From NCBI GenBank assembly GCA_963833575.1, contig CAWHXY010000007.1, forward strand, positions 544,001-608,000: a stretch of 64,000 nucleotides of DNA, given 5' to 3'. The DNA is from Candidatus Bathyarchaeota archaeon. Lineage in GTDB: Archaea > Thermoproteota > Bathyarchaeia > Bathyarchaeales > Bathycorpusculaceae. Both the position numbers and the translations under genes were made by a program. How positions within the stretch are numbered: the first letter of the stretch is position 1; the number at the start of each line of letters is the position of its first letter. Of this stretch, positions 1 through 64,000 are shown piece by piece. Under the pieces are notes generated by a model. The model made no database searches. It was given only the letters and a program-made list of their open reading frames with translations, and was not told where the DNA came from.

Positions 1-1
1 A

Positions 2-1666
2 GCAAGTCTGTTAGCTTTAATGATTATGATTTTTGTGTGTCCAATTGTTGTTAATGCAAGTTCAACTGAGTGGCATGCGCAGCCCTTCCATAACATAAGA
101 GACTCAAATGCTACGCCATATGCAGTTAGTGGCAACAGTCCCGTAAATATCAGAGCAGCCTATAATCTACCGTATTCTGGAGGACAAGGCGAAACCATCG
201 CCATAATAGACGCTTACGACAACCCAAACGTAGCCTCAGACCTAATCCAATTTTCAACACAATTTCAGTTACCAGCCGCAAATTTAGCAGTTCATAAAAT
301 GTCTAGCTTCATATCGCCTAATGTTAACTGGGGCGTAGAAATATCCCTTGATGTACAGTGGGCTCACGCAATTGCACCAAATGCAAACATTTTGCTCGTC
401 GAAGCCAAATCCTCTTCTCTTAGCGATTTGCTCTCAGCTGTCAGCTATGCAAAAAGCCAACCAAACGTGGTGGCAGTTTCAATGAGTTGGGGCGGAGCGG
501 AATTCTCAACTGAAACAGCCTACGACAGCTACTTCACAAGCACTTCCGGCATCGTATTCTTTGCATCCTCAGGAGACAACGGCGCAGGAACAAGCTGGCC
601 AGCAGCTTCAACCAACGTAGTTTCAGTAGGCGGCACATCACTCGCCCTTTCCGGCGGAACATATTCTGAGACTGCATGGAGCGGAAGCGGCGGCGGAATA
701 AGCACATATGAACCAAAGCCAACCTACCAATCAAGCCTCACCTACTCTAATCGCGCAATCCCAGACGTATCATACAACGCCGACCCAAACTCTGGATACG
801 CAGTATATGACAGCTATGGTTACGGATGGATCGTTGTAGGCGGCACCAGCGCAGGCGCGCCCCAATGGGCAGCAATCCAAGCCTTAGGCCTCTCAGCAAA
901 TAATCAGAATTTCTACAATGACTACGCTCAAACCACAAACTACAACACTTTCTTTAGAGACATAACAACCGGTTCGAACGGATTAAGCGCGGGTTCAGGG
1001 TATGATTTAGTGACGGGAATAGGCAGCCCACTAACAACCAGCTTCGCAGCTCCCCCCACACCAGACTTTAGCATCTCAGCTACACCAAACACATTTACAA
1101 CAAACGCCGGAACACCAGTCCAAACAACCATAAACGTAATTGCACTAAACGGCTTCACAGGACAAGTCAGTCTATCCACTGCATTACCAACCGGTTGGAG
1201 CGCAACCCCAGCCACCAACTCAATAACAGGATCAAGCTCATACCCACTAAGCATAACTGCGCCTACAGGAACACCAACAGGAACATATCCAGTAACCGTC
1301 ACCGGAACCAGCAACACATTAACTCATACAACAACCATAAATGTCCAAATCACAAAGCCAGACTTCTCTCTCACCGCAAACCCCACCAGCCTCAGCATCC
1401 GACAAGGAGCACACGGCACCTCGCAAATAACTGTCAATTCCCTCAACCTCTACGCAGGTTCAGTAACATTAACAGCCAAAACAACAACCTCCTCAATAAC
1501 ATTCAGCTTCACTACAAACCCCGTAACCGCCGGAACTACATCAACACTAACCATCAATGTGCCATCGTCGACTAGCAGAGGAACCTACACAGTCACAATA
1601 ACTGGAACAGACGCTTCTGCAGCGCTAACACACCAAACAACCATCAGACTAACCGTCACGAGATAA
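2..1666 (+). CDS. Secreted S53 (sedolisin/kumamolisin-like) peptidase with two C-terminal Ig-like Thr-rich repeats; 5' end probably outside the window
   Basis: EISLD (Glu/Asp), SSGDNG oxyanion Asp, GGTSAGAP catalytic Ser, YDLVTGIGSP; two PDFS-x-x-A-x-P repeats; frame is open back to nt 2 (ASLLALMIMIF.. signal peptide). Confidence 0.9.
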   Translation, partial: ASLLALMIMIFVCPIVVNASSTEWHAQPFHNIRDSNATPYAVSGNSPVNIRAAYNLPYSGGQGETIAIIDAYDNPNVASDLIQFSTQFQLPAANLAVHKMSSFISPNVNWGVEISLDVQWAHAIAPNANILLVEAKSSSLSDLLSAVSYAKSQPNVVAVSMSWGGAEFSTETAYDSYFTSTSGIVFFASSGDNGAGTSWPAASTNVVSVGGTSLALSGGTYSETAWSGSGGGISTYEPKPTYQSSLTYSNRAIPDVSYNADPNSGYAVYDSYGYGWIVVGGTSAGAPQWAAIQALGLSANNQNFYNDYAQTTNYNTFFRDITTGSNGLSAGSGYDLVTGIGSPLTTSFAAPPTPDFSISATPNTFTTNAGTPVQTTINVIALNGFTGQVSLSTALPTGWSATPATNSITGSSSYPLSITAPTGTPTGTYPVTVTGTSNTLTHTTTINVQITKPDFSLTANPTSLSIRQGAHGTSQITVNSLNLYAGSVTLTAKTTTSSITFSFTTNPVTAGTTSTLTINVPSSTSRGTYTVTITGTDASAALTHQTTIRLTVTR

Positions 1667-1683
1667 TAACTAAACAACCATCC

Positions 1684-1696
1684 CTTTCTCTTTTTG
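1684..1696 (+). terminator. Oligo-T archaeal terminator after the S53 peptidase gene
   Basis: Pyrimidine/T run ctttctctttttg about 18 nt after the stop. Confidence 0.5.
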
Positions 1697-1840
1697 TAAA
1701 ATCAAATTCTCGAAAAAATCCAGAGAATCAACGTTCGTCTTTTTTCATACTTTCACAGAAAACCTTAAGTGTTTTTCCAGAATAGGTAACATGTTTAGCA
1801 GGGCTTCGATACCTGAGTCAGATTGTTAGGAAAGAAAAGT

Positions 1841-2266
1841 ATGCAAGTTGATGATACTTCAGCTAATACGTCTTCTGAGAATAAACGTGAAGCTCAAAAA
1901 AAGCTGGTTGAAGAATTAAAGGTTCAGTGGAAACTGTTGTGGTCTGAACGCTTTGACGACAAGGTTAAGGCTGAAGGAATCTCAGTAAATGACTATTCTT
2001 CTTTGCGGATTAATCGGGGCACAGTAATCCATGCTACTAGAAATTTTAAAGCGCTTAATTTCAGCGATATTGTCAAAGAGCACCTAGCTGAAGACACTGA
2101 TCGATTTGTTCAGCCAAATGTTAACGAAGGCGGCTGGAACAAATTCATAAAAACAAACATAACTAATTGTCCAAGAAAAAGCAAGCGAGCTGATTCTTAC
2201 GTTCCAGCTAAAAGTGTTGACCAGCAGCCCAAGAAAGGTGGACGCGGCTGGCTCCATTCAACTTAG
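1841..2266 (+). CDS. Hypothetical protein
   Basis: 142-aa ORF from the ATG at 1841 (the track starts at TTG 1823), natural-looking composition. Confidence 0.65.
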   Translation: MQVDDTSANTSSENKREAQKKLVEELKVQWKLLWSERFDDKVKAEGISVNDYSSLRINRGTVIHATRNFKALNFSDIVKEHLAEDTDRFVQPNVNEGGWNKFIKTNITNCPRKSKRADSYVPAKSVDQQPKKGGRGWLHST

Positions 2267-2358
2267 AGCTCAGCTTGGACTGTTGTATCAGGCATCTACC
2301 CACAAATCTTCATATAGATTTCCGCCCATCGATATGATTACTTATTGGAGTAGCTTGC

Positions 2359-2497
2359 TTGATTAATTGCCCAAATTGCGGAAAAGAAATTAGCAAACCA
2401 GAGAAAACTCAAAAACTGTGTTTTCCAAATAGACGCCTACACATGCGACAGCTGCGGCCACTGTTTTAAGGTTACAACTGATCTTCCTTGTAGGTAA
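2359..2497 (+). pseudogene. Small Cren7-like/zinc-ribbon protein split by a frameshift
   Basis: GGAG at 2347, then TTG-INCPNCGKEISKPEK in one frame; LKNCVFQIDAYTCDSCGHCFKV..TAA in the +1 frame from 2408; the two CxxC pairs are joined only by a shift in the A4 run at 2404-2407. Confidence 0.6.
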
Positions 2498-2764
2498 ACT
2501 AATCCATTAAGCTATCTTGTTGACTGTAAATAATATAAAGTTAAATCTTTTATCGCCTTTGTTTCAAGTTTTTACGCTCCAAGTTTTTGCAACACAATCG
2601 CTTAGAGGGCTACCTAAGTTTAACCAGGTTATAGCCTGCACACCATCTCACAAAACCACCATTTGGGAAAACGTCAGTAGCAGATAACTTGTCCTGAGCA
2701 AAACCTTTGGCACCTGAGGACTCTCTTTTGCAAAACAAGCCAATAAATAAGGAAATTTTAGTGG

Positions 2765-3484
2765 TTAAGAAGTTTCTTTTATATAGCGTTCTACTGCTTT
2801 GTCAGTCAGCATATCCATTTTCTTTGTTGCTACAGGTATTACAGCAATCTTTATTCTGATCGGTAACTCCCTTGCTTTTAACGTTTTTACTAAACATTTT
2901 ACTGCAAGCTGTATGCCTTCTTCAAGAGTTAAATCTTTACGGTACTCTTCTTTCAGCATTGTTTGAACTGTTTCTGTTCCTGCACCTACCGCTGTGGCTT
3001 TGTATCCCTTGTAGTTTCCGCTTGGGTGAGTCCCGAAGACATGTGGACCGGTTTTGTCGACTCCTCCAAGGATCATGGCAACACCGAAGGGTCGTCCACC
3101 GCCATGCTGTGTATAGTTTTGTTGGATATCGCATATTTTTTCGGTTGCAACTTCTACATCAATAGGTTCATCGAATGTCAGCTTATTACTTTGCGCATCG
3201 ATGCGTGCTTGGTCGATTAAGACTCTTGCGTCGGAACCTAAGCCGATGATAGCTGCTCCGATATGTTCGTCTACCGGAAAAATTTTCCATGAGCGTCCCA
3301 CTTCTTCAAGAACTTCTATGTTTTCTTCAGAAGCTAAAACAACGCCTTCCCCACATCGGATACCTAAAATGGTGCCTCCACGATTCACCAATTCTCTCGC
3401 GTACTCGACTTGATAAAGCCGGCCATCAGGCGAGAAAACAGTTGCATTATAGTCATATGCTCCTGGTTTTGCAAACGCAGACAT
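2765..3484 (-). CDS. psmA: 20S proteasome alpha subunit (divergent paralog)
   Basis: GAYDYNATVFSPDGRLYQVEYA, GGRPFGV, PSGNY..KATAVG motifs; true start is the ATG at 3484, not 3628. Confidence 0.93.
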   Translation of the reverse strand: MSAFAKPGAYDYNATVFSPDGRLYQVEYARELVNRGGTILGIRCGEGVVLASEENIEVLEEVGRSWKIFPVDEHIGAAIIGLGSDARVLIDQARIDAQSNKLTFDEPIDVEVATEKICDIQQNYTQHGGGRPFGVAMILGGVDKTGPHVFGTHPSGNYKGYKATAVGAGTETVQTMLKEEYRKDLTLEEGIQLAVKCLVKTLKARELPIRIKIAVIPVATKKMDMLTDKAVERYIKETS

Positions 3485-3849
3485 AATAACCCCTATTTCA
3501 CGATATAACTTTAAAGTTTTCCAGAGACATATATAAGGGTACACACAGTCCACAACAGATTTGGCTCCATAACCAATTTCTTTAAGGACACTACCGGCTT
3601 CTATCAAACATCTTTCATGAAATTGCAAACCTGTAAAACTTACAACTAGATTGAATTAACACAGAACTAATAGAACTGCGATTGAGACTATTTTTTGCTG
3701 TCTAAGAACCTGTATTTACATTAATAGAATGCTGTTTATTGTATTCATTAATAGTCATTATCCAACATTGAGGCTTAGAAATTGAATTATGGATTGGAGT
3801 TTGATTTAAAGCTTATACATTAACTGAATATTCAACTTATAGGAAAATT

Positions 3850-4266
3850 CTACTTAGTTAATCTACATAAATACTGCCAGTTTTCTCCTAAGAAGAATTT
3901 CTTAACAATAATCTTTACTTTTTCAGTCGTAAGGTCATCATCTTTGAGAGAATAAATAAAATACCCATTTTCAACCACTGGCACATCTAACACCCAAGCA
4001 TCTTCTTCGTTTTTGTGAAATTGAATAGTTTCACCTTCCTCGTTAATGAAGCCTATAAAATTACCTTCAGTTGTTGGGAAACCCCCAATCTCCTCAAGAG
4101 CATTTTCCAAAGAGATTTCTTTTGGCTTGGTTTCATTAATAAGCTCCTTTCCATCATCTTTATAATAATTCAATTTAACTCCCTCTATTGCGTGAAGATC
4201 ACGGGCATAACTAAGTGGCATTAGAGCAATAAATGTACCTTCAAATAAAATGCGTTCTTCAAGCAT
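3850..4266 (-). CDS. Hypothetical protein
   Basis: 138-aa acidic ORF in AT-rich DNA, RBS-like GGAGTGAG upstream. Confidence 0.6.
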   Translation of the reverse strand: MLEERILFEGTFIALMPLSYARDLHAIEGVKLNYYKDDGKELINETKPKEISLENALEEIGGFPTTEGNFIGFINEEGETIQFHKNEEDAWVLDVPVVENGYFIYSLKDDDLTTEKVKIIVKKFFLGENWQYLCRLTK

Positions 4267-4290
4267 TATTTCAACTCACTCCATGCTGAT

Positions 4291-4548
4291 TTAAGGCGTT
4301 TTAGTCTTGGTGTCATTTCCATTTAGCGATTGTCTTAAGATGTCTGCTTCTTTTTGATAGTTTGCCAATTCAGCATTCAAGTATTTGATAAGTTCAATTT
4401 TCAGCCGTATTTCCTGAACGTTATCTATTACAGCTTTTCTGTTTGATTGGAATTGCTTTTTTTGCCACTCCAAATCTTCAAGATTTTTTTTGACCTCTTC
4501 GACATAAATTTTTGTTGACTCTTTTTTTGTCCTACTATTTTTGCTCAT
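4291..4548 (-). CDS. Hypothetical coiled-coil protein
   Basis: 85-aa ORF, heptad-like K/E/L pattern, co-oriented with the 3850-4266 gene. Confidence 0.55.
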   Translation of the reverse strand: MSKNSRTKKESTKIYVEEVKKNLEDLEWQKKQFQSNRKAVIDNVQEIRLKIELIKYLNAELANYQKEADILRQSLNGNDTKTKTP

Positions 4549-4739
4549 ACGGCCTTTTCCATTTATTCATGTGGTCTAAATATTTCGACGTTATCAGAAT
4601 TTAAAGATTTTTCTTCGTCTTTTTTGGCAGGTCCGGTAATGAAATCATCTTTTTTTTCGGGGTTAACCACGGTAACTGCTGTAACTGTTTATCGACAGTC
4701 ACAAACGTTGAAATAATCTAAAGAATAGAGAGCACTAAG

Positions 4740-5795
4740 ATGTTTATGAAAGCTTTTGTTATGAAGGAAATAGGCAGTGTTGGATTCATGGAGAAGCCTG
4801 TCCCTGAGGTTGGACCAAACGACGCGATTGTCAAGACAAAGGCAGCGTTAGTTTGTACATCAGATTCACATACCGTACGTGGTGCAATTGGACAACGTAC
4901 AAACATAACTCTGGGACACGAAGCAAAGGGCATAGTCTATAAAGTTGGAAGAGAAGTGAAACTCTTTAAGCCCGGTGACAGAGTTGCGGTCGGCGCTATA
5001 ACTCCTGACTGGGGAGATATCGCTTCTCAAGCAGGTCACTCATCCCAATCTGGCCAACCATTGGACGGATGGAAATTTTCCAACACCAAAGACGGCGTAT
5101 TTGCAGAGTATTTTCACGTAAACGAAGCCGACGCGAACATGGCCAAGATTCCTGACGAGGTGCCTGATGAAGCTGCCGTTTACGTTTCAGATATGATGTC
5201 AACCGGGTTTGCTGGCGCAGAAGCCGCTGACATACCGATAGGGGGTTCTGCAGGGGTATTTGCTTTAGGACCAGTGGGTCTTATGGCTGTTGCTGGAGCC
5301 AAATTCAAAGGAGCAGGAATGATAATAGGCGTTGATTCAGTACCTAAACGACAAGAGCTTGCCAAGTTTTATGGTGCAGATTTGACGGTTGATCCAACTA
5401 AGGAAGATGTCATATCTAGAATAATGGATCTTACAGCGGGGTTGGGCGTAGACAGCTCAATTGAAGCGCTTGGCGCAGATTTAACCTTCGAGAATGCTTT
5501 AAAAGTGACAAAAGCAGGCGGAACAATATCAAACGTTGGCTACCATGGAGTAGGCGAATGCGTTTGCATTCCCAGATTGGACTGGGGTGTAGGCATGGCG
5601 GAAAAAACCATCAAAACTTCACTATGTCCAGGAGGACGTTTAAGACTGCAAAGGTTGCTGTTACTACTAAAGAACCATAAAATTGATCCAACACGCATGA
5701 CTACCCATACATTCATCTTTGACGAAGCGGACAAAGCATTTGAAATAATGGACAAGAAACTCGACGGCGTCATAAAACCACTCATCAAGTTCTAA
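4740..5795 (+). CDS. adh: Zn-dependent secondary-alcohol-dehydrogenase-type MDR enzyme
   Basis: CTSDSH, GHE and SDMMSTG catalytic Zn ligands; no structural-Zn cysteines; ALGPVG Rossmann motif; Asp in GVDS suggests NAD preference. Confidence 0.92.
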   Translation: MFMKAFVMKEIGSVGFMEKPVPEVGPNDAIVKTKAALVCTSDSHTVRGAIGQRTNITLGHEAKGIVYKVGREVKLFKPGDRVAVGAITPDWGDIASQAGHSSQSGQPLDGWKFSNTKDGVFAEYFHVNEADANMAKIPDEVPDEAAVYVSDMMSTGFAGAEAADIPIGGSAGVFALGPVGLMAVAGAKFKGAGMIIGVDSVPKRQELAKFYGADLTVDPTKEDVISRIMDLTAGLGVDSSIEALGADLTFENALKVTKAGGTISNVGYHGVGECVCIPRLDWGVGMAEKTIKTSLCPGGRLRLQRLLLLLKNHKIDPTRMTTHTFIFDEADKAFEIMDKKLDGVIKPLIKF

Positions 5796-6218
5796 GAAAC
5801 ATATATTGAAAAAATAGACCTACAAATTTAAGGTTTTAATTGATCCCTGTTGGTTCAAGTTTTTCTTATCTTTTTAGTGAAATGAGGTTAGTTTGAGTTC
5901 GAATTTGCAAAAACTGGTTGGAGATTATGTTTTGTTTTTGAAATCTGCCAACCATTTTAATGTTGAGTGAGAGGTAGGTTTGAACCTGGGTGACTGTCAA
6001 GCACTATGCCGACTCGGGTAGCAAACAACTTTGGTGCAGAGAACCACCTTTCTCACCTATCCTTTGACTACCGTTAAAGTTTAAGAATAAACTGAAGAAC
6101 AACTAGCTTTATATGCCAAAAAATATTGAAGGACTTAGAAAATTATACAGTAACAAATTGCTTTGGATAATTATGATGAATATTTGGTTTTTTGTTGTTT
6201 TGTTGCTGTTGACCAGAC

Positions 6219-6794
6219 TTAGAAGCATTTGTTGATTAGAGTGTAACAGGCTCTTTGGATGTTTCGTTTTGACTTTTGCAGCCCAAGTTCTTTGACTCTT
6301 TCCTTTATTTGGGGCCAACTCTTTGATTGTTCACCGCAATTCTTGAAAGCATACGCTAAATTCTTCTTATCAACGGGATATAGCGTTCTAATTATTTCAT
6401 CTTGAACCAGCAACCATTCACCAAGTTTTTCTCCGAATTTTTCTTCAACATAAGTTCTCTCCTTTTGAATTATCTTCTCGTGCCCACCGCCAATTAACAA
6501 TTCATAAACCTCATGAAAAACAAGTTCATGAAATGCTCGTGTATCTTCGCATCTTGTTAACCAAATTAACCCTCCAAAACGAATAGGATCCTCGTTAAAG
6601 TGGATTCTCACCCCATTACTTCCCCAAGCATAATTCTTGAAGTTACATTTCCACTCAGAACTTAATGGTTCAAAAACCTCGAACTCCTCAAGCTTAACAG
6701 TTTCTTTGCCGAATTTCTCTTTGATATACTCCATTGTTTCATTAATAATCTCAATTTCTTTGTCGGTTGGACTAAAGTAAGTTGTCACAATCAA
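6219..6794 (-). CDS. Hypothetical protein, weak zincin-like motif
   Basis: 191-aa ORF; HELVFHEVYE...GGGH; RBS AGGAGATGA upstream. Confidence 0.65.
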   Translation of the reverse strand: MIVTTYFSPTDKEIEIINETMEYIKEKFGKETVKLEEFEVFEPLSSEWKCNFKNYAWGSNGVRIHFNEDPIRFGGLIWLTRCEDTRAFHELVFHEVYELLIGGGHEKIIQKERTYVEEKFGEKLGEWLLVQDEIIRTLYPVDKKNLAYAFKNCGEQSKSWPQIKERVKELGLQKSKRNIQRACYTLINKCF

Positions 6795-7279
6795 GTCATC
6801 TCCTTACTATGCTTTCACTAGTTTCCGGTAATATCTTTGATATTTCAAATCGCGAAATATTCCAACTAAGAAATCATTCCTAAGCCAATTATGCAATAAG
6901 CCAGTCTAAAATCGAGAGGTAAGATTAGCTTCTTTTGTTATGTATTTGACTTTGACGTAGTTTCTATTTCAAAGCATATCGGGTTTTGTAAATCGTTCCA
7001 AAACCGCGCGCACCGTAACATCTTAACAACGCCTAGCTTTCAACTGCCCTACCAACATTACTTTTGAAAATCTTAGCGCTAAGTCGGAAAGCGTCTCTAC
7101 CAAAGTTCTTATTTATTTTTCTAAAATCTTGTCGATCGTCAGCAAACTTGGCAGGCAATTTCACGTTGACATACCATTTAGACACTTTGTTGCCTCTTGA
7201 AATACCAATAGGCAAAGAGAGTCTATTAACAAAATTATTATAATCCATGCTTCAATTAACAGTCACCAAGGTGTCAACG

Positions 7280-8047
7280 ATGAAACAATTCCTAATTACT
7301 CCAGCGGCAGGAAAACGCTTAATAGCCAAAACCCTAGCAAACCACCCAGCAATTAAAAAAGCCCTCAAAAACGGAACGCTCGTGATTGTTGCTGGAACAA
7401 CCAATGGCTATGTGGCTGAAGAAATTTTCAGAACTAACAATATCTCAAATGATTTCTCTAGGGGAAGGTTCTTTAGGGGGATAACTTTGCCGCCGACCAA
7501 GTCAGTAACCGTTGAGGGGAGGCTTGCTGACGAGAGCAAGTTTCCTGGCGACGTTGTTATAACTGAGGGTGTGTGGCAGAAAGGCAAAACAATTGCTGAT
7601 GTCGTTGATTCGCTTAAAGAGGGCGATGTTATCTTGAAGGGCGCAAACGCTTTGGATCTGACCCGTAAGCAGGCGGCTATTTTGATTGGTCATCCGAAAG
7701 CTGGAACTATAGGTTTAGCCTTGCCTGCCGTACTGGGGCGACGAGTGAAACTCATAATACCCGTTGGCATTGAGAAACGTGTAAACAGCGATTTGTCCGC
7801 CTTAGCAGAAAAGCTCAATGTTCCTGGTGTAGGCGGGTACCGTTTGTTGCCTGTTGTCGGAGAAGTATTTACTGAGTTGGATGCGTTAATTGCTTTAACT
7901 GGTGCTGAAGTTGAATTGATTGCTGCTGGTGGAGTTTGTGGCGGCGAAGGCTCCTGCTGGATAGCTGTAACTGGAAATGAAGAACAAGAGGAATTTGCCG
8001 CCGAAATTATTGCTTCAATAAAATGTGAACCAGCATTTAGTCTTTGA
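7280..8047 (+). CDS. Hypothetical alpha/beta protein (Gly-rich)
   Basis: ATG 7280 preceded by AGGTG; motifs [30 protein letters not shown]. Confidence 0.8.
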
Positions 8048-8340
8048 CAAAACATTGCACGGCGTAGAAAATTTCTAAGTTTCAGGTCAAAACTTAAGGA
8101 TAACTTGTGTGGATTTATCAAATCACTGTATTGACAGCATTATTTGCGACAAATTGTAGCCACACTTTTGTTGTCACAAATATTTAATAGAAAATCTCAT
8201 CATTAGATTAGTAGGTGCGTCCTAACAATCAAGAAAGATAGTAGTAATTCAGAAATTCTATTTTAATCCAACCAACCAGATTTGCAAACAAGGGTTGAGG
8301 TTTGAGTTTGCATGAAGAAAATATAGTGTTTGAATACCTT

Positions 8341-9114
8341 TCAAACCGGTTTTTTCTTACCTTTGTTTCTCATTGCTCTGATACCAATGACAATAGTCTT
8401 GGCTTTTCCAGTCAGCCCTCCTCTAAAGCTGGCGTTAACCATTTCCCTATAGTCGTTTTTAGATATTGGTACGTCACTGATAGTTTGCATTGTTTCAGGA
8501 GATATAGTTCCATTAACCAACTCAGCACCAGCTTTTCTAATCGCGTCAATATTGTCATCAAGCAAATGCGGAACGTTTGCTGCCCCGGCAGACGGGATTA
8601 GAACTTCGCCAGCCCAGGTTAATCCCATATGCATCATAATCTTCTCAAAATGTTGACTCATTAAGGCGAAATTCTCCATGTCTGGAAAACCGCAAGTCGA
8701 AACTAAGACCCCTTTTGCCTTAGGTGCATACCGCTGAGGGTGATTAGTTATCCCATTATCCATTAGAATCTGAGAGGATTCCAAGTTTACAAAGAACCTA
8801 TCAATTATGTTTTTTACGGTGGCAGGAAAACCAAAAACGTACACGGGAGCTGCGATGATAAAGTAGTCACATTTTTTGTAAACGTCGTATATTAATTGAA
8901 AATCGTCTTTCTGGACACATTGACCTTTGTTTTTTCTTTGCCAGCAGCTCCAACAGCTTGTACAGGGTCCAATTTTCATTTTATGCGGATAAAACTTGTG
9001 AATTTCCACTTCACCCATTCCTTCAAGCAAGCGGTCTAACATTTTTTCAGTGAAAGAGGGGCTTCTGAGAGAACCCGATATAGCCAAAACTGTTGGGATC
9101 TTTTTGACAGACAT
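8341..9114 (-). CDS. Flavodoxin-family iron-sulfur flavoprotein / NADPH-dependent FMN reductase
   Basis: ISGSLR, CTSCWSC-x8-C, AAPVY, KNIIDR, STCGFP. Confidence 0.88.
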   Translation of the reverse strand: MSVKKIPTVLAISGSLRSPSFTEKMLDRLLEGMGEVEIHKFYPHKMKIGPCTSCWSCWQRKNKGQCVQKDDFQLIYDVYKKCDYFIIAAPVYVFGFPATVKNIIDRFFVNLESSQILMDNGITNHPQRYAPKAKGVLVSTCGFPDMENFALMSQHFEKIMMHMGLTWAGEVLIPSAGAANVPHLLDDNIDAIRKAGAELVNGTISPETMQTISDVPISKNDYREMVNASFRGGLTGKAKTIVIGIRAMRNKGKKKPV

Positions 9115-9401
9115 TGTTCGTGACTTCCAAGTAAGTCAACTTATTTCCACTTTTTAAGTTTCCTTTTATTACCTTATTATGATCAAAACTACGCGTCCTT
9201 TTCATTCAAGGCTCAGCATACTTAATGTGCAATTTCAGGAAAACTATTGAGAACAATTGTGGGGTGTACATTAAAACTTAAACCAACCAACTTTACTCCA
9301 CTCAGTACCACGAAAAATGGCTTATTCAGCAGTAGACCGACTCACCAGATACATAGAAACCATTTATCAGTGTAGAAAAGAGGAAAATAAAAATCATCAC
9401 A

Positions 9402-9429
9402 TGGGCATATTCGGAATCGAATATACGAC
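9402..9429 (+). repeat. 28-bp dif-like site, copy A
   Basis: tgggcatattc-ggaatc-gaatatacgac; 23/28 identical to copy B. Confidence 0.7.
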
Positions 9430-9540
9430 TCTAACAAAAGTAGACGTTCCAAGAATACGCACTAAGAACAAAGAACAAGTTCTGTTTAGCCCCAGCTACC
9501 CCAAAAGCCTTAAGCTAATGCCACGCTTTGGAGTTATAGC

Positions 9541-9999
9541 GTGATTCATTTGTCTCTTGAAGTTGTACCGCATGTTGAGCTGGAAAAATATTTAGGCAAA
9601 TGGTATGAGATAGCACACCTTCCCGCAAAATTTGAAGAAGGCTGTAATGAAACCACTGCCACCTACACATTATTAAAAGATGGCAGCATATCCGTGCTCA
9701 ACCAATCTATAAAAAACGGCAAGATAAAACAGGCAAAAGGCAAGGCAAAAGTAGTTGATAAGAACTCTAATGCAAAACTCAAAGTAACGTTCTTCTGGCC
9801 GTTTTATGGTGATTATTGGATCATTAAATTGGGGAATGATTACGATTACTCTGTTGTAGGTACACCAAACCGCAAATATCTTTGGATATTGAACAGAACC
9901 CCACAAATGAATGACAAGCTATACTCACAATTAATAGAATACGCAAAGTCAAAAGGCTTCGAAGTAAACAAGCTCATCAAAACTCTTCAAAAAGCATAA
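9541..9999 (+). CDS. blc: Lipocalin (Blc-like)
   Basis: KYLGKWYEIA, KLKVTFFWPFYGDYWII, YLWILNRTP. Confidence 0.92.
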   Translation: MIHLSLEVVPHVELEKYLGKWYEIAHLPAKFEEGCNETTATYTLLKDGSISVLNQSIKNGKIKQAKGKAKVVDKNSNAKLKVTFFWPFYGDYWIIKLGNDYDYSVVGTPNRKYLWILNRTPQMNDKLYSQLIEYAKSKGFEVNKLIKTLQKA

Positions 10000-10140
10000 T
10001 GCAAATACGTCTAAAAATAATACCCCAGAAATGTTGAATTAAATTTTGATCCCACCAACCCAACCAACTACTTTTACCTCAGCGGTTTAAGGCATAAGCG
10101 GGAGACACGGTTCAGTAAATACTCAGCAGATTAACCATAT

Positions 10141-10168
10141 AGGGTATAGTCGGAATCGAGTATACGCC
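10141..10168 (+). repeat. 28-bp dif-like site, copy B
   Basis: agggtatagtc-ggaatc-gagtatacgcc; arms are 8/11 inverted complements around a 6-bp spacer. Confidence 0.7.
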
Positions 10169-10238
10169 ATTTTTTGCTAATCCTGAATTGATTCTTAATT
10201 CATAATCCTTATTTGAGAATCTTCCAAACATATGAAAT

Positions 10239-10595
10239 ATGAAAAAGCTTTCGAAGTCTTTATTCATGAACGTGCCTGTAGAATCCTGTTATGACATAAT
10301 AAGGACAACTGACCCTTCTCGGTACGTAAGCGATTTAGTTAGTTTTTGGTCACTAGGTTTTAGCAAGGAAATTCCAAATGCTCTGTTGGTTTTTGAATGC
10401 AGAGACAATCAAGGGCGATATGTTATTACTGAGATTTCATTTCTTAAAACAACTGATTCCTCGTGCGAACTCACATTAAATTTCTCTTATGACCATATGG
10501 ATGGAAGATATTCGGGGTTAATTCTTACTCAAATAATTAATGGGTACACACTATTAGACCATGCATACAACATTGGAAAATCTACGAAAGGATGA
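10239..10595 (+). CDS. Hypothetical protein (possible SRPBCC-like fold)
   Basis: 118-aa ORF; strand-helix...strands-helix pattern. Confidence 0.6.
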   Translation: MKKLSKSLFMNVPVESCYDIIRTTDPSRYVSDLVSFWSLGFSKEIPNALLVFECRDNQGRYVITEISFLKTTDSSCELTLNFSYDHMDGRYSGLILTQIINGYTLLDHAYNIGKSTKG

Positions 10596-10698
10596 AGAAG
10601 TTTTAATCCACCACCTCATCGTGGCTCAATTACTGATTACTAATTCCTAAAGCAGAAATAGCGTTAAATCAATTCGTCAATAGAACTAGGCGAACTGC

Positions 10699-11082
10699 TT
10701 GAGTGATGTAAAGAAACGTGGAAAGCAAATAATCCATTGTGAAGTGCAAGACGGAAAAGACTGCCCTCACCAAAATCGCCTTGTCTACGACGAGGCTTTC
10801 TATAAAGAAGTTAACGGAGATTGCTTTGATTATGAAAATGAAATGGGAAAGCAAATTTTGTTACATTTGCAAGATCTTACAAAGAGAGTTTATCGCAAAT
10901 GTCCAAATTGTGGGTCATTAATTCCAGAGATTGAGTTACACACTGAAGACAGGATATTCACTCTGACTTGCACGAAAATAGCGAATAGGAAAGGGAAAGT
11001 GATAGCTGAAACTGAATACGAACAGTTGAAAAAATATTTGCATAGCCATAACAAAAATCTACGCACTAAGAAAACAAACTGA
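10699..11082 (+). CDS. Hypothetical Cys-containing (zinc-ribbon-like) protein
   Basis: 127-aa ORF with CPNCG and additional Cys. Confidence 0.55.
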   Translation: MSDVKKRGKQIIHCEVQDGKDCPHQNRLVYDEAFYKEVNGDCFDYENEMGKQILLHLQDLTKRVYRKCPNCGSLIPEIELHTEDRIFTLTCTKIANRKGKVIAETEYEQLKKYLHSHNKNLRTKKTN

Positions 11083-11100
11083 TGCAATTGTAATACAGTG

Positions 11101-11128
11101 ATAGTATAGTATTAATCGAGTGTACGCG
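11101..11128 (+). repeat. 28-bp dif-like site, copy C
   Basis: atagtatagta-ttaatc-gagtgtacgcg; 21/28 identical to copy B. Confidence 0.6.
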
Positions 11129-11230
11129 AGGCTCAAGAGAACAAAAAAGAAAAATGAATGCAATAGGTCAGTTTCGCTAAGTAAACCTTATATTTTAGTA
11201 TTGAGTATTACGATATAATAGGTAATACGT

Positions 11231-12028
11231 ACGGGTAGGAAAAAAAGCATTTCTCTAATTGCAATTATAATCTTAGTGGTAAGCATTGGAGTTGTCTCAG
11301 CTGATCAAGCAGGCTTCATTACAATTAACATATTTAACAGTCCAGGACAAGTAGACGTTAACGCTTCAAATAGCACAATAACTCAGAATGTAACACTTAG
11401 TAACTCAACATTAAACCTAAATGTCAACGGTCAAAACATAACAATAAGCACACAACCGACTCCAACGCCCACATCAACACCTTCACCCACACCGCTTCCA
11501 GATGTTAAAGTGTCAATTCCCATTGGCACCTCTCCTACGTATTTTGCTCAAAATTACAATTCGACTTTGTATGATAATAATGGAGATGCGTATGCTGCTT
11601 TCTTTTACAGTTACTACCTTAATGATACAAGCATAAGCCAAGCGAGTTACTTCGCCAATTTCGCGGTTTCAGGGGAGGATTTTCAGTCGGCTAATCAGAC
11701 GGCTTCTGGTGTAGCAACAGTTGACGGAAAGGTTGTGCCCAGTTGGCACGTTTTAAATACGCAACTACTCTATGATAGATTCCGAAACGTCATTGAATAT
11801 AACGACGGCAATATTAATGGAGCAACCTCCACAAATAATACGCTTCTATCCACCCAAATAACAAATCAAATAGGCAAAGTCATTTCTATTGCTGAGGGTA
11901 TAACGATCCCTGGCAACTACTTCGTAATTACTTTGGATTTTCCAACACAATTGACACCTGACCAGCAACTTGTTCTTAACCAGATCATAAACGGTTACGT
12001 TATCTTAGAGCTTGGACTACCAGGATAA
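11231..12028 (+). CDS. Secreted Thr/Asn-rich protein with PT linker; apparent non-canonical start
   Basis: In-frame signal peptide (T)GRKKSISLIAIIILVVSIGVVSA begins at ACG 11231; PTPTPTSTPSPTP linker; many NxS/T sequons. Confidence 0.7.
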   Translation, partial: TGRKKSISLIAIIILVVSIGVVSADQAGFITINIFNSPGQVDVNASNSTITQNVTLSNSTLNLNVNGQNITISTQPTPTPTSTPSPTPLPDVKVSIPIGTSPTYFAQNYNSTLYDNNGDAYAAFFYSYYLNDTSISQASYFANFAVSGEDFQSANQTASGVATVDGKVVPSWHVLNTQLLYDRFRNVIEYNDGNINGATSTNNTLLSTQITNQIGKVISIAEGITIPGNYFVITLDFPTQLTPDQQLVLNQIINGYVILELGLPG

Positions 12029-12351
12029 TTGTTCAACTTGTTTTTTAATTAAAACTTAAAGCAAAAAAATTGAGTAAAGGCAGGCTTTATGAAGAATTAA
12101 TTCCAATTGAACAATTATCCTATAAAGGGTATATTACTCCTGAACTTGTAAATGCTAAAATAAAACAAATTTTAGATTAAGTTAAAAAAGAAATGTCGCC
12201 TTTCGTCGAAAAATGGGTCAATAAAGAAAACGAGTCTGATTGGAAAGCAACCTGTGAAGCTATGGACAAAAGAAATATGGCGAGAGAAAATTGGTTTATT
12301 AAATGGTTTGGTGAATAAAAGTCAATAAAAAAAAGAAAACTGTTTTTTTTA

Positions 12352-12552
12352 TTATTGGCCATGGTGCATCATACCCATGCCCATACCGCCTCCTTCTTTG
12401 CGTTTTGCCATCATGCCTTCTCGCCAATTCTGAATAAGTCCTGGTATTACATTGCTCATCATTTCCGTGTCCATTTTGATTAACTCCATTGCTGCCTGGT
12501 TGATTTCAAGCTCAAAAGTTAATTTTACTTTACCGTTCTTTTCTGCTTCCAT
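12352..12552 (-). CDS. Small Met/His-rich hypothetical protein
   Basis: Strong RBS GAGGAGGTG; C-terminus GGGMGMGMMHHGQ. Confidence 0.7.
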   Translation of the reverse strand: MEAEKNGKVKLTFELEINQAAMELIKMDTEMMSNVIPGLIQNWREGMMAKRKEGGGMGMGMMHHGQ

Positions 12553-12774
12553 AAATCCACCTCCTCAAAATCAAAGTTGAAAACTGGCTTCAGTTATTTA
12601 ATTGGTTAACGATTGAATGTTTTAAAGTTAAGTGGCTGTGTCGATACAACAACAAAAGGTTTTATGAAAAATGACGGTTTTTCAGTAGATTGGAAAATTG
12701 GCAATGATCAAATTTTACAAATCTGCCTGAAATTTATCGAAGAATTTTTTAGCATTTGAATTACCAAAAAACAA

Positions 12775-13407
12775 TTAGTCAATTAGGAGTAGAGCGAAAG
12801 TTTCAGGGTTTTTAATGAAAGGTAAAGTGAATTTTATTCCGGCTTTTTCTGCTGTAGCTTTAACGTTTACGCCGACACCTTCTTCAGAATAACGCTTTGC
12901 CATTGGATGAATGCAGAGTCCTTTTTCCACATTACATTTTTCGCATAATGTGCATGATCCTGAGACCAGACCCGTTGCGAGAAGGTAGCCTTTTGCAGCT
13001 GCTATTTTTTCGAGCTGAATCACGGTTTCACGGAGTTTTTGAGCGTCAATTTTCCAGGCTGACCAAAAATTGTCAACTTTGGATTTTATCTCTTTAGGAA
13101 TAGTTGGGTCTTCAGTTTTTGCGAGGTATTTTATAAGTTCTGGTTCTGCTTGGGCTTGAGATTCAAATTTCATGAAGAGAGCGTAATGGTATTCGCTGAC
13201 GATTTTTCTAAATTTCTCAGGTGTAGGTGCGTAAGGTGGGCAAGCTAATGTTTTTCCATATTTTTCGCAGCCTAGTTGACATTTGAAAACAACACGCTCT
13301 TCGATAACAATTTTTTCCACAGGAATTATCTTTGCATCTGCTGCTCCCAATTCTAAAGCGTGTTTTCGAAGAAAATCAAAAGAACTCAACTCATTATTTT
13401 GTGTCAT
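12775..13407 (-). CDS. DUF2284-family Cys-rich metal-binding protein
   Basis: KC-x3-C..YG..CPP and GSCTLCEKC..CIHP..RYSEEGVGVNV motifs. Confidence 0.85.
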   Translation of the reverse strand: MTQNNELSSFDFLRKHALELGAADAKIIPVEKIVIEERVVFKCQLGCEKYGKTLACPPYAPTPEKFRKIVSEYHYALFMKFESQAQAEPELIKYLAKTEDPTIPKEIKSKVDNFWSAWKIDAQKLRETVIQLEKIAAAKGYLLATGLVSGSCTLCEKCNVEKGLCIHPMAKRYSEEGVGVNVKATAEKAGIKFTLPFIKNPETFALLLID

Positions 13408-13419
13408 AAAATTCAGGCT

Positions 13420-14529
13420 TCAAGTGGTTTTTGTTTTTGATTTTTTTGGTTGGTAGACGCATGCTGGGTCTTGATTTAATGGGTCTTTTGAATAGATGAA
13501 TGCTCGAGCTCGGCAGCCGCCACAGATAGGTTTGAATTCGCAGACGCCGCATTTTCCTTTTAATTTGGTACGGTCTGCAAGTATCTTGATTTTTTCAGAT
13601 GTGCGCATTCGATCTGTGATTTGTTCAATACTGTCTGTTTTAATGTCACCGAACTCCAGGTTGAGGGGGGCGCAGGCGTAGGCTTTGCCATCTTCCAGAA
13701 TCTCGAGCCACTCATTTTTTACAAGGTTGTCACACATGCTGCAGGTGCTTCGCAGTAGCCGTTCAGGCTCTTTTGTTTTTAAAATTCGGTTATTGAACAT
13801 TTCATAGGGAACAATTAGAATTTTGTCTTTTACTTTTTTGTTCATTTCGTAGACTTCTTTAAGTTGTTTTTCTTTTTGCTGTGGCGTTGGTTCTAGTGGA
13901 CCTAGTAGTTTGAGTTGGTTTTCAACGTCTATGGGTTGGGGAATTAGGGAAGCTAAATGGAAACCGCGTGCTCCTAACTCAATTGCGAGTTCGATTAAAG
14001 CGGGAACTTCGTCAATAACGTATTTTGTGTTGATTACGCTGATGGCAAATTGAATACCGAATTTTTTGCATAGCTTTGCGGCATTTATGCTGTCCTCAAA
14101 GGCAGCTTCACCTCGCAGTTTAGCATCGGTTTCTTTGAGCCCTGAGAGGCAGACAATAGCTTTGCAATTGGCGGCGGCAAGTTCTTTTGCGACCTTTCGA
14201 TCAAAGTGCCAACCAGTAACTTTCACGTAAGGAGACAGACCTAATTCGGCAGCATAACGAATGAGCTCTATGAAGTCTTTTCGCATTAATGGCTCGCCAG
14301 TCCAGCCTGCACCGGTAATGAATAGGTTGTCTACTCCGAAATCTGCGGCTTTCTTAAGCATCGACTTTGCTTCAGCGGTGGTTAGTTCATTTGGAAGAGG
14401 TTTTCCATCTGAAAGACAAAATGCGTGTTTAACTGGATAGGCTCTGGTGCATGACCAAATAAAATGGTCTAATTTTCTGCCATGTTTTTCGGCGCCAAAA
14501 ATTAATTTAGATTCTGACTGCGAAGACAT
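13420..14529 (-). CDS. Radical-SAM/SPASM-fold protein (AhbD/NirJ/PqqE-like) lacking the CxxxCxxC motif
   Basis: W..TRA-Y-PVK-H-AF-C in place of C-xxx-C-xx-C; ELTTAEA, GEPLMR; intact SPASM CGVCEFKPICGGCRARA..DPAC. Confidence 0.85.
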   Translation of the reverse strand: MSSQSESKLIFGAEKHGRKLDHFIWSCTRAYPVKHAFCLSDGKPLPNELTTAEAKSMLKKAADFGVDNLFITGAGWTGEPLMRKDFIELIRYAAELGLSPYVKVTGWHFDRKVAKELAAANCKAIVCLSGLKETDAKLRGEAAFEDSINAAKLCKKFGIQFAISVINTKYVIDEVPALIELAIELGARGFHLASLIPQPIDVENQLKLLGPLEPTPQQKEKQLKEVYEMNKKVKDKILIVPYEMFNNRILKTKEPERLLRSTCSMCDNLVKNEWLEILEDGKAYACAPLNLEFGDIKTDSIEQITDRMRTSEKIKILADRTKLKGKCGVCEFKPICGGCRARAFIYSKDPLNQDPACVYQPKKSKTKTT

Positions 14530-15885
14530 TTAGTTTGCTCCCTTTCCAAGAGAATGTTGAGTGATTTCTTTTGTGATGTTTTTGGTGTGACCTGGAATCT
14601 CCATTTTTCCGCTTTTGTTAGGTTTCATCAAATCGTGAGTTGCGTTAACTAGTGTAGGAAGTTCAGACGGAGATTTGATGAATATAGCACCTTGTTTTCT
14701 CATCTCCTCCATCAGAGCTGTTGCTTTGCCAGCGGTAAAATCTCGACTTTCTAGGGGCACTTCATCGATGACGTAAGTTCGGATCCCCATTTTTACGGCC
14801 TCAAGTGCCGATTCCAAATTTGAGAGATTGCCGTACCCAAACGGAACAGAAGAGACAACAACAATAGCAGCTTTACTTATCATTTTTAGATTCGCATGTT
14901 TTGTCTCCTCAGTTATCGGCGAAAAAGGTGCCTCATTCACGTTAGGAATCTTGAGAAGCTCGGCGGTCTCATAGTCGGTGTCTAACATGTTAAGTACACC
15001 AGCTGTCACTTCATAGCCTTCGTCGACCAATGCCTTCATTACGACAGTTCCCGTTCCTGCTCCACAGATGACGTGGATCGAACAGTTACGCGGTTTTGAA
15101 GGTTTGTCAGGTGACAACGGAATAATATAGAGTGAATTCGTGACCAAGCTTTTTTTGACTAAGGCATCAACTTGGAATACGCTTTTTATGTTCTGGCTTG
15201 TCAACACTTCATCTAAAGTTCCTGCTGCAAAGACCGTTTTTCCCTTAAGCAATAGAGCTGAGCTACAGTAGCGTGCAGCCAAATTCAAGTCATGGATAAC
15301 CGCTAAAACGATCATGTGTTCTTTCAGGCACAGTTCCTTGACTAAGTCCATGATTTCTAACTGATTGACCATGTCCAAATGTGTCAATGGCTCATCGAGC
15401 AAGAGCACTTGAGGTTCTTGAGCTAAGGCACGAGCAATGACCACCCGTTGTTTTTCTCCACCGCTTAATTCATTTATAGGCCTGTTTGCGAGCTGCCAAG
15501 TGTTAGTCCGTTCCATTGCTTTCTTAACGATAGCCAGATCCTTTTCGGATTCCATCTGGAACCGATTCATATGCGGATTGCGACCCATTAAAACAATATC
15601 TAAAGCTGTAAAACTGAAGCCTATTGTGCTTTCCTGAGGAACAACAGCCATGTGTTTAGCGAGGTCGACACTTTTTATGTTGTAAATATCCTTCTTATCT
15701 AAAAGTATAGTTCCTTTGTAGGGTTTTAACGTTCGACTAATGCTTTTAAGCAAAGTCGTTTTTCCTGAACCGTTAGGGCCAAGGATGCCAACGAAGTCGC
15801 CCTCTTTAACTTGTAGGCTGACGCTATCCAAAATAGTTACTGAACCATAGCGGCACTCAATTCCATCCACGCTAAGTAACACCAA
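14530..15885 (-). CDS. btuD: Cobalamin/iron-chelate ABC transporter ATPase with extra C-terminal domain
   Basis: GPNGSGKT, LSGGEKQR, LLLDEP, HDLNLA; about 190-aa C-terminal extension starting IHVICGAGTG. Confidence 0.88.
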   Translation of the reverse strand: MVLLSVDGIECRYGSVTILDSVSLQVKEGDFVGILGPNGSGKTTLLKSISRTLKPYKGTILLDKKDIYNIKSVDLAKHMAVVPQESTIGFSFTALDIVLMGRNPHMNRFQMESEKDLAIVKKAMERTNTWQLANRPINELSGGEKQRVVIARALAQEPQVLLLDEPLTHLDMVNQLEIMDLVKELCLKEHMIVLAVIHDLNLAARYCSSALLLKGKTVFAAGTLDEVLTSQNIKSVFQVDALVKKSLVTNSLYIIPLSPDKPSKPRNCSIHVICGAGTGTVVMKALVDEGYEVTAGVLNMLDTDYETAELLKIPNVNEAPFSPITEETKHANLKMISKAAIVVVSSVPFGYGNLSNLESALEAVKMGIRTYVIDEVPLESRDFTAGKATALMEEMRKQGAIFIKSPSELPTLVNATHDLMKPNKSGKMEIPGHTKNITKEITQHSLGKGAN

Positions 15886-15902
15886 AGTCCACCCAACCCT
15901 CC

Positions 15903-16991
15903 TTACAGTGAATAGCTTGTCTTTCTTTTCCTTAGCAAGTAGATAAAGAATGGGGTTCCAGCTAAAGCAGTTATGACGCCAACTGGCAACTCTGAAGCTC
16001 CTGTTGCAACTCGGGCTAAAGAATCACAGAGAATCAGGAATATGGCTCCCACAATTGCTGAAGTAGGCAGTAGAATTCGATGGTCAGGTCCGATTACGAG
16101 CCGTGTCATATGCGGAATGATTAGTCCAACGAATCCTATGACTCCGCTTATCGAAACTGCCGCCGCAGTTATTAAAGAACTTACAAGCAGAAGTATTTGG
16201 CGCACTCTCTCCGTGTTTACGCCTAAATGTTGGGCTGTGTCATCTCCCATCGCAAGCATGTTAAGATCTTTAGTGAAGAAATACGCTATGAAAATTCCTA
16301 CAAAAACAAATGGAAAAACCGCGTAAATATCTATCCAAGTGATGTTTGTAAATCCACCAGCTATCCACGCTACAATGCCTATTAGCGCTTTTCCAGATCG
16401 CAGTTCAAAAACTGTCTGAACAGCTAAAATAAATATATTTACAACAATACCAGAAAGAAGCAAGGTAGTTACCGGCACTTTGTTTCCAACTCGCGACATA
16501 AAATAAACCAGAAAGACCGTCAAGACGGCTCCAACAAAAGCGACAGCCTGAAACAGCCCCAGCCCCCAAACAGAGAGAGCAAGAGAACCAGAATATATAA
16601 CAGCCAAAGTATATCCCAAAGAAGCCCCGGCTGAAGCCCCTAAAAGATAAGAGTCAGCCATTGGATTTCTGAAGACGCCTTGATACATGACTCCGGCAGC
16701 AGCTAATCCAGCACCAACCAAGGCACCTGCTATTATTCGAGGAAGCCGAATTTGAAGAATTATGGTATCGTAATTATGCTTAAGAACGACTGCTGAGTAT
16801 TTTATGGACCCCCCAAGAAAAGGAATCTGCTTACCAAGTATGGTTAATATATCAGAAAAATTGATGGGGGCGTACCCTATGTTGAGGCAAAAAAAAGCGA
16901 CACCGAAGAATGCAAGAATTAGCAATAATAAGATTAGTTTCCATCTTGAGGAACGTTTTGAATATTTGAATTCTGCATTATCCGCAGTCAT
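15903..16991 (-). CDS. btuC: Cobalamin ABC transporter permease (FecCD/BtuC family)
   Basis: IRLPRI, QGVFRNPMAD, GVIGFVGLIIPH, ELPVGVIT. Confidence 0.9.
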   Translation of the reverse strand: MTADNAEFKYSKRSSRWKLILLLLILAFFGVAFFCLNIGYAPINFSDILTILGKQIPFLGGSIKYSAVVLKHNYDTIILQIRLPRIIAGALVGAGLAAAGVMYQGVFRNPMADSYLLGASAGASLGYTLAVIYSGSLALSVWGLGLFQAVAFVGAVLTVFLVYFMSRVGNKVPVTTLLLSGIVVNIFILAVQTVFELRSGKALIGIVAWIAGGFTNITWIDIYAVFPFVFVGIFIAYFFTKDLNMLAMGDDTAQHLGVNTERVRQILLLVSSLITAAAVSISGVIGFVGLIIPHMTRLVIGPDHRILLPTSAIVGAIFLILCDSLARVATGASELPVGVITALAGTPFFIYLLRKRKTSYSL

Positions 16992-17009
16992 ATCTTAACA
17001 CAAGAAAGG

Positions 17010-17993
17010 TTAAGAGGTTGAATTAAAGAGTGTTGGATAGAATGCTTTTGCGGCTGCTGCGATTTGGTCGCCGATTCTTGGTCCTGCTTCAGCAAAGAGG
17101 TCTCCGTCGACTACGATTATTCGATTGTTTTGCACTGCGCTAATTGAGCTCCAGCCTGGCCTATCTTTTACTTGCTCGACGCTTCCGTAGAATGGTGTGT
17201 CTCCTGGGTTTGCCATGTCTGTAGGTAGCAAAATAACGTCAGGGTTCTTTGCGACAATGGTTTCTGAACTTACGGTGGGGTATTGTTGGGTTTCGTTTTC
17301 GAAAATGTTTTGTCCTCCAGCTTTCTCAATTACATCGTTTATGAATGATGTTGAGCCCGCTGACATTAATGGAGGAGTCCATACTTCATAGTAGACTAGT
17401 GGTTTGGTTAGGTTGGCGGCTGCTATCTTGGCAGTTATGGTACTGATTTGGGTGTTTATGGAGTTGATAAGTGTGGTTGCGTTTTGGTTTGCGCCTGTAG
17501 CTTGGCCTACCATGGTGATGTCTTTGAGTACGCCGTTAACGTCATTGGGATTTAAGACGAGCACTTTTTCGCCTAGGCTTCGCATGGTGACGACGTCTGG
17601 GTCATTTATTGGTGTGGCTAGGATTAAGTCTGGGTTGAGTGAGGCTATGGTTTCTTTGTTTGGGGTTGAGAAGCCTCCGACACTAGTCATGTTGCCGGCG
17701 GCTATCCATGCGGTGAAGTTGTAGGGGTAGTGGTCGTAGTCTGTTACGCCGACGACTTTGTCGCCAACGCCTACAGCGAATAGGATTTGTGTGTTGCTTG
17801 GCGCAAGTGAAATTATTCTCTGGGGAGTTGATGTTATGTTGGTTGCGTAGCCTTCGTCATCTACTACGGTGATGGTTTTTGAAGTGGATGTTTGGTTTGA
17901 TTGCCCGTTATGGTATGCGTAAATAAAAGCTCCTGAAGCAATTGCCAGTATTATTATTACGGTAACAACATAGATGAGGGTTTTATTTGCCAT
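17010..17993 (-). CDS. btuF: Cobalamin-binding protein of ABC transporter
   Basis: PQRIISLAPSNT, LNPDLIL, NPDVI, AVQNNRI, GPRI; N-terminal membrane anchor; adjacent to cbiZ. Confidence 0.85.
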   Translation of the reverse strand: MANKTLIYVVTVIIILAIASGAFIYAYHNGQSNQTSTSKTITVVDDEGYATNITSTPQRIISLAPSNTQILFAVGVGDKVVGVTDYDHYPYNFTAWIAAGNMTSVGGFSTPNKETIASLNPDLILATPINDPDVVTMRSLGEKVLVLNPNDVNGVLKDITMVGQATGANQNATTLINSINTQISTITAKIAAANLTKPLVYYEVWTPPLMSAGSTSFINDVIEKAGGQNIFENETQQYPTVSSETIVAKNPDVILLPTDMANPGDTPFYGSVEQVKDRPGWSSISAVQNNRIIVVDGDLFAEAGPRIGDQIAAAAKAFYPTLFNSTS

Positions 17994-18012
17994 TTTGAAT
18001 CACTTTATAGAG

Positions 18013-18029
18013 GGATGGATTATCCAACC
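18013..18029. promoter_or_regulatory. Candidate corrinoid-regulon operator (GGATGGA-N3-TCCAACC), copy 1
   Basis: Imperfect palindrome between the btuF TATA (18033-18040, minus strand) and the btuF start; 15/17 identical to 44119-44135. Confidence 0.65.
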
Positions 18030-18261
18030 TAGTATAATAAACTTTCTAAGCTCGCAGGCAACGTAATCTAACCATTTGAAAAAGAACTTTTTCTTGGAGT
18101 TTGTCTTTAGGCGATTTTTTCATTAAATTTTATTAAGCAACACTGCAAGCTATGCCCAAAACGCAAAGTTCTAAATTCGATTTCGCCATAGTTTGAAACA
18201 CTCTGAACTTAGCTAATGCTTATATTATTTCAAATTCAAAAAATTAGCCGCTGGGAATAAA

Positions 18262-19368
18262 TTGAAACTTAACGTGAAAATAAGCGGCATCACAGCTGAA
18301 GTTAACGATAACATCCTTACTATTTGGTCTAAAAACTCTTTGAAGACCCTAAGTTCGGCTATTCTGAATGGGGGTCTGCAAGAGGCAAATGGAATAATTA
18401 ACGTTCAAGTTCCTGAAGGGTGCGGAAGCGACAAGTCCGATGTACACTGGAGCCCTGAAAAATTCTTGAACGAGGAAGCGCAACGGCTACAGTTTCCAGA
18501 GAATAAAGTGGTCGGGCTGATGACCGCTGCCAAAATGCAGAATATAGCAGTATACAGTGAGACATACGACAAAACAGTGCTGACTGCTTTAGTTACGGCT
18601 GGCTCAACCGTGGCAGTTACGGCAGGTGAACCTGCAGCATCAAAAAACGGTGATAAAATAGAACGTGTCGGTACAATAAACATTATTTTGTTAGTTGATG
18701 GAAACTTAACAGAAGGCTGTATGGTCGAAGCCATCAAAACATTGACAGAAGCTAAGACGGTTGCCTTGCGAGAGCTTGACATTAGAAGCCAGTTTTCTGG
18801 AGATATTGCTACTGGAACTTTAACAGACAGTATTGTAGTTGGCTGTACCAAAAAAGGAGAGCCCATACAATACGCCGGGACTTTCACATTGCTAGGCGAG
18901 CTAATTGCCAAATGTGTGCGGAAAGCGGTAAAAGAAGCCATGTATAAACAAGAAAACCTCACATCAAATAGAACTGTAAAAGAAAGATTGGGCGAGAGAG
19001 GGATATCATCTGAATTTATCATATCACTCGCATCCGAGCCAAACGAGAAACTTGATGACTCTGAGAAACTTCAAAAACAGATTGACTTAATTCTGTCGGA
19101 CACGAAAATAGCGCCACTTCTCATGGCTGCCCTCAGGCTAGATGATGATATAGAAAAAGGCTTGATCCCTAAAGACCACGTGAACAACATAGACAATGTT
19201 ACATTTGAAGAAATTATATTGTCAACTCTAAAGTGCGCCCTATACGACGAAAAAAATCTATATGACTATGTGGGAAAAAACCAGGTCAACAAGAACCGTC
19301 GTTTAGGCCCAACCACAAAATGCTTCTTAATGGCTATCCTAAAAAAAGCTTGCTCAAACATCAGTTAA
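18262..19368 (+). CDS. cbiZ: Adenosylcobinamide amidohydrolase CbiZ with degenerate CobZ-like C-terminal domain
   Basis: LSSAILNGG, GLMTAA, GTINIIL, TEAKT, ATGTLTDS, YAGTFT motifs. Confidence 0.88.
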   Translation: MKLNVKISGITAEVNDNILTIWSKNSLKTLSSAILNGGLQEANGIINVQVPEGCGSDKSDVHWSPEKFLNEEAQRLQFPENKVVGLMTAAKMQNIAVYSETYDKTVLTALVTAGSTVAVTAGEPAASKNGDKIERVGTINIILLVDGNLTEGCMVEAIKTLTEAKTVALRELDIRSQFSGDIATGTLTDSIVVGCTKKGEPIQYAGTFTLLGELIAKCVRKAVKEAMYKQENLTSNRTVKERLGERGISSEFIISLASEPNEKLDDSEKLQKQIDLILSDTKIAPLLMAALRLDDDIEKGLIPKDHVNNIDNVTFEEIILSTLKCALYDEKNLYDYVGKNQVNKNRRLGPTTKCFLMAILKKACSNIS

Positions 19369-19427
19369 TTAAAGAGGAAGTCGGTTTAATGCAACTTATA
19401 AAAAAAGCTTAGCTGGTTTGAGTAACT

Positions 19428-20110
19428 ATGGATCTGTCTGTAATCCTTATTCTTCTAACTGGATTAGCATTGGGATTAGGGCATTCTTTGGATCCTGATC
19501 ATATTGTTGCAGTTTCCGCTCTTCTGTGCAATAGTCGGAGTCTAAGAAAATCAATCGCCTCTGCAACGGTTTGGGGAGTAGGGCATTCTTCAGTTTCTTT
19601 GTAGCGGGATTTTGTGTGCTGATTCTAAGAGTTTCAATTCCAGAAAACGTAGTCACCCTGTTCGAGTGTGCAGCCGGAGTTATGCTGATAATCTTGGGCA
19701 TTCTTGTGATTAGACCACTTATCTTAGATCGAATTAAAACTTCTCAACCAGGAGTTCAAATAGAAAAACTCTCCCACGACCATAATCATAATGTGTCTGA
19801 TTTGAAAGAAGGGCACACGCATATTCACAAATCGGCATTAGCGGGGCTTCTTCAGGGATTGGGCGGTAGTGCGGCCTTAATGTTAGTTGTATTAACGACT
19901 GTTAATTCAGTTGTGACTGGTTTAGCCTTTATTTTGGTTTTTGGAGTTGGTGTGATATTAGGTATGATAGGCATTTCCTGCGTTGTAGGCTCAATCATAG
20001 CATATACAGCATCAAACTTAGAAAGAGTTCACAAAATAATTAAAGCCATAACAGGATCAGTTAGCATAATTGTGGGAATACTTATTATTTTGTACACTTT
20101 AATTTATTAG
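19428..20110 (+). pseudogene. Ni/Co permease (NiCoT/UreH-like), frameshifted
   Basis: ATG 19428 gives ..LGLGHSLDPDHIVAV..WGVGHSS, then TAG at 19602; the remaining TM helices, His-rich loop and GLLQGLGGSAA are in another frame. Confidence 0.8.
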
Positions 20111-20275
20111 ATTTCAAAGATCAACAGGTCAGTCACGAAAGAAAGCTTCATGGGCATTAAACCCGATTAAGTTGATCCATGCGCAAAATTAAAAGCACTC
20201 GACGATGATGAAGCTGCAGAAGATTTGTATCGAAAAATTTTCTAAAAAAATAAAAAAAAGAAAAGAATTTTCGTC

Positions 20276-21025
20276 TTACTTTTTAGATCTTTTGTATGCG
20301 ACTGTGCCGATTGCACTTACAGCTAAAGCAACAGCTAAAACTGCTACTATTACAGCAGAGAATTCGGGTATTGTTACTGTGCTGGAGGTTGGAACGAAAA
20401 ATGCTTGTACTGCGACATCACTTGTTGGAATTGTCAGATTCATAGTGCTAGAGGTGTAGTAGCTTCTGCCTTGTGCGCTGACGACTAACCAGTATAGGAA
20501 GTTGAAGCCGGAACTTGCTGTTGCTGTGAAGCTTGCAGATGAGCCGATGGTGTAGTTTGTGTATGAGGCTGTTCCGCTTCCTGCAGATGGAGATGTTGTT
20601 CCGCCTGCTGAAAGTAGGGCAATAACGGTGGCTGCACCTGTTCCTGTTGTGGTTTGGGTTGAGTTACTGACTGGGACAAATAATGCCTGAATTGCACATG
20701 AATCTGATGCTGAGAGTGTCTCTGTAAGAGTGTTGCTTGTAGAAGTTACCGGAGTTGCTGTGCCAATCCAATCCCAGCATAAGAAAGCAAATCCATCACC
20801 CGCAACCGGGGTATAGTTTACTGTATCTCCGCTGGTATAATTGTAGTTGGTTGAAGGAGTAAGCTGTGTTCCGTTAGCATCAATATTTCCGCCTTGCGAA
20901 TTGTAAACGTAAACGCTGGGCTGAGTAGCTGCTTTTACAGATGCGGCGCCAATGCTCGTTATTAAGAGTATTGAAGTTAGAAGAATCAAAGATAAGACTT
21001 TCATGTTTCTTGTTTGCGATTTCAT
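20276..21025 (-). CDS. Secreted Ser/Thr-rich surface protein with two beta-repeats and a PEF-CTERM-like sorting signal
   Basis: Signal peptide; two G(F)xFLxW..QAxFVP repeats; IPEF-TM-KRSKK C-terminus. Confidence 0.8.
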   Translation of the reverse strand: MKSQTRNMKVLSLILLTSILLITSIGAASVKAATQPSVYVYNSQGGNIDANGTQLTPSTNYNYTSGDTVNYTPVAGDGFAFLCWDWIGTATPVTSTSNTLTETLSASDSCAIQALFVPVSNSTQTTTGTGAATVIALLSAGGTTSPSAGSGTASYTNYTIGSSASFTATASSGFNFLYWLVVSAQGRSYYTSSTMNLTIPTSDVAVQAFFVPTSSTVTIPEFSAVIVAVLAVALAVSAIGTVAYKRSKK

Positions 21026-21182
21026 TAAATCACCAATTAGTTAGGCTATTGTCACAGCTCAAAAGTGCTTATAAGCTTTTGCCCGAATCTCAAACTTAGA
21101 ATTAAGCGGACACAAAAATAATAAGTCTGCAACAACATGTTTTCAAAAGGGATGTATCAGTGAAACTGAGAAAGACACTTAT

Positions 21183-23264
21183 TTATCGTTCAATTGAGAT
21201 TTTGCTGTTTCCAGCTTCTTTTTCCAAAACAACCACGTGATCAGCTTTACCGGCAAACGCTTCACTGTGAGTTACCGCAATGATTTGTTCTATGGCTTTG
21301 AATCGGCTTATAGCTTCAGCTAACCGTTCTATGCTGCCGTCTTCGCTTCCCAAGTTTTCCGTGGGTTCATCAAGCACAAGCATGCTTAATCCATGGCCAG
21401 TTCGTGACTGCATAATTAACTGTCCTAAACCTAAGCGGTAAGCAAAAGCCAAAAGTGTGCGTTCTCCTCCAGAGAGGTTTGAGACTTCACGATCAACACT
21501 CGCTTCGCTTTTCACGTAAGGAGTATAAGTTTCGTCAATGGCAATATTTAGCAATGGTGCTTCTCCACCCACTAGGCTATCGAGCACTTGTTGAACAAAA
21601 TTTCGCAAAACCTTCACAAACTCACTTCGAAGCTTAGGCTGAATACTTCTATATGCATCACGGATGGCGGCTAAAAGTTCCACAGTTTTGCGGATTTTTT
21701 CAATGCGTTCAATTTTTTCTTGGGCAAGATCAATTCTTTCTTTAATTTCGTCTAAGCGTTTGAAGAGATCTGTTTTGCGGTTCTCCTTAGTTCGTAACTC
21801 CGAATCAAACTGATAATATTGCCTGAAAGTTTGCTCACGCAGAAGTCGGGCCGCATCAAGTTCAGACAAATCAAATTTTCCAATCTCAAACTGAACCTGT
21901 TCAATCTGCAAATGCAAATCCGTTTCAAGTTGCTGCTTTTCCAAAAACTCGCTTGACAGCGCTTTGAGGTTAGTTTCTTCTTCGTTAAGCCGGTTTTTCA
22001 ATTCTTCACTTCTTGTCATGCACATCTGCAGATTCGAAGAAGCTTCAGAAGCCACGACTTTTGTTTTCTGCAAAACATCAATTTCAATTCGCAGTTGGCT
22101 AATGCTTTTTTCCCGATCAATATTCTCAGTTTGAATCCTTGACAGCAAATTACTTTTGTATTCGCCGTCTAAAGGTTGTATACAAAGTGGGCACTTACTC
22201 TCTTTAGACAACTCAGATGCCCGTTTCCTGTCAGTTTGAAGGTTCCTTGAAGTTGCTTCTTGATCTGCTCGTAAACTGCTGATTTTATCATCAAAGGATG
22301 CTAAACAAGAATCCAGTGATTCAACAGACTGACTGATAGGCAAACCTGCTTGTTCAAGTTTACTCATGCATGCCTTTATTTGAGCATCAATTGAGTTTTG
22401 GCGTTGACCCAAATTGCTAATTATTGTTTTTTTACCTTCGATGCGCTCAGTTAAAGAAGCCAAAGTTCTGCTCATGTTAACGATATCAGCGTGCAGCCTT
22501 GCTTCTTTTCGCTTAAATTCTTCAATAGCTTGCCTTTTTTCTTCAAGCTTCTTAAGTTTTGAATCTGCTTCGTCCAACGCTTTCTTGGCAACTGATAGCT
22601 TTTGCGTTGCGTTTTCAAGATCCATTTCTAGAAGCGTGTATTCTTCGCTTGATCTGTTATATTCATTGCTTAATTTTTCCATTCCTGTAACATCGGGGTC
22701 TTTCTCGTAAACCCGCTTTTCTGTTTCGTAATCTCTCTGGTACTGGGCAATATTGCTCCAGGCGACTTCGTAGTCAGATAAACCGAAGAGTTCATCCAAA
22801 CGTGTTTGCCTATCTCGCGGTTTAGCGTCGAGCAACTCTTTGAGGTGTTCTTGCTTAAACCATACAATTTCACGATATAGGTCGCTGTCTAAGCCTGTGA
22901 TCGCTTTAAATTGTTCAGCTATTGCGTCGGTTTTCATGCTGGCAATTAGCTTCTCATTTTCCCAGAGTTTGAGTTCTTCAATGTTTTGGGTGATGCTTTT
23001 GCCTTTGCGTTTTAAGCCGCGTGTAAGCTTGTAGGTGTTTCCATTTTGGCTGAACTGAACAGTGACTTTTCCCCAGTCTGCGCCTTCTCGCAATAAATAG
23101 TCGTAGGTTCTTGATTCGCCAAATAAGGCAAAGTCAACCGCGTACAATACACTGGATTTTCCGCAACCCACTCCACCTACAAGACAGTTAAAGCCATGAG
23201 TAAACGGCACAGTCGATTTAACGTGGCTTCGGATGTTTTCAAGCTGGACAATTTCAATTTTCAT
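21183..23264 (-). CDS. rad50: DNA double-strand break repair ATPase Rad50
   Basis: GGVGCGKSS, Q-loop, CPLC zinc hook, LSGGE, LDEPT, VTH; overlaps mre11. Confidence 0.92.
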   Translation of the reverse strand: MKIEIVQLENIRSHVKSTVPFTHGFNCLVGGVGCGKSSVLYAVDFALFGESRTYDYLLREGADWGKVTVQFSQNGNTYKLTRGLKRKGKSITQNIEELKLWENEKLIASMKTDAIAEQFKAITGLDSDLYREIVWFKQEHLKELLDAKPRDRQTRLDELFGLSDYEVAWSNIAQYQRDYETEKRVYEKDPDVTGMEKLSNEYNRSSEEYTLLEMDLENATQKLSVAKKALDEADSKLKKLEEKRQAIEEFKRKEARLHADIVNMSRTLASLTERIEGKKTIISNLGQRQNSIDAQIKACMSKLEQAGLPISQSVESLDSCLASFDDKISSLRADQEATSRNLQTDRKRASELSKESKCPLCIQPLDGEYKSNLLSRIQTENIDREKSISQLRIEIDVLQKTKVVASEASSNLQMCMTRSEELKNRLNEEETNLKALSSEFLEKQQLETDLHLQIEQVQFEIGKFDLSELDAARLLREQTFRQYYQFDSELRTKENRKTDLFKRLDEIKERIDLAQEKIERIEKIRKTVELLAAIRDAYRSIQPKLRSEFVKVLRNFVQQVLDSLVGGEAPLLNIAIDETYTPYVKSEASVDREVSNLSGGERTLLAFAYRLGLGQLIMQSRTGHGLSMLVLDEPTENLGSEDGSIERLAEAISRFKAIEQIIAVTHSEAFAGKADHVVVLEKEAGNSKISIER

Positions 23265-24466
23265 TTTGCCAGCTCCTCAATGCTTTGCTTAATTTTTTCG
23301 TCTTGTTTTTTTGTTAAAGGCTCAATTAGACTTAACGCTGAATGAGCGATTTTATCTGCTTCCTCCCGACTGTAGCGCTGAGCAAAAATCTCTACGAAAT
23401 ATTCAAACGCTTTGGTTTTCAAATCTTTAAATTCGCCTTCAAATATGGAGCGTACTACTTCGTCTGAAACCGCAGTTTCTTTTAACTGTACGATGGGGTG
23501 AACAAGCAAGGCTTTCTCGCCGGCATTCCTGATTTTTCCAATGTCTACCTCGGCTCGGCTGGCTTCAACTGGAAGGGTGCCTCTTAGGATGGGAATTATG
23601 ATTGTGCCTTCCTCATCATTGTCTTTTACTTGTTGAGCAGCTATCTCCGTGATTTTTTCAGATGTCATGCAGGGGAAATCTTGCTCTAAAATGATGAATC
23701 GGCGTGTTGTCGCTAAATCTATGCATTCAGTGTTGGATTGGCCTTTCTCATCGACTTTAACGTAAAGGAAGCCTTTGGGATCCTTGGCTTCTCGGTAATC
23801 GGTTGTTTCTACGCAACCACTGTAGGCTAAAGTACCAGTTTTGAATGTGCCTAAGAACCGTTCATGTACGTGGCCAGCTGCGTAATAGTTGAAGCCGTCA
23901 GGTATTTGCCCCGGTGAAAGTTCTGCCTCAATGTACGGGGGTGCAATATTTGGCAAGTCCAAAGCTCCATGGAAAACAAAAATGTTGAAAAGCCTTTCGA
24001 CTGGTGCTGGAGGGTTTTCTGCAATGAATTTTGGCAGTGCCTCTTGAGCTTTATGTTTGTTGTGGAAGTTTGGGATGCCATACACGTAGCAGCTGTCTGG
24101 TTTAAACCAGCATGCGCCGCTATGCCTGGGAAGATGATGAATTAATCCTGCACTATCTAAAGGGTAGAGAATCGTGCCCGTTATGGTGTTTGGTGCAGAA
24201 TCATGTGAACCGTCAACAGTCAAAACTGGAATGTCAGCATCTTTAAGCCGCTTAAAACTTCGAATGGTATTCTCCAAAGTAACGTTTGACGGTCTGGGTT
24301 GATGAAACAAGTCGCCGGCGATAATCATAAAGTCAGGTTTTAACTCGATGGTTTTGTCAACAATCTCTTTGAAAGAGTTGTCGAAATCTTGCCTTCTAGC
24401 TTCCAGTCCATACTGGGAGTAGCCTAAATGTAAATCTGCAGCGTGGACAAAGCTAAACGGCTTCAA
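23261..24466 (-). CDS. mre11: DNA repair nuclease Mre11
   Basis: ADLHLG, AGDLFH, GSHD, GHVH, YSG motifs. Confidence 0.92.
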   Translation of the reverse strand: MKPFSFVHAADLHLGYSQYGLEARRQDFDNSFKEIVDKTIELKPDFMIIAGDLFHQPRPSNVTLENTIRSFKRLKDADIPVLTVDGSHDSAPNTITGTILYPLDSAGLIHHLPRHSGACWFKPDSCYVYGIPNFHNKHKAQEALPKFIAENPPAPVERLFNIFVFHGALDLPNIAPPYIEAELSPGQIPDGFNYYAAGHVHERFLGTFKTGTLAYSGCVETTDYREAKDPKGFLYVKVDEKGQSNTECIDLATTRRFIILEQDFPCMTSEKITEIAAQQVKDNDEEGTIIIPILRGTLPVEASRAEVDIGKIRNAGEKALLVHPIVQLKETAVSDEVVRSIFEGEFKDLKTKAFEYFVEIFAQRYSREEADKIAHSALSLIEPLTKKQDEKIKQSIEELAK

Positions 24467-24624
24467 GTTACCCCAACTCCCCTTTCTTTCCCTTTGTATT
24501 TCTGATTAGGGTTTGCTTATTTTAAAGCGTTATTGCAACTAAAATGTTAAGGCAATTTTTGTTATTAAAGGGGAAAAATATAAAGCATCATATGCGCGTT
24601 ACCTGTTAAAGGCGCCCTAATTAG

Positions 24625-25428
24625 ATGAAATGCCAAGCATGCGATCAAGAAACGCTTCTTCCATTCCGCTGTCCATTCTGTGGCGGACAATTTTGCAGTG
24701 CACACCGTATACCGGAAAACCACTCATGTCCACAAATATCTTCTGCGCGTGTTCAAAGACAAGAACAGGTAATGACGTCACAATCATTTAACAGCTATCA
24801 GTATACGTACAATTTAGGCCAGCCAAAACGACAGAGACATATAACGACTAGCCCAAAAGAGCTAAAACATATAGGGGTTGCAGCAGCGCTTGTCATCGGC
24901 ATTGGCTTTTCCATAGGATTATATGGTTTCAGTTGGGGCTGGACTGTTATGGCTGTTTTCGCTTTAGTGATGACAATGTCTTTTCTGGTTCATGAAATTG
25001 CTCATAAAGTGATGGCTCAGCGAGCGGGGATGTGGGCTGAATTCCGCCTTACAACCTGGGGAGCTGTGTTAACGCTTTTTTCAGTGTTCTTACCTTTCAA
25101 AATGATTGCTCCGGGAGCCATGATGATTGGTGGACAGGCGCCCTCTGCCAAAGAAATGGTTAAAATCTCCATTGCAGGAGTTATCACAAACATGATTTTC
25201 GCCGCCACATTTCTGGCTTTAGCATTTGGTTTACCCATTAGTGCATATTCCGGGATGCTGTTCTTCGCAGCCTACATCAACTCGTTCATGGCACTCTTCA
25301 ACTTGATTCCATTCGGAGTCTTGGACGGCTACAAACTATTTATCCTGAACAAGACTGCGTGGATTTTAGCGTTTATTCCCAGCGTCGTCCTTACAATAAT
25401 TTGCGGTTGGATAATTTTTATTGGCTGA
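24625..25428 (+). CDS. AN1 zinc finger fused to M50 (site-2) intramembrane metalloprotease
   Basis: CQAC..PFRCPFCGGQFCSAHRIPENHSC; HEIAH; FNLIPFGVLDG. Confidence 0.88.
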   Translation: MKCQACDQETLLPFRCPFCGGQFCSAHRIPENHSCPQISSARVQRQEQVMTSQSFNSYQYTYNLGQPKRQRHITTSPKELKHIGVAAALVIGIGFSIGLYGFSWGWTVMAVFALVMTMSFLVHEIAHKVMAQRAGMWAEFRLTTWGAVLTLFSVFLPFKMIAPGAMMIGGQAPSAKEMVKISIAGVITNMIFAATFLALAFGLPISAYSGMLFFAAYINSFMALFNLIPFGVLDGYKLFILNKTAWILAFIPSVVLTIICGWIIFIG

Positions 25429-25563
25429 AGCAGAGTTCTATTTGTCTTTTACACAGAACAGATAATGTTCAATTTGTATAGTTCCATACGCCGCCCATAC
25501 ACGTGCCACCAAAAAAGCCTAAGCTAACATAACAGAGAACTAAAAATTAAAAATTAAAAGATG

Positions 25564-25872
25564 TTAGATAAGTTCGATTGTTACGTGGACTTCTTCTGGT
25601 ACACGTATGCGCATGATTCGTCTCATGACTCGTTCTTCAGAGTCAATGTCGATTAGGCGTTTGTGAATGCGCATTTCCCATCTGTCCCATGTTGCTGTTC
25701 CTTCGCCTGAAGGTGCTTTGAGAACTGGGACACGCAGCCGTTTTGTCGGTAATGGCACTGGACCATTGATTTTTACACCTGTTTTTTGGGCAATGCTTCT
25801 GAGTTCTCCACATACCTCTTCCAATTTTGCGTAATCTGTGCTTGTAAGGCGTATTCTTGCTTTTCTCACCAT
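25564..25872 (-). CDS. rpsJ: 30S ribosomal protein S10
   Basis: [27 protein letters not shown]. Confidence 0.96.
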
Positions 25873-26274
25873 TTTGGTCCATCAATCCATTATTTTGCCA
25901 TAATATATCTTGGCGACACCTTAGAAACTTCAGAGGAACATAAAAACCTATCGTCGACATTTTTTTCTTTGTCGTCTAACGTTTGGTAAGACCAAGAAAT
26001 GATTTTAATTTCTGGTCCAAAAATAGGAGAAGACAGCATTGACCATTTTATCTTCATCAAACAGTGCAATTTCATGTTTTTGTGCAGATCTGATGTACAG
26101 GTTCTATCAAACAAAATGTAGGCTTGGAATATCACTTCCTACGTAGCATTTTACGTATTATTGTGTTCTTGTGTTCGACAAATGAGGTTCTTGATATGCT
26201 TGGGTTATGTGCGAGGGTTTATGTGGCGGTTTACTCACATTGAAGAATGGAGAAATGTGTCTTAAAAAGACACA

Positions 26275-26478
26275 TTGTACATGAGTACAACACAACCACG
26301 GAGAAAAATCGAGATGAAAACCAAACGTATAGTTGTTGCCAAATCTTCAGGCAGAAAAAATATTCCAAAGCAGCCGAGCGAAAAAGCAGAGCGCGGGTTT
26401 GAGCGATTAGTAGTCGATGCCGGGCGTTCCAAAAAAGCTGCTGATGAGATCTTAAAATGGTACACAAATTCAAGTTGA
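26275..26478 (+). CDS. Small basic hypothetical protein
   Basis: ORF ending ..FERLVVDAGRSKKAADEILKWY; true start may be an internal ATG. Confidence 0.45.
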   Translation: MYMSTTQPRRKIEMKTKRIVVAKSSGRKNIPKQPSEKAERGFERLVVDAGRSKKAADEILKWYTNSS

Positions 26479-26707
26479 AAAGAAGGAAAAAAGGAAAATT
26501 AAGGGCAAAAATCGCCTCCCATAGAATATAAAAAACCATTCAAACTTCTGCCAACTATCTTAGTGGACGGAAGCATACAGAACGCGTGTATCTTAATCTC
26601 AGAGTTCTAAACAGATTGGTCCTTACGTCGTATTCTAAACCATTTGGGCAAACCTAAATCGGATAGATCTGACCGCAACAACCTGCCATTTTTTGATTAC
26701 AAATAAG

Positions 26708-26941
26708 CTATATGTTGATTCTTTTCTTGATTGTCTCGTATTGTTCAGGTGTGAATACTTCTTTGTCACATGCGGGACATCTTAAAGCTTTAACATTACG
26801 CAAGATAACGCCTTCAACTTCAAAATCAAACTCGACTTCGAGATACTCAATGCAGCATATGGGGCATAGTAATGCACCTGCTTTAGTGCTTTTTGGCTTA
26901 TTGGGTGAATTGTCTTCCAAGTTGCTCTGCCCAAACCTCAA
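26708..26941 (-). CDS. YgiT/MqsA-type zinc-finger protein
   Basis: CPIC...NVKALRCPACDKEVFTPEQ; start uncertain. Confidence 0.7.
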   Translation of the reverse strand: MRFGQSNLEDNSPNKPKSTKAGALLCPICCIEYLEVEFDFEVEGVILRNVKALRCPACDKEVFTPEQYETIKKRINI

Positions 26942-27371
26942 CCTTAGATAAATCTGTATTGTCTACCATAGTTTTTCGAAAATATCTTATCCGCCCGCCG
27001 AAAGCTTCCGTACTTACAGGATTAATCTTGGGGTATTTAGCCAAAGTATTTTCCACGAATTTGGCTTTTGCATTATCATAACTTCCTGGCGTACCAGCCC
27101 AAGTGGATGAAACGTAAAAGGCAATGTTTTTGCCACTAAGGTCGTTTTCGAGAAACTTTAGCGCTTTGCCGTAGACTCTACCGCTCCTTACGCCGGCACC
27201 CACTATTATGTTTTTATACATCGTTAGATCAGGTATTTTTTGCTCTTTAAGGTCAACAAGGTCAACTTCTAACTGATACTTCGAACGCAAGATATCAGCT
27301 ATTTTCCGTGCCGACTCTTCCGTAACACCGCCTTTGGTTTGATAGGCGATAAGAGTTTTGTTCACATTCAT
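26898..27371 (-). CDS. Flavodoxin-domain protein (HemG-like)
   Basis: LIAYQTKGGVT, IIVGAGV, FGGRI. Confidence 0.8.
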   Translation of the reverse strand: MNVNKTLIAYQTKGGVTEESARKIADILRSKYQLEVDLVDLKEQKIPDLTMYKNIIVGAGVRSGRVYGKALKFLENDLSGKNIAFYVSSTWAGTPGSYDNAKAKFVENTLAKYPKINPVSTEAFGGRIRYFRKTMVDNTDLSKVEVWAEQLGRQFTQ

Positions 27372-27373
27372 CT

Positions 27374-27733
27374 TTAAGCGCTACCATGCGACTCTTCAGC
27401 AGGTGCAAGCCTAGTGCCGCAGTTGTGGCAAAATATTGAGCCTGTTGGGTTCTTTGTGGAACATTGGGAACATGTTAAAGTCTGTTCTTGAGGCGGTTTT
27501 TGTTGCCAATTCTCCCTTGCTCTATGGATAGCTGCATGTGTTTCTCGCGCTGCCATATTGAATGCTCTTTCAAGCTCTACACCCACTTGGTAAAAAGCAT
27601 CCCGTAACTCATCGACTGGATAAGCAGCTTTTGCAGCCTTTCCTTTATCAGTTTTTGTCCCGCATTTCTGACAGAAATAAGCGTCATCAGCAATTTTTTC
27701 CCCACAATTTGAGCAGTAAACCAATTCTTTCAC
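27374..27733 (-). CDS. Double zinc-ribbon protein
   Basis: CSNCG..FCQKCG and CSQC..FCHNCG. Confidence 0.8.
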   Translation of the reverse strand: MKELVYCSNCGEKIADDAYFCQKCGTKTDKGKAAKAAYPVDELRDAFYQVGVELERAFNMAARETHAAIHRARENWQQKPPQEQTLTCSQCSTKNPTGSIFCHNCGTRLAPAEESHGSA

Positions 27734-27818
27734 CGTAAAGATGCATGTTATTTTGATAATTTAAGCCTTTACTGAACTAAAAAGAAAAGAATAAAAAGAA
27801 AAAGTAGGAATTGGCTGT

Positions 27819-29186
27819 TTATTCTACGAGTTTGTGCTTGGCATCTTCAATGAGTTTTACGGTCTGCAGTCGCCATGACTCAAAGTTTTGCGGTGAGGTT
27901 GGGTATGTGTTGTAGTGTGCGCTGAGTCCTCGCATCATTGTAACGGTTAGGCGGAGTTTGTTGAGGAATCCTACGCGTCGTATGCCGCGGAACACGCGCT
28001 TTGCGGTTTCTGTGATGTTTAGGTGGAAGTCGTCGCCCATGCCTGCTTTGAGAACGTCATCTTCTGTCATGAGTTTTTCGTTCATGCCATAGTTGAGGTC
28101 TGCGTCGCTACAGGATAAGAGGAACATCTTGAAAATGTCAAGGGTTCCTTGTTTCTTTCCGTAAGTGTCGATGTATTTTTTGTTGTAGCCCCAAAGCGCC
28201 TCTTTTGTCGGTTCACCTTTGCTTAGGGCTTCAATGATTTGTTGCCCTGCAAGATGGCCACTGAGCATTGAAGGCCCAATGCCGCCGCCATGAATTGGAT
28301 TAACTAATGATGCGGCGTCACCAGTCAATACGACTCCATTTGATACCATGTTGTCTAATGGTCTTCGTACTGGATCAAACCATGAGCCACCAGTTAAAAC
28401 GACGGATCCTTCAAAGATTGGTTTCTTAAAGGCTGTCTCATAGAGTTGCAGCTTGGGGTTCGGATAGTTGGTGCGCATGCAAGTGCCTATGCCCACGTTG
28501 ACACGGGCACCTCCTTTGGGAAAAATCCAGATATAGCCGCCCGGTGAGGCTTTTTGGTTAAGATAAATTTCGCAGAAGCGGGTGTTTTCGGTTTCTTGTT
28601 TAAGTTGGCGAATTTCTCGGTAGCAAGCTTCAACATCTTCATTTGCTATGTCGCGATCTATGCCCATCTCAGCAGGCAGTTGTTTGCGTACCATGCCAAA
28701 GTAGCCAGTAGCGTCCACCACGACCTTACTTCGCATCTCTGCAACCTTGCCAGTTTTCATGTTCTTCGCAGTTATGCCAACTACAGAACCTTTCTCAATG
28801 ATGGGTGAACGAAAATTCATGTTATCTTGCAGAAATGCACCTGTGTCGGTTGCTTTCTTTAGCAGCCACTGCCCAAATAATCGCCTGTTTAACAGAAAAC
28901 CGACAAAGTCTTTGTCTGCTATGGTGAAGATAGTGTTTTCATCTGGAGAGTAGATTTTTATGCCATCAATTTTTGCTTCTAACTCGCCGCCTGTCGGTTT
29001 CTCCAACCCTAAAAATTTGAGGTGGTGTTCGCCTAAGGCGTCACCACAGATTTTTTCGCCGATTTCGTCACTTCTTTTCTTTTCGACGATACAAACTTTT
29101 AATCCTTTTTCAGACATGGTTTTTGCCGCTAAGCAACCTGCTGTTCCCGCGCCAACAACTATTACGTCGTATTTTTCCAAATTCAA
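27819..29186 (-). CDS. Digeranylgeranylglycerophospholipid (geranylgeranyl) reductase
   Basis: YDVIVVGAGTAG, KICGD, PGGYIWIFP, GDAA..VNPIHGGG. Confidence 0.92.
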   Translation of the reverse strand: MNLEKYDVIVVGAGTAGCLAAKTMSEKGLKVCIVEKKRSDEIGEKICGDALGEHHLKFLGLEKPTGGELEAKIDGIKIYSPDENTIFTIADKDFVGFLLNRRLFGQWLLKKATDTGAFLQDNMNFRSPIIEKGSVVGITAKNMKTGKVAEMRSKVVVDATGYFGMVRKQLPAEMGIDRDIANEDVEACYREIRQLKQETENTRFCEIYLNQKASPGGYIWIFPKGGARVNVGIGTCMRTNYPNPKLQLYETAFKKPIFEGSVVLTGGSWFDPVRRPLDNMVSNGVVLTGDAASLVNPIHGGGIGPSMLSGHLAGQQIIEALSKGEPTKEALWGYNKKYIDTYGKKQGTLDIFKMFLLSCSDADLNYGMNEKLMTEDDVLKAGMGDDFHLNITETAKRVFRGIRRVGFLNKLRLTVTMMRGLSAHYNTYPTSPQNFESWRLQTVKLIEDAKHKLVE

Positions 29187-29247
29187 TCCTCCAGTATGAT
29201 GTAATTTGTATACCTTGTTGTATAAGTAAACCCTTATAAATTATGAA

Positions 29248-29718
29248 GTGAGCCAAACTACACCGAGTGTATACCAAATGAGCGCCCCATTAACCTTGAG
29301 TGCCGAGTTCCGCAAAATCGTAGAGGGCAGAATGAACCAAGTTCTAAAAGGCGTAGAGCAAACATTCAACCAAATCATAGAAACCCAAAAGATAACGCCC
29401 ACCGAACTCAAAAAAGAACTCGATAGCCTGCAAGAAACCTTCAACCTCCTGTTCCAAAAATGGAGCCTAGAAATCCTCTACACTTTACTGCTTAAAGACG
29501 CCATCGGCTTTGGCCAAATAAAAAAAATCTTAACCGTCAACTCTCGCACTCTCTCAGACAAACTAAAAATGCTACAAAAACACGATTACATAACAAGGGA
29601 AGTAACGTCTGGACCGCCCCTGCGAGTGGAATATGGCCTTACTCCAAAAGGGAAAAACACTGTACTCCTAGCTTTGCCGCTTTTGTATTATTCCAGTTCA
29701 CCTGAAGTTATGGCTTAA
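29248..29718 (+). CDS. HxlR-family winged-helix regulator
   Basis: QKWSLEIL, RTLSDKLK, PLRVEYGLTPKG. Confidence 0.88.
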   Translation: MSQTTPSVYQMSAPLTLSAEFRKIVEGRMNQVLKGVEQTFNQIIETQKITPTELKKELDSLQETFNLLFQKWSLEILYTLLLKDAIGFGQIKKILTVNSRTLSDKLKMLQKHDYITREVTSGPPLRVEYGLTPKGKNTVLLALPLLYYSSSPEVMA

Positions 29719-30223
29719 TCAACTTGTTCTCATTTCTTTTTAGAGATTGCTGGAAGCTTGTTGTTTCTTTAACGGTTTCAAAAATCATACATGTCAGCGT
29801 CTTCTCTATTCCCTTAATTAACCGCAGCTTATCCACCACAAACTTGCCGACAGCATCAACGTTTTCGGCGCGAAGCTTCACAAGTAAGTCCCAATCCCCA
29901 GTAATTATGTGCACCTCCTGCACTTCGGGGAATCGTGCTATTTCTTCAGCAATAACTCTTTGAGAAACTGGCGCATCATCGGTTTTTGATCGATATGAGA
30001 CTGATGTTAAGATGAAGGCGGCTGTACCTAAATTTAGTTTTTCGGGAGCTAAAATTGCTCTGTACTGTTTTATTATTCCTATTTCTTCCATCCGTTTTGT
30101 TTTTGCGAAAACTGTGGTAATTGGAGAATTGATTTTTTTGGCGATTTGTTTGGCTGTGAGTTTGCTGTTTTCCTGTATTAGTTGGAGAATGGCTAGATCT
30201 TTTTCATCTAGTTTAATGCTCAT
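29708..30223 (-). CDS. Lrp/AsnC-family transcription regulator
   Basis: LDEKDLAIL..HTH; ITGDWDLLVK RAM domain. Confidence 0.92.
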   Translation of the reverse strand: MSIKLDEKDLAILQLIQENSKLTAKQIAKKINSPITTVFAKTKRMEEIGIIKQYRAILAPEKLNLGTAAFILTSVSYRSKTDDAPVSQRVIAEEIARFPEVQEVHIITGDWDLLVKLRAENVDAVGKFVVDKLRLIKGIEKTLTCMIFETVKETTSFQQSLKRNENKLIKP

Positions 30224-30224
30224 A

Positions 30225-30329
30225 TGTAAATATTACAAGTTTTAACTATAAAACCTTCTGTTTTTTGTAGTTTATCCATGTTTTATTATAAAAAATTTAT
30301 TATCTTCTTTGCACAGTGTAGTTCTAACA
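30225..30329. promoter_or_regulatory. Three 13-bp TGTA-N7-CA boxes in the Lrp / asparagine synthetase divergent promoter
   Basis: tgtaaatattaca (30225), tgtagtttatcca (30266), tgtagttctaaca (30317). Confidence 0.5.
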
Positions 30330-30350
30330 ATTAGGGTAAAGTGAACCAAA

Positions 30351-31316
30351 TTGAAACAAGAATTAATTGAAACTCCAAAACCATTAGATCAACTCACACC
30401 CAGCGAGTTAGAAAGGAAAGCCTGTATAGGCAAAATTATGACTTACACTTTAAAAAGTCTCACGAACACGTTTGTTAATCAGGGTTTTCAATGGCTACTT
30501 CCAGTTGCATTAAGCCAAAGCACTGATCCTCTTTGGCCCGATCCAGGCGCATCCATAGAGAAAAGAATCGAAGTAGACATTTACGGCAAACCAGTACGCA
30601 CCACTGCAAGCATGATAATACACAAACTCGTTGCTTCCTCTACAGCATACCCGAAACTTTTCATACTTTCACCCAACATACGCATTGAAAAAGCAGAGCG
30701 CGCCAAAACAGGCAAACATATTTACGAATTTACTCAACTTGATTTCGAAGCACGAGATGCTACTTCAAAAGACGTTATGACCTTGGTCGAATATGCCCTC
30801 TGTATTCTTGTTAATGATTTGAAACGTGAAATGAAAAGTGAATTAACTACACTTTGCCACTTTGACATACTTAAAGCGCCTAAAGCACCGTTCAAAGTTT
30901 ATGATCGCGTTGAACTTGAAGCCAAGTATGGTGCTGATGGGTGGGAAGCAGGTATAGCCAAAGACATAACGGAACCTGTTTGGGTTATGAACATTCCTCG
31001 AGAATTCTACGATTATGAAGACTTCAAAACGGGCAAATGGGACAACTATGACTTATTCCTGCCACAGTTCGGTGAAGTACTTTCAGGCGCCAAACGTGAA
31101 TGGGAATACAGTAAAATTTCAAAGAAAATTGAGCGCGACCAAGTCAAAAAAGAAAACTATACTCTGATACTTAAGATGGCTAAGGAAGGACGATTGAAAT
31201 CTACTGCTGGCGGAGGAATTGGTATGGAACGTTTAGTAGGTTGGATTACGGGTGTTGAACATATTGGCGAGTGCCAACCTTTTCCAAGAGTCCCTGGCAT
31301 TGTAAATGAACTCTGA
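30351..31316 (+). CDS. Archaeal asparagine synthetase A (AsnRS-like, no anticodon domain)
   Basis: TDPLWPDP, SMIIHK, SPNIRIE, EFTQLDFE, GEVLSG, GGGIGMERL. Confidence 0.9.
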   Translation: MKQELIETPKPLDQLTPSELERKACIGKIMTYTLKSLTNTFVNQGFQWLLPVALSQSTDPLWPDPGASIEKRIEVDIYGKPVRTTASMIIHKLVASSTAYPKLFILSPNIRIEKAERAKTGKHIYEFTQLDFEARDATSKDVMTLVEYALCILVNDLKREMKSELTTLCHFDILKAPKAPFKVYDRVELEAKYGADGWEAGIAKDITEPVWVMNIPREFYDYEDFKTGKWDNYDLFLPQFGEVLSGAKREWEYSKISKKIERDQVKKENYTLILKMAKEGRLKSTAGGGIGMERLVGWITGVEHIGECQPFPRVPGIVNEL

Positions 31317-31447
31317 GAATGTGTAAAGAAACGGGATTGTGATTAATACAATCCGTAACTTTTCTTTGTCTTGCACAAAGTTTTTAATTTACTTATGCAA
31401 AACAATGAGGGGAAAGCATAAACTGCTGAAAAATATCGAAGTTTACG

Positions 31448-33364
31448 GTGAAAGAAATGACAACAACCCTGATTATGAATCCTTATCTTGAGGCACTTCA
31501 ACCAAAACTGAGCACTTCAGATTTTAAGAGACTAAGTGCTATAAATAATCCTATTGTTCATGAGTTCATAGCTAAAGAAAATGATCTTTGTCATCCAAAG
31601 GATATTTTTATTTGCAGTGACTCAGCTGAAGACATTACTTACGTCCGAAAGCAAGCAATTGCCTCAGGTGAAGAACAAGCAATCTTAACCCTGCAAGGAC
31701 ACACCGTACATTTCGATGGTGAACATGACCAAGGACGAGACCGTCAAGCCACTAAGTACCTTGTACCAAAAGGAGTTACTTTAAGCAAAGCCCTCAACCA
31801 AATAGATCGGCAAGAAGGTTTAGCTGAAGTCACAGGTGTACTTCGAAATTCCATGCAAGGAAAAACAATGATTGTCCGCTTCGTCTCTCTGGGTCCGCAA
31901 GATTCAATTTTCACCATTTTAGGATTACAATGCACAGATTCGTGGTACGTAGCGCATTCGGAAAGCCTCCTTTACCGACCAGGGTACGAACAATTCATAA
32001 AAGCAGGCACAAAAAGCGACTTTCTGCGCGTTTTACACTCAGCTGGAAAGGTAAATGGCGACATGGTAAGCGCAGACTACGACAAAAAATGCATTTACAT
32101 TGACCAAATGGACAACACAATTTACAGCGTAAATACTCAATATGCTGGAAATTCTGTCGGTTTCAAAAAATTAGCCTTCCGCTTGGCCATCAGAAAAGCA
32201 AGCAGCGAAGGATGGCTAGCCGAACACATGCTCTTAATGGGGGTCTTCGGGCCAAACGGGCGCAAAACATATTTTGCAGGAGCATTTCCAAGCGCTTGCG
32301 GAAAAACCTCAACCGCAATGCTTCCAGGCGAAAAAATACTTGGAGACGACATTGCTTACTTGAGAGATGTAGATTCTGCGGCACGTGCCGTTAACGTTGA
32401 ATCAGGTATATTTGGCATCATACAAGATGTAAACGCCAAAGATGACGCGTTAATTTACAAATTGCTTACAAGCCCAGGGGAGATAATATTCTCAAACGTG
32501 TTGGTTAAAGATGGCAAGCCGTACTGGCTTGGTATGGGCGAAGAACTTCCCAAAGACGGATGCAACTACACCGGCGCATGGTATGAAGGCAAAAAAGATG
32601 AAAATGGCAACGATGTTTCACCTGCGAACAAGAACGCACGATACACTTTAGCGCTTAAAGCATTAGAGAACTGCGACCCTGAGCTTCATAATCCCTTAGG
32701 AGTCGAAGTAGGCGGCATAATGTACGGTGGACGAGACGCCAAAGCTTACGTTCCCGTTCAGCAAAGCTTCAGTTGGGAACACGGTATCATAGCTTACGGT
32801 GCGTCACTTGAAACTGAAACTACTTTCGCCACTGTCGGCAAAGAAGGTGTCCCCGAAATTAACATGATGAGCATTCAAGACTTCATTTCGATTCCAATGG
32901 GCAAAAACGTCAATAATAACCTAGAATTCGGTCGAAAACTCAAAAAGCGACCAGTAATCTTTGGAGTGAACTATTTCTTAAAAGAGCTAGGAAACGGAAA
33001 ATATCTAAACGGAGTTCAGGATAAGCATGTCTGGATTAAATGGATGGAGCTAAGAGTTCACAACGAAGTTGATGCTTTAACAACACCAACAGGTTACATT
33101 CCGAAATATGAGGATTTACGCAAGCTATTCAAACAGGTACTAGGCAAGAACTATGCTAAGGAAGATTACGTTAAGCAATTCACCATCCGCGTCCCAGAAA
33201 ACCTTGCAAAGATTGAACGAGTTTCACGGTTCTACCAAGAAAACGTTACTGATACACCATTAGAGCTATTCGGTCTTCTATTTCTACAACGTCAACGATT
33301 AATGGAAGCTAAAGAAAAATACGGCGAATACATCTCACCAGAAAGCTTTGAAAAAAGAGAATGA
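31448..33364 (+). CDS. pckG: Phosphoenolpyruvate carboxykinase (GTP)
   Basis: YAGNSVGFKK, WLAEHM, AFPSACGKTS, GDDIAY, YGGRD. Confidence 0.95.
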   Translation: MKEMTTTLIMNPYLEALQPKLSTSDFKRLSAINNPIVHEFIAKENDLCHPKDIFICSDSAEDITYVRKQAIASGEEQAILTLQGHTVHFDGEHDQGRDRQATKYLVPKGVTLSKALNQIDRQEGLAEVTGVLRNSMQGKTMIVRFVSLGPQDSIFTILGLQCTDSWYVAHSESLLYRPGYEQFIKAGTKSDFLRVLHSAGKVNGDMVSADYDKKCIYIDQMDNTIYSVNTQYAGNSVGFKKLAFRLAIRKASSEGWLAEHMLLMGVFGPNGRKTYFAGAFPSACGKTSTAMLPGEKILGDDIAYLRDVDSAARAVNVESGIFGIIQDVNAKDDALIYKLLTSPGEIIFSNVLVKDGKPYWLGMGEELPKDGCNYTGAWYEGKKDENGNDVSPANKNARYTLALKALENCDPELHNPLGVEVGGIMYGGRDAKAYVPVQQSFSWEHGIIAYGASLETETTFATVGKEGVPEINMMSIQDFISIPMGKNVNNNLEFGRKLKKRPVIFGVNYFLKELGNGKYLNGVQDKHVWIKWMELRVHNEVDALTTPTGYIPKYEDLRKLFKQVLGKNYAKEDYVKQFTIRVPENLAKIERVSRFYQENVTDTPLELFGLLFLQRQRLMEAKEKYGEYISPESFEKRE

Positions 33365-33518
33365 GCAACCCCCATGTTTCCAAAACATCTATTTTCACAC
33401 CTTTCTTGCGTCAAACTTTTAAATGGATCAAATATACTGACTTGTAATTCATAACCGTTAATTAACAAAAAGAAATAATAAAAAAATCAAGAAAACAAAA
33501 ATAATGAAGTGAAGGAAA

Positions 33519-33761
33519 ATGATGATGAAAAAACTCGACAACAACGATTCCGAATACACAGTAGATCTTATCGCCATTGAAGGTGACGGCTCCTTCCCCT
33601 GCCCAAAATGCGGAATGTCAATCTCACCCGAAGACGAATCCGAAACAAACTACAAAATCGTAGATACCAAAGTTGTCAATGATGAACTAGCTGAACTAGT
33701 CATCAGTTGTGGCAAATGCGGAAGCACCTTAAAACTTACTGGTTTCGCCCAAAATCTTTAA
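33519..33761 (+). CDS. Small zinc-finger protein
   Basis: FPCPKCG..SPED..CGKCG. Confidence 0.75.
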   Translation: MMMKKLDNNDSEYTVDLIAIEGDGSFPCPKCGMSISPEDESETNYKIVDTKVVNDELAELVISCGKCGSTLKLTGFAQNL

Positions 33762-33867
33762 CGTTAAGGTTCAGAGTTTGCGGCAAAACTAGCTTACTCT
33801 ACACGATTTTTTGTTTTTAGCTAAATACTTTTATTTGATCTTTTCATCTTTACTCAAATTGATTTGA

Positions 33868-34482
33868 ATGATAATTGAATCTTTCACCGTTGGTATGTTA
33901 TCAACAAACTGTTATGTTGTCAACTCAGAGCAGACCAAAGAAGCCATTATTATCGATCCAGGCTTGGAGTTTGCTCCCGAAGCCCAACAAATTTTCAATT
34001 ACATAGCTGAAGGCAATTTAAAAGTAGAGTTGATTCTTAACACTCACGGTCACGATGACCACATAAGCGGTGACATCATTTTTCAGAAAAAATATGACGT
34101 CCCCATATACATTCACAAATATGACGCCCCATCCATTGAGAAATTGGAAAACGACAAATTCCCTGCACCTGTACTGCTGGAAGAAGGTAGCCAAATTAAA
34201 TTCGGAGATGAAGCCCTCACAGTTATGCACACGCCTGGACATACACTCGGAAGTATATGCCTTATCGGAGAAAAGCTCGCCTTCACAGGCGACACATTGT
34301 TCGCTAGGGGGATCGGAAGAACAGATTTCCCGGGAGGCTCAATGAGTGAAATGCGTCATTCTCTAGAAAAACTGGTACGTTTGCCTGATTATTTCTTAAT
34401 TTACCCTGGTCATGGCTCTTCGTCTATTATTGGTGAAGAAAAAAGGAGTAATCCCTTCTTAGTTGATGGCGGCAGCTTTTGA
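33868..34482 (+). CDS. MBL-fold metallo-hydrolase (glyoxalase II-like)
   Basis: THGHDDHI, HTPGHT, TGDTLF, GRTDF, PGHG. Confidence 0.92.
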   Translation: MIIESFTVGMLSTNCYVVNSEQTKEAIIIDPGLEFAPEAQQIFNYIAEGNLKVELILNTHGHDDHISGDIIFQKKYDVPIYIHKYDAPSIEKLENDKFPAPVLLEEGSQIKFGDEALTVMHTPGHTLGSICLIGEKLAFTGDTLFARGIGRTDFPGGSMSEMRHSLEKLVRLPDYFLIYPGHGSSSIIGEEKRSNPFLVDGGSF

Positions 34483-34483
34483 T

Positions 34484-35479
34484 TTAGGTGTTGATTGCTT
34501 GGTTGCTGCTTAGTTCTTGTAGAGCACGTAAACGTTTGATTATGTTTGGATGTGTTGAGAAGATTTCAACGAATTTTTCGCCTTGTGTTGGTTGCTTTGC
34601 AAGGGTATCTCGGAGTAGGTCTTGTTTGCTTCTGATGTTTGCGTTATGAAGGTCTGCGGCGTCGGCGCTTGCTCTGTTGGTGTCTGTTATGAATAGTGCT
34701 CTGAAGGAGCTTTGGTTTTTCTGGTCTTGTTTCTTTTGTTGGCCGCCACGTTTGCTTTCTGCTACAATTGTTACTAAGCCAGTGGAGAGTTTTTCTGCTC
34801 CGTTTTCAACCACTGAAACGCTATGCCTATCCGCATAATACTCTCGCAATCGGCTCAAGTATAGTGTAAATAGAGTTAGTACCCAAGAGAAAGCCATGAA
34901 TGCTATACCTATCAAAGCGTTGTTGCCTCCGCTGTTTTTCTTGCTGCCACCGCCGCCGAACATTCCTGACAACATCATTGAATAGCCAATATAGTAGAAC
35001 AGGGCGGGTAAGAAAGAGGCTACCATCATTACTTGAACGTCATGGTGCTTTATATGACCAAGTTCATGTCCCAACACAGCTTCAACTTCGCCGCCGTCAA
35101 GAGAATCCAAAAGCCCCTGGGTGACAGCGACGCGGGTACCCGATAAGGGTGAGCCGTAAGCGAAGGCGTTTGGAAGCGGAATGTTCGCTAACATGAGTTT
35201 TGGTATGGATATGCCACTTTTCCTGCTTATGTCATTGACCATTTGGTGCAGTTCTGGCTTCTCATCCTGCTTAAGTTCTTTAACTTTGTAAATCCAGCCA
35301 ATAAGATATGGTGCCAGTAACCACTGACCTACGTTGAGAACTACCACGAGAATGCCTATGTCTATTAAAGTGAAACCTATTCCAGCCACAGTTAAGATGA
35401 CTGCGAATACTAGTGTAGATAAACCAAATATGATGGCTAATGTTCCAGCCATAGAAATACGAAGTTTCCAAGCGTTCAT
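34484..35479 (-). CDS. htpX: Zinc metalloprotease HtpX
   Basis: PNAFA, HELGH, SRLREYYAD, FSTHP; probable start ATG 35479. Confidence 0.92.
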   Translation of the reverse strand: MNAWKLRISMAGTLAIIFGLSTLVFAVILTVAGIGFTLIDIGILVVVLNVGQWLLAPYLIGWIYKVKELKQDEKPELHQMVNDISRKSGISIPKLMLANIPLPNAFAYGSPLSGTRVAVTQGLLDSLDGGEVEAVLGHELGHIKHHDVQVMMVASFLPALFYYIGYSMMLSGMFGGGGSKKNSGGNNALIGIAFMAFSWVLTLFTLYLSRLREYYADRHSVSVVENGAEKLSTGLVTIVAESKRGGQQKKQDQKNQSSFRALFITDTNRASADAADLHNANIRSKQDLLRDTLAKQPTQGEKFVEIFSTHPNIIKRLRALQELSSNQAINT

Positions 35480-35660
35480 GCATCGGTCACTTTTAATCCT
35501 CAATGACTTTCATGGGCGCTTATAACTTTTATGCGCTAGTAATAAACTAATTGCCTTAAGTTCACAATAGCTGTTTCCCAAATCAATAGTCTCTTTTTCC
35601 ATTGTGGTTGAGTAAACTGCACAGCTGATTCTTAGGAACAGACTTTTTATTGCTGGCTGG

Positions 35661-36656
35661 TTACCTTTGCGTTTGCTTCTTCAGCCAATCATAAATTGCG
35701 CCGGCAGCTTCCTCATCAAGTTCTGCATCAGCCGCGTTATAATGTAAAGATACATATTGAGCATTGAGTGCTTCCCGAGGTGTCACTTCATGTTTTAGAA
35801 CGTGATTAGCATTTTCTGGATAAACAAATGACACCACAGTTTTTTGCGCGGTTGCGTTTTCCAATATTTTTCCGTCTATTTTCCAGTCAACTTGGATGTC
35901 TTTTTTGCCGATTGCAAGTAGAATGGGCTCATTTACTTTGGCAATGTATTCTGAGAGTCTGTATGTCCATAATTCTCTAGAAAATGGCAAGTTGGCTGGG
36001 GTCTCTAAGCTGCGAAGCAGCATTTTTATGCCTTCGGGAAGAGACGCATCCATTGTCACGGGTTTATTGGCTAAAAAATCAGCGATGGCGTCATCGTAAG
36101 GTTTCATAATTACTTCGGCATTGGATAGGTGCTTGATTTGGTCGAAGATTTGGCTGCGAGCTAATTCACCAACCGCTCTGCCAGGTACTCCAGTCAGCAC
36201 CAAGCCTTTGAGGCGGTTACTCGACGCTTTTAGCTGATAGTTTACTGCGTGTATTGCGCCTTCACTGTTGGTTAGCGCAAAAAGATTTTCTTTGTTGACG
36301 TTTTTTTCTGCGATAATTGTTTCAACTGCGCCACTTAGTTCTTCTATGTGGCTTTGCATGCTAATTTTGCCAATAAGTTTGGGAATGTTTTCTCTAACAT
36401 GTGGTCCAGAGGCAACTTTATCGTAGCGCAATGTAACAAAGCCTTGAGCTGCGAGAGCTTCAGCCAACAATTTTGCGCTGCCATTTGTTCCCGGCAAAAG
36501 AGGCGAGCACCAGTTTCGATCCGTCGGACCGCTACCTGCTACAAAGACAACCGCTGAATGGACTTCTTTGTCTGCTGGCGCCGTAACGGTTCCATAAATA
36601 TCAATATCAGAAAGTTTCCAAGTCACTTCTTTATCTGTTATAATTTCAGGTCCCAC
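35661..36656 (-). CDS. Alpha/beta-fold hydrolase
   Basis: AGSGPTDRN, LRYDK, TNSEG nucleophile elbow, KDIQV, NANHVLK. Confidence 0.85.
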   Translation of the reverse strand: MGPEIITDKEVTWKLSDIDIYGTVTAPADKEVHSAVVFVAGSGPTDRNWCSPLLPGTNGSAKLLAEALAAQGFVTLRYDKVASGPHVRENIPKLIGKISMQSHIEELSGAVETIIAEKNVNKENLFALTNSEGAIHAVNYQLKASSNRLKGLVLTGVPGRAVGELARSQIFDQIKHLSNAEVIMKPYDDAIADFLANKPVTMDASLPEGIKMLLRSLETPANLPFSRELWTYRLSEYIAKVNEPILLAIGKKDIQVDWKIDGKILENATAQKTVVSFVYPENANHVLKHEVTPREALNAQYVSLHYNAADAELDEEAAGAIYDWLKKQTQR

Positions 36657-36801
36657 TTAGTATTCCTCGTCTCTCTCTAATTTGTAACTCAAATTTTTCA
36701 ATGCAATCGCTTGATATAAGGTAGTAGAAACCACTTTCACATCTTGAAAGTACTCAGCGTGTCTAGTTGCAAAAACTGGAAGAAGCGACTGATCTTAAAG
36801 G

Positions 36802-36829
36802 CTGTTCTTCTTGTGGAACAGTGCGTTCC
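36802..36829. promoter_or_regulatory. TGTTC-N7-GGAACA-N4-GTTCC motif, copy 1
   Basis: ctgttcttcttgtggaacagtgcgttcc upstream of a surface-protein gene; same spacing as 42641-42668. Confidence 0.5.
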
Positions 36830-36883
36830 GTGGGGAGAGTAATATTCCGCTTACATGTTAGACATTAAAATAATGATGAGCGG

Positions 36884-37807
36884 GTGGTAATGGATTTGAA
36901 AAACATGAACATGAAAGTGGTTTTTGTAGTGTTAGCCCTCTCTGTGTTGTTTGTTGCCTCTTTGGAGAGCGTTCATTTTGTTAAGGCAGGTTCAACTGGT
37001 TCCATGGGATTTTCTGGCGGAGTTATCCTAAACAGTCCAGTAAACACAACATACGACTATATTCCAATTTTAAGCCTTGATTTCGCCGACGGGGGATTAC
37101 ACTGTACATTAAATTACAGTATAGACGGAATCAACGAAGGCGTAATACCGTTTGTCTATGTGGGCTCCGAAGAGACTATTTTCATCGCCAACATGAGTGG
37201 AACAGCGCAATTGCCTCAGTTATCCGTGGGTACGCATAGTTTAACCATTACCCAAGAAGCCAATCTGAACGGCTACGGTGGCGCAAACCATCCTGGGGCA
37301 CCTTTCAAAGAGACTAGCCCCGGGAGCGGCGACTACTTTGCCGTATGGGTTGATACTGTCTACTTCATCATAACATCAAATAACGTCAGAATGACTCCGC
37401 CGCCTGCGTCCGCACTATTAGACACTTGGCCTCTAAAAATAACGAATCTTTCAGTGGCAAACAAAACCTACCCCTCAGATAATGTTCCGTTGAACTTTAC
37501 TATTAATGGGAACACCGCTCAAATCACTTACAGTTTAGATGAACAAGCCAACGTCACCATCCCAGGAAATACAACGCTGACCGGATTATCAGTCGGAGAC
37601 CACAACGTAACAGTTTACGCTTGGGATATTGCTTCTGGAAACACTGGAGCCAGCCAAACAGCCAACTTTAACGTAGCTCACATGATATCAGCAGTAGTTC
37701 AGCCGACACAACCTTTTCCGATCACAACAGTTCTAGCTGCTTTAGCGGCGTTTGCAGTTGGGGTTGTCCTTACTTTTCTCTTTTTCTTCAGAAAAGATAA
37801 GCGTTGA
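36884..37807 (+). CDS. Membrane-anchored surface protein with two Ig-like domains
   Basis: Signal peptide; two YS(I/L)D..LSVGxHx(L/V)T repeats; C-terminal TM + RKDKR. Confidence 0.8.
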   Translation: MVMDLKNMNMKVVFVVLALSVLFVASLESVHFVKAGSTGSMGFSGGVILNSPVNTTYDYIPILSLDFADGGLHCTLNYSIDGINEGVIPFVYVGSEETIFIANMSGTAQLPQLSVGTHSLTITQEANLNGYGGANHPGAPFKETSPGSGDYFAVWVDTVYFIITSNNVRMTPPPASALLDTWPLKITNLSVANKTYPSDNVPLNFTINGNTAQITYSLDEQANVTIPGNTTLTGLSVGDHNVTVYAWDIASGNTGASQTANFNVAHMISAVVQPTQPFPITTVLAALAAFAVGVVLTFLFFFRKDKR

Positions 37808-37834
37808 AAGACTTATTTAAGGACCAAATATTAA

Positions 37835-38644
37835 TCATGTCGCAACGGCAACCAAAATAAGTCTACTAGCTTTAGGGCTAAAGCTGCGTTCGTCGTAATC
37901 ACCAAAAACTTGGTTAACTGCAAAGCCAACGTTTCTCAACAGCTCTTGCAAATGCTTCATTTCATATAAACGTACACTGTGGCTGAAAACTCTGATTTGT
38001 CCATCTTCCTTGTCGCGGATTACCCACAAATCATGAAGTTGTTTACCATCGGCGTCAACAGTTCGCTTTTGTAGCAAGAGAAAGCTTGGGTATTCTTTCC
38101 ACTTAAAGAATTGAAAGAGTATCCTCTTGGCAAAGCGATTTGGTTTCAATAAAGTCGGCAAAAGAATCCATTTTAAATTCGTAAGCCGATTTGTTTTGTA
38201 CTTTAGGATTAGGCGTTCGCGGTTAAAGACATCAATATTAAATACGCCGCCATGGTTGAGCGTTTCCCTTAATTCGTTTAGGCTTTGGCTGTCATCTACT
38301 TCTGAGGGCAGGTATCCAAAACTCGTATCCATGCTAATTGCAGCCGAAAACGATGCAGGCTTGAATGGTAAAAACCGCATATCACCTCTAACCAGTTGAG
38401 CTTCACTCCATCGGCTTTTAGCTATCTTGAGAAGATTCGAAGATATGTCTAAACCGACAACATCGAAGCCCTCTTTGCTTAGACGAATCAAGTGTCTTCC
38501 AGTACCGCAGGCTAGGTCCAAAATCAACCCTGTTGTCTGGAAAGTTTTTTTTGCGAATTGTACTTGATTTTCTATTTGACCTTTGTCGGCTATCTCTGTC
38601 CAGTACTTACCCATTTTATCAAAAACATACATTACAAGTTTCAA
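37835..38644 (-). CDS. Class I SAM-dependent methyltransferase
   Basis: ILDLACGTGRH, GLDIS, GDMRFLP, TSFGY. Confidence 0.9.
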   Translation of the reverse strand: MKLVMYVFDKMGKYWTEIADKGQIENQVQFAKKTFQTTGLILDLACGTGRHLIRLSKEGFDVVGLDISSNLLKIAKSRWSEAQLVRGDMRFLPFKPASFSAAISMDTSFGYLPSEVDDSQSLNELRETLNHGGVFNIDVFNRERLILKYKTNRLTNLKWILLPTLLKPNRFAKRILFQFFKWKEYPSFLLLQKRTVDADGKQLHDLWVIRDKEDGQIRVFSHSVRLYEMKHLQELLRNVGFAVNQVFGDYDERSFSPKASRLILVAVAT

Positions 38645-38790
38645 TCCTGATTTCTTAGAAATCCGCTATAATAAATGAAACTAACAAAGATTTAGCTATT
38701 CTTGCTCACTTGTTTGGCTATCGCTTAAATTTTTTCGAGTCGCTTAAATACAGATACAACTTATCCTCTAGCCCACTGGAGTATCAAGCT

Positions 38791-39480
38791 TTGAGTGAAA
38801 AACACGATTGGCAACACCTCTACATGCTCCTAAAACTCGCAGAGATGGGTGCTTACAAACGAACCGCTAAAATCTCAACAGAATACTTAGCGGGCAAACT
38901 TGGGATTTCACAGCAGACAGCTTCACGTTATCTCATAGAACTTGAACGGAAAGGATGGATACAAAGGAACATCACTCCAGAAGGCAGCTTAATTAAAATT
39001 GAAGAAGCTGGAACCAAAGAACTCCAGAAACTCTACTCAAACCTAAAATTTTTGGTTGAAAAATCTTATCCTCCTTCAGTGACCCTTGAAGGAACAGTCT
39101 TCACTGGCCTTGGCGAGGGCGCATACTACATTGCAAAAGAAGCATATCGTAAACAGTTTGCTGAAAAGTTAGGTTTTGAACCCTACCCAGGCACTCTTAA
39201 CTTAAGACTATCCAGTGATTATGACATTAAAACAAGGATGGAAATCGAAGCCTACCCAGCCGTTGAAGTTCCCGGCTTCAAGAATGAAGACCGAACTTTT
39301 GGCTTAGTCAAATGCTACCCGGCGACCATTGATAACAAGGTTAAAGGCGCTTTAATAACTGCGTTACGTAGCCATTATGATGTTTCAGTTCTGGAAATTA
39401 TTGCTCCTGTCTGCCTTAGAAGACAGTTGAACCTTAAAGATGGTAACAAGGTCAAAGTGGAAATTTATATTCAGCCATAA
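38791..39480 (+). CDS. ribK: CTP-dependent riboflavin kinase with N-terminal HTH (RbkR-type)
   Basis: SQQTASR HTH; GLGEGAYY, PYPGTLN, LEIIAP; TTG 38791 after GGAG. Confidence 0.92.
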   Translation: MSEKHDWQHLYMLLKLAEMGAYKRTAKISTEYLAGKLGISQQTASRYLIELERKGWIQRNITPEGSLIKIEEAGTKELQKLYSNLKFLVEKSYPPSVTLEGTVFTGLGEGAYYIAKEAYRKQFAEKLGFEPYPGTLNLRLSSDYDIKTRMEIEAYPAVEVPGFKNEDRTFGLVKCYPATIDNKVKGALITALRSHYDVSVLEIIAPVCLRRQLNLKDGNKVKVEIYIQP

Positions 39481-39481
39481 C

Positions 39482-40096
39482 CTAGAACGGCAAAGTTGTC
39501 GAATACGAGTATTTAACTGACTGCTGATCACTTGGCTTGCGCCTTGTAGCTATCCAGTAACCTATAATCAAACCGAAACCTAATCCGCCCAGATGCGCCA
39601 AAATGTTAACGCCCTCACCCGTATTGATAATAAATAGAAAGAACGCGAAAACCAATGCTCCTACTATAGATTGTCGAACAGAACGCCTAGCATAAATTAC
39701 AACTGCGCCAAACAATGCGAAAATTGCGCCTGAAGCCCCAACTGAAAGTAAGTCTGGTCCCAAAGCCAAAGAAAGAACGTTTCCTGCTAAGCCTCCAATT
39801 AAGTAGATTCCAAGGTATTCTGGCAGAGAGAACATTTCTTCTGCTCTTAAACCGAAAATAAACAGAAACAGCATGTTGCCGCCGATGTGTGCTATTGACG
39901 CGTGGACAAACATGGATGTGAAAAGCTGATAATACGCACCATTATAGAACACATCGCCATTGAGTTGGTACAGCGGGGGTATACCATTGAAGTTTGTGCT
40001 TACCCAGTTGCCGCCAACTATAGATGTGTAAATGTATACTGCGATGTTGAGTGCGATCAGAATAATGGTGGGCTTGTACTTTATTGAATTTGGCAT
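39482..40096 (-). CDS. Rhomboid intramembrane serine protease
   Basis: TSMFVH..HIGGNM, GASGA, AHLGG. Confidence 0.92.
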   Translation of the reverse strand: MPNSIKYKPTIILIALNIAVYIYTSIVGGNWVSTNFNGIPPLYQLNGDVFYNGAYYQLFTSMFVHASIAHIGGNMLFLFIFGLRAEEMFSLPEYLGIYLIGGLAGNVLSLALGPDLLSVGASGAIFALFGAVVIYARRSVRQSIVGALVFAFFLFIINTGEGVNILAHLGGLGFGLIIGYWIATRRKPSDQQSVKYSYSTTLPF

Positions 40097-40108
40097 TTTG
40101 TATGACCG

Positions 40109-40573
40109 TTAGTTTTTGGCGAGTTTGTCGATAATTTTCTGTTTTATCTTTGATGAACTATCTAAAGTATTCTCTCCAAACTTGCTTATTCTAACAATCT
40201 TAATGTGGGCTTTATGTGAATCAACATATTTGCGTACTTGTTGTTCCATGTCCTCTTGATCGTATCCTAACGCAATAACGTCTGGCTTAATGTTCTCAAT
40301 GACTTCGCCTATGTCGAGACTCTCATGGCCAAGCACTACTTCGTCAACAACTTTCAGAGATTCAACCAGTGCACATCTCTGTTCCTCAGACATTATGGGT
40401 TTTTTACCTTTCATTTTCTCTACCGTGCTATCTCTTGCAATGACAACAACCAACTCGGCATTTGCGCCCCCTGCTTTCTTGGCGTCTTCCAAAAACTTAA
40501 CGTGCCCCAAATGAAGCAGGTCAAAAACGCCTGAAGCTAAGACAATGGTTTTCTTTCCTGATTTGTTGGCCAT
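40109..40573 (-). CDS. ribL: FAD synthase (cytidylyltransferase family)
   Basis: GVFDLLHLGH, VIARD, LGYDQ, SSSKIK. Confidence 0.88.
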   Translation of the reverse strand: MANKSGKKTIVLASGVFDLLHLGHVKFLEDAKKAGGANAELVVVIARDSTVEKMKGKKPIMSEEQRCALVESLKVVDEVVLGHESLDIGEVIENIKPDVIALGYDQEDMEQQVRKYVDSHKAHIKIVRISKFGENTLDSSSKIKQKIIDKLAKN

Positions 40574-40824
40574 TCAAATTTCACAGCGCCCAATAATCTT
40601 AAAGCATCTAAGAGCCCTTCACAGTAAGCAACTGAGGTTAGGCTTGTTTCAAGCTTGCCTTTAGCCTTATAATACTTTGCGTCCTCCAAATAGTCAGCAG
40701 CCCAACGCAAAATATTGCCTATCGCGTCGTCAGTTAGGCTAATGGGTGTTTTTGTTCGCTCAAGTTCTTTTATCACTTTTTCTGCAGAATCGATATATTT
40801 TGCCGCAAGAGTTTCAAGGTTCAC
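40537..40824 (-). CDS. DUF357-family protein
   Basis: YLEDAKYY..YCEGLLDALRLLG; sits between dph5 and ribL. Confidence 0.85.
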   Translation of the reverse strand: MNLETLAAKYIDSAEKVIKELERTKTPISLTDDAIGNILRWAADYLEDAKYYKAKGKLETSLTSVAYCEGLLDALRLLGAVKFEWPTNQERKPLS

Positions 40825-41618
40825 TTAGCAAGCCTCCTAAACTCTGCTGGTGCACCCCCAAAAGCGATTAACGAATCAATTTCCATAAAATGCAGATCGC
40901 CTGGAAAAATTAAGCTGTAGGGTGGCTCCCCGAAGTTAAATGCAGCTAAGTCTTTTAGAAAGTCTGCTTTGATTGTTGGATTGTCGCTACCTGCTCGTGC
41001 AATTCCAACTGCAGGAGTACTCGACGTTATGACGCCTTGATTTTTCTTTTTCTCGACCTCAAGCAGCATTACGATGGCTTGGTCGATGCTTAGGAAGTGT
41101 TTCTCGGTTGCTTTCAAATCTAAAAGGCAAAGAGTATGCAATCCCAGCGTTTTGTTTTGTGCGATAACGTTGTAGGGTGTTTCCGAAAAGTTTTCTGGAA
41201 ATGGGACGGTAACTGTTTTTCCAAATTTGTAATTATGCAGTCCTGAGAGGCTAACAATTGCTGAAATTATTGATGTGCCATGAATAATTCGAGTTTTTAT
41301 TCCCTGATTTTCAGCATCAATACGCAATGTCACATGGGTTGTTGCAATAAACGGATCTCCCGGAACTAGAAACAATGTCTTCCCTTTTTTTGCGGCTTCA
41401 AGAATCATACTGCCGTTTTCTTCTTCAAGATCATTTCTTGAAACTAATTTTATTTTTTTCCCGCATAAGCCTTCAAAACGTTGTAGGCTAAAGTCGGACA
41501 TGAGGCTCGTGTAGAGTTCAATAAAAACGCTGTCTGCGTTTTTGACTTCTTCTAAACCTTTAACGCTTATGCCTTTTTCATCGTTTAATCCTAAGCCTAC
41601 GAAGACAAGTTCATTCAA
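40821..41618 (-). CDS. dph5: Diphthine synthase
   Basis: FVGLGL, ELYTS, GDPFIATTH, YKFGKT, GLHTLCLLD, LHFME. Confidence 0.95.
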   Translation of the reverse strand: MNELVFVGLGLNDEKGISVKGLEEVKNADSVFIELYTSLMSDFSLQRFEGLCGKKIKLVSRNDLEEENGSMILEAAKKGKTLFLVPGDPFIATTHVTLRIDAENQGIKTRIIHGTSIISAIVSLSGLHNYKFGKTVTVPFPENFSETPYNVIAQNKTLGLHTLCLLDLKATEKHFLSIDQAIVMLLEVEKKKNQGVITSSTPAVGIARAGSDNPTIKADFLKDLAAFNFGEPPYSLIFPGDLHFMEIDSLIAFGGAPAEFRRLAK

Positions 41619-41660
41619 GTTGAAGCCCTTGTAAGTAATTGGGAAGTTGAAATTTTAAAG

Positions 41661-41846
41661 TTATTTCTCTTTGATTTCGCCTTTTTTGACCAGTTGATCA
41701 TAGTAAACGCGGCATGTATCTATGGAGATTCCATGCCTTTGGCAGTAAATGGTAAGAACTTCTTCAACTGGTTCATCTGGCTTTCTATTCTTGATCATGT
41801 CCTTTAATTCTTGAATTTTGTGTTGCTTATCAAATTTCTCGCTCAT
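41661..41846 (-). CDS. Small hypothetical protein
   Basis: 61 aa, RBS GGAGGAG. Confidence 0.65.
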   Translation of the reverse strand: MSEKFDKQHKIQELKDMIKNRKPDEPVEEVLTIYCQRHGISIDTCRVYYDQLVKKGEIKEK

Positions 41847-41983
41847 CTACATCTCCTCCATTCCTTAAGGTATTTCGTGCGTTCTCTGCTTGATTATTCT
41901 CATGCTGTTTTATAAAAGTTAAAAAGTTCAAACCAAAAAACAAACAGATAGACTTGGCGATTTGATATTATTAAAGTCTGAAG

Positions 41984-42622
41984 TCAGTTGATATTGGGAA
42001 CTCTGTTTGTTGTCTTAAGAACCGAACCTATACTTCTGTTTCGTTGAAATCTAAACGTTGAAATTCCAACCAAGAAACCTAAAGCGATAGCTCCGGAAAC
42101 TGCAATCAAGCAATATCTGACCCAGGTTATTGGTGTTTTGGGAATTGCAACATAATAAGAATGATTAGCCTGACCAGTTGCGTTGTGAAATGAATTACCC
42201 CACCAATTACTCGCTCTAATAATGGTTCCATCACCAGGATAAGGAAAAGTTGCTTCACCACTCTCATCTGTAAACACCGTTAACGGATGCATACCATTCC
42301 GAGTTATCGTAACAGTTGCATTATCCACCAAAAAAATGTTGAAGTTTCCTGCTGCTACTCCAACCGTTACATTTTCTCCAACCCTTGGGTTTTCAGGCGA
42401 TACTGAAATTATCCACCAGCCCTCTTGAGTATTTCCAACTCCAAAAACCCACCAGAATGGAACACCAAAAGCTTGAATTAATAATAATAACACGACAAAA
42501 AAAGTTAAGGCTCCACAAAGAAAACTGTAGCCTATGTTTCTTTTTACCATGACAGCTTTTAGAAGACAATCGATATTAAAGCTTGTCAAAAAAGTTGACT
42601 CATCAGTTTTTTGGTCAAACAC
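41984..42622 (-). CDS. Membrane-anchored protein with Ig/prealbumin-like domain
   Basis: N- and C-terminal TM segments; PENPRVGENVTV, FTDESGEATF; start may be the ATG at 42550. Confidence 0.65.
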   Translation of the reverse strand: MFDQKTDESTFLTSFNIDCLLKAVMVKRNIGYSFLCGALTFFVVLLLLIQAFGVPFWWVFGVGNTQEGWWIISVSPENPRVGENVTVGVAAGNFNIFLVDNATVTITRNGMHPLTVFTDESGEATFPYPGDGTIIRASNWWGNSFHNATGQANHSYYVAIPKTPITWVRYCLIAVSGAIALGFLVGISTFRFQRNRSIGSVLKTTNRVPNIN

Positions 42623-42640
42623 TTGAATAATCTGCTCTAA

Positions 42641-42668
42641 GTGTTCCAGATCTGGAACACAGTGTTCC
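42641..42668. promoter_or_regulatory. Perfect 20-bp palindrome plus third half-site (motif copy 2)
   Basis: gtgttccagatctggaacac is self-complementary and overlaps ggaacac-a-gtgttcc; lies between divergent genes. Confidence 0.65.
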
Positions 42669-42703
42669 TTGAATAGAATTAAAAGTCACATAGGAGTCAT
42701 TGA

Positions 42704-44056
42704 TTGCCTGAGATGACCATGAGAAAGGCAATCATTCGCTTAGTTACAGTTGTTTTAGTAATTCTAGCTTCAAGTTTAGTTTTATTCTCGTTTGCCTTTG
42801 AAATGCCGTTAGTTGTTTCAGGAGCAAAGATTTCCGTCGCGTTGTCTTCACCAGTTGAGCTACAATACAATCTAACCGGCGAAGCTGGGTACTCAGTTTT
42901 TCAGCTTGCAGATGGAAGCTTAGTTCTAAACACCGCTAACCAAAACTTCACTTATCTTATAAAAATTGACTCTTCGAACCACGTGTTGTGGACAAAAACA
43001 ATTCAGATCGAGCAAAAAAGTACGGTTCTTTCCCGCCTTCTGCCTACAAGTGATGGAGGATATCTTTTGGCGGGAATCGTCGATAACTTTTATGCGTTAG
43101 TCAAAACCGATTCGCAGGGCAACATTCAATGGACTAAAATGTTCAGTTCAGGAGCGCCTGTAAACTACTTCATGTCGATTATTCAAACCCGCGACGGAGG
43201 TTATGCTATTGCGGGTTTCGGCGAGAAAGTTGAGGAGAGCGAGGGCTGGATCTGGTTTGCAAAAACTGATTCATCTGGAAACATGGATTGGAATGAGACG
43301 ATTTCTGGGCCAACAGCGGATTGTCCATCGACTGTCTTTCAAACTTCTGACGGTGGATATCTATTGTCCGATGTTAGTTATTCCTTTGTTCCGAATCAGG
43401 CCTTCTTCGCGCTAATCAAAATGAACGCTAACGGAAAAGTACTTGGAAAAACAACTTATGGCGGCTCGGGCTATTACTTTCAACCTGAATGTAACATTGC
43501 TATAACCACAAAAGACGGTGGATACTTAATGGCAGGTTATCTTTGGCAAAAGAGCGCATGGATACTCAAAACTGATGCCCAAGGCAGCATGCGTTGGAAC
43601 CAAACCTACGGCACCGACGGCAGCTCGGTAACCTCCGTGCTTGAAACCCAAAGCGGAGGATTCCTTCTGTTAGATATTTCAAATCTAACCAATGCTGGGT
43701 TAATTATGACTGACAAATTAGGCAACGAACTTTGGAACACGACGTTGCCAGGAGTTACCTTGCCTGTGGGATTAGAGGCAAACTTTAATTCAATTATCAA
43801 CGCCAAAGACGGCGGGTACATCATGGTAGGTTCAAAAAATCATTCTGTATGGCTGGCAAAACTTGACTACCAACAAAACGGATCCATTGTCTCTCAACTG
43901 TTTTCGCTTAAGAACTTAGCATTGGCACTAGAAATTGCACTTATAGCAGCTTTGACAATAATTATTGTTAGATTTAAAATAAAAAGAAAAGTCAAGAACG
44001 ATAATGATCAAAACGGTTCAATTGTTCAAAATAAACCGTGTAGATACCCAATGTAA
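42704..44056 (+). CDS. Membrane-anchored beta-propeller surface protein
   Basis: Repeated TxDGGY..G / KTDxxGNxxWxxT units; signal peptide and C-terminal TM. Confidence 0.85.
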   Translation: MPEMTMRKAIIRLVTVVLVILASSLVLFSFAFEMPLVVSGAKISVALSSPVELQYNLTGEAGYSVFQLADGSLVLNTANQNFTYLIKIDSSNHVLWTKTIQIEQKSTVLSRLLPTSDGGYLLAGIVDNFYALVKTDSQGNIQWTKMFSSGAPVNYFMSIIQTRDGGYAIAGFGEKVEESEGWIWFAKTDSSGNMDWNETISGPTADCPSTVFQTSDGGYLLSDVSYSFVPNQAFFALIKMNANGKVLGKTTYGGSGYYFQPECNIAITTKDGGYLMAGYLWQKSAWILKTDAQGSMRWNQTYGTDGSSVTSVLETQSGGFLLLDISNLTNAGLIMTDKLGNELWNTTLPGVTLPVGLEANFNSIINAKDGGYIMVGSKNHSVWLAKLDYQQNGSIVSQLFSLKNLALALEIALIAALTIIIVRFKIKRKVKNDNDQNGSIVQNKPCRYPM

Positions 44057-44118
44057 TTTCAGTTTAATGTTTTTTAAATAATTTTTCTAAAATCATAAAT
44101 ATTGAGCTTTTAGGTTTT

Positions 44119-44135
44119 GGATGGAGCATCCAACC
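44119..44135. promoter_or_regulatory. Candidate corrinoid-regulon operator, copy 2
   Basis: ggatggagcatccaacc immediately upstream of TATA tttatat (44141) of cobD-cbiB. Confidence 0.65.
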
Positions 44136-44208
44136 AAACATTTATATCATTTACGTTTAAAAGAAACCTACGCATTTCAGCTCCATGGTTGAGGATTGAA
44201 TACCAAAG

Positions 44209-45339
44209 ATGAAGCCCATAGAAAACTTGGCTAGAGACACCATAAGGAACCTTAAGCCGTGCATTCATGGCGGAGAGGTTTTGGATGCTGCAGACAAAAG
44301 CGGGCTTAAACGGGATGAAATTTTGGATTTTAGTTCAAGCGTCAATCCTTTAGGTCCATCAAAAAAAGCGCTTGAGGCAGCCAAAAAAGCTTTCAGCCAA
44401 ATTTCAGCCTACCCTGATTCAAATTCAAATGAGTTACGGGAGGCTATTGCAAGTCACTTCACATCATTAACCAAAGACAACGTTATTATGGGAAATGGCT
44501 CTACGGAACTCATGTATTTGTTCGCTGAAACTTTCCTGAACAAAGGCGACAAAGCCCTTATTCCGACACCCACATTTGGAGAATATGAAGGCGCGGTCAA
44601 GAAAGCAGGAGAAACACCCAAATTTATAAAGCTAAACAAAAGTTTTAACATTGAAAAATCAACATTTGCAAATGAAATAGCCGGAGCCAAAATTGTCTTC
44701 TTATGCAACCCAAATAATCCAACAAGTATGCTCATTCCATCAGAAACCCTAACAGAAATAATTGAGAATGCTTTAGAGCAAAATAGCCTCATTTTTCTTG
44801 ATGAAGATTTTTTGGAGTTTGTAGAAAACGAAAAAGCACTTTCAATGATTGGCAAAATCAACAAGTATCCAAACTTGTTTATCCTGAGGTCTTTCACCAA
44901 AATTTTTGGTTTAACCGGCTTGCGCATTGGCTACGGAATCGCCAACGATGAAATAATTAATTTGTTATCATGTGCCAAGATTCCTTGGAACGTTAACTGT
45001 TTAGCGCAAGCGGCTGCTGTTGCTGCATTAAAAGATGAGGATCATCTGAAGATAACACGGGAACTTATCAAAAAAGAGAAAGCAAAACTATTAAGCAAAC
45101 TTGAAGAAATCAGGTCATTCAAGATTTTTCCTTCAGACGCCAACTTTTTCTTTATAGATATACGCAAATCTGGCCTGACAGCTGCTCAATTGGCAAGCAA
45201 ACTTTTGAGCGAGGGCATTTTAATTCGAGACTGTACCTCTTTTAGAGGACTCGACACATACTTTGTTCGTATAGCCGTCAAAACTCAGGCGGAGAATGAA
45301 CGGTTGATTGAGATTTTTAAGCGCATAGTAAAGACCTAA
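44209..45339 (+). CDS. cobD: Threonine-phosphate decarboxylase (HisC/CobD family PLP enzyme)
   Basis: HGG, DFSSSVNPLG, CNPNNPT, RSFTKIFGLTGLRIGY, IRDC; next to cbiB. Confidence 0.85.
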   Translation: MKPIENLARDTIRNLKPCIHGGEVLDAADKSGLKRDEILDFSSSVNPLGPSKKALEAAKKAFSQISAYPDSNSNELREAIASHFTSLTKDNVIMGNGSTELMYLFAETFLNKGDKALIPTPTFGEYEGAVKKAGETPKFIKLNKSFNIEKSTFANEIAGAKIVFLCNPNNPTSMLIPSETLTEIIENALEQNSLIFLDEDFLEFVENEKALSMIGKINKYPNLFILRSFTKIFGLTGLRIGYGIANDEIINLLSCAKIPWNVNCLAQAAAVAALKDEDHLKITRELIKKEKAKLLSKLEEIRSFKIFPSDANFFFIDIRKSGLTAAQLASKLLSEGILIRDCTSFRGLDTYFVRIAVKTQAENERLIEIFKRIVKT

Positions 45340-45358
45340 CACGGTTTGATATTGACCC

Positions 45359-46318
45359 ATGTTTGCTTTTGATCTCTCTTTATTTGTTGATTCCGTGTTG
45401 ATTTTCGTCTTAGCCTTTCTAATTGATGCAGTCCTAGGCGAGTACCCTGACAGAATTCACCCCACAATCGGAATTGGCAAAATAATAGCATATCTTAAGC
45501 CGAAAGCTAAAAATGTTAATCCCCGAATTGAAAAAGCAAACGGCGTACTCTTAGCCATAACCATTATGCTGGTTGTTTCGCTTCCCGTATTTGCCTTGCT
45601 TTTTTGGCTACGAACTTCATTCGGCTCCATACCCTACATTATTGTTGGTGCGATTTTGTTTAAAGCAACTTTTGCAGTCAAAGGCATGGGCCAATATACC
45701 AAACCTATTGCTTCGGCACTCAAAAAGAATGATTTAGTTGAAGCCCGCAAATGGCTGCCCTTTATCGTTAGACGAGATCCAAACACGCTTGGAGAAAAAC
45801 AAATCATTTCCGCTGCAGTAGAATCCATTGCAGAAAGCACGACAGACGGAATAACGGCACCCTTCTTCTTCTTTGCGATTTTCGGTGTTCCTGGTGCCTT
45901 CGCATATCGTGTAATTAATACATTGGATTCAATGGTCGGCTATAAAGATGTTGAAAACAAAAACATCGGCTGGTTCTCCGCAAAACTTGACACCATCACT
46001 AACTACATACCCACCAGACTAACAGGCTATCTGATGGTTGCGGCTGCATTTCTGTTAAGAGAAAACTGGCGTGAGTCATGGCGCATTCTTCATAGAGATA
46101 AAGGAAAAACTATGAGCGTAAACGCAGGCTGGACCATCTCAGCTATGGCTGGAGCCTTAGACACCCAACTGGAAAAGCAAGGTCACTACACTTTAGGTGA
46201 CGACCATGGCATTTCATCAGAACACATTTCAAGAGCTTTGCGGATGATGACGTTAACCGCCGTTCTTTTCGGTATAGTCATAGTTCTACCGATTTTGGCC
46301 TTAAGAGTTAATATCTAA
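45359..46318 (+). CDS. cbiB: Adenosylcobinamide-phosphate synthase
   Basis: GEYP..HP, ESIAESTTDG, YRVINTLDSMVGY, NAGW, MAGAL. Confidence 0.93.
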   Translation: MFAFDLSLFVDSVLIFVLAFLIDAVLGEYPDRIHPTIGIGKIIAYLKPKAKNVNPRIEKANGVLLAITIMLVVSLPVFALLFWLRTSFGSIPYIIVGAILFKATFAVKGMGQYTKPIASALKKNDLVEARKWLPFIVRRDPNTLGEKQIISAAVESIAESTTDGITAPFFFFAIFGVPGAFAYRVINTLDSMVGYKDVENKNIGWFSAKLDTITNYIPTRLTGYLMVAAAFLLRENWRESWRILHRDKGKTMSVNAGWTISAMAGALDTQLEKQGHYTLGDDHGISSEHISRALRMMTLTAVLFGIVIVLPILALRVNI

Positions 46319-46515
46319 ACTTGGGCAAAGAAATCAAATCTATGATAAAAAATAATTTCAATTAATGAAGCGACTTTTTTTTATGCTTTGAATGCATGAT
46401 TTTTGGGGTAAGAAAGTTCCATTATTTGAAAATTAAGGTAAGCCACAGGTTTAGCATAATGTTATATATTAATAGTTAACAAAGTAGTCGTATCAATTTG
46501 TAGGAGAAAAGAAAA

Positions 46516-49449
46516 ATGCAAATTAATAAAAACAGAATTTTAGCTATCGCAATCGTTATTTTGTTAATGTCTTCAATTTCATTTTCAACGATGCTAATAC
46601 CGAAGGCTAGCGCACATACACCAGCATGGCAGATTCCAACTTTCGCATACATTGTCGCAGAACCTAACCCTATAGGTGTAGGTCAGTCACTTTTCGTTTA
46701 TCTTTGGCTTGACGCCGTTTACGGAGCAGCCGGGGGAACAACTGCCACCATAGGCACGAATGCTTCAACCGCCAGCGCAGCGCTGACCGCAAACAACTAC
46801 AGATTCCAAAACTTCCAAGTCGTCATAACAGCTCCTGATGGTACAAAACAAACAAAGAATTTCGCTTTTATCTCAGACCCAACATCATCGCAGCTATTTT
46901 CCTTTACACCGTCTCAGGTTGGCACTTACAATTTCAACTTTACTTTCCCAGGGCAAGTCTATGGCGCTGGTGGTAATGGTTATGAAAAATCACCGATTTT
47001 TGGCGACACTTATCTGCCAAGTTCAGCATCAACAACACTTAATGTGCAACAAAACCCAATACCCGCAGCCGAAGGCAGTACCCCTCTTCCATCTGAATAC
47101 TGGGCACACCCAATATATGGCGAGGGCACTGATTGGTGGGCAATTTCATCAGACTGGCTTGGTTCAGGTTCACCAGTTCCAGCAGGCTACACTACATCCG
47201 CTATCTATCATGGCGATGCAATAGGACCTCAAACTCCGCATGTGATGTGGACAAAGCCACTTCAATTTGGAGGAGTTGTCGCAGGAAATCCATTTGTCTC
47301 CGGAGGCTCAACTCCTGGTAACGGTGGGGTTCAAGGAGCCCAATACTTCGAAGGCACTTCTTACGAGCCAAGATTCGTCAATCCCATAATAATCAGCGGA
47401 TACCTCTACTACACAGAACCAGTATCATTCACAGGACCAAGCAGCGGACCAACAGACTGCGTAGATCTTCGCACAGGACAGGTTATTTGGTCTAGATCCG
47501 ATGTGCCACCGCTCTCATTTGGCTACATATACAACCTTTGGAATGGCGAACAACACGGAACTTTCCCACCAATTCTATTCACAGCCAACTTTGCGCAAGC
47601 TTTCGATGCATACACAGGAGACCCATTGTTCAACGTAACAAATGTTCCTTCGGGGACAGCAGTAGCAGGTCCAAGTGGCGAACAATTAAGATATGTGTTT
47701 ACGAACGCAGGCTCCGCAACTAATCCACAGTGGTATTTGGCCCAGTGGAACTCATCCAGACTTTGGCAATACGATGTAAATCCATATACTGGCGGTGGAA
47801 GTCTGAATCCATCCATTATCAACGCAAGCAACCTGGTCCTCGTTTCGACTACTCCAATTAATCCAAATACAGGCACTACAGGCACCATTCCGACTTCAAC
47901 TGGTGGAACCACCGTTCCGGTTCCTTATGGTTCTTCATTCACAGTCAATGCAAACATTCCTATCAACTCCACAACGCTCGGAGGAGAGATTCTAGGAACA
48001 ACAGCCAAAATTGCTGGTCCTGGCATCAACACTTATGACTGGAACGTTTCGTTACCTTGGCTCAATACCATGCCTTTAGGTTTACTGGTAACTGTGGGGC
48101 CCAGCGGATCAACAGTTTCACCGGCACCTGCGGGATCAAATCCTGTAACGGTAGTCGCAGCTAACACCGGCGATGTGATGCTTTGCAGAAACGGCTCTTT
48201 GCCCATTGGTTTCATGAGAACTTACAGCGGCGTCCCACAACTTCCCTATACATTATTTGCAGTTAACCTAAACGCTTCTAGAGGTGCAATCGGTACGATA
48301 TTATGGATGCAGAATTATGATCCCCCAGCAGGCAACCTCACGCTCGCTATACAAGGAGTTGACTGGCAAAACCGTGTCTTCATCGTCAATTACGGGGAAA
48401 CTATGCAATGGGTAGGATACAGTCTGGATACAGGCAACAAATTATGGGGTCCAACCATATCTCAAGCACCCTTTGACTACTATACGACAAGCTACCGATG
48501 TTTGATAGCTTACGGCAATCTCTACAGCATGGGCTATGCAGGAATATGTTACTGCTTTAATGATTTGACAGGAAATCTAAAATGGACCTACGGAAACGGC
48601 GGATCCGGTAACAGTACTAACGCTGGCCTAAACGTCTTTTACGGTGATTACCCCACAATGATGGAGTCAGTCGCCAATGGAGTATTATACACAGCTACTT
48701 CTGAACACACAATGCCTAACCCGTTTTACAAAGGTTGCACATATCGCGCTATTAACGCCACTGACGGAACAGAAATATGGCAGCTATCAGGATACCCCAG
48801 CGAATGGTCCACCCCTGGCAGTGAATGGGCAACAGCAGATGGCTTTATTGCATGCATGAACGGTCTTGACAACAACATTTACAGTATAGGCAGAGGACCA
48901 AGCGCTACCACAGTTACAGCGCCAAATACTGGCTTATCCTTTGGATCATCAGTAGTAATACGTGGTACAGTAATGGACATTTCTGCAGGCACAAAACAAA
49001 ACACACAGGCAGCTGATTTTCCAAATGGCGTTCCAGTTGCATCAGATGCAAGCATGAAGGATTGGATGGGATATGTCTATCAGCAAAAACCGCTCCCAAC
49101 CAACTTCACCGGCGTTCCAGTGACAATAGCCGTACTCGATTCCAATGGCAACTATAGAAATATTGGCACCACAACTACAGATGCAACCGGCATGTATACT
49201 ATATCATGGAAGCCCGACATTACTGGTAATTTCACAGTTGTAGCCACTTTCCAAGGCTCCAACGGTTACTGGCCATCACACTCAGAAACAAGTTTTGCAG
49301 TCGATCCAGCGGGGCCAACAGCCTCTCCATATCCTGTTATTAGTTTGCCACCGACTGAAATGTACGTCATGGGAACAGGAATTGCAATAATAATTGCAAT
49401 CGCTATAGTAGGCGCAATAGTCGTACTAATGCTAAGGAAACGACCATAA
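46516..49449 (+). CDS. Large membrane-anchored PQQ-like beta-propeller surface protein (paralog 1)
   Basis: Signal peptide, W-containing propeller repeats, C-terminal Ig-like domain, TM + RKRP. Confidence 0.85.
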   Translation: MQINKNRILAIAIVILLMSSISFSTMLIPKASAHTPAWQIPTFAYIVAEPNPIGVGQSLFVYLWLDAVYGAAGGTTATIGTNASTASAALTANNYRFQNFQVVITAPDGTKQTKNFAFISDPTSSQLFSFTPSQVGTYNFNFTFPGQVYGAGGNGYEKSPIFGDTYLPSSASTTLNVQQNPIPAAEGSTPLPSEYWAHPIYGEGTDWWAISSDWLGSGSPVPAGYTTSAIYHGDAIGPQTPHVMWTKPLQFGGVVAGNPFVSGGSTPGNGGVQGAQYFEGTSYEPRFVNPIIISGYLYYTEPVSFTGPSSGPTDCVDLRTGQVIWSRSDVPPLSFGYIYNLWNGEQHGTFPPILFTANFAQAFDAYTGDPLFNVTNVPSGTAVAGPSGEQLRYVFTNAGSATNPQWYLAQWNSSRLWQYDVNPYTGGGSLNPSIINASNLVLVSTTPINPNTGTTGTIPTSTGGTTVPVPYGSSFTVNANIPINSTTLGGEILGTTAKIAGPGINTYDWNVSLPWLNTMPLGLLVTVGPSGSTVSPAPAGSNPVTVVAANTGDVMLCRNGSLPIGFMRTYSGVPQLPYTLFAVNLNASRGAIGTILWMQNYDPPAGNLTLAIQGVDWQNRVFIVNYGETMQWVGYSLDTGNKLWGPTISQAPFDYYTTSYRCLIAYGNLYSMGYAGICYCFNDLTGNLKWTYGNGGSGNSTNAGLNVFYGDYPTMMESVANGVLYTATSEHTMPNPFYKGCTYRAINATDGTEIWQLSGYPSEWSTPGSEWATADGFIACMNGLDNNIYSIGRGPSATTVTAPNTGLSFGSSVVIRGTVMDISAGTKQNTQAADFPNGVPVASDASMKDWMGYVYQQKPLPTNFTGVPVTIAVLDSNGNYRNIGTTTTDATGMYTISWKPDITGNFTVVATFQGSNGYWPSHSETSFAVDPAGPTASPYPVISLPPTEMYVMGTGIAIIIAIAIVGAIVVLMLRKRP

Positions 49450-49467
49450 AAAACATTCAAACCCTCA

Positions 49468-49486
49468 TTTCTTTTTTTTGTTTTTT
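49468..49486 (+). terminator. Oligo-T terminator
   Basis: tttcttttttttgtttttt about 19 nt after the stop of the surface-protein gene. Confidence 0.6.
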
Positions 49487-49535
49487 ATCCGATAGAGTAT
49501 TAATTAGAAACAGGACTAAAAGGGCAGAAAAATAA

Positions 49536-50060
49536 TCAATCTTTTTTAGATGTTATTTTTTTGATAGCTTTAAGATAAACGTTCTTGACACCGTTATTTT
49601 TCTCTGCCTCGGCTATCTCCTGCATCTTGGGAAGAAGCATACTCTGAGCTGACGTGTTGTTTTTTGCGATTTCGCTTGTGGCAAAAGCGGCACACCATTT
49701 GACTACTGTGCTTTCGTCTTTCGTATTGATTAGTAATTTAGGAATTGCCTTCTCCGCTTCGATAGGATACTTTTTGGATAAGTTACCAATGGCTTGCGGG
49801 ATACCCCACTTCACTCTAGGCAAATCATAATTTATGTAGTCAATTAAATCGTTAATGTAGGGTGCTACTAATTCGGGATTATCAATCGATAACTGCTCTA
49901 TAATGTCGGCAGATGTTCCTTTCTCTACTTTGGAACCTGTCTTTAACAGGTTTATGACCTTAGGAAAAAGAGAGTTATCTCGAGCGATTTTTTCTGTTAA
50001 AAAAATCACAAGCTCTTTCGGTTTGCCTTTCCAACTCTTAATTTCCTCTGCGATTTCCAA
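49536..50060 (-). CDS. HEAT-repeat helical protein
   Basis: RVKW..AIGNL and VVKW..A repeats. Confidence 0.75.
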   Translation of the reverse strand: MEIAEEIKSWKGKPKELVIFLTEKIARDNSLFPKVINLLKTGSKVEKGTSADIIEQLSIDNPELVAPYINDLIDYINYDLPRVKWGIPQAIGNLSKKYPIEAEKAIPKLLINTKDESTVVKWCAAFATSEIAKNNTSAQSMLLPKMQEIAEAEKNNGVKNVYLKAIKKITSKKD

Positions 50061-50180
50061 GATAACTCGCCTGCACTATTTTATTGCAATGTGTTTATAC
50101 TTAATTTTTTTGTTCAGACTAGCTTCTAATTAGGTTAAACTTGTTTAGAGCGCAAGTTGTTAGGAAGTTTCTAATCGGCG

Positions 50181-51389
50181 TTAATGATTTGCGAGGAGAA
50201 GCGAAATTAGGTAGTTATTTTGGATCAGACCGTATTTTCCGTTTTTTGCCGATTCCTCATCAAATTTTTTGAGGTTGTCAGCTTTCAGTGATGGTGCTTT
50301 AATGGCGAAAGGTACTGGATCTCTTGTGTGTGTTCCGATTTTGACGGGTGTTGGATGGTCTGGCGATATGGCGATGGCGTAGGGCTCTTTTAAGCCGTCT
50401 AAAATTCTGCCGAGCAGTCTCTTATCCAAGTTCTCTATTGTTTTCACTTTCAAAGCGTAGTCTTTGCAGTGACCTGCTTCGTCAGGTGCTTCTACATGAA
50501 CAACAACTAAATCGTTCGTCTCAAGAGCTTTTAGGGCTGCATCTGCTTTGCCCTCATAATTAGTGTTATCTAGCCCTGTTGCGCCGGGAACATTAATGAT
50601 TTCCATACCCGCGTAAGTGCCAATTCCTTTTACCAAATCTACTGCAGAGATAACTGCGCTTTTGATTCCATACTTTTCTTTCAATGTGGGCATCGCTGGT
50701 TTTTTGCCGCCTCCCCAGAGCCAAATTAGGTTTCCTGGGTTTTTGCCTGCTTTTTCACGGGCAATGTTTACGGGGTGAGTTCCAAGGATGCCACTGGATC
50801 GGCAGATTAGTTCTCTTAGTAATCGGGTTGTTTTTTCTGCTTCGGTTGATGTGGCTTCTGGCAGAACATCTAAAACTTTTGCTCCTATAGCGTCATGGGG
50901 TGGAGTGCAGTGGATGAGTTCTGGTTTTGGAAAGTTACGCAGTATCAGAAAATGTCTGTAGTCGAGTCCTGCAAAGAATTCGATTTTGCCTAATTTTCCA
51001 AACGCTTTATTTATTGATGCGATTAGTTTGCTTGATTCTTCTGTGGTTATGTGGCTAGCAGAGTAATCAATGATAACTCCATCTTTCTCAGTTATCAAAT
51101 TGCATCTATATGCTGTATCGTTGTCTCCTAGTTTTATGCCTCTGGCTGGTGCTTCAAGTGGTCCTCTGCCCGTACAATATTTCCGTGGATCGTAACCTAG
51201 CAGTGAGCAAATTGCCGTTTCGGAGCCTGGATTGCACTCTTCAGGAACGGTTTTGATAAGTCCACTTCTACCTTTAGCTGCTATTAAATCCATATTTGGC
51301 TTATTTGCTACTTGAAGTGGCGTCTTGTTTCCTAATTCAGGAATAGGGTAATCAGACATTCCGTCGCCAATAACCATCACATACTTCAT
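50181..51389 (-). CDS. apgM: 2,3-bisphosphoglycerate-independent phosphoglycerate mutase (archaeal type)
   Basis: IGDGMSD, PGSET, TGRGPLEA, HVEAPDEAGH, DHPTP, HTRDPVP. Confidence 0.93.
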   Translation of the reverse strand: MKYVMVIGDGMSDYPIPELGNKTPLQVANKPNMDLIAAKGRSGLIKTVPEECNPGSETAICSLLGYDPRKYCTGRGPLEAPARGIKLGDNDTAYRCNLITEKDGVIIDYSASHITTEESSKLIASINKAFGKLGKIEFFAGLDYRHFLILRNFPKPELIHCTPPHDAIGAKVLDVLPEATSTEAEKTTRLLRELICRSSGILGTHPVNIAREKAGKNPGNLIWLWGGGKKPAMPTLKEKYGIKSAVISAVDLVKGIGTYAGMEIINVPGATGLDNTNYEGKADAALKALETNDLVVVHVEAPDEAGHCKDYALKVKTIENLDKRLLGRILDGLKEPYAIAISPDHPTPVKIGTHTRDPVPFAIKAPSLKADNLKKFDEESAKNGKYGLIQNNYLISLLLANH

Positions 51390-51609
51390 CTTAGTTATCT
51401 CCAGAGAACTTGTTGTTCATTAACGACCTTGGCATCCTCTTTGCTTCACAAATATCACGACCGCATATTTATCTGCTTTATTGACAAAATCACTTTTGCC
51501 GTGTAGTAAGCAAGCGGTTGTGATTGTTAACGCACTACAACAAATGTATTTATGAATTTAAAGGCTAGAAGATAAGTCAGAAATAAAAAATGAAAAGGAG
51601 ACTTTTTAA

Positions 51610-51954
51610 ATGCTTGAAGGATGGGAATGGATAATTATCGGTGTTGTTGCCATTGTCATTATTATGTGGGGTCCCGCGAAGATTCCAGAGTTTGCTAAAG
51701 CGTTAGGACGAGCCAAAGGCGAGTTTAACAAAGCGCAGAAAGAATTTACTGACGCAGCGATGAATACCACTTCTACGACTACTTCTACCTCAAGCTTTGT
51801 TGACTCTAGACCAGCACCTGTAACCACAATAAAATCAAAAGACGAAATGTTGCTTGAGACAGCTCAAAGACTCGGCATTCCAACAGATGGCAAAACCAGA
51901 GACCAGATATCCGAAGAAATATCCATAAAAGTAAAATTGCTAAGTGCGTCTTAA
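51610..51954 (+). CDS. tatA: Twin-arginine translocase TatA
   Basis: GWEWIII..WGPAKIPEFAKALGRAKGEFNK. Confidence 0.9.
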   Translation: MLEGWEWIIIGVVAIVIIMWGPAKIPEFAKALGRAKGEFNKAQKEFTDAAMNTTSTTTSTSSFVDSRPAPVTTIKSKDEMLLETAQRLGIPTDGKTRDQISEEISIKVKLLSAS

Positions 51955-52192
51955 ACTGGCTTTTTTTTGCCGTGTCTTTTCGCAACGAAAATACAGGTAA
52001 GAGGCTAAATCAATAACTAACAAATCGTGGAAACCAGAAGCCGTCTCGTAAAATAGGGCAACACTAGTCAAAGAAGGCATTGCTGATAGATTCTTTGTCT
52101 ACGTTTCTTTCTGCAAAACAGCACCAACGAGGGTTGGATACTGAGTGTTCAACTTTGAACAAGTGTCTTGATGAATATGGATTGAAAAAATT

Positions 52193-53122
52193 ATGAGTTC
52201 TGAATCTTCGTCGCCTTTTAAAAGCTGGGCTTTAAGCTTTTGGGATCATATCGATGAGTTGGTTCGCCGATTCAAAGTGGTGTTAGTTGCAATTATTATT
52301 GCTACTATAGTGGGATGGTTACCCACGAGCATAGCTGGATTAACCAATCCTATTGGCGGTTACCAGCCGCTTCTCTCACTTGTGATGCTCAGGATAAAGG
52401 CGGCTTTTCTTCCCGGTCAAGCAACTCTGATCGCCGGAGGACTGGGCGACACTGTTTACCTAATGGCGTACCTGTCCATAATCATCGGGTTGTTACTTGC
52501 TTCCCCCGTAATTTTTTATGAAGTAGTCGCTTTCATCAAACCAGCATTATATGAGAATGAAAAGAAAGTTCTAGGATATTATCTGGGATCTTTAATCGGA
52601 CTTTTGGCCTTAGGCGCAGCCATGGCATATTTTTTGATTATTCCAATATCGTTTAGAATTCTAATTTATTTTACAATGCAGGGCGGATCAGTGCCTTTCA
52701 TTTTCATCAAAGACTTCTACAGTTGGATTTTTACCCTGTTCGTTTTGTGCGGTGTTTTCTACACGATTCCGGTGTTTCTTGTTATGCTTGTGCATGTTGG
52801 AGTTTTACCTGTAAGATTTTTGAAAGGAAAAAACAAAATCATCGCCTACGTAGCAATTTTGATGGTGTTTTGGATTTTTGGTCCCGACCCAACTCCCGTT
52901 ACAGGCTTAATCATGTTGGCTCCCTTTGTTTTCGTTTTTGAAACTGCAACGTTCTTCGCGAGAAGAATTGACAGCTCACGCAAAAGAAGAAAAGAAGCAG
53001 GAACCTATGGAGCAACACCAGTAGCCCAAACCTACTTTACAAAATCCTCATGCAGATACTGTCACTCCCCAATAGAAAAAAGCACAGTCTTCTGCCCAGG
53101 GTGCAACCGATCAATAAAATAA
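52193..53122 (+). CDS. tatC: Twin-arginine translocase TatC with C-terminal zinc ribbon
   Basis: FWDHIDEL, FIKPALYENEK, PDPTPVT; CRYC..CPGC tail. Confidence 0.9.
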   Translation: MSSESSSPFKSWALSFWDHIDELVRRFKVVLVAIIIATIVGWLPTSIAGLTNPIGGYQPLLSLVMLRIKAAFLPGQATLIAGGLGDTVYLMAYLSIIIGLLLASPVIFYEVVAFIKPALYENEKKVLGYYLGSLIGLLALGAAMAYFLIIPISFRILIYFTMQGGSVPFIFIKDFYSWIFTLFVLCGVFYTIPVFLVMLVHVGVLPVRFLKGKNKIIAYVAILMVFWIFGPDPTPVTGLIMLAPFVFVFETATFFARRIDSSRKRRKEAGTYGATPVAQTYFTKSSCRYCHSPIEKSTVFCPGCNRSIK

Positions 53123-53250
53123 TTATGATTTTACCCAGATTGATACAGTAGCTTTAGATTCTACTTGATTTATGCTTTGATTTGCTTGAAGGCTGCTATT
53201 TATTTTCTAAAACTAAAAAAAAGGAAAGATGGTTTTTTTGTTTGATATTC

Positions 53251-55905
53251 TTATGGTCGTTTGCGGGTCATTAATAGCATAAGCACTGCGCCGACAATGA
53301 TTACTACGATTATTATCGCTATTGCCGAAGCTAAGATGTATGTGTCGGTGTTTGATGCTACTGGTGCTGTAGTTGGTGCTGGACTGGCTGCTGCCTGCAT
53401 AACCGTGAAGCCGTCTTCAGCGTATGATGGCCAATACCCGTTGGTTCCGTGGAATGTTGCGATGACGCTGTAGTTGCCTGAAATGTTGGGTGTCCATGTC
53501 ATTCTGTAGTTGCCGGTTGCGTCAGTTGTGGTTGTGCCTATGTTTCGATAGTTGCCGTTAGAGTCTAAAACGTCCACTGTTACGTCAACGCCTGTGAAGG
53601 TTGTTGGAAGCGCTTTTTGCTGGTAGACGTATCCCATCCAGTCTTTCATACTTGCGTCAGATGCAACTGGAACTCCGTTGGGGAAATCAGCTGCTTGCTG
53701 AGATTGCTTTGTACCAGCAGAAACATCCAAGACTGTTCCAGAGATTACAACTGGTTGCCCGAATGATAGACCACTATGAGGTACTGAAACTGTAGTAACG
53801 CTTGGTCCTCTGCCGATGCCGTAGACTTGGCAGTCATACCCATTGAACATTGTTGCATAACCGTCTGCAATAGCGGCTGTTGCAGTGTTAAATGCGCTTG
53901 TGTAACATGAAAGAGTCCAGATTTCTGTTCCGTCAGTAGCGTTGATACCGCGTGTCAATGCGCCCTTGTAAATTGGTGTAGTGACCGTGTGTTCGGTTGT
54001 AATAGTGTACAGTACTCCGTTGCCGATAGCGTATATTGTGGTGGGAAAATTGCCGCGTTGTCCGTACCCAAAGCTTGTACTGTTTCCATCGCCGCCATTA
54101 CCGTAGGTCCACAGTAGATTGCCAGTTTTTGAATCGTAGCAGTAGATTATTCCTCCGTATCCAGCACTGTAGATTTTACCGTATGCCATTATGCATCCTC
54201 CTCTTCCACCACTGTAGTATCCAAGAGTGCTATAGTATTGGAATGCAACTTGGTCGCCGACTGGACCCCAAATTTTCTGACCTGTTGCCATGCTGTATCC
54301 TACTCGTTGCATTGTTTCTTTATACGTTTCAGCAAAGACGCCGACAGTTGGGTCAGCTCCGATGTATGAAACACTGATGTTGCCTGCGGGTGGTTGAACT
54401 GTATTTGTCCATAGCATTGTACCGATTGAACCGTTAGTTGCATTGAGGTTAACTGCAAAGTAAGTGTAGGGAGACCAGCTTGTAACGGTTAGTAGACCAG
54501 GACCAGCTGGATAAATGCCGCTCATGCCAAGCAACATATCATCTTTGACGATATCCACTATGGAAGATGCTTGAGTCATAGTGTTGAGTGCGGGCATCGA
54601 AATATTCCAGTCTAATAGGCTCGGATCGCTTCCGTCAGTTATTGGTGGAACCACTGCTGGTGTTGTTGATGGACCAGAGTATGTATTGTCCCATAGTCTT
54701 GATGAATTCCATTCTTGCAGATAGTATTTCATGGGGCCAGTAGGATTGCCAAAGAAGTCGGTCGGTCCTAAGTTTACAAGAGAATAAATTAGAACTTCTC
54801 CATTTGGACCCAAAGCTGATGTTCCTGTAGGTACGTTAGTAACGTTAAACATTGGATCTCCCGTGTAGCCATCAAACGCTCGCCATGATGTGCCTGAAAC
54901 AGTAATTAGCATTGGTGGATAAGTTCCATGTTGATTGGGTTCTTGAACATCATATATGTAACCGAAAGTTGGCCATGGTACGTCACTGCGAGACCAAATG
55001 AGTTGTCCTGTTTGCAAATTGACGCATTCAGTTGGACCATAAGGATTCGGATTAAATGCTCCTGCTGTACCTCCGAAAGATAGTGGCGTAGTGAAGTAGA
55101 GCATTCCGTCCATTATTATCGGATCTTCGAATCTTTGAGCATAAGCAGAACCCTCAAAGTAAGTGGCTCCTGTTTGCTGGAAGGCGTTTCCTCCGACTAC
55201 TCCACCACTCTGAATTGGCTTAGTCCACATAATATGGCCCGTCAGAGGACCTACTGCATCGCCTGGATATCCAGTGACACCGCCTGGTCCATTATACCCT
55301 AACCAGTTTGACGAAATCGTGTACCAGTTAGGGTTCTCTCCATATATTGGACGCGTCCAATAAGCAGATGGAAGCGGATTACCAGGAATTGCAGCTATAG
55401 CTGACGACTGAACAGTAAGCGTTGTTGATGCTGAGCTAGGTAGGTAAGTGTCGTTTATATACTCACTTGGTGCAGGTGGACCAAAGAACGAAACAAGTCC
55501 AGTATATGTGTATTTGTATCCAGGGAAAGTAAAGTTAAGCGTGTAGGTACCTGTTTGGGTGGGAGTGAAAATATAGTGCTGATTTGACGTGGGATCTTGG
55601 ACAATTGGAAAAGTCTGTGTTTGTGTTGTGCCGTCAGGTGCAGTGATGAGCAGCTGGTAGTTTTGAAATCGGATGGGATTAGTTGGTTCTGCGAGATCCG
55701 GTATTTTGTCAACCCACATGTATATTATTGCCTGCTGGCCGACACCGATAGGATTAGGGACAGCCTGAACATAGGCGAAGGTTGGAATCTGCCATGGAGG
55801 GGTATGTGCACTAGCAGTTGAAACTAGCAATGTTGAAGCTGAAATCGACAGCATTAAGAATATCACAATAAAACTAGTTATAACTCTATTTTTAGCAAAT
55901 TTCAT
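53251..55905 (-). CDS. Large membrane-anchored PQQ-like beta-propeller surface protein (paralog 2)
   Basis: Same N-terminus (AHTPxWQIPTFAY) and near-identical C-terminal block (ADFPNGVPVASDASMKDWMGYVYQQK) as 46516-49449. Confidence 0.85.
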   Translation of the reverse strand: MKFAKNRVITSFIVIFLMLSISASTLLVSTASAHTPPWQIPTFAYVQAVPNPIGVGQQAIIYMWVDKIPDLAEPTNPIRFQNYQLLITAPDGTTQTQTFPIVQDPTSNQHYIFTPTQTGTYTLNFTFPGYKYTYTGLVSFFGPPAPSEYINDTYLPSSASTTLTVQSSAIAAIPGNPLPSAYWTRPIYGENPNWYTISSNWLGYNGPGGVTGYPGDAVGPLTGHIMWTKPIQSGGVVGGNAFQQTGATYFEGSAYAQRFEDPIIMDGMLYFTTPLSFGGTAGAFNPNPYGPTECVNLQTGQLIWSRSDVPWPTFGYIYDVQEPNQHGTYPPMLITVSGTSWRAFDGYTGDPMFNVTNVPTGTSALGPNGEVLIYSLVNLGPTDFFGNPTGPMKYYLQEWNSSRLWDNTYSGPSTTPAVVPPITDGSDPSLLDWNISMPALNTMTQASSIVDIVKDDMLLGMSGIYPAGPGLLTVTSWSPYTYFAVNLNATNGSIGTMLWTNTVQPPAGNISVSYIGADPTVGVFAETYKETMQRVGYSMATGQKIWGPVGDQVAFQYYSTLGYYSGGRGGCIMAYGKIYSAGYGGIIYCYDSKTGNLLWTYGNGGDGNSTSFGYGQRGNFPTTIYAIGNGVLYTITTEHTVTTPIYKGALTRGINATDGTEIWTLSCYTSAFNTATAAIADGYATMFNGYDCQVYGIGRGPSVTTVSVPHSGLSFGQPVVISGTVLDVSAGTKQSQQAADFPNGVPVASDASMKDWMGYVYQQKALPTTFTGVDVTVDVLDSNGNYRNIGTTTTDATGNYRMTWTPNISGNYSVIATFHGTNGYWPSYAEDGFTVMQAAASPAPTTAPVASNTDTYILASAIAIIIVVIIVGAVLMLLMTRKRP

Positions 55906-56885
55906 GCATTTTTTCTCCTTTTTCTATGTATTACATGTTAACGATATTTCTTTATAAGATTTTGCAAAAACGTAACAGCGTAGCTTCTTAATTAATTAAT
56001 CAGCGCCAAACAATTAACAAAAATGCATTAGTCTTAATTGAAACATTTTTTACACAATAGGCTATGAAATCATTCATAGCGCGGTTAACAGCTACAGATT
56101 CTGGTGTCGGCATCCCAAAAAACACACAAGAAAAGATGTTCACTTTAATGTTTACTATCAAGTTCACGGATCTGCTTAGTTGCTTAATAACTATTGATGG
56201 CGTACATGGATAATGCTGAAGCATTGCAGTTCTTAGAGTTGTCTGCTGAGTGCCCTAATATTGATTAAGCGGTCTTTATCTTTAGACCCGCCAACTTTAA
56301 TGCGAGTTCAAAAAGCTTATACTAGCGCGCGCACACGCGAAATTTAGACTGTCTTCTGAGGTTTCATTTATTGTTCATGAAATATGTTGATTCCCGCACT
56401 CCGCAACTTTTGGATGAAGGGGGCAAGGCAGGCAGGAGCATTGGAGCAATAGCTCGTTATAGATTGGACAAATATTTTTGCGCAGTAGATATAGCTTCTC
56501 GCCTAAAAAGCTATCGGTTATCTTCAGGCTCTCGATAACAACCTGCACAACTGGATTATTCATTTTCCTGCTTTAACGTTGCAAAATGTAAAACCAAAAT
56601 AAGCCCAATGCGCCAATATTTAACAAAATGGAACAAAAACAACCGACTTTCAACTCGATCAACCCCCTAAAACCGCAACTTTCTTGCAAAGGCGCTTTCT
56701 CAATTAGGCAAAGCAAAATAAATTATACCTTCAAATTCTTTTTTCGACATTTTATTCGGAACTAGCGGACGCTGTAAAAATTAGTGATTTTTACGTTTAA
56801 AGCGTCTTGTTCTTCGAGTTTTTGTTATATGGTTTTTAAACATGTTTAGCACCATTGTATATTTAATTGAGAGGGAACTGCATAG

Positions 56886-58064
56886 TTGAATGGGAAACCG
56901 CTTGTCAGCATTGTTAGTGCTGGAATGTCTAGGTTTGGTAGGCATGAGGGTTTGCTTGCTAGAGAAATCTTTTCTGAAGCAGCTCATGAAGCGTTTTGTC
57001 GCTGTCCCAAACTGGATCCTAAGGGCGATATCAAAGCTTTGTTTATTGGTCATATGGGTGAAGCGTATGAGCATCAGGGGCATATGGGAGCGGCTGCTGC
57101 TGACTGGGCGGGTTTAACAGGCATTCCAGCTACTCGTACTGAATCGGCTTGCGCGTCTTCGGGAGCGGCTTTGAGAGCAGGCATTTACGCTACAATGTCT
57201 GGCTTAGCTGACGTAGTTATGGTTGGCGGTGTTGAGAAGATGACTCATCGCACAACAGTTGAGGTTACTGAGTATCTGGCTATGGCATCAGATTTCCCGT
57301 TTGAGCAGTGGCACGGCATCACTTTTCCAGCCCTGTTTGCGATGATGGCGACTGCGCACATGTACAAGTATGGCACGACCGAGAAACAGATGGCTTCGGT
57401 AGCAGTTAAAAACCATTTTCACGGAAGCCTCAATCCGAAAGCTCATATGCAAAAAGAAATTACCCTAGAAGCCGCCTTATCGTCAAAATGTGTGGCTTGG
57501 CCGCTAAAACTCTACGATTGCTCTTTGATAACTGACGGCGCAAGCTGCATAATTCTAGCCAAACCCGAATTAGCTAGTAAATATACTGACATGCCAGTTC
57601 ACATAATTGGAAGCGGGCAAGCCAGCGACAGCATCGGATTATACCAACGCAAAAGCCTAACATCGCTCAACGCCACCAAGCTTGCGGCAAAAACAGCTTA
57701 TGAAATGGCAAAAACCAAACCGCAAGACATAGACTTAGCGGAAGTTCACGACTGTTTCACATTTGCAGAACTCATGGCTTATGAAGACTTAGACTTCTGC
57801 CCAGTCGGAGAAAGCGGGAAACTAATTGAAAGTGGAGAAACATGCCTCGGTGGGCGCATTCCGGTGAACACGAGCGGAGGATTAAAAGCCAAAGGTCACC
57901 CTGTCGGCGCAACCGGAACAGCACAAGCCTACGAAATATACCTCCAACTCACTGAGCAGGCAGGAAAACGCCAAGTAAAAAACGCAAAAATTGGTTTAAC
58001 GCACAATGTTGGTGGGTCAGGCGCTACCTCGGCTGTTCACATATACCGGAGAGATCTGAAATGA
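56886..58064 (+). CDS. Thiolase (archaeal acetoacetyl-CoA thiolase/SCP2-type)
   Basis: ESACASS, EVHDCF, SGGLKAKGHPVGATG. Confidence 0.92.
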   Translation: MNGKPLVSIVSAGMSRFGRHEGLLAREIFSEAAHEAFCRCPKLDPKGDIKALFIGHMGEAYEHQGHMGAAAADWAGLTGIPATRTESACASSGAALRAGIYATMSGLADVVMVGGVEKMTHRTTVEVTEYLAMASDFPFEQWHGITFPALFAMMATAHMYKYGTTEKQMASVAVKNHFHGSLNPKAHMQKEITLEAALSSKCVAWPLKLYDCSLITDGASCIILAKPELASKYTDMPVHIIGSGQASDSIGLYQRKSLTSLNATKLAAKTAYEMAKTKPQDIDLAEVHDCFTFAELMAYEDLDFCPVGESGKLIESGETCLGGRIPVNTSGGLKAKGHPVGATGTAQAYEIYLQLTEQAGKRQVKNAKIGLTHNVGGSGATSAVHIYRRDLK

Positions 58065-58459
58065 GTCAGCCAGAACCATTCACAATCGAGCAATTCTACA
58101 AATTCTTAAAGCAGCAGAAACTTATGGCTGGACAATGCATAAAATGCGGAAAAATCCATCTGCCCCCAAGACCCCTATGTGATAACTGTTTCTCTCAAGA
58201 CTTCAAATGGATCAACATATCTGGAAAAGGAAAACTACTTACATACACCATTATCTGCGTTGCACCACATCAATTCCAATCTCTAACTCCCTATGCCGTG
58301 GGAATAGTGGAACTGGAAAACGGCTTAAGAATACCAGGAATGTTACCGGGTCTGACACAGGAGCAACTAAAAATAGGCATGGAGCTTACATTGGATTTTG
58401 GATCATGCAACACAACACAGCAATGGCCCCAGTGGCAAAGATACTGCTTCAAACCCTAA
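58061..58459 (+). CDS. DUF35 Zn-ribbon/OB-fold protein
   Basis: CIKCG..PPR..CDNC, GKLLTYT; overlaps the thiolase stop. Confidence 0.9.
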   Translation: MSQPEPFTIEQFYKFLKQQKLMAGQCIKCGKIHLPPRPLCDNCFSQDFKWINISGKGKLLTYTIICVAPHQFQSLTPYAVGIVELENGLRIPGMLPGLTQEQLKIGMELTLDFGSCNTTQQWPQWQRYCFKP

Positions 58460-58582
58460 CAGTTAAACAAAATAACTGTTGTCTAACTTGTTTTGTTTTT
58501 TCACCCTTAACCGCCATCTTTATGTCAAAAAAACCTTTATTCACGATTAGATAAATAGGCTTTACTTTAGAAGCTGAATAAA

Positions 58583-59203
58583 GTGAATGAAAAATCAAAG
58601 TTGTGCCTTGTTTCTTGCAGTGTCTTAAGAGAGGAGCTTGAGCAATTAGTTAAACAAGGCGACCTTGATGCAGATCTAGTTTTTGTCAGCAAATACTTCC
58701 ATGTGGACTACGAAGCCGTAGAGAAAAACCTGCGTAAAGTTCTAGAACACACACTTAGAATCTCTAACCGAAAAGTTTTGTTGGTTTACGGCGATCTCTG
58801 CCTTGGACAAAACGACGAAATGAAAAAGCTAGCTGAGGAATATGGTGTAGTTAAAGTTGACGCTGTAAACTGTATTGATTGCCAACTTGGGGGAAAAGGA
58901 AAATTCTTTGATGTTGATCCTGAGCATAAGCTTATGTTTATGGGTCCCGGAATGATTGGTTTCTTTACGCATGCGAAGGAAACAATACTCAAAGAAGGAG
59001 TTGATGAAGAAGCATTTGCAAACATGTTCAGAGGGATTAAAGGTTTCGTAATCTTAGACACTTGCGGGAACGAAGAAAAACTTGTGTCAGAGATTAGAAA
59101 GTCAGGCATCGAACTTCCAATTCTGGAAATAAGAAAAATCGGTATCGAAGGCGTTAAGCAAGTGGTTTTTGATGCAATTGACCGGGTAAGTAGAGCCAAG
59201 TAA
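58583..59203 (+). CDS. DUF1638-family protein
   Basis: SCSVLREE, FH, LVYGDLC, NCID, ILDT. Confidence 0.8.
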   Translation: MNEKSKLCLVSCSVLREELEQLVKQGDLDADLVFVSKYFHVDYEAVEKNLRKVLEHTLRISNRKVLLVYGDLCLGQNDEMKKLAEEYGVVKVDAVNCIDCQLGGKGKFFDVDPEHKLMFMGPGMIGFFTHAKETILKEGVDEEAFANMFRGIKGFVILDTCGNEEKLVSEIRKSGIELPILEIRKIGIEGVKQVVFDAIDRVSRAK

Positions 59204-59317
59204 CTCTTTTGCAGCTTAAAAGTTAAGTAATTGATTTCTCCAAGACCGATGGTGTTACCGCAAATATTAAAGAAGCATCAGCACATATGGAAGCTATTAC
59301 TTGGATGTGCGTCTTAG

Positions 59318-62300
59318 ATGGCATCAACAGTTACTTCTCAGCCTATGAAACGAGTTGAAGATTGGAAATCCCGATTAATCGATCTTTCAAGGAGAAACAA
59401 TCTTCTTTACTTCAGAAAGAACCGACGTGGAAACCTGCCTATCTCGCAGCCTGAAGCACAAACAATCTTCAATGCACTAGTGATAAAAAAGCGTCGTTTA
59501 GAATTTTGGGCGCCACCTGAAGAGGTAAAAACGACGGAAATGCCTGAAAAAGTAAAAGGCAAAGGAAAAGCCAAAGCTAAAACGGCTAAAGCGACAGCAA
59601 AAGCCGCTATTAAAGAAACAGCAACAGAAGAAGTAAAACAACGCCCAACAGCAAATCAATTGGTCAGCGGAAGCTTATCTCGCCAAGACCTCGAAAGGAC
59701 ACTTAAAGGTTTGCAATGGCGTTCACTTCTTGATTATCGGGAACGAGGGGTCCGCATTTTACACGCTGCCTTTGGCACCCTAAACTGGGTGGATCAAGAA
59801 ACAAAAGAAAACGTCCAGTCACCACTAATTCTTGTACCTTTAGAATTAACTAAAGACTCAATACGCCAACCCTACACAATCGCCGTACCCCCAGTTGAAG
59901 AAGAAGCCGTCTTAAACCCCGCATTACAAGTCAAGCTCAAAAATGATTACAAAATCGATTTGCCACCTTTACCTGAAGGATGGGAAACCCAAAACCTGGC
60001 AGACTACTTCACCTTAGTCAATAAAGCAGTTGAACAAATGGGTTGGAAATCCGAGACATCGGTTGATCTAAGTCTTTTTTCATTCCAAAAACTGGTCATT
60101 TACAAGGATCTTGAAGCAAACGCCAACTTAGTTACGCAGCATCCACTTATCAGGGCAATTGCCGGAGTAAAAGAAGAAAACCTCATAGTAGAGGGGTTGC
60201 CAGACGAGAAAGACGTCGACAAAATTGAGTTGCCAGCACAAACATACCAGGTTCTTGATGCCGACAGCAGTCAGCGAGTCTCAATCGAATATGCATTACA
60301 CGGACAAAGCTTCGTTATGAAAGGGCCACCTGGCACGGGAAAAAGCCAAACCATCGCCAACATAATCGCCGAATGCATCGCTAATGGAAAATCCGTTCTC
60401 TTCGTCAGTGACAAAATGGCTGCTCTAGAAGTAGTTTACAAACGTTTGAGCGAAGTAGGTTTAGCCCATTTCTGCCTTGAGCTTCACAGCAGCAAAGCCA
60501 ACAAGCAACAAGTTGTAGCTGAACTCAAACGTAGCTTAGATGAAAACCTCGTCCCACGCAAGTTACCCTCGGCTCATGAATTTGAACGGATGACGCAGTA
60601 CCGTGAAACACTAAACGGTTACGTTACAGCATTACATGAAAAACGCCCATACTTGCAGAAAAGTGCTTACGAAATTTTGAGCCTAATTTCAAGTTTGGAG
60701 CGCCTTCCATTCGTTCCCGTAGGCTTAACTGAAATTGGAACGCTAACTCCCCAAAAAATGCAGGAACTCGAAGAACTCGTCTCTCACCTTAGCAAGGTTT
60801 GGCAAGTTATCGAAGAACCAGACTTCCCCTGGCTAGGATACCGCGCCAACACCTATAACTTGGAAATTCGCTCTGAAGTGCTAACAGCACTTGAAAACAT
60901 TAAAGAAACATTACATGAAATGCAACTGGAAACTGAAGATTTCTCATCTAAACTGGGAGTTTCTCCGCCAAAAACATTTTCTAAAACAAACTGGTTGCTT
61001 GAAGTAAGCCAGTTATTGTTTGAAAGCCCAAAACCAGAAGCTTACTGGTTAACAAGCCCTGACATTGAAAAGCTCGTGAGCGAGGCTAAGACCTATGGTG
61101 AAACCGCAGCCTGGATAAAGAACACCCGAACCAACCTCAATGAAAGGTACAACGTATCGTTGTTCACCTTAGTTCTTAACAGATCGGCTGAAATCAAAAT
61201 GCAGCTTGAATCCCTTAGTAAGATGCTTCCCGCAGTAGAACTGCAAGATAGCAAATTTTTACAAGAAAGAGAAAAATTCCTATCATTCATAAAAAACACC
61301 CAGCTATCAGTCAGGAAGTGGCGTGAAAACTCAAAAGCGCTCGCTCAAATGTTCGGATTAGACAGCGATGACTGGACAATTAACCGACTAAATGAATTAT
61401 CACGACTTGCTCTACTTTGCTTCGCTGAAGACAAGCCGGAACTTCAATGGTTCGACGCAAAATATCTTGAGCAGGTTGAAGAAACAGTATCAAAAGCAAA
61501 ACTCCAATACCAAGACTACAACTTGCTAAAAAGCAGATTAGATGAGACTTACAGCGATCGAATCTACGACTTGAAACTAGACGAGCTCATAGCTAGATAC
61601 AGCGGACCATACCAAAGCGGTCTAAAAATCTTCAATTCAACCTATCGCAGCGACCAAAAACTAATTGCCAGCTTAGCCAATGACGGAAAAGTTCCAAAAA
61701 ACGTACTGAATGACCTTATTGATGCACGCAAAGTCAAAAAACTGCATTCGCAAATAGAAGAATCAGCTGAAACAGTTCGCACTCTGCTTGGGCATTTTTA
61801 TGATAAATCCAAACCTGATTTTCAAGGTGCCGAAAAAGCGATACAATTAACAGTTGAAATAAAAAAGTTTTCGTGGGCAATACAAATTCCTGAAAATCTT
61901 CTCAAACTGATAACTAACACTTCAAGTCCTTCGCCGATGATTAAGAATTTAGGTTTAGATCTACAAGAATCAGTTGATAGATGGCAGCAACTTGCCAAAG
62001 ACATAGAACAATCTTTACCCGTAAGCTTGCCAAAATCCGATGTATCTATCACTCAAACCTCACTCTCTCTGCTTGAAGAATGGGCAAACGAAACAGAAAA
62101 ACAGCTAAACCCACTATGTACATTGACAAAAGAAACGTTGGCAACCTGTAGGCAAGAACCTCAAAGCTACAAAAAACTGCTTGAAGACCTCAGCAACGCT
62201 GAAGATGTACGAAAGAAAGAAGCAGCGATCATAGGTGAAAAGGCTCAACTTCAAGCAAAATTTGGCGTCCGTTTTCGTGAACTTGAAGCAAACTGGGAAG

Positions 62301-64000
62301 ATATAGTTACTGTTCTGGAATGGACAAGGAAAGTTCAAGCGGCCTTCCAAGACAGTCCCGTTCCAGAAGCTTATGCAAGTCTTGCAGCTCAAGGGCCCGT
62401 TGCCGCGCCGTCAAACACAGAATTAAGCCAAAAATACGAAGCAGCTCTAAAAGTTCTAACCGATTTTGAAGCAAGATTTGAAACAGAAATGAAATATCAA
62501 AACCTGAAACTTAGGGACTTAGAAATTGAAGTGATCGTTGAAAGAATCCAAGCGCTCAGGGACCGAGTGGATGATCTTCAGGTTTGGATTGACTTTAAAG
62601 ATATCAAAAATCGATTTGCTCTACGAGGCTTAGAGCAGTTCTTCAACCGTATGGCGGAGCAGCGCCTCCCAGCTGCGGACTTGGTTGACGTTTTTAGAAA
62701 AGGAGTTTACCAAGAATGGATAAACAACCTCTACAGTGAAGACCAGAAACTGGGTAGATTCAGAAGGGAAAATCATGAACAATTAATCGCTGACTTCAAA
62801 CAATTAGATCAAGACCTTATTCATCTTACCCCCAGCATGGTTATAGAGCAGGCAAACAGCCGAAAACCCCAAGACATACTTATTCAAGCAGGCGATTCAG
62901 AGGCTAATATTCTTCTTAAAGAAGCTGCAAAGAAGAGGCAGCTAATGCCAATTCGAACGCTTATGCAAAAGATTCCTCACTTGCTTGTGAAACTAAAACC
63001 TTGCCTACTGATGAGTCCAATAACAGTTAGCCAATTCCTTCCTCCAGAAAACAACAAGTTTGACTTAGTCCTGTTTGACGAGGCATCACAGATTGTTCCT
63101 GAAGATGCAATTGGTTCAATTTACCGTGGAAAAACCTTAGTTGTTGCAGGAGATAACAAGCAATTGCCGCCTACATCGTTCTTCCAGAAAAACCTAATTG
63201 ACGATATAGATTGGGACGAGCTGAATGAAGAGAACGTTGAAGTCTTCGACAGCATACTAGACGAGTGCTTAGGCATCGGGTTGCCGGTCAAAACTTTGAA
63301 GTGGCACTATCGTAGTAGACACGAAGATCTAATTGCTTTTTCAAATCACCGCTTCTACGATGATAAACTGATAACTTTTCCAGCGGCAAAAGCCCAAACC
63401 GACAGCTTAGGCGTAAAACTAGTCTACGTTTCCGACGGCATCTATGACCGCGGCGGCAAAAGAAACAACCTTAACGAAGCAGAAAAAGTTGCAGATCTCG
63501 TCTTTGAACACTTTCGTAACTATCCAAAGAAAACCTTAGGTGTTGTAACCTTCAGCATAGCTCAAATGGAAGCCGTTGAAGAAGCCATAGATCGTCGTCT
63601 CAAAGAGCAGCCCGATTTTGAGCAGTTTTTCAAGGAAGATCGATTGGAAGGTTTTTTTGTTAAGAACTTGGAGAACGTTCAAGGCGACGAGCGCGATGTC
63701 ATATTCTTCAGCGTGGGATACGGATATGACGAGCAAAAACAAATGGCTCTGAATTTTGGTCCACTCAACAAACCTGGAGGCGAAAGACGTTTAAATGTGG
63801 CAGTCACCCGTGCCCGAGAAAAAGTCTTGTTGATAACGTCAATTAAAGCTTCTGACATTGACGCTGAAACTAAAGCAATAGGCGTGCAGACGCTGAGGGC
63901 TTACCTTGACTATGCTGAGCATGGTCCTGAAACATTGGGATCGGTCAAAGTTAAAGAAAGCGAGTTTGAATCAGCATTAGACGAAGACGTTGCTGCGGAA
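59318..64000 (+). CDS. DUF4011 + SF1 (Upf1-like) helicase, Hhe-like; truncated by the window edge (more than 1560 aa)
   Basis: ATG 59318; WKSRLIDLSRRNNLL; GPPGTGKSQT (~60323); LMSP, FDEASQ (~63074), GDNKQLPP, WHYRS, VQGDERD, RRLNVAVTRAR, all in one frame; absent from the ORF track because no stop falls in the window. Confidence 0.9.
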   Translation, partial: MASTVTSQPMKRVEDWKSRLIDLSRRNNLLYFRKNRRGNLPISQPEAQTIFNALVIKKRRLEFWAPPEEVKTTEMPEKVKGKGKAKAKTAKATAKAAIKETATEEVKQRPTANQLVSGSLSRQDLERTLKGLQWRSLLDYRERGVRILHAAFGTLNWVDQETKENVQSPLILVPLELTKDSIRQPYTIAVPPVEEEAVLNPALQVKLKNDYKIDLPPLPEGWETQNLADYFTLVNKAVEQMGWKSETSVDLSLFSFQKLVIYKDLEANANLVTQHPLIRAIAGVKEENLIVEGLPDEKDVDKIELPAQTYQVLDADSSQRVSIEYALHGQSFVMKGPPGTGKSQTIANIIAECIANGKSVLFVSDKMAALEVVYKRLSEVGLAHFCLELHSSKANKQQVVAELKRSLDENLVPRKLPSAHEFERMTQYRETLNGYVTALHEKRPYLQKSAYEILSLISSLERLPFVPVGLTEIGTLTPQKMQELEELVSHLSKVWQVIEEPDFPWLGYRANTYNLEIRSEVLTALENIKETLHEMQLETEDFSSKLGVSPPKTFSKTNWLLEVSQLLFESPKPEAYWLTSPDIEKLVSEAKTYGETAAWIKNTRTNLNERYNVSLFTLVLNRSAEIKMQLESLSKMLPAVELQDSKFLQEREKFLSFIKNTQLSVRKWRENSKALAQMFGLDSDDWTINRLNELSRLALLCFAEDKPELQWFDAKYLEQVEETVSKAKLQYQDYNLLKSRLDETYSDRIYDLKLDELIARYSGPYQSGLKIFNSTYRSDQKLIASLANDGKVPKNVLNDLIDARKVKKLHSQIEESAETVRTLLGHFYDKSKPDFQGAEKAIQLTVEIKKFSWAIQIPENLLKLITNTSSPSPMIKNLGLDLQESVDRWQQLAKDIEQSLPVSLPKSDVSITQTSLSLLEEWANETEKQLNPLCTLTKETLATCRQEPQSYKKLLEDLSNAEDVRKKEAAIIGEKAQLQAKFGVRFRELEANWEDIVTVLEWTRKVQAAFQDSPVPEAYASLAAQGPVAAPSNTELSQKYEAALKVLTDFEARFETEMKYQNLKLRDLEIEVIVERIQALRDRVDDLQVWIDFKDIKNRFALRGLEQFFNRMAEQRLPAADLVDVFRKGVYQEWINNLYSEDQKLGRFRRENHEQLIADFKQLDQDLIHLTPSMVIEQANSRKPQDILIQAGDSEANILLKEAAKKRQLMPIRTLMQKIPHLLVKLKPCLLMSPITVSQFLPPENNKFDLVLFDEASQIVPEDAIGSIYRGKTLVVAGDNKQLPPTSFFQKNLIDDIDWDELNEENVEVFDSILDECLGIGLPVKTLKWHYRSRHEDLIAFSNHRFYDDKLITFPAAKAQTDSLGVKLVYVSDGIYDRGGKRNNLNEAEKVADLVFEHFRNYPKKTLGVVTFSIAQMEAVEEAIDRRLKEQPDFEQFFKEDRLEGFFVKNLENVQGDERDVIFFSVGYGYDEQKQMALNFGPLNKPGGERRLNVAVTRAREKVLLITSIKASDIDAETKAIGVQTLRAYLDYAEHGPETLGSVKVKESEFESALDEDVAAE

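Follow-up and report, generated by a model that had tools for sequence, protein, structure and literature searches.

Xer/dif sites, IMEX elements and the pdif modules of Acinetobacter plasmids are among the closest described systems to the locus considered here, since all combine a short inverted-repeat site, a 6-bp asymmetric centre and direct repeats around accessory genes. The present sites differ from Xer/dif in that their copies are many, dispersed and patchy, in that the site lies inside a composite element of 130–190 bp, and in that breakpoints fall outside the spacer. The flanking sites of pdif modules alternate in orientation, whereas those described here are direct. A second comparison is with attC/CALIN arrays, which, as surveyed in PMC9668308, share with this locus co-oriented repeats of ~60–130 bp between small, unrelated, mostly orphan genes, two inverted boxes around a centre of variable length, and mostly no integrase nearby. 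In contrast to those arrays, the box sequences here are different, there is no single-strand signature, an extra 5′ palindrome-CCAACC module is present, arrays comprise 2–5 units, and IntI is lacking.

Intergenic inverted doublets of a 20-odd-bp palindrome, oriented independently of their neighbours and containing promoter-like sequence, are found in REP/REPIN-RAYT systems, Correia-type MITEs and “mobile promoters,” as in the element described below. Unlike REP/REPIN-RAYT, this element occurs in 1–9 copies and not hundreds, does not co-occur with Y1 transposases, has no target duplication, and is represented by old, divergent copies. The res sites of the Tn3 family and of plasmid resolution, which act only with a trans-encoded enzyme, resemble it as ~120-bp composites with several inverted motif pairs at irregular spacing; however, the source genome contains no PF00239 serine recombinase, there is no transposon context, and several copies are present per chromosome. 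In archaeal replication origins, ORB and mini-ORB boxes flank an AT-rich unwinding element, an arrangement similar to the two ~22-bp inverted boxes around an AT-rich stretch and the low copy number seen here, but the AT-rich stretch is short. The replication-origin reading was set aside because the element is present patchily, in a minority of genomes, and the 399 neighbouring ORFs include no recurrent Orc1/Cdc6 or Rep gene. Searches of the literature text on archaeal integrons, XerA/dif and the mobile elements of Bathyarchaeia brought up no description of the element. It represents a family of short non-coding elements, not described before, that occurs in one group of soil and peat archaea at the edges of swapped accessory genes.

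Three repeats in an accessory island

The 64-kb stretch of DNA that was analysed (the window) contains three 28-bp repeats, sites A, B and C, which a first-pass annotation had read as dif-like sites for the serial integration of small gene circles. The positions, strand and letters that it gave were reproduced exactly, as were its identities (A and B differ at 5 of 28 positions, B and C at 7 of 28), the spacings of 739 bp (A–B) and 960 bp (B–C) and the status of the sites as direct repeats. The spacer is GGAATC in A and B and TTAATC in C, with inverted arms as described, and the arrangement GTATAGTC-GGAATC-GAGTATAC, two ~11-bp inverted arms and a 6-bp spacer, supports the proposed tyrosine-recombinase-like geometry while being equally readable as 9-4-9. 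A 24-nt pattern derived from B, allowing at most 3 mismatches, matched A and B with 0.00 matches expected (100 shuffles), and a degenerate 23-nt pattern matched A, B and C and nothing else (0.01 expected; none of the 100 shuffles gave three or more matches); the repeats are confirmed as non-chance. What is conserved in each of them is a 22-bp imperfect palindrome, GTATAGTCG-GAAT-CGAGTATAC (hereafter the 22-mer; Table 1). The possible left half-site that had been proposed at 12126 was missed by every scan and sits within coding sequence.

Table 1. Features of the island and its sites, in window coordinates
Feature	Position	Strand	Remarks
Island	8051–12321	.	4,271 bp; inserted between convergent conserved genes 7247–8047 (+) and 12352–12552 (−)
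Solitary 5′ motif	8262–8280	+	AT-rich palindrome remnant plus CCAACCAACC; no 22-mer downstream
FMN_red/flavodoxin-like gene	8341–9114	−	Island cargo; Pfam PF03358, E 6.8e-18
Element A	9268–9430	+	Degenerate full element (5′ motif, body, inverted arm, 22-mer); nhmmer E 3.7e-15
Site A, 28-bp repeat	9402–9429	+	
22-mer core, site A	9405–9426	+	3 mismatches to B core
Lipocalin_2 gene	9541–9999	+	Pfam E 4.7e-49
Element B	10036–10166	+	Full class-1 element; nhmmer E 1.3e-24; model R1 114.9 bits
Site B, 28-bp repeat	10141–10168	+	
22-mer core, site B	10144–10165	+	Identical to copies in other genera
118-aa ORF	10239–10595	+	Cargo; no family match
127-aa Cys-rich ORF	10699–11082	+	Cargo; no family match
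Site C, 28-bp repeat	11101–11128	+	
Orphan 22-mer, site C	11104–11125	+	4 mismatches; no element body; preceding ORF ends 11082
250-aa ORF	11276–12028	+	Cargo; Thr/Pro-rich linker
Broken ORF	12070–12319	+	36-aa and 41-aa pieces of a conserved 83–85-aa ORF; contains the 12126 “half-site”

Of 12 congeners examined, 9 lack the inserted island in which the sites lie and have the two island-flanking genes side by side; genome G021 preserves an exact empty junction, 8050|12322. Neither a repeat nor a site was found at either end of the island. Three DNA runs gave only short contigs and no joints; one contig spans the right end of the island at 12321 but may come from the source sample. The genes in the intervals between and beyond the sites are those that had been listed: the lipocalin gene, two ORFs without Pfam or PHROG hits, and the 250-aa ORF, whose product is, judging from its translation, probably secreted or surface-located. 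When island proteins were compared with PHROGs, lipocalin alone matched, to a family of unknown function. The accessory genes beside the sites do have homologues in other contexts, with identities above those of core flanks, as had been suggested: blocks carrying lipocalin (82–88%), FMN_red (83–86% nucleotide identity, in G012, G002, G013 and elsewhere in the source genome) and the small ORF (86–88% nucleotide identity in seven congeners; intact in two relatives, at L051 and L052) recur elsewhere in congeners whose core flanks are 71–76% identical.

Anatomy, distribution and boundaries of the element

The 22-bp palindrome is the 3′ terminus of a discrete intergenic DNA element of 130–190 bp. 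In sites A and B it forms the 3′ end of composite elements of 130–165 bp, while C is a lone core; element A also matched covariance model R1 (48 bits, E 2.9e-6). Element B consists of a palindrome, CCAACC repeats, a body, an inverted arm, an AT-rich spacer of ~21 nt and the 22-mer. In the family as a whole, the 5′ end is an AT-rich, GGATTAAATTTTAATCC-like palindrome, often preceded by a purine-rich or GGGTTT tract and followed by CCAACC repeats and a variable body with recognisable subtypes. Downstream of the body is an inverted copy of the right half of the 22-mer (GTAKAC-CG-TTC), and then an AT-rich spacer of 20–27 bp or 60–72 bp, ending AATCA..ATATAG, leads to the 22-mer itself, in which inverted arms of 8–9 bp surround a conserved asymmetric centre. 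The second, inverted copy of the strong half-site is located 20–110 bp upstream of the 22-mer, and a 13-bp pair resembling terminal inverted repeats, GTATAC-CGATTC ... GAATCGAGTATAC, encloses 60–130 bp. Variants include orphan 22-mers, half elements and tandem sites, the last at irregular spacings (46, 48, 51, 58, 60, 61, 69, 91 and 104 bp). The AT-rich 11-mer core alone was no more frequent than comparable AT-rich words, the 5′ motif being specific only as the palindrome together with its CCAACC flank, and searches with isolated half-sites or 13-mers returned background levels.

The element behaves as double-stranded DNA with putative inverted binding sites and not as a selected hairpin. The latter reading was rejected because mismatches between arm and site, counted over 104 distinct pairs, showed no strand bias (128 G·T and 131 A·C) and because folds were weak, with z-scores of −0.10 to −2.08 and equally good folding of the opposite strand. 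The local hairpin was not maintained by compensating changes. RNAalifold applied to the covariance-model alignment, which is itself fitted to the model, drew a long-range stem in which 93% of cells are paired but only 8 have changed on both sides. No Rfam family approached its gathering score between 8800 and 12700 (best E 0.71).

The family is confined to one bathyarchaeal family and is patchily present there, at 1–9 copies per genome. Pattern searches with at most 3 mismatches were positive in 20 of 61 congeneric genomes and covariance model R1 in 44 of 120; class-wide, 17 of 401 genomes were positive, none of the 298 outside this family, and reversed-pattern controls gave 0. At least 123 metagenome stretches contain the element. 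In IMG/VR, one contig holds a class-2 element, with no viral hallmark seen there. The close relatives G013 and G012 (95–100% complete, G013 being 100%) have no site. The sites do form a conserved family, with a 22-mer that is identical across several genera while flanking core genes of congeners are 71–79% identical, although these figures come from instances found using that same 22-mer as the query. The source genome carries five full copies (C4:113 kb, C4:215 kb, C7:535 kb, C7:553.3 kb and C7:554.0 kb), two partial copies, the lone core and the lone 5′ motif, on two contigs. Copies within one genome have little in common beyond the motifs, and none are near-identical; thus there is no sign of recent movement. 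Co-oriented clusters around 1–3 small genes were found in G113, G002, G070, G054 and G112 as well as in the window.

Blocks of homology stop at the elements, as anticipated, and do so at the two ends of the element and not in the spacer. The prediction that gain and loss breakpoints would map to the spacer was therefore not borne out: the conserved lipocalin block extends from ~13 nt past site A to the start of element B, site-less lipocalin loci retain no half-site (3 of 40 lipocalin loci have an element upstream), and between two genomes the junction to a right flank that they share is offset by 21 nt (0 versus 21 nt), with no such junction in a third. In the set of 122 instances whose flanks are complete, the right flank is shared from the site onward in 34 pairs, and only 3 of these also have the distal left flank in common; one right flank stands behind five different left contexts, one of them an orphan, and subtypes 1a and 1b are swapped ahead of right flanks that are 84–94% identical. 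No pairs were found in which the left flank is shared and the right flanks diverge at the 22-mer. The single clean recombinant found, G071:C31, joins the left of G042:C25 (96%) to the body, site and right flank of G042:C172 (97%), with the switch point inside the 5′ palindrome-CCAACC motif. No circle or deletion junction was seen, nor was there any target-site duplication at element ends. Precise excision of the C4 copy was considered for a paralogous segment at C7:538 kb that lacks 833 bp including the element, and was rejected, the limits being unrelated to the element ends. The element is autonomous relative to its neighbours, and the regions in which it lies are variable, with gene blocks that reappear in different contexts in other genomes.

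Possible readings: recombination module, portable transcription unit and others

The reading that is tentatively favoured holds that a non-autonomous recombination or mobile module marks off shuffled blocks of accessory genes, and that the elements are the double-stranded ends of this module, to which protein binds. A site-specific DNA enzyme encoded in trans would bind and synapse at the palindromes, the most plausible candidates being found among the many tyrosine recombinases that these genomes encode, and the two conserved ends of the element would be joints at which accessory-gene blocks are excised, re-joined or swapped. Lone 22-mers such as site C, half elements and tandem sites may be products of such joining events; in the window, element B would then be intact, element A decaying and site C an orphan core, all within an island built of such blocks. 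So understood, the element would be a cassette-boundary element; it is not a dif site. Consistent with this reading are the arm geometry, the conservation of the 22-mer, the patchy, family-restricted distribution and the co-oriented clusters, together with the absence of the island from congeners, block identities above those of core flanks, and the asymmetry between flanks. The many left contexts per right flank, the subtype swaps, the three-way recombinant G071:C31, the orphans, half elements and irregularly spaced tandem sites, the lack of strand bias and the random orientation to the next gene point the same way.

Several observations weigh against the recombination-module reading. The element is not accompanied by any recombinase, Y1 transposase or other gene family. 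A phmmer comparison of the genome’s five recombinases with the 399 ORFs that lie up to 2.5 kb from elements gave no match, and clustering of these ORFs revealed no recurrent family (the largest cluster had 3 distinct members); conversely, no element was found around the genome’s five integrases. By tblastn, an integrase lay within ~1 kb at one place in the genus (G042:C132) and at 1 of 80 metagenome loci, which on a rough estimate is about the chance level. An L002-type integrase is present in 103 of 120 genomes and missing from some that bear the element, e.g., G113 with 3 copies; its co-distribution was discarded as uninformative. In addition, breakpoints lie ~13 nt outside the spacer, at variable offsets, or in the 5′ motif, and an identical pattern would arise if short-homology recombination took place at any conserved non-coding sequence. 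Reciprocal site-specific exchange should yield pairs with the same left and different right flanks, so the absence of such pairs counts against it, as do the lack of recent mobility or target-site duplication, the missing site at the island’s own ends, and the circularity in the conservation figures for the 22-mer.

The main rival to the recombination-module reading, itself doubtful but to be taken seriously, is a portable transcription unit in which the AT-rich palindrome would be a promoter (TATA box). It could be a small non-coding RNA gene of ~110–170 nt with the 22-mer as its end; alternatively, it could combine promoter and operator in one cassette to which a dimeric transcription factor specific to the family would bind. 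Homology boundaries would coincide with the element because it is the sole conserved non-coding sequence amid unrelated neighbourhoods. In its favour, tRNA genes of the source genome are preceded by aaa.cCTTAAAT-like boxes resembling the palindrome core, purine-rich tracts often precede the palindrome, and in G012:C8 the start of FMN_red has a palindrome-CAACC motif ~100 nt upstream of it. The element is also a discrete, orientation-independent unit, ancient, low in copy number, and under purifying selection without a copy burst. At three loci of one membrane-protein gene family (L033, L032b and L043), the 22-mer lies 18–20 nt upstream of a putative BRE/TATA, in the same position whether it belongs to a full element or is an orphan, and at a fourth such locus, L092, an orphan 22-mer remains ~40 nt ahead of the start codon. 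Runs of T come after the 22-mer in B, in the C4 copy and in one metagenome group. Against this rival stand the Rfam and folding results above, with no strand-specific wobble and no compensating changes in the local hairpin, and the lack of a consistent terminator 3′ of the site. It also sits poorly with the unphased spacing of tandem sites (46–104 bp) and with a distance from site to start codon of 3–308 nt, half of the downstream genes being convergent; moreover, the patchy presence of the element would need an equally patchy regulator. The alternative raised initially, that the site is an operator for the gene downstream of it, does not hold in general: in 121 scored instances, the next gene was co-oriented in 53 and convergent in 58 (10 had no ORF). 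Element position is fixed solely within single gene families.

Mobilisation of the element by a transposase, as a decayed non-autonomous MITE, REP/REPIN or IS200/IS605 derivative, is improbable. The 13-bp inverted pair, sharp ends and partial copies would fit such an origin, as would the varying junctions to the same flank and the varying presence of the element upstream of closely related lipocalin genes; however, there is no target-site duplication, and the few copies in each genome include no near-identical ones. The Y1 transposase PF01797, found in 42 of 120 genomes, overlaps with the element in 18 (Fisher p = 0.33), and no element-like sequence occurs at 10 Y1 loci inspected. The source genome has no serine recombinase and a single TnpB hit, below cut-off and distant, and the search for a longer partner sharing the ends of the element was negative.

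The original proposal, that host XerA acts at dif-like sites to integrate small gene circles serially in the manner of IMEX or pdif elements, is very unlikely to be correct, despite an 11-6-11-like geometry with a conserved asymmetric spacer and direct repeats around one or two genes in an island that is an insertion. The copies are dispersed over two contigs and are not one per replicon at the terminus; they occur in a minority of congeners and not in the close relatives named above. No XerA equivalog was found in the source genome (NF040815, best 69 bits against a cut-off of 220), where the recombinase candidates are all of integrase types (370–476 aa), although the genome is 94% complete and a XerA gene could lie in the remaining 6%. 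Serial integration finds no support either: site-less homologues carry no half-site scars, junction offsets vary, the sole clean crossover is in the 5′ motif, the island ends are site-free, and tandem full elements (A and B) are unlike the product of integration at one chromosomal site.

Least credible of all are canonical integron attC sites, as reported in archaeal genomes: A, B and C are co-oriented at spacings within the CALIN survey definition (at least two co-oriented sites <4 kb apart; PMC9668308), and their imperfect inverted repeats surround a centre of variable length, but ORF orientation is random, no strand-specific pairing signal or Rfam match exists, and the genome’s recombinases score 35–53 bits against the integron-integrase model TIGR02249 (cut-off 265). 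The outer boxes, GTAKAC/GTATAC, likewise differ from the attC R″/R′ consensus.

Significance for gene exchange in Bathyarchaeia

Bathyarchaeia are abundant uncultured archaea of sediment and peat and, to our knowledge, their means of gene exchange are almost unknown. The element provides a sequence marker of variable, horizontally exchanged neighbourhoods in one family, and its 22-bp palindrome, conserved base for base across genera, offers a bait with which to fish out its binding protein. It also allows a check for archaeal cassette-exchange systems besides the canonical integrons already reported. If the element is instead a portable promoter or small-RNA unit, it would be a first family-specific regulatory element of the group. 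The broader extension of the recombination-module reading is an unlikely one: that one family of Bathyarchaeia has its own form of cassette shuffling, in which gene blocks would move between species and be re-joined by an unlinked candidate recombinase at a site composed of the AT-rich palindrome-CCAACC at one end and the 22-bp palindrome with its inverted accessory half-site at the other. If true, this would represent a functional analogue of integrons and pdif modules, built on an unrelated site and enzyme.

Anatomy and distribution of the intergenic element

The three 28-bp repeats on the plus strand of the window, sites A, B and C, read as the first-pass annotation had given them, with five mismatches between A and B and seven between B and C over 28 positions. 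A 24-nt pattern taken from B matched A and B at up to three mismatches (0.00 matches expected by chance, 100 shuffles), and a degenerate 23-nt pattern matched exactly A, B and C (0.01 expected). The genes described between the sites were likewise recovered: a Lipocalin_2 gene, two ORFs between B and C for which searches of Pfam and PHROG gave no match, and, after C, a 250-aa ORF with a Thr/Pro-rich linker. The window also encodes a proteasome alpha subunit, consistent with an archaeal origin.

Another contig of the same genome (2.75 Mb, 8 contigs, with the window at C7:544001–608000) carries a fourth copy, identical to B over the 22-nt core (the 22-mer) and with patches farther upstream in common with it. 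The flanks of 45 congener matches were inspected and 12–19 of them aligned, giving the following architecture from 5′ to 3′. An AT-rich palindrome (GGATTAAATTTTAATCC-like) comes first, followed by CCAACC repeats and by a variable body of which subtypes can be recognised; then come a degenerate 22-mer in inverted orientation, a spacer, AT-rich and with an AATCA..ATATAG end, and the 22-mer itself. The upstream arm corresponds closely to the 22-mer's right half, inverted, spacer length is bimodal (~20–27 and 60–72 bp in 104 distinct copies), and conservation ends within about 5 nt 3′ of the 22-mer. As judged by its sequence, the element is a composite intergenic repeat resembling a protein-binding or recombination site, and no description of it was found in the passages of literature text consulted.

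The AT-rich palindrome (ATTAAATTTTAAT) also occurs between single small genes of the same genome without the 22-mer, bordered by microsatellite-like tracts of (GA)n, (CA)n or GGGTTT repeats, where it may be promoter/terminator punctuation or another boundary motif. Some 22-mers (loci L017, L029, L030, L119 and L026, and one in the window's own genome) are followed by an A-rich module of ~70 nt, hairpin-like in the form AGGGGTAA...TTACCCCT and also ...CCCTCGCAAAAA; in two loci a second 22-mer comes next, like an ORF-less unit between two sites.

Besides the orphan site C, the genome carries five full and two partial elements. The 22-mer, at up to three mismatches, was present in 20 of 61 genomes of the genus at 1–9 copies each (reversed-pattern control, 0), and a covariance model built from 12 copies of one element type (class 1) gave 68 full-length matches in 44 of 120. 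At up to two mismatches it was found in 17 of 401 genomes of the class, every one in the window's own family (16 of the 103 other family genomes, in eight genera; 0 of the 298 genomes outside it). At least 123 metagenome stretches contain a 20-nt core, and one IMG/VR contig was positive; this 9.9-kb contig, filed as viral, has a class 2 element at 1997–2185 and no viral hallmark gene in the part read. The 22-mer is unchanged to the base in several genera, although its conservation figures are inflated by ascertainment because instances were found using the 22-mer itself. Close relatives such as G013 (100% complete) and G012 lack it at up to three mismatches. Old and with few copies per genome, the element is confined to a single family, where its presence is patchy.

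Features of the window and of its genome (C, contig)
Feature	Coordinates	Remarks
5′ motif alone	8262–8280
Element A, full but degenerate	9268–9430
Site A	9402–9429
Element B, full	10036–10166
Site B	10141–10168
Site C, containing a lone 22-mer	11101–11128	Immediately after stop codon region of upstream ORF
Lipocalin block		82–88% nucleotide identity elsewhere; core flanks of same pairs 71–76%
FMN_red block		83–86% nucleotide identity elsewhere; core flanks of same pairs 71–76%
Small ORF	12061–12320	86–88% nucleotide identity elsewhere; core flanks of same pairs 71–76%
Palindromes without 22-mer	C4:334181–335541; C4:325828–327103; C6:320059–321681; C7:331930
A-rich module	C7:535091 onward
Paralogous segments	C7:538001–539128; C4:112490–114370	Two segments, 87% and 96% identical
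Tyrosine recombinases, ~470 aa	C2:256–1686; C7:18806–20233; C4:3583–4992	Three paralogues
Y1 transposase gene	C7:653945–654303	IS200/IS605-type, degraded, internal stop

An insertion composed of recurring blocks

The gene at 7247–8047 and a small reverse gene at 12352–12552 are convergent neighbours in 9 of 12 congeners examined, and G021 has an exact empty junction (8050|12322); window 8051–12321 is therefore a 4,271-bp insertion. Neither a repeat nor a site was found at its ends. The gap between the convergent genes (8050/8051, 12321/12322) is an insertion hot spot: there G009 (L102, G009:C145) carries another insert, of 1.75 kb and different from that of the window, bordered by a ~35-bp direct repeat derived from the 3′ end of the left gene, such as an integrase might leave.

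Other genomes contain blocks of the island at other places, with identities exceeding those of the core flanks for each genome pair compared (see table). In G012 the small ORF adjoins the FMN_red gene, which is a permutation of the window's order. The position 12126, previously proposed as a half-site, is not a site and falls inside the coding sequence of this ORF, which is intact at 83–85 aa in two relatives (L051, 3793–4050; L052, 4582–4833) and broken in the window into pieces of 36 and 41 aa. It has no match in Pfam or PHROG, and its DNA (12070–12319) is 86–88% identical in seven congeners, well above core flanks.

Elements at the limits of recurring gene blocks

Elements mark the edges of gene blocks that are found again in different surroundings. 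Several comparisons favour a role in recombination. Among 149 pooled distinct site instances, 122 of which have full flanks, 34 pairs of the latter have a common right flank starting at the site, and only 3 of these have the distal left flank in common as well. One right flank, shared by six metagenome loci at 85–94% identity, is preceded by five different left contexts, an orphan site among them, and in two more groups different element subtypes precede the same right flank (84–94%). The left part of G071:C31, through the palindrome-CCAACC motif, is 96% identical to G042:C25, while the rest (body, 22-mer and right flank) is 97% identical to G042:C172; by these identities it is a clean recombinant with its crossover within the 5′ motif. 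Other comparisons count against such a role. No pair of pooled instances combines the same left flank with a different right flank at the 22-mer.

Only three of 40 bathyarchaeal lipocalin loci, besides that of the window, carry the element, its site ending 112–117 nt before the start codon in each. At the site-less lipocalin loci homology begins only ~13 nt past the 22-mer position, and these loci keep no half-site. Neither these starts nor the crossover in the 5′ motif puts a breakpoint in the spacer. The block to the right of the C4 copy recurs in G002 at 92% identity, where no site accompanies it, and in another genome the site lies 21 nt farther out.

Two paralogous segments of the window's genome are contiguous on C7, and on C4 an 833-bp stretch with an element lies between them; the C4 region contains several short blocks found at 83–92% identity in many congeners. 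Downstream of an element in G023:C10 (L052, 7071–9630) is a run of small gene pairs, by eye AbrB/PIN and ribbon-helix-helix-like. Such a run would be typical of variable regions rich in toxin-antitoxin genes, like those of chromosomal cassette arrays.

Candidate enzymes and readings of the element

A portable unit, be it promoter, operator or small RNA, that supplies no more than short homology to ordinary recombination fits the same facts almost as well as exchange of blocks at the element ends, and is a somewhat unlikely but serious alternative. The AT-rich palindrome is similar to the TATA boxes ahead of the genome's own tRNA genes, and a transcription unit is therefore still conceivable. 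Against a small RNA, Rfam gave no family match and predicted folds are weak on both strands (five elements; z-scores from −0.10 down to −1.77 for the element strand, and between −2.08 and +1.51 for the opposite one). Pairing in the long-range stem reaches 93% over 72 distinct sequences, yet the stem is nearly invariant, and arm/site mismatches in 104 distinct pairs are even between the G.T (128) and A.C (131) kinds, so that neither strand is favoured, as expected of duplex inverted repeats and not of a selected RNA or single-strand DNA hairpin. The element is a discrete, double-stranded, protein-site-like unit with two conserved ends.

An operator of the downstream gene, the alternative offered by the first-pass annotation, did not hold up as a general explanation, since a constant position is seen only inside individual gene families and the element is independent of neighbour-gene orientation. 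Of 121 scored instances, 53 have a co-oriented next gene, 58 a convergent one and 10 no gene within 450 nt, counts that are approximate because the ORF caller is crude (28 of the 149 instances were unscored, with a short flank or as the first site of a tandem). Co-oriented starts lie 3 to 308 nt away, and the spacing of tandem sites runs from 46 to 104 bp without helical phasing. The families with fixed position are the lipocalins and a membrane-protein family, in which the 22-mer lies 18–20 nt ahead of a putative BRE/TATA at three loci; a fourth (L092) retains an orphan 22-mer ~40 nt before the start codon.

The model of dif/XerA sites capturing gene circles in series is not tenable as it was stated, given patchy, dispersed copies and no recombinase above the XerA cut-off. 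The genome encodes five full-length tyrosine recombinases (374–476 aa), and the XerA model has two further, weaker matches, one a fragment with a stop codon; none of the recombinases exceeds the XerA or integron-integrase cut-offs or lies close to an element. Searches of the same genome turned up neither a serine recombinase nor a TnpB above cut-off. The 399 ORFs lying within 2.5 kb of elements include no family with more than three distinct members and no match to the five recombinases. By tblastn, an integrase lies within ~1 kb of an element at one place in the genus and at 1 of 80 metagenome loci, and the presence of the commonest integrase type (103 of 120 genomes) does not follow that of the element. 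One of the three ~470-aa paralogues is <2 kb from a contig end and another integrase, of 374 aa, stands at the start of contig C1; the paralogues suggest repeated mobile elements that break the assembly.

A canonical attC site is unlikely in view of the box sequence, which differs from the attC box consensus, the strand symmetry, the lack of IntI and the random gene orientation. A Y1-linked element (REP/RAYT, IS200/IS605) was rejected, as Y1 occurs in 42 of 120 genomes with an overlap of 18 with element-bearing ones (Fisher p = 0.33) and none of ten Y1 loci examined has an element. Patchy presence and heterogeneous neighbours do not fit a replication origin.

The reading that we tentatively prefer, from sequence comparison, is that the palindromes of the element may bind an enzyme encoded in trans, and that the ends of the element would then serve as joints at which blocks of genes are exchanged.

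Follow-up and report, generated by a model that had tools for sequence, protein, structure and literature searches.

An unstudied radical-SAM/SPASM protein family without the radical cluster motif accompanies BtuFCD-type corrinoid import operons and probably assists B12 scavenging

Introduction

AhbC, AhbD, and NirJ are radical-SAM/SPASM enzymes that modify tetrapyrrole side chains. Most cobamide-using microbes must scavenge cobamides, and little is understood, in anaerobes and archaea, of how an imported corrinoid has its cobalt reduced and its upper ligand removed and is handed to the next enzyme before re-assembly. The Fe-S or flavin corrinoid reductases and processing proteins PduS, CobR, CblC/MMACHC, and BtuM prepare incoming corrinoids for adenosylation by reducing the cobalt or stripping its upper ligand, with a Cys acting as cobalt ligand in BtuM.

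Here we describe a protein, P0001, encoded in a stretch of 64,000 nucleotides from a Candidatus Bathyarchaeota archaeon (hereafter the window), whose best-scoring named families are AhbD (144.7 bits), TIGR04053 (142.4), and NirJ2 (136.4). With AhbD, AhbC, NirJ, and TIGR04053 it has in common the barrel plus SPASM architecture, the C-x2-C-x5-C-x2-C auxiliary motif, and a tetrapyrrole-related context. However, P0001 scores far under the cut-offs of these families, which are 395–650 bits (500 for the AhbD equivalog TIGR04545 and 395 for TIGR04053, the latter not reached by the intact relatives P0124, P0132, and P0134 either, with 180–218 bits), the CxxxCxxC motif is absent from it, and its context is corrinoid import and salvage instead of heme or heme d1 synthesis. 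There is a named precedent for such a protein in the NCBIfam model TIGR04347 of Halobacteria ("pseudo-SAM/SPASM protein"), which is matched in a Haloferax control genome and whose N-terminal half is also matched by P0001. Nevertheless, P0001 is not a member, with 92.2 bits (hmmscan) or 71.3 bits (genome search) against a cut-off of 525 and a lower score than on AhbD, and the match reflects general homology because intact relatives score higher (P0132, 156.7 bits).

The reuse of a radical-SAM fold has been described for HemW, a HemN-like heme chaperone which according to PMC10114771 comes from a tetrapyrrole-modifying enzyme and serves in tetrapyrrole binding and hand-over. As presented there, HemW is of the HemN branch and lacks a SPASM domain, but it retains the three Cys, the [4Fe-4S] cluster and SAM, the cluster being needed for heme transfer; the family described here, in contrast, has no SAM cluster site and only the auxiliary ones. 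Regarding Bathyarchaeia, the available portion of PMC11697101 reports BtuFCD beside CbiZ in Bathy-6 genomes and the assignment of some B12-synthesis genes to the COG0535 radical-SAM class, with no mention in that portion of a cluster-less radical-SAM protein. We found no description of this cluster-less radical-SAM/SPASM family in the literature searched.

Results

A radical-SAM/SPASM protein with a degenerate cluster loop

In the window, BtuF-, BtuC-, and BtuD-like genes are adjacent, the context of a BtuFCD corrinoid importer, and they are followed by the gene for P0001, which we call pseudo-radical-SAM (Table 1). A previous sequence-only reading had described a full-length ORF abutting the btuD stop and this is indeed the case, as the TAA of the btuD-like gene (14530–14532) is directly followed by the ATG that opens the pseudo-radical-SAM gene. 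The C-terminal extension (∼190 aa) of the BtuD-like ATPase matched nothing in Pfam or the PDB, and no cobalamin riboswitch was found in this archaeal window. The divergent gene at the other side of the operon encodes CbiZ, an adenosylcobinamide amidohydrolase; in loci L011–L019 and L027 cbiZ lies on the same strand, immediately 3' of the DUF2284 gene.

Table 1. Coordinates of the pseudo-radical-SAM gene, its parts and its neighbors in the window
Feature	Position	Strand	Description and evidence
Pseudo-radical-SAM gene (P0001)	13420..14529	(-)	369 aa, ATG start; barrel without CxxxCxxC and complete SPASM
Degenerate cluster loop C27-TRA-Y31-PVK-H35-AF-C38	14416..14451	(-)	SkfB alignment, family counts
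SPASM region, residues 263-357, eight Cys	13459..13743	(-)	Family alignment, TIGR04085
BtuD-like ABC ATPase	14530..15885	(-)	451 aa; ABC_tran 122.9 bits; NF007082 339.7 bits (below cut-off of 537)
BtuC-like FecCD permease	15903..16991	(-)	PF01032 FecCD 295.5 bits
BtuF-like substrate-binding protein	17010..17993	(-)	N-terminal membrane anchor; PF01497 Peripla_BP_2 125.9 bits
DUF2284 protein	12775..13407	(-)	210 aa, last operon gene; PF10050 142.2 bits
CbiZ with CobZ-like tail (CbiS-like)	18262..19368	(+)	Divergent from operon; PF01955 196 bits; NF038002 CbiS 144.5 bits (below cut-off of 250)
His-rich DsbD_2-family membrane protein	19571..20110	(+)	3' of cbiZ; PF13386 28.1 bits

The phmmer alignment with SkfB (6efn) places Y31, H35, and C38 of P0001 at the positions of the three cluster Cys of the SkfB sequence CNLSCSFC, and with these residues in place of three Cys P0001 does not have the CxxxCxxC motif of radical-SAM proteins. 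The codons of residues 27–38 (among them TAT for Tyr31 and CAC for His35, the latter two changes away from TGY) agree with the earlier description of a CxxxCxxC turned into YxxxHxxC with an extra Cys four residues before it. This additional Cys, C27, is upstream of the old cluster site and is kept by the family. The GAGWTGEP, VTG, and CLSG segments that had been noted were all found in the translation as well.

The partial (beta/alpha)6 TIM-barrel core of the superfamily is present, since Radical_SAM PF04055 matches residues 37–181 with 36.7 bits (cut-off 29.5), and both SPASM models score above their cut-offs (PF13186, 23.1 bits with a cut-off of 21.5; TIGR04085, 35 bits with a cut-off of 27). 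The AF2 model of P0001 has a pLDDT of 92.2 and its best Foldseek match was PqqE 6c8v (E 3e-17), with SuiB, SkfB, and anSME also found, so that the fold is predicted to be of the PqqE/SuiB/anSME type. The eight SPASM Cys (C263, C266, C286, C327, C330, C336, C339, and C357) are enough for full ligation of two auxiliary [4Fe-4S] clusters, although they could be retained merely for fold integrity.

The loss of the cluster is shared by a family under purifying selection

We aligned 108 full-length members of the pseudo family together with an intact sister, P0124 (109 rows). None of the three canonical cluster Cys is kept in 98 of the 108 members, one is kept in the other 10, and two or more in none. 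Having lost the three Cys, the family is incapable of canonical ligation of the SAM-cleaving [4Fe-4S] cluster. The retention of the SPASM Cys noted for P0001 extends to the family, with seven of them invariant in all 109 rows and C266 being Cys in 104. The Y/H/C pattern held only in part: the loss of the canonical Cys is general, but position 35 is His in just 65/109 rows (Tyr in 31, Gln in 5) and Ser prevails at position 38 (101 rows, against 5 with Cys), the C38 of the window being a minority state. These counts lend no support to the proposals of a new His ligand and of a retained third Cys, and the truly conserved residue of the loop is Cys27, found in 99/109 rows and absent from 9/108 members.

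It could be argued that the protein is still a radical-SAM enzyme that holds its SAM-cleaving cluster through non-canonical ligands, such as Cys27 plus Tyr, His, or others. The conservation of Cys27 would agree with this, as would a second loop Cys in 10/108 members and the persistence of the G-E-P of the GGE motif (G78 in 107/109 rows, E79 in 106, and P80 in 108). However, the loop has a single Cys in 89/109 rows and none in 9, position 31 (Tyr in 89/109) and position 35 vary among Y/E/F and H/Y/Q, respectively, and to our knowledge no radical-SAM enzyme functions with one Cys ligand. We consider this explanation very improbable.

The full-length representatives of the family clade, including the intact sister P0124, matched with E values of 1e-127 to 6e-70, and the next full-length match had 5e-41. 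The pseudo family is monophyletic (44 rows, SH-aLRT 98) and groups with the intact sister clade (P0124; Tectomicrobia MAGs) with a joint support of 100, a second tree being concordant. This sister has a full C-x3-C-x3-C-x2-C motif and already presents AGVEP, KTNGW, and GMSG, and therefore the VTG and CLSG deviations are older than the loss of the cluster. In consequence, the SAM machinery has not been lost as systematically as the sequence-only reading had it, because the G-E-P is kept and deviations of the VTG and CLSG type occur in an intact relative too; the AGWT expansion of GGEP is restricted to one subclade (W76 in 74/109 rows). Furthermore, 76 positions are conserved in the pseudo family and the intact sister alike (among them Y101, K103, W107, R139, T168, Q198, Y227, Y242, and R248), and both show heavy conservation on the side of the barrel where the strands have their C-terminal ends, which is usually the active-site side.

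The NG86 dN/dS had a median of 0.114 (range 0.058–0.219) in 32 pairs with 0.05<dS<1.5, and in 44 members with 38–87% identity to P0001, 39 alignment columns show no variation. The pseudo family is thus a discrete family under purifying selection, and the proposal of a selected derivative and not a broken gene is borne out by this median and the family conservation. An isolated defective copy under relaxed selection with intact close orthologs is not what we found, as the loss of the cluster is family-wide. A decaying, functionless paralog could be thought of given the lost catalytic motif, the patchy distribution (just 2 of the 201 genomes sampled from the class carry the gene), and the frame breaks seen in the MAG loci L018, L019, and L027. 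However, this is contradicted by the dN/dS values and the invariant columns, the family occurs in both archaea and bacteria and keeps its synteny, and the frame breaks hit all the genes of the affected loci, which suggests assembly errors. Decay is therefore extremely improbable.

Among the longer homologs we found no form fused to a B12-binding or btu domain, which is weak evidence, and the ESM Atlas returned only generic radical-SAM/SPASM clusters. A search of metagenome contigs with P0124 recovered no locus of the sister clade; it gave 9 additional pseudo-family loci and, with weaker scores, 6 radical-SAM matches.

The gene belongs to corrinoid import and salvage operons

The pseudo-radical-SAM gene has btu genes beside it in 18/19 genome loci (the exception being L023) and in 8/9 metagenome loci (the exception, L102, being without downstream sequence). 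These btu-linked loci span Bathyarchaeia, Nitrososphaerales, and Chloroflexota and often include cbiZ, which adjoins the operon in many loci, and late cobamide genes, with distant operons additionally carrying CobD, CbiP/CobQ, CbiB, CobT, CobS, and CobA. Four bacterial-type operons, those of L024 (38.6 bits), L025 (34.3), L090 (38.6), and L102 (40.3), are immediately preceded by an RF00174 cobalamin riboswitch, and in L090 and L102 the first gene 3' of it is the pseudo-radical-SAM gene itself. The corrinoid link that had been suspected is thus stronger than could be known from the window, on account of the btuFCD/cbiZ synteny and the riboswitches; in archaea as in bacteria, pseudo-radical-SAM accompanies operons for BtuFCD-type corrinoid import and cobinamide salvage as an accessory gene.

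Of the 30 btuD loci that we examined in the genus, 13 combine btuFCD, pseudo-radical-SAM, and DUF2284 in this order, the DUF2284 gene following in all 13, while 5 operons are btuFCD-DUF2284 without the pseudo-radical-SAM gene and 11 more lack both genes. This dispensability in related operons, the translational coupling to btuD (TAA-ATG), and the fact that btuF, btuC, and btuD are the sole universal neighbors would be compatible with a protein that regulates or gates the transporter, for instance a redox or Fe-S sensor docking on BtuCD that never binds corrinoid. Against this, the gene has no fixed place in the operon: it follows btuD in Bathyarchaeia, separates btuF from btuC in the others, and in L090 and L102 is the first one behind the riboswitch. 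Moreover, the conserved barrel face in common with the intact sister speaks for a site for small molecules, inherited from an enzyme that modified tetrapyrroles. Altogether a gating function seems improbable to us.

Directly after btuD, intact 4-Cys radical-SAM/SPASM relatives occupy the same slot in L032, L033, L036, L037, L054, L086, and L142, five of them forming a subclade of their own (support 99). The presence of such relatives, at times as tandem pairs, opens the question of whether the pseudo-radical-SAM protein is a non-catalytic partner that supplies the barrel and the auxiliary clusters to an intact enzyme, a separate SAM-cleaving protein then acting on the corrinoid. In fact, the genome of the window has at least 5 intact radical-SAM paralogs, and small intact activase-like radical-SAM genes (246–295 aa, CNFxCKGC or CNLSCRAC) stand next to the pseudo-radical-SAM gene in two distant operons, two in L021 and one in L025. 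However, such small genes are found in only these two loci (the unmatched ORFs being Pfam-scanned in six distant loci, L020, L021, L023, L024, L025, and L090), the operon genes of other loci abut and leave no gap for another gene, no radical-SAM gene neighbors the pseudo-radical-SAM one in the operons of Bathyarchaeia, and the genome of the window has no close homolog of P0001 (best own-genome match, 30 bits). We regard the role of non-catalytic partner as unlikely.

Discussion

CbiC and CbiD were not found in the genome of the window, which is 94% complete, and this genome encodes ∼19 B12-binding domains, two CbiB, and two CobS, so its host looks dependent on corrinoid salvage. Furthermore, known corrinoid adenosyltransferases were found in only 2/61 genomes of the genus (two of the CobA type and none of the PduO/EutT type). 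Since the family has lost the radical cluster site, has kept the other two Fe-S sites, and is encoded within corrinoid import operons, the pseudo-radical-SAM gene probably plays a so far unstudied supporting part in B12 scavenging. Our main reading, to which we give a probability of about one half, is that its product assists corrinoid import and salvage as an Fe-S protein without radical chemistry, and the role of corrinoid binder or reductase is what we infer for it.

The family would have its origin in the AhbD/NirJ/TIGR04053-like branch, which modifies tetrapyrroles, and the protein, presumably cytoplasmic, would bind the corrinoid after import in the cavity that once received the substrate and SAM, where Cys27 is a candidate contact to the cobalt or to a ligand. 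The two auxiliary clusters could then pass electrons to the corrinoid, either for cobalt reduction or for removal of the upper ligand; alternatively, the protein could simply hand the corrinoid over to CbiZ and the nucleotide-loop enzymes. It would improve salvage without being required for it, as sister operons of the same genus do without the gene. With PduS, CobR, CblC/MMACHC, and BtuM the likeness is confined to this proposed function, their folds being unrelated. None of the classic cobalt-ligand candidates is invariant in the family, neither H35 nor C27. The family would represent the first radical-SAM/SPASM barrel without its radical cluster to be reused as a BtuFCD-coupled Fe-S corrinoid processor, with Cys27 on the cobalt and the auxiliary clusters reducing or de-ligating it, and in this detailed form the proposal is tentative and rather doubtful.

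Two other ideas were discarded. A new metal site made of the conserved C122 and C154 together with C27 does not agree with the AF2 secondary structure, in which C122 is at the N-terminal end of strand 123–128 and C154 at the C-terminal end of helix 143–156, that is, at the bottom of the barrel, with C27 at the top. A substitute for the missing adenosyltransferase was also rejected because a CobA adenosyltransferase is encoded in the same operon in L025, which implies that the pseudo-radical-SAM protein is not simply its replacement, and because the genus-wide lack of these enzymes occurs with or without the pseudo-radical-SAM gene.

The interest of this family is that it is widespread, evolves under purifying selection, has a cobalamin riboswitch in four bacterial-type operons, and sits at the step between import and re-assembly, which makes it, together with the intact relatives of the same slot, a concrete candidate for roles in corrinoid salvage. 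If the corrinoid-processing reading were true, it would help to explain the so far unassigned step of reduction or of upper-ligand removal in a genus of archaea where known adenosyltransferases were rarely found, and the intact 4-Cys genes behind btuD would be unrecognized radical-SAM enzymes remodeling salvaged corrinoids. Moreover, the family is a natural experiment in which the SAM cluster is gone and the Cys of the auxiliary clusters and the substrate face are kept, and it could reveal what SPASM clusters do alone.

Finally, two other neighbors deserve a comment. The DUF2284 protein, for which we found no functional data in the literature searched, has seven invariant Cys in an alignment of 12 orthologs (C43-x3-C47-x8-C56 and C152-x2-C155-x2-C158-x6-C165); its AF2 model has a pLDDT of 61.6, with values below 50 in the Cys-rich loops, and the complex prediction from the pseudo-radical-SAM and DUF2284 alignments gave a score of 0.00, which counts neither for nor against an interaction. 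The DsbD_2-family protein, which may be a metal transporter, also follows cbiZ in L011–L019 and L027, its synteny being conserved.

Results

Loss of the cluster cysteines and conservation of the family

The pseudo-radical-SAM gene (pSAM) is an intact ORF of 369 amino acids whose ATG comes immediately after the stop codon (TAA) of the ABC ATPase gene preceding it. Residues 27–38 of its product read C-TRA-Y-PVK-H-AF-C, and in a phmmer alignment Y31, H35, and C38 fall on the three cysteines of the CNLSCSFC motif of the sactipeptide maturase SkfB (6efn); the register YxxxHxxC for CxxxCxxC proposed in the sequence-only reading is thus the right one. The Tyr and His codons of this degenerate motif are TAT and CAC. 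The protein still matches the Pfam Radical_SAM core (36.7 bits, cut-off 29.5) and the SPASM domain (23.1 bits, cut-off 21.5), and the SPASM cysteines that had been described as retained were all found (C263, C266, C286, C327, C330, C336, C339, and C357). An AlphaFold2 model built from 44 relatives was confident (pLDDT 92.2, pTM 0.90), and its top Foldseek matches, PqqE (E 3e-17), SuiB, SkfB, and anSME, indicate that the predicted structure is a classic radical-SAM/SPASM fold.

A search of a 5.8-billion-protein collection returned more than 100 clusters at 50–94% identity to pSAM, the named ones coming from Bathyarchaeia, Bathyarchaeota, or Nitrososphaerales MAGs. The family is discrete: in an exhaustive search of representatives, the full-length members of the clade scored from E 1e-127 to 6e-70, a range that includes the intact sister protein P0124 (2e-76), and the first full-length protein beyond the clade scored 5e-41. 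We aligned 109 full-length sequences (108 family members and P0124). Among the 108 members, 98 keep none of the canonical cluster cysteines, 10 keep one, and none keeps two or more; pSAM cannot hold a SAM cluster in the canonical manner. A rival reading is that residual radical chemistry persists through odd ligands. As to conservation of the Y/H/C pattern, which the sequence-only reading had proposed to check, Y31 is kept in 89 of the 109 rows, but the H35 column is His in just 65 (31 rows have Tyr and five Gln) and position 38 is Ser in 101 and Cys, as in the window, in only five.

The remainder of the protein is strongly constrained. The eight SPASM cysteines are invariant save for C266 (104/109), the GGE motif retains G78, E79, and P80 in 107, 106, and 108 rows, and along the C-terminal strand ends of the barrel many residues vary little or not at all (Y101, K103, G106, W107, D135, R139, N167, T168, K169, P197, Q198, Y227, Y242, and R248), so that pSAM retains the ligands for two auxiliary clusters together with a conserved strand-end face. 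Only one subclade carries the AGWT insertion (74 rows have W76). The gene is under purifying selection, with a median dN/dS of 0.114 (range 0.058–0.219; Nei-Gojobori, 32 ortholog pairs with unsaturated dS of 0.05–1.5); the closest pairs of the window gene itself gave values near 0.05 at a saturated dS above 2. The relaxed selection named beforehand as a refuting outcome did not arise, which argues against a decayed gene without function.

Origin from an intact radical-SAM protein

A tree of 94 sequences groups the 44 family rows into a single clade (SH-aLRT 98) whose sister is P0124, the joint clade having a support of 100. P0124 and its nine relatives (66–98% identity) belong, where named, to Candidatus Tectomicrobia MAGs. 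Nine full-length proteins of this group carry the intact motif W-S-C-T-K-x-C-N-F-x-C-x-H-C, in which CxxxCxxC is preceded by the upstream Cys also found in the family; the tenth, P0279, is N-terminally truncated and its coverage does not reach the motif. At the sites described as an expanded GGEP, VTG, and CLSG, the intact sisters already have AGVEP, KTNGW, and GMSG, and therefore these deviations are older than the cluster loss and do not belong to a systematic dismantling of the SAM machinery. The family and its sister have 76 conserved positions in common, with the strand-end residues listed above among them, and differ at 23 that are conserved within each group. Because Cys27 outlasted the three cluster cysteines (it is present in 99 of the 109 aligned rows) and is common to the intact relatives, the alignments mark it as the leading candidate for a functional contact.

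The next clade out contains the paralogs that the window genome itself encodes (L002, L003, and L004; 31–33% identity), and 55 of the 61 loci of this paralog clade have a four-Cys motif. None of the family, sister, or paralog proteins examined reached an NCBIfam equivalog cut-off, the top matches throughout being AhbD, TIGR04053, and NirJ2. A named precedent for pseudo-radical-SAM proteins is the haloarchaeal 'pseudo-SAM/SPASM' model TIGR04347; pSAM scores 92 bits against its cut-off of 525 and is therefore not a member.

Operon context

The operon context, corrinoid import and salvage, is the main new result on this family. In the window pSAM is the fourth gene of a five-gene operon.

Features of the window in and around the pSAM operon
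Feature	Position	Strand
BtuF-like binding protein	17010-17993	-
FecCD permease	15903-16991	-
BtuD-like ATPase, C-terminal extension of ~190 aa	14530-15885	-
pSAM	13420-14529	-
DUF2284 protein, seven Cys	12775-13407	-
CbiZ/CobZ fusion, divergent from operon	18262-19368	
DsbD_2-family membrane protein, His-rich (HDHNHN...HTHIH)	19571-20110	
TP_methylase-family gene	40821-41618	
CobD-like aminotransferase	44209-45339	
CbiB	45359-46318	

Genes of the btu importer adjoin the family member in 18 of 19 genome-contig loci (L010–L028), the exception being L023. The Bathyarchaeia nearest the window (L010–L019, L027) have the order btuF-btuC-btuD-pSAM-DUF2284-cbiZS-DsbD2; in MAGs labelled Nitrososphaerales (L020, L021) and Chloroflexota or Dehalococcoidia (L024, L025, L028) it is btuF-pSAM-(cbiZ)-btuC-btuD. 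Furthermore, btuF, btuC, btuD, or cbiZ adjoin the family gene in eight of nine additional metagenome loci (L090–L097 and L102; the exception is L102, in which the family gene runs past the contig end), and the distant operons extend into CobD, CbiP/CobQ, CbiB, CobT, CobS, and CobA. Four bacterial-type operons place pSAM downstream of a cobalamin riboswitch (RF00174) just upstream of the operon (L024, 38.6 bits; L025, 34.3; L090, 38.6; L102, 40.3), and in L090 and L102 it is the first gene behind it. No riboswitch was found upstream in the bacterial-type loci L093 and L095, which both have upstream sequence, nor was one detected in the archaeal window. This synteny together with RF00174 identifies the transporter as a corrinoid importer and the family as one of its accessory genes. 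The pSAM gene is inherited together with those for corrinoid import and salvage. A rival reading of this position is that pSAM regulates the transporter.

In L018, L019, L027, and parts of L012, L013, and L016 the frame is broken in many operon genes simultaneously (btuF, btuC, btuD, pSAM, DUF2284, and cbiZ), a pattern more consistent with indel errors in assembly than with pseudogenes. The L023 family ORF may have an N-terminal extension of ~115 aa, and a Diphthami_syn_2 (PF01902) gene recurs near pSAM in two unrelated loci (L023:90-773 and L025:9523-10206).

Variation behind btuD

Of 61 sampled genomes of the genus, 47 have a BtuD ortholog carrying the C-terminal extension; the sampled genomes may overlap the named MAGs of L010–L028, so the two sets are not additive. 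Among the best 30 btuD loci of the genus, 13 read btuFCD-pSAM-DUF2284, five btuFCD-DUF2284 without pSAM (L115, L116, L125, L128, L129), 11 have cbiZ or unrelated genes behind btuD, and one has an intact four-Cys radical-SAM/SPASM gene there (L142:313-1419). Few genomes of the class carry the family (2 of 201 sampled, at E<=1e-60), and pSAM is an optional module.

In the wider paralog set, an intact paralog lies directly downstream of btuF-btuC-btuD in six loci of other Bathyarchaeia (L032, L033, L036, L037, L054, and L086; match near 10001-11040 in most of them). These genes have the motif C-x3-C-x3-C-x2-C, and five of the six form their own subclade (support 99); some btuD loci have a second tandem copy, and these copies form another subclade. 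The intact genes behind btuD seem to encode uncharacterised radical-SAM enzymes linked to corrinoid importers. In Bathyarchaeia the position after btuD is thus taken by an intact radical-SAM/SPASM enzyme, by the cluster-less derivative, or by neither.

Since DUF2284 directly follows btuD in five operons of the genus without pSAM, it is the transporter's more constant partner. It has seven invariant cysteines (Cx3Cx8C and Cx2Cx2Cx6C), its predicted model is poor, and the papers found to mention this family give no functional data. The C-terminal part of the BtuD-like ATPase (14530-15090, 186 aa) had no Pfam or PDB sequence match; operons of Bathyarchaeia and Nitrososphaerales have this domain, and it is missing from the Chloroflexota-type ones. 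The DsbD_2-family gene is kept downstream of cbiZ in L011–L019 and L027, and its product may be a cobalt or nickel transporter.

Discussion

All these data suggest that pSAM is a selected, non-radical Fe-S accessory of corrinoid salvage, a reading to which we assign a probability of about 0.9. Its nearest named relatives, AhbC, AhbD, and NirJ, modify tetrapyrrole side chains. An unrelated radical-SAM protein, HemW, has turned heme chaperone (PMC10114771). More tentatively, and with rather less than even odds, pSAM could be a specific corrinoid binder or reductase: its barrel would bind the imported corrinoid, and the auxiliary clusters would give electrons for cobalt reduction or upper-ligand removal, preceding CbiZ and nucleotide-loop assembly. 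Alternatively, it might just pass the corrinoid on.

It is also conceivable that pSAM serves an intact radical-SAM partner as its scaffold subunit, as small intact activase-like genes adjoin it within cobamide salvage operons (L021:2527-3414, L021:4246-5010, and L025:4814-5554; 246–295 aa, Radical_SAM plus Fer4_12, with NrdG, YjjW, and PflA activases as best NCBIfam matches, all below cut-off). However, close homologs of these small genes are missing from the window genome.

BtuFCD-CbiZ loci in Bathyarchaeia were noted earlier (PMC11697101). Our literature search found no description of the family, of its B12-riboswitch link, or of intact radical-SAM/SPASM genes behind btuD.

Regarding the host, no CbiC or CbiD was found in its 94% complete genome, which encodes two CbiB, two CobS, and ~19 B12-binding domains above the Pfam cut-off, and it looks like a heavy, salvage-dependent cobamide user. 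Neither a CobA-type nor a PduO/EutT-type adenosyltransferase was found in this genome, and across the genus the CobA/BtuR type occurs in 2 of 61 genomes and the PduO/EutT type in none, despite the presence of CbiZ, CbiB, CobS, and many B12-binding proteins; this near-absence of known corrinoid adenosyltransferases is possibly a pathway gap. We considered pSAM as the replacement adenosyltransferase and dropped this reading because the gap is genus-wide and independent of pSAM presence, and CobA shares the operon with pSAM in L025. Further cobinamide-salvage genes, the CobD-like aminotransferase and CbiB of the table, lie 30 kb from the operon. Finally, an island on contig C4 of the same genome (~1,020,000-1,090,000) contains about nine B12-binding-domain genes, mostly ORFs of ~470 aa. 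Two CobS, a second CbiB, and three of the intact radical-SAM/SPASM paralogs (L003, L004, and L006) lie there too.
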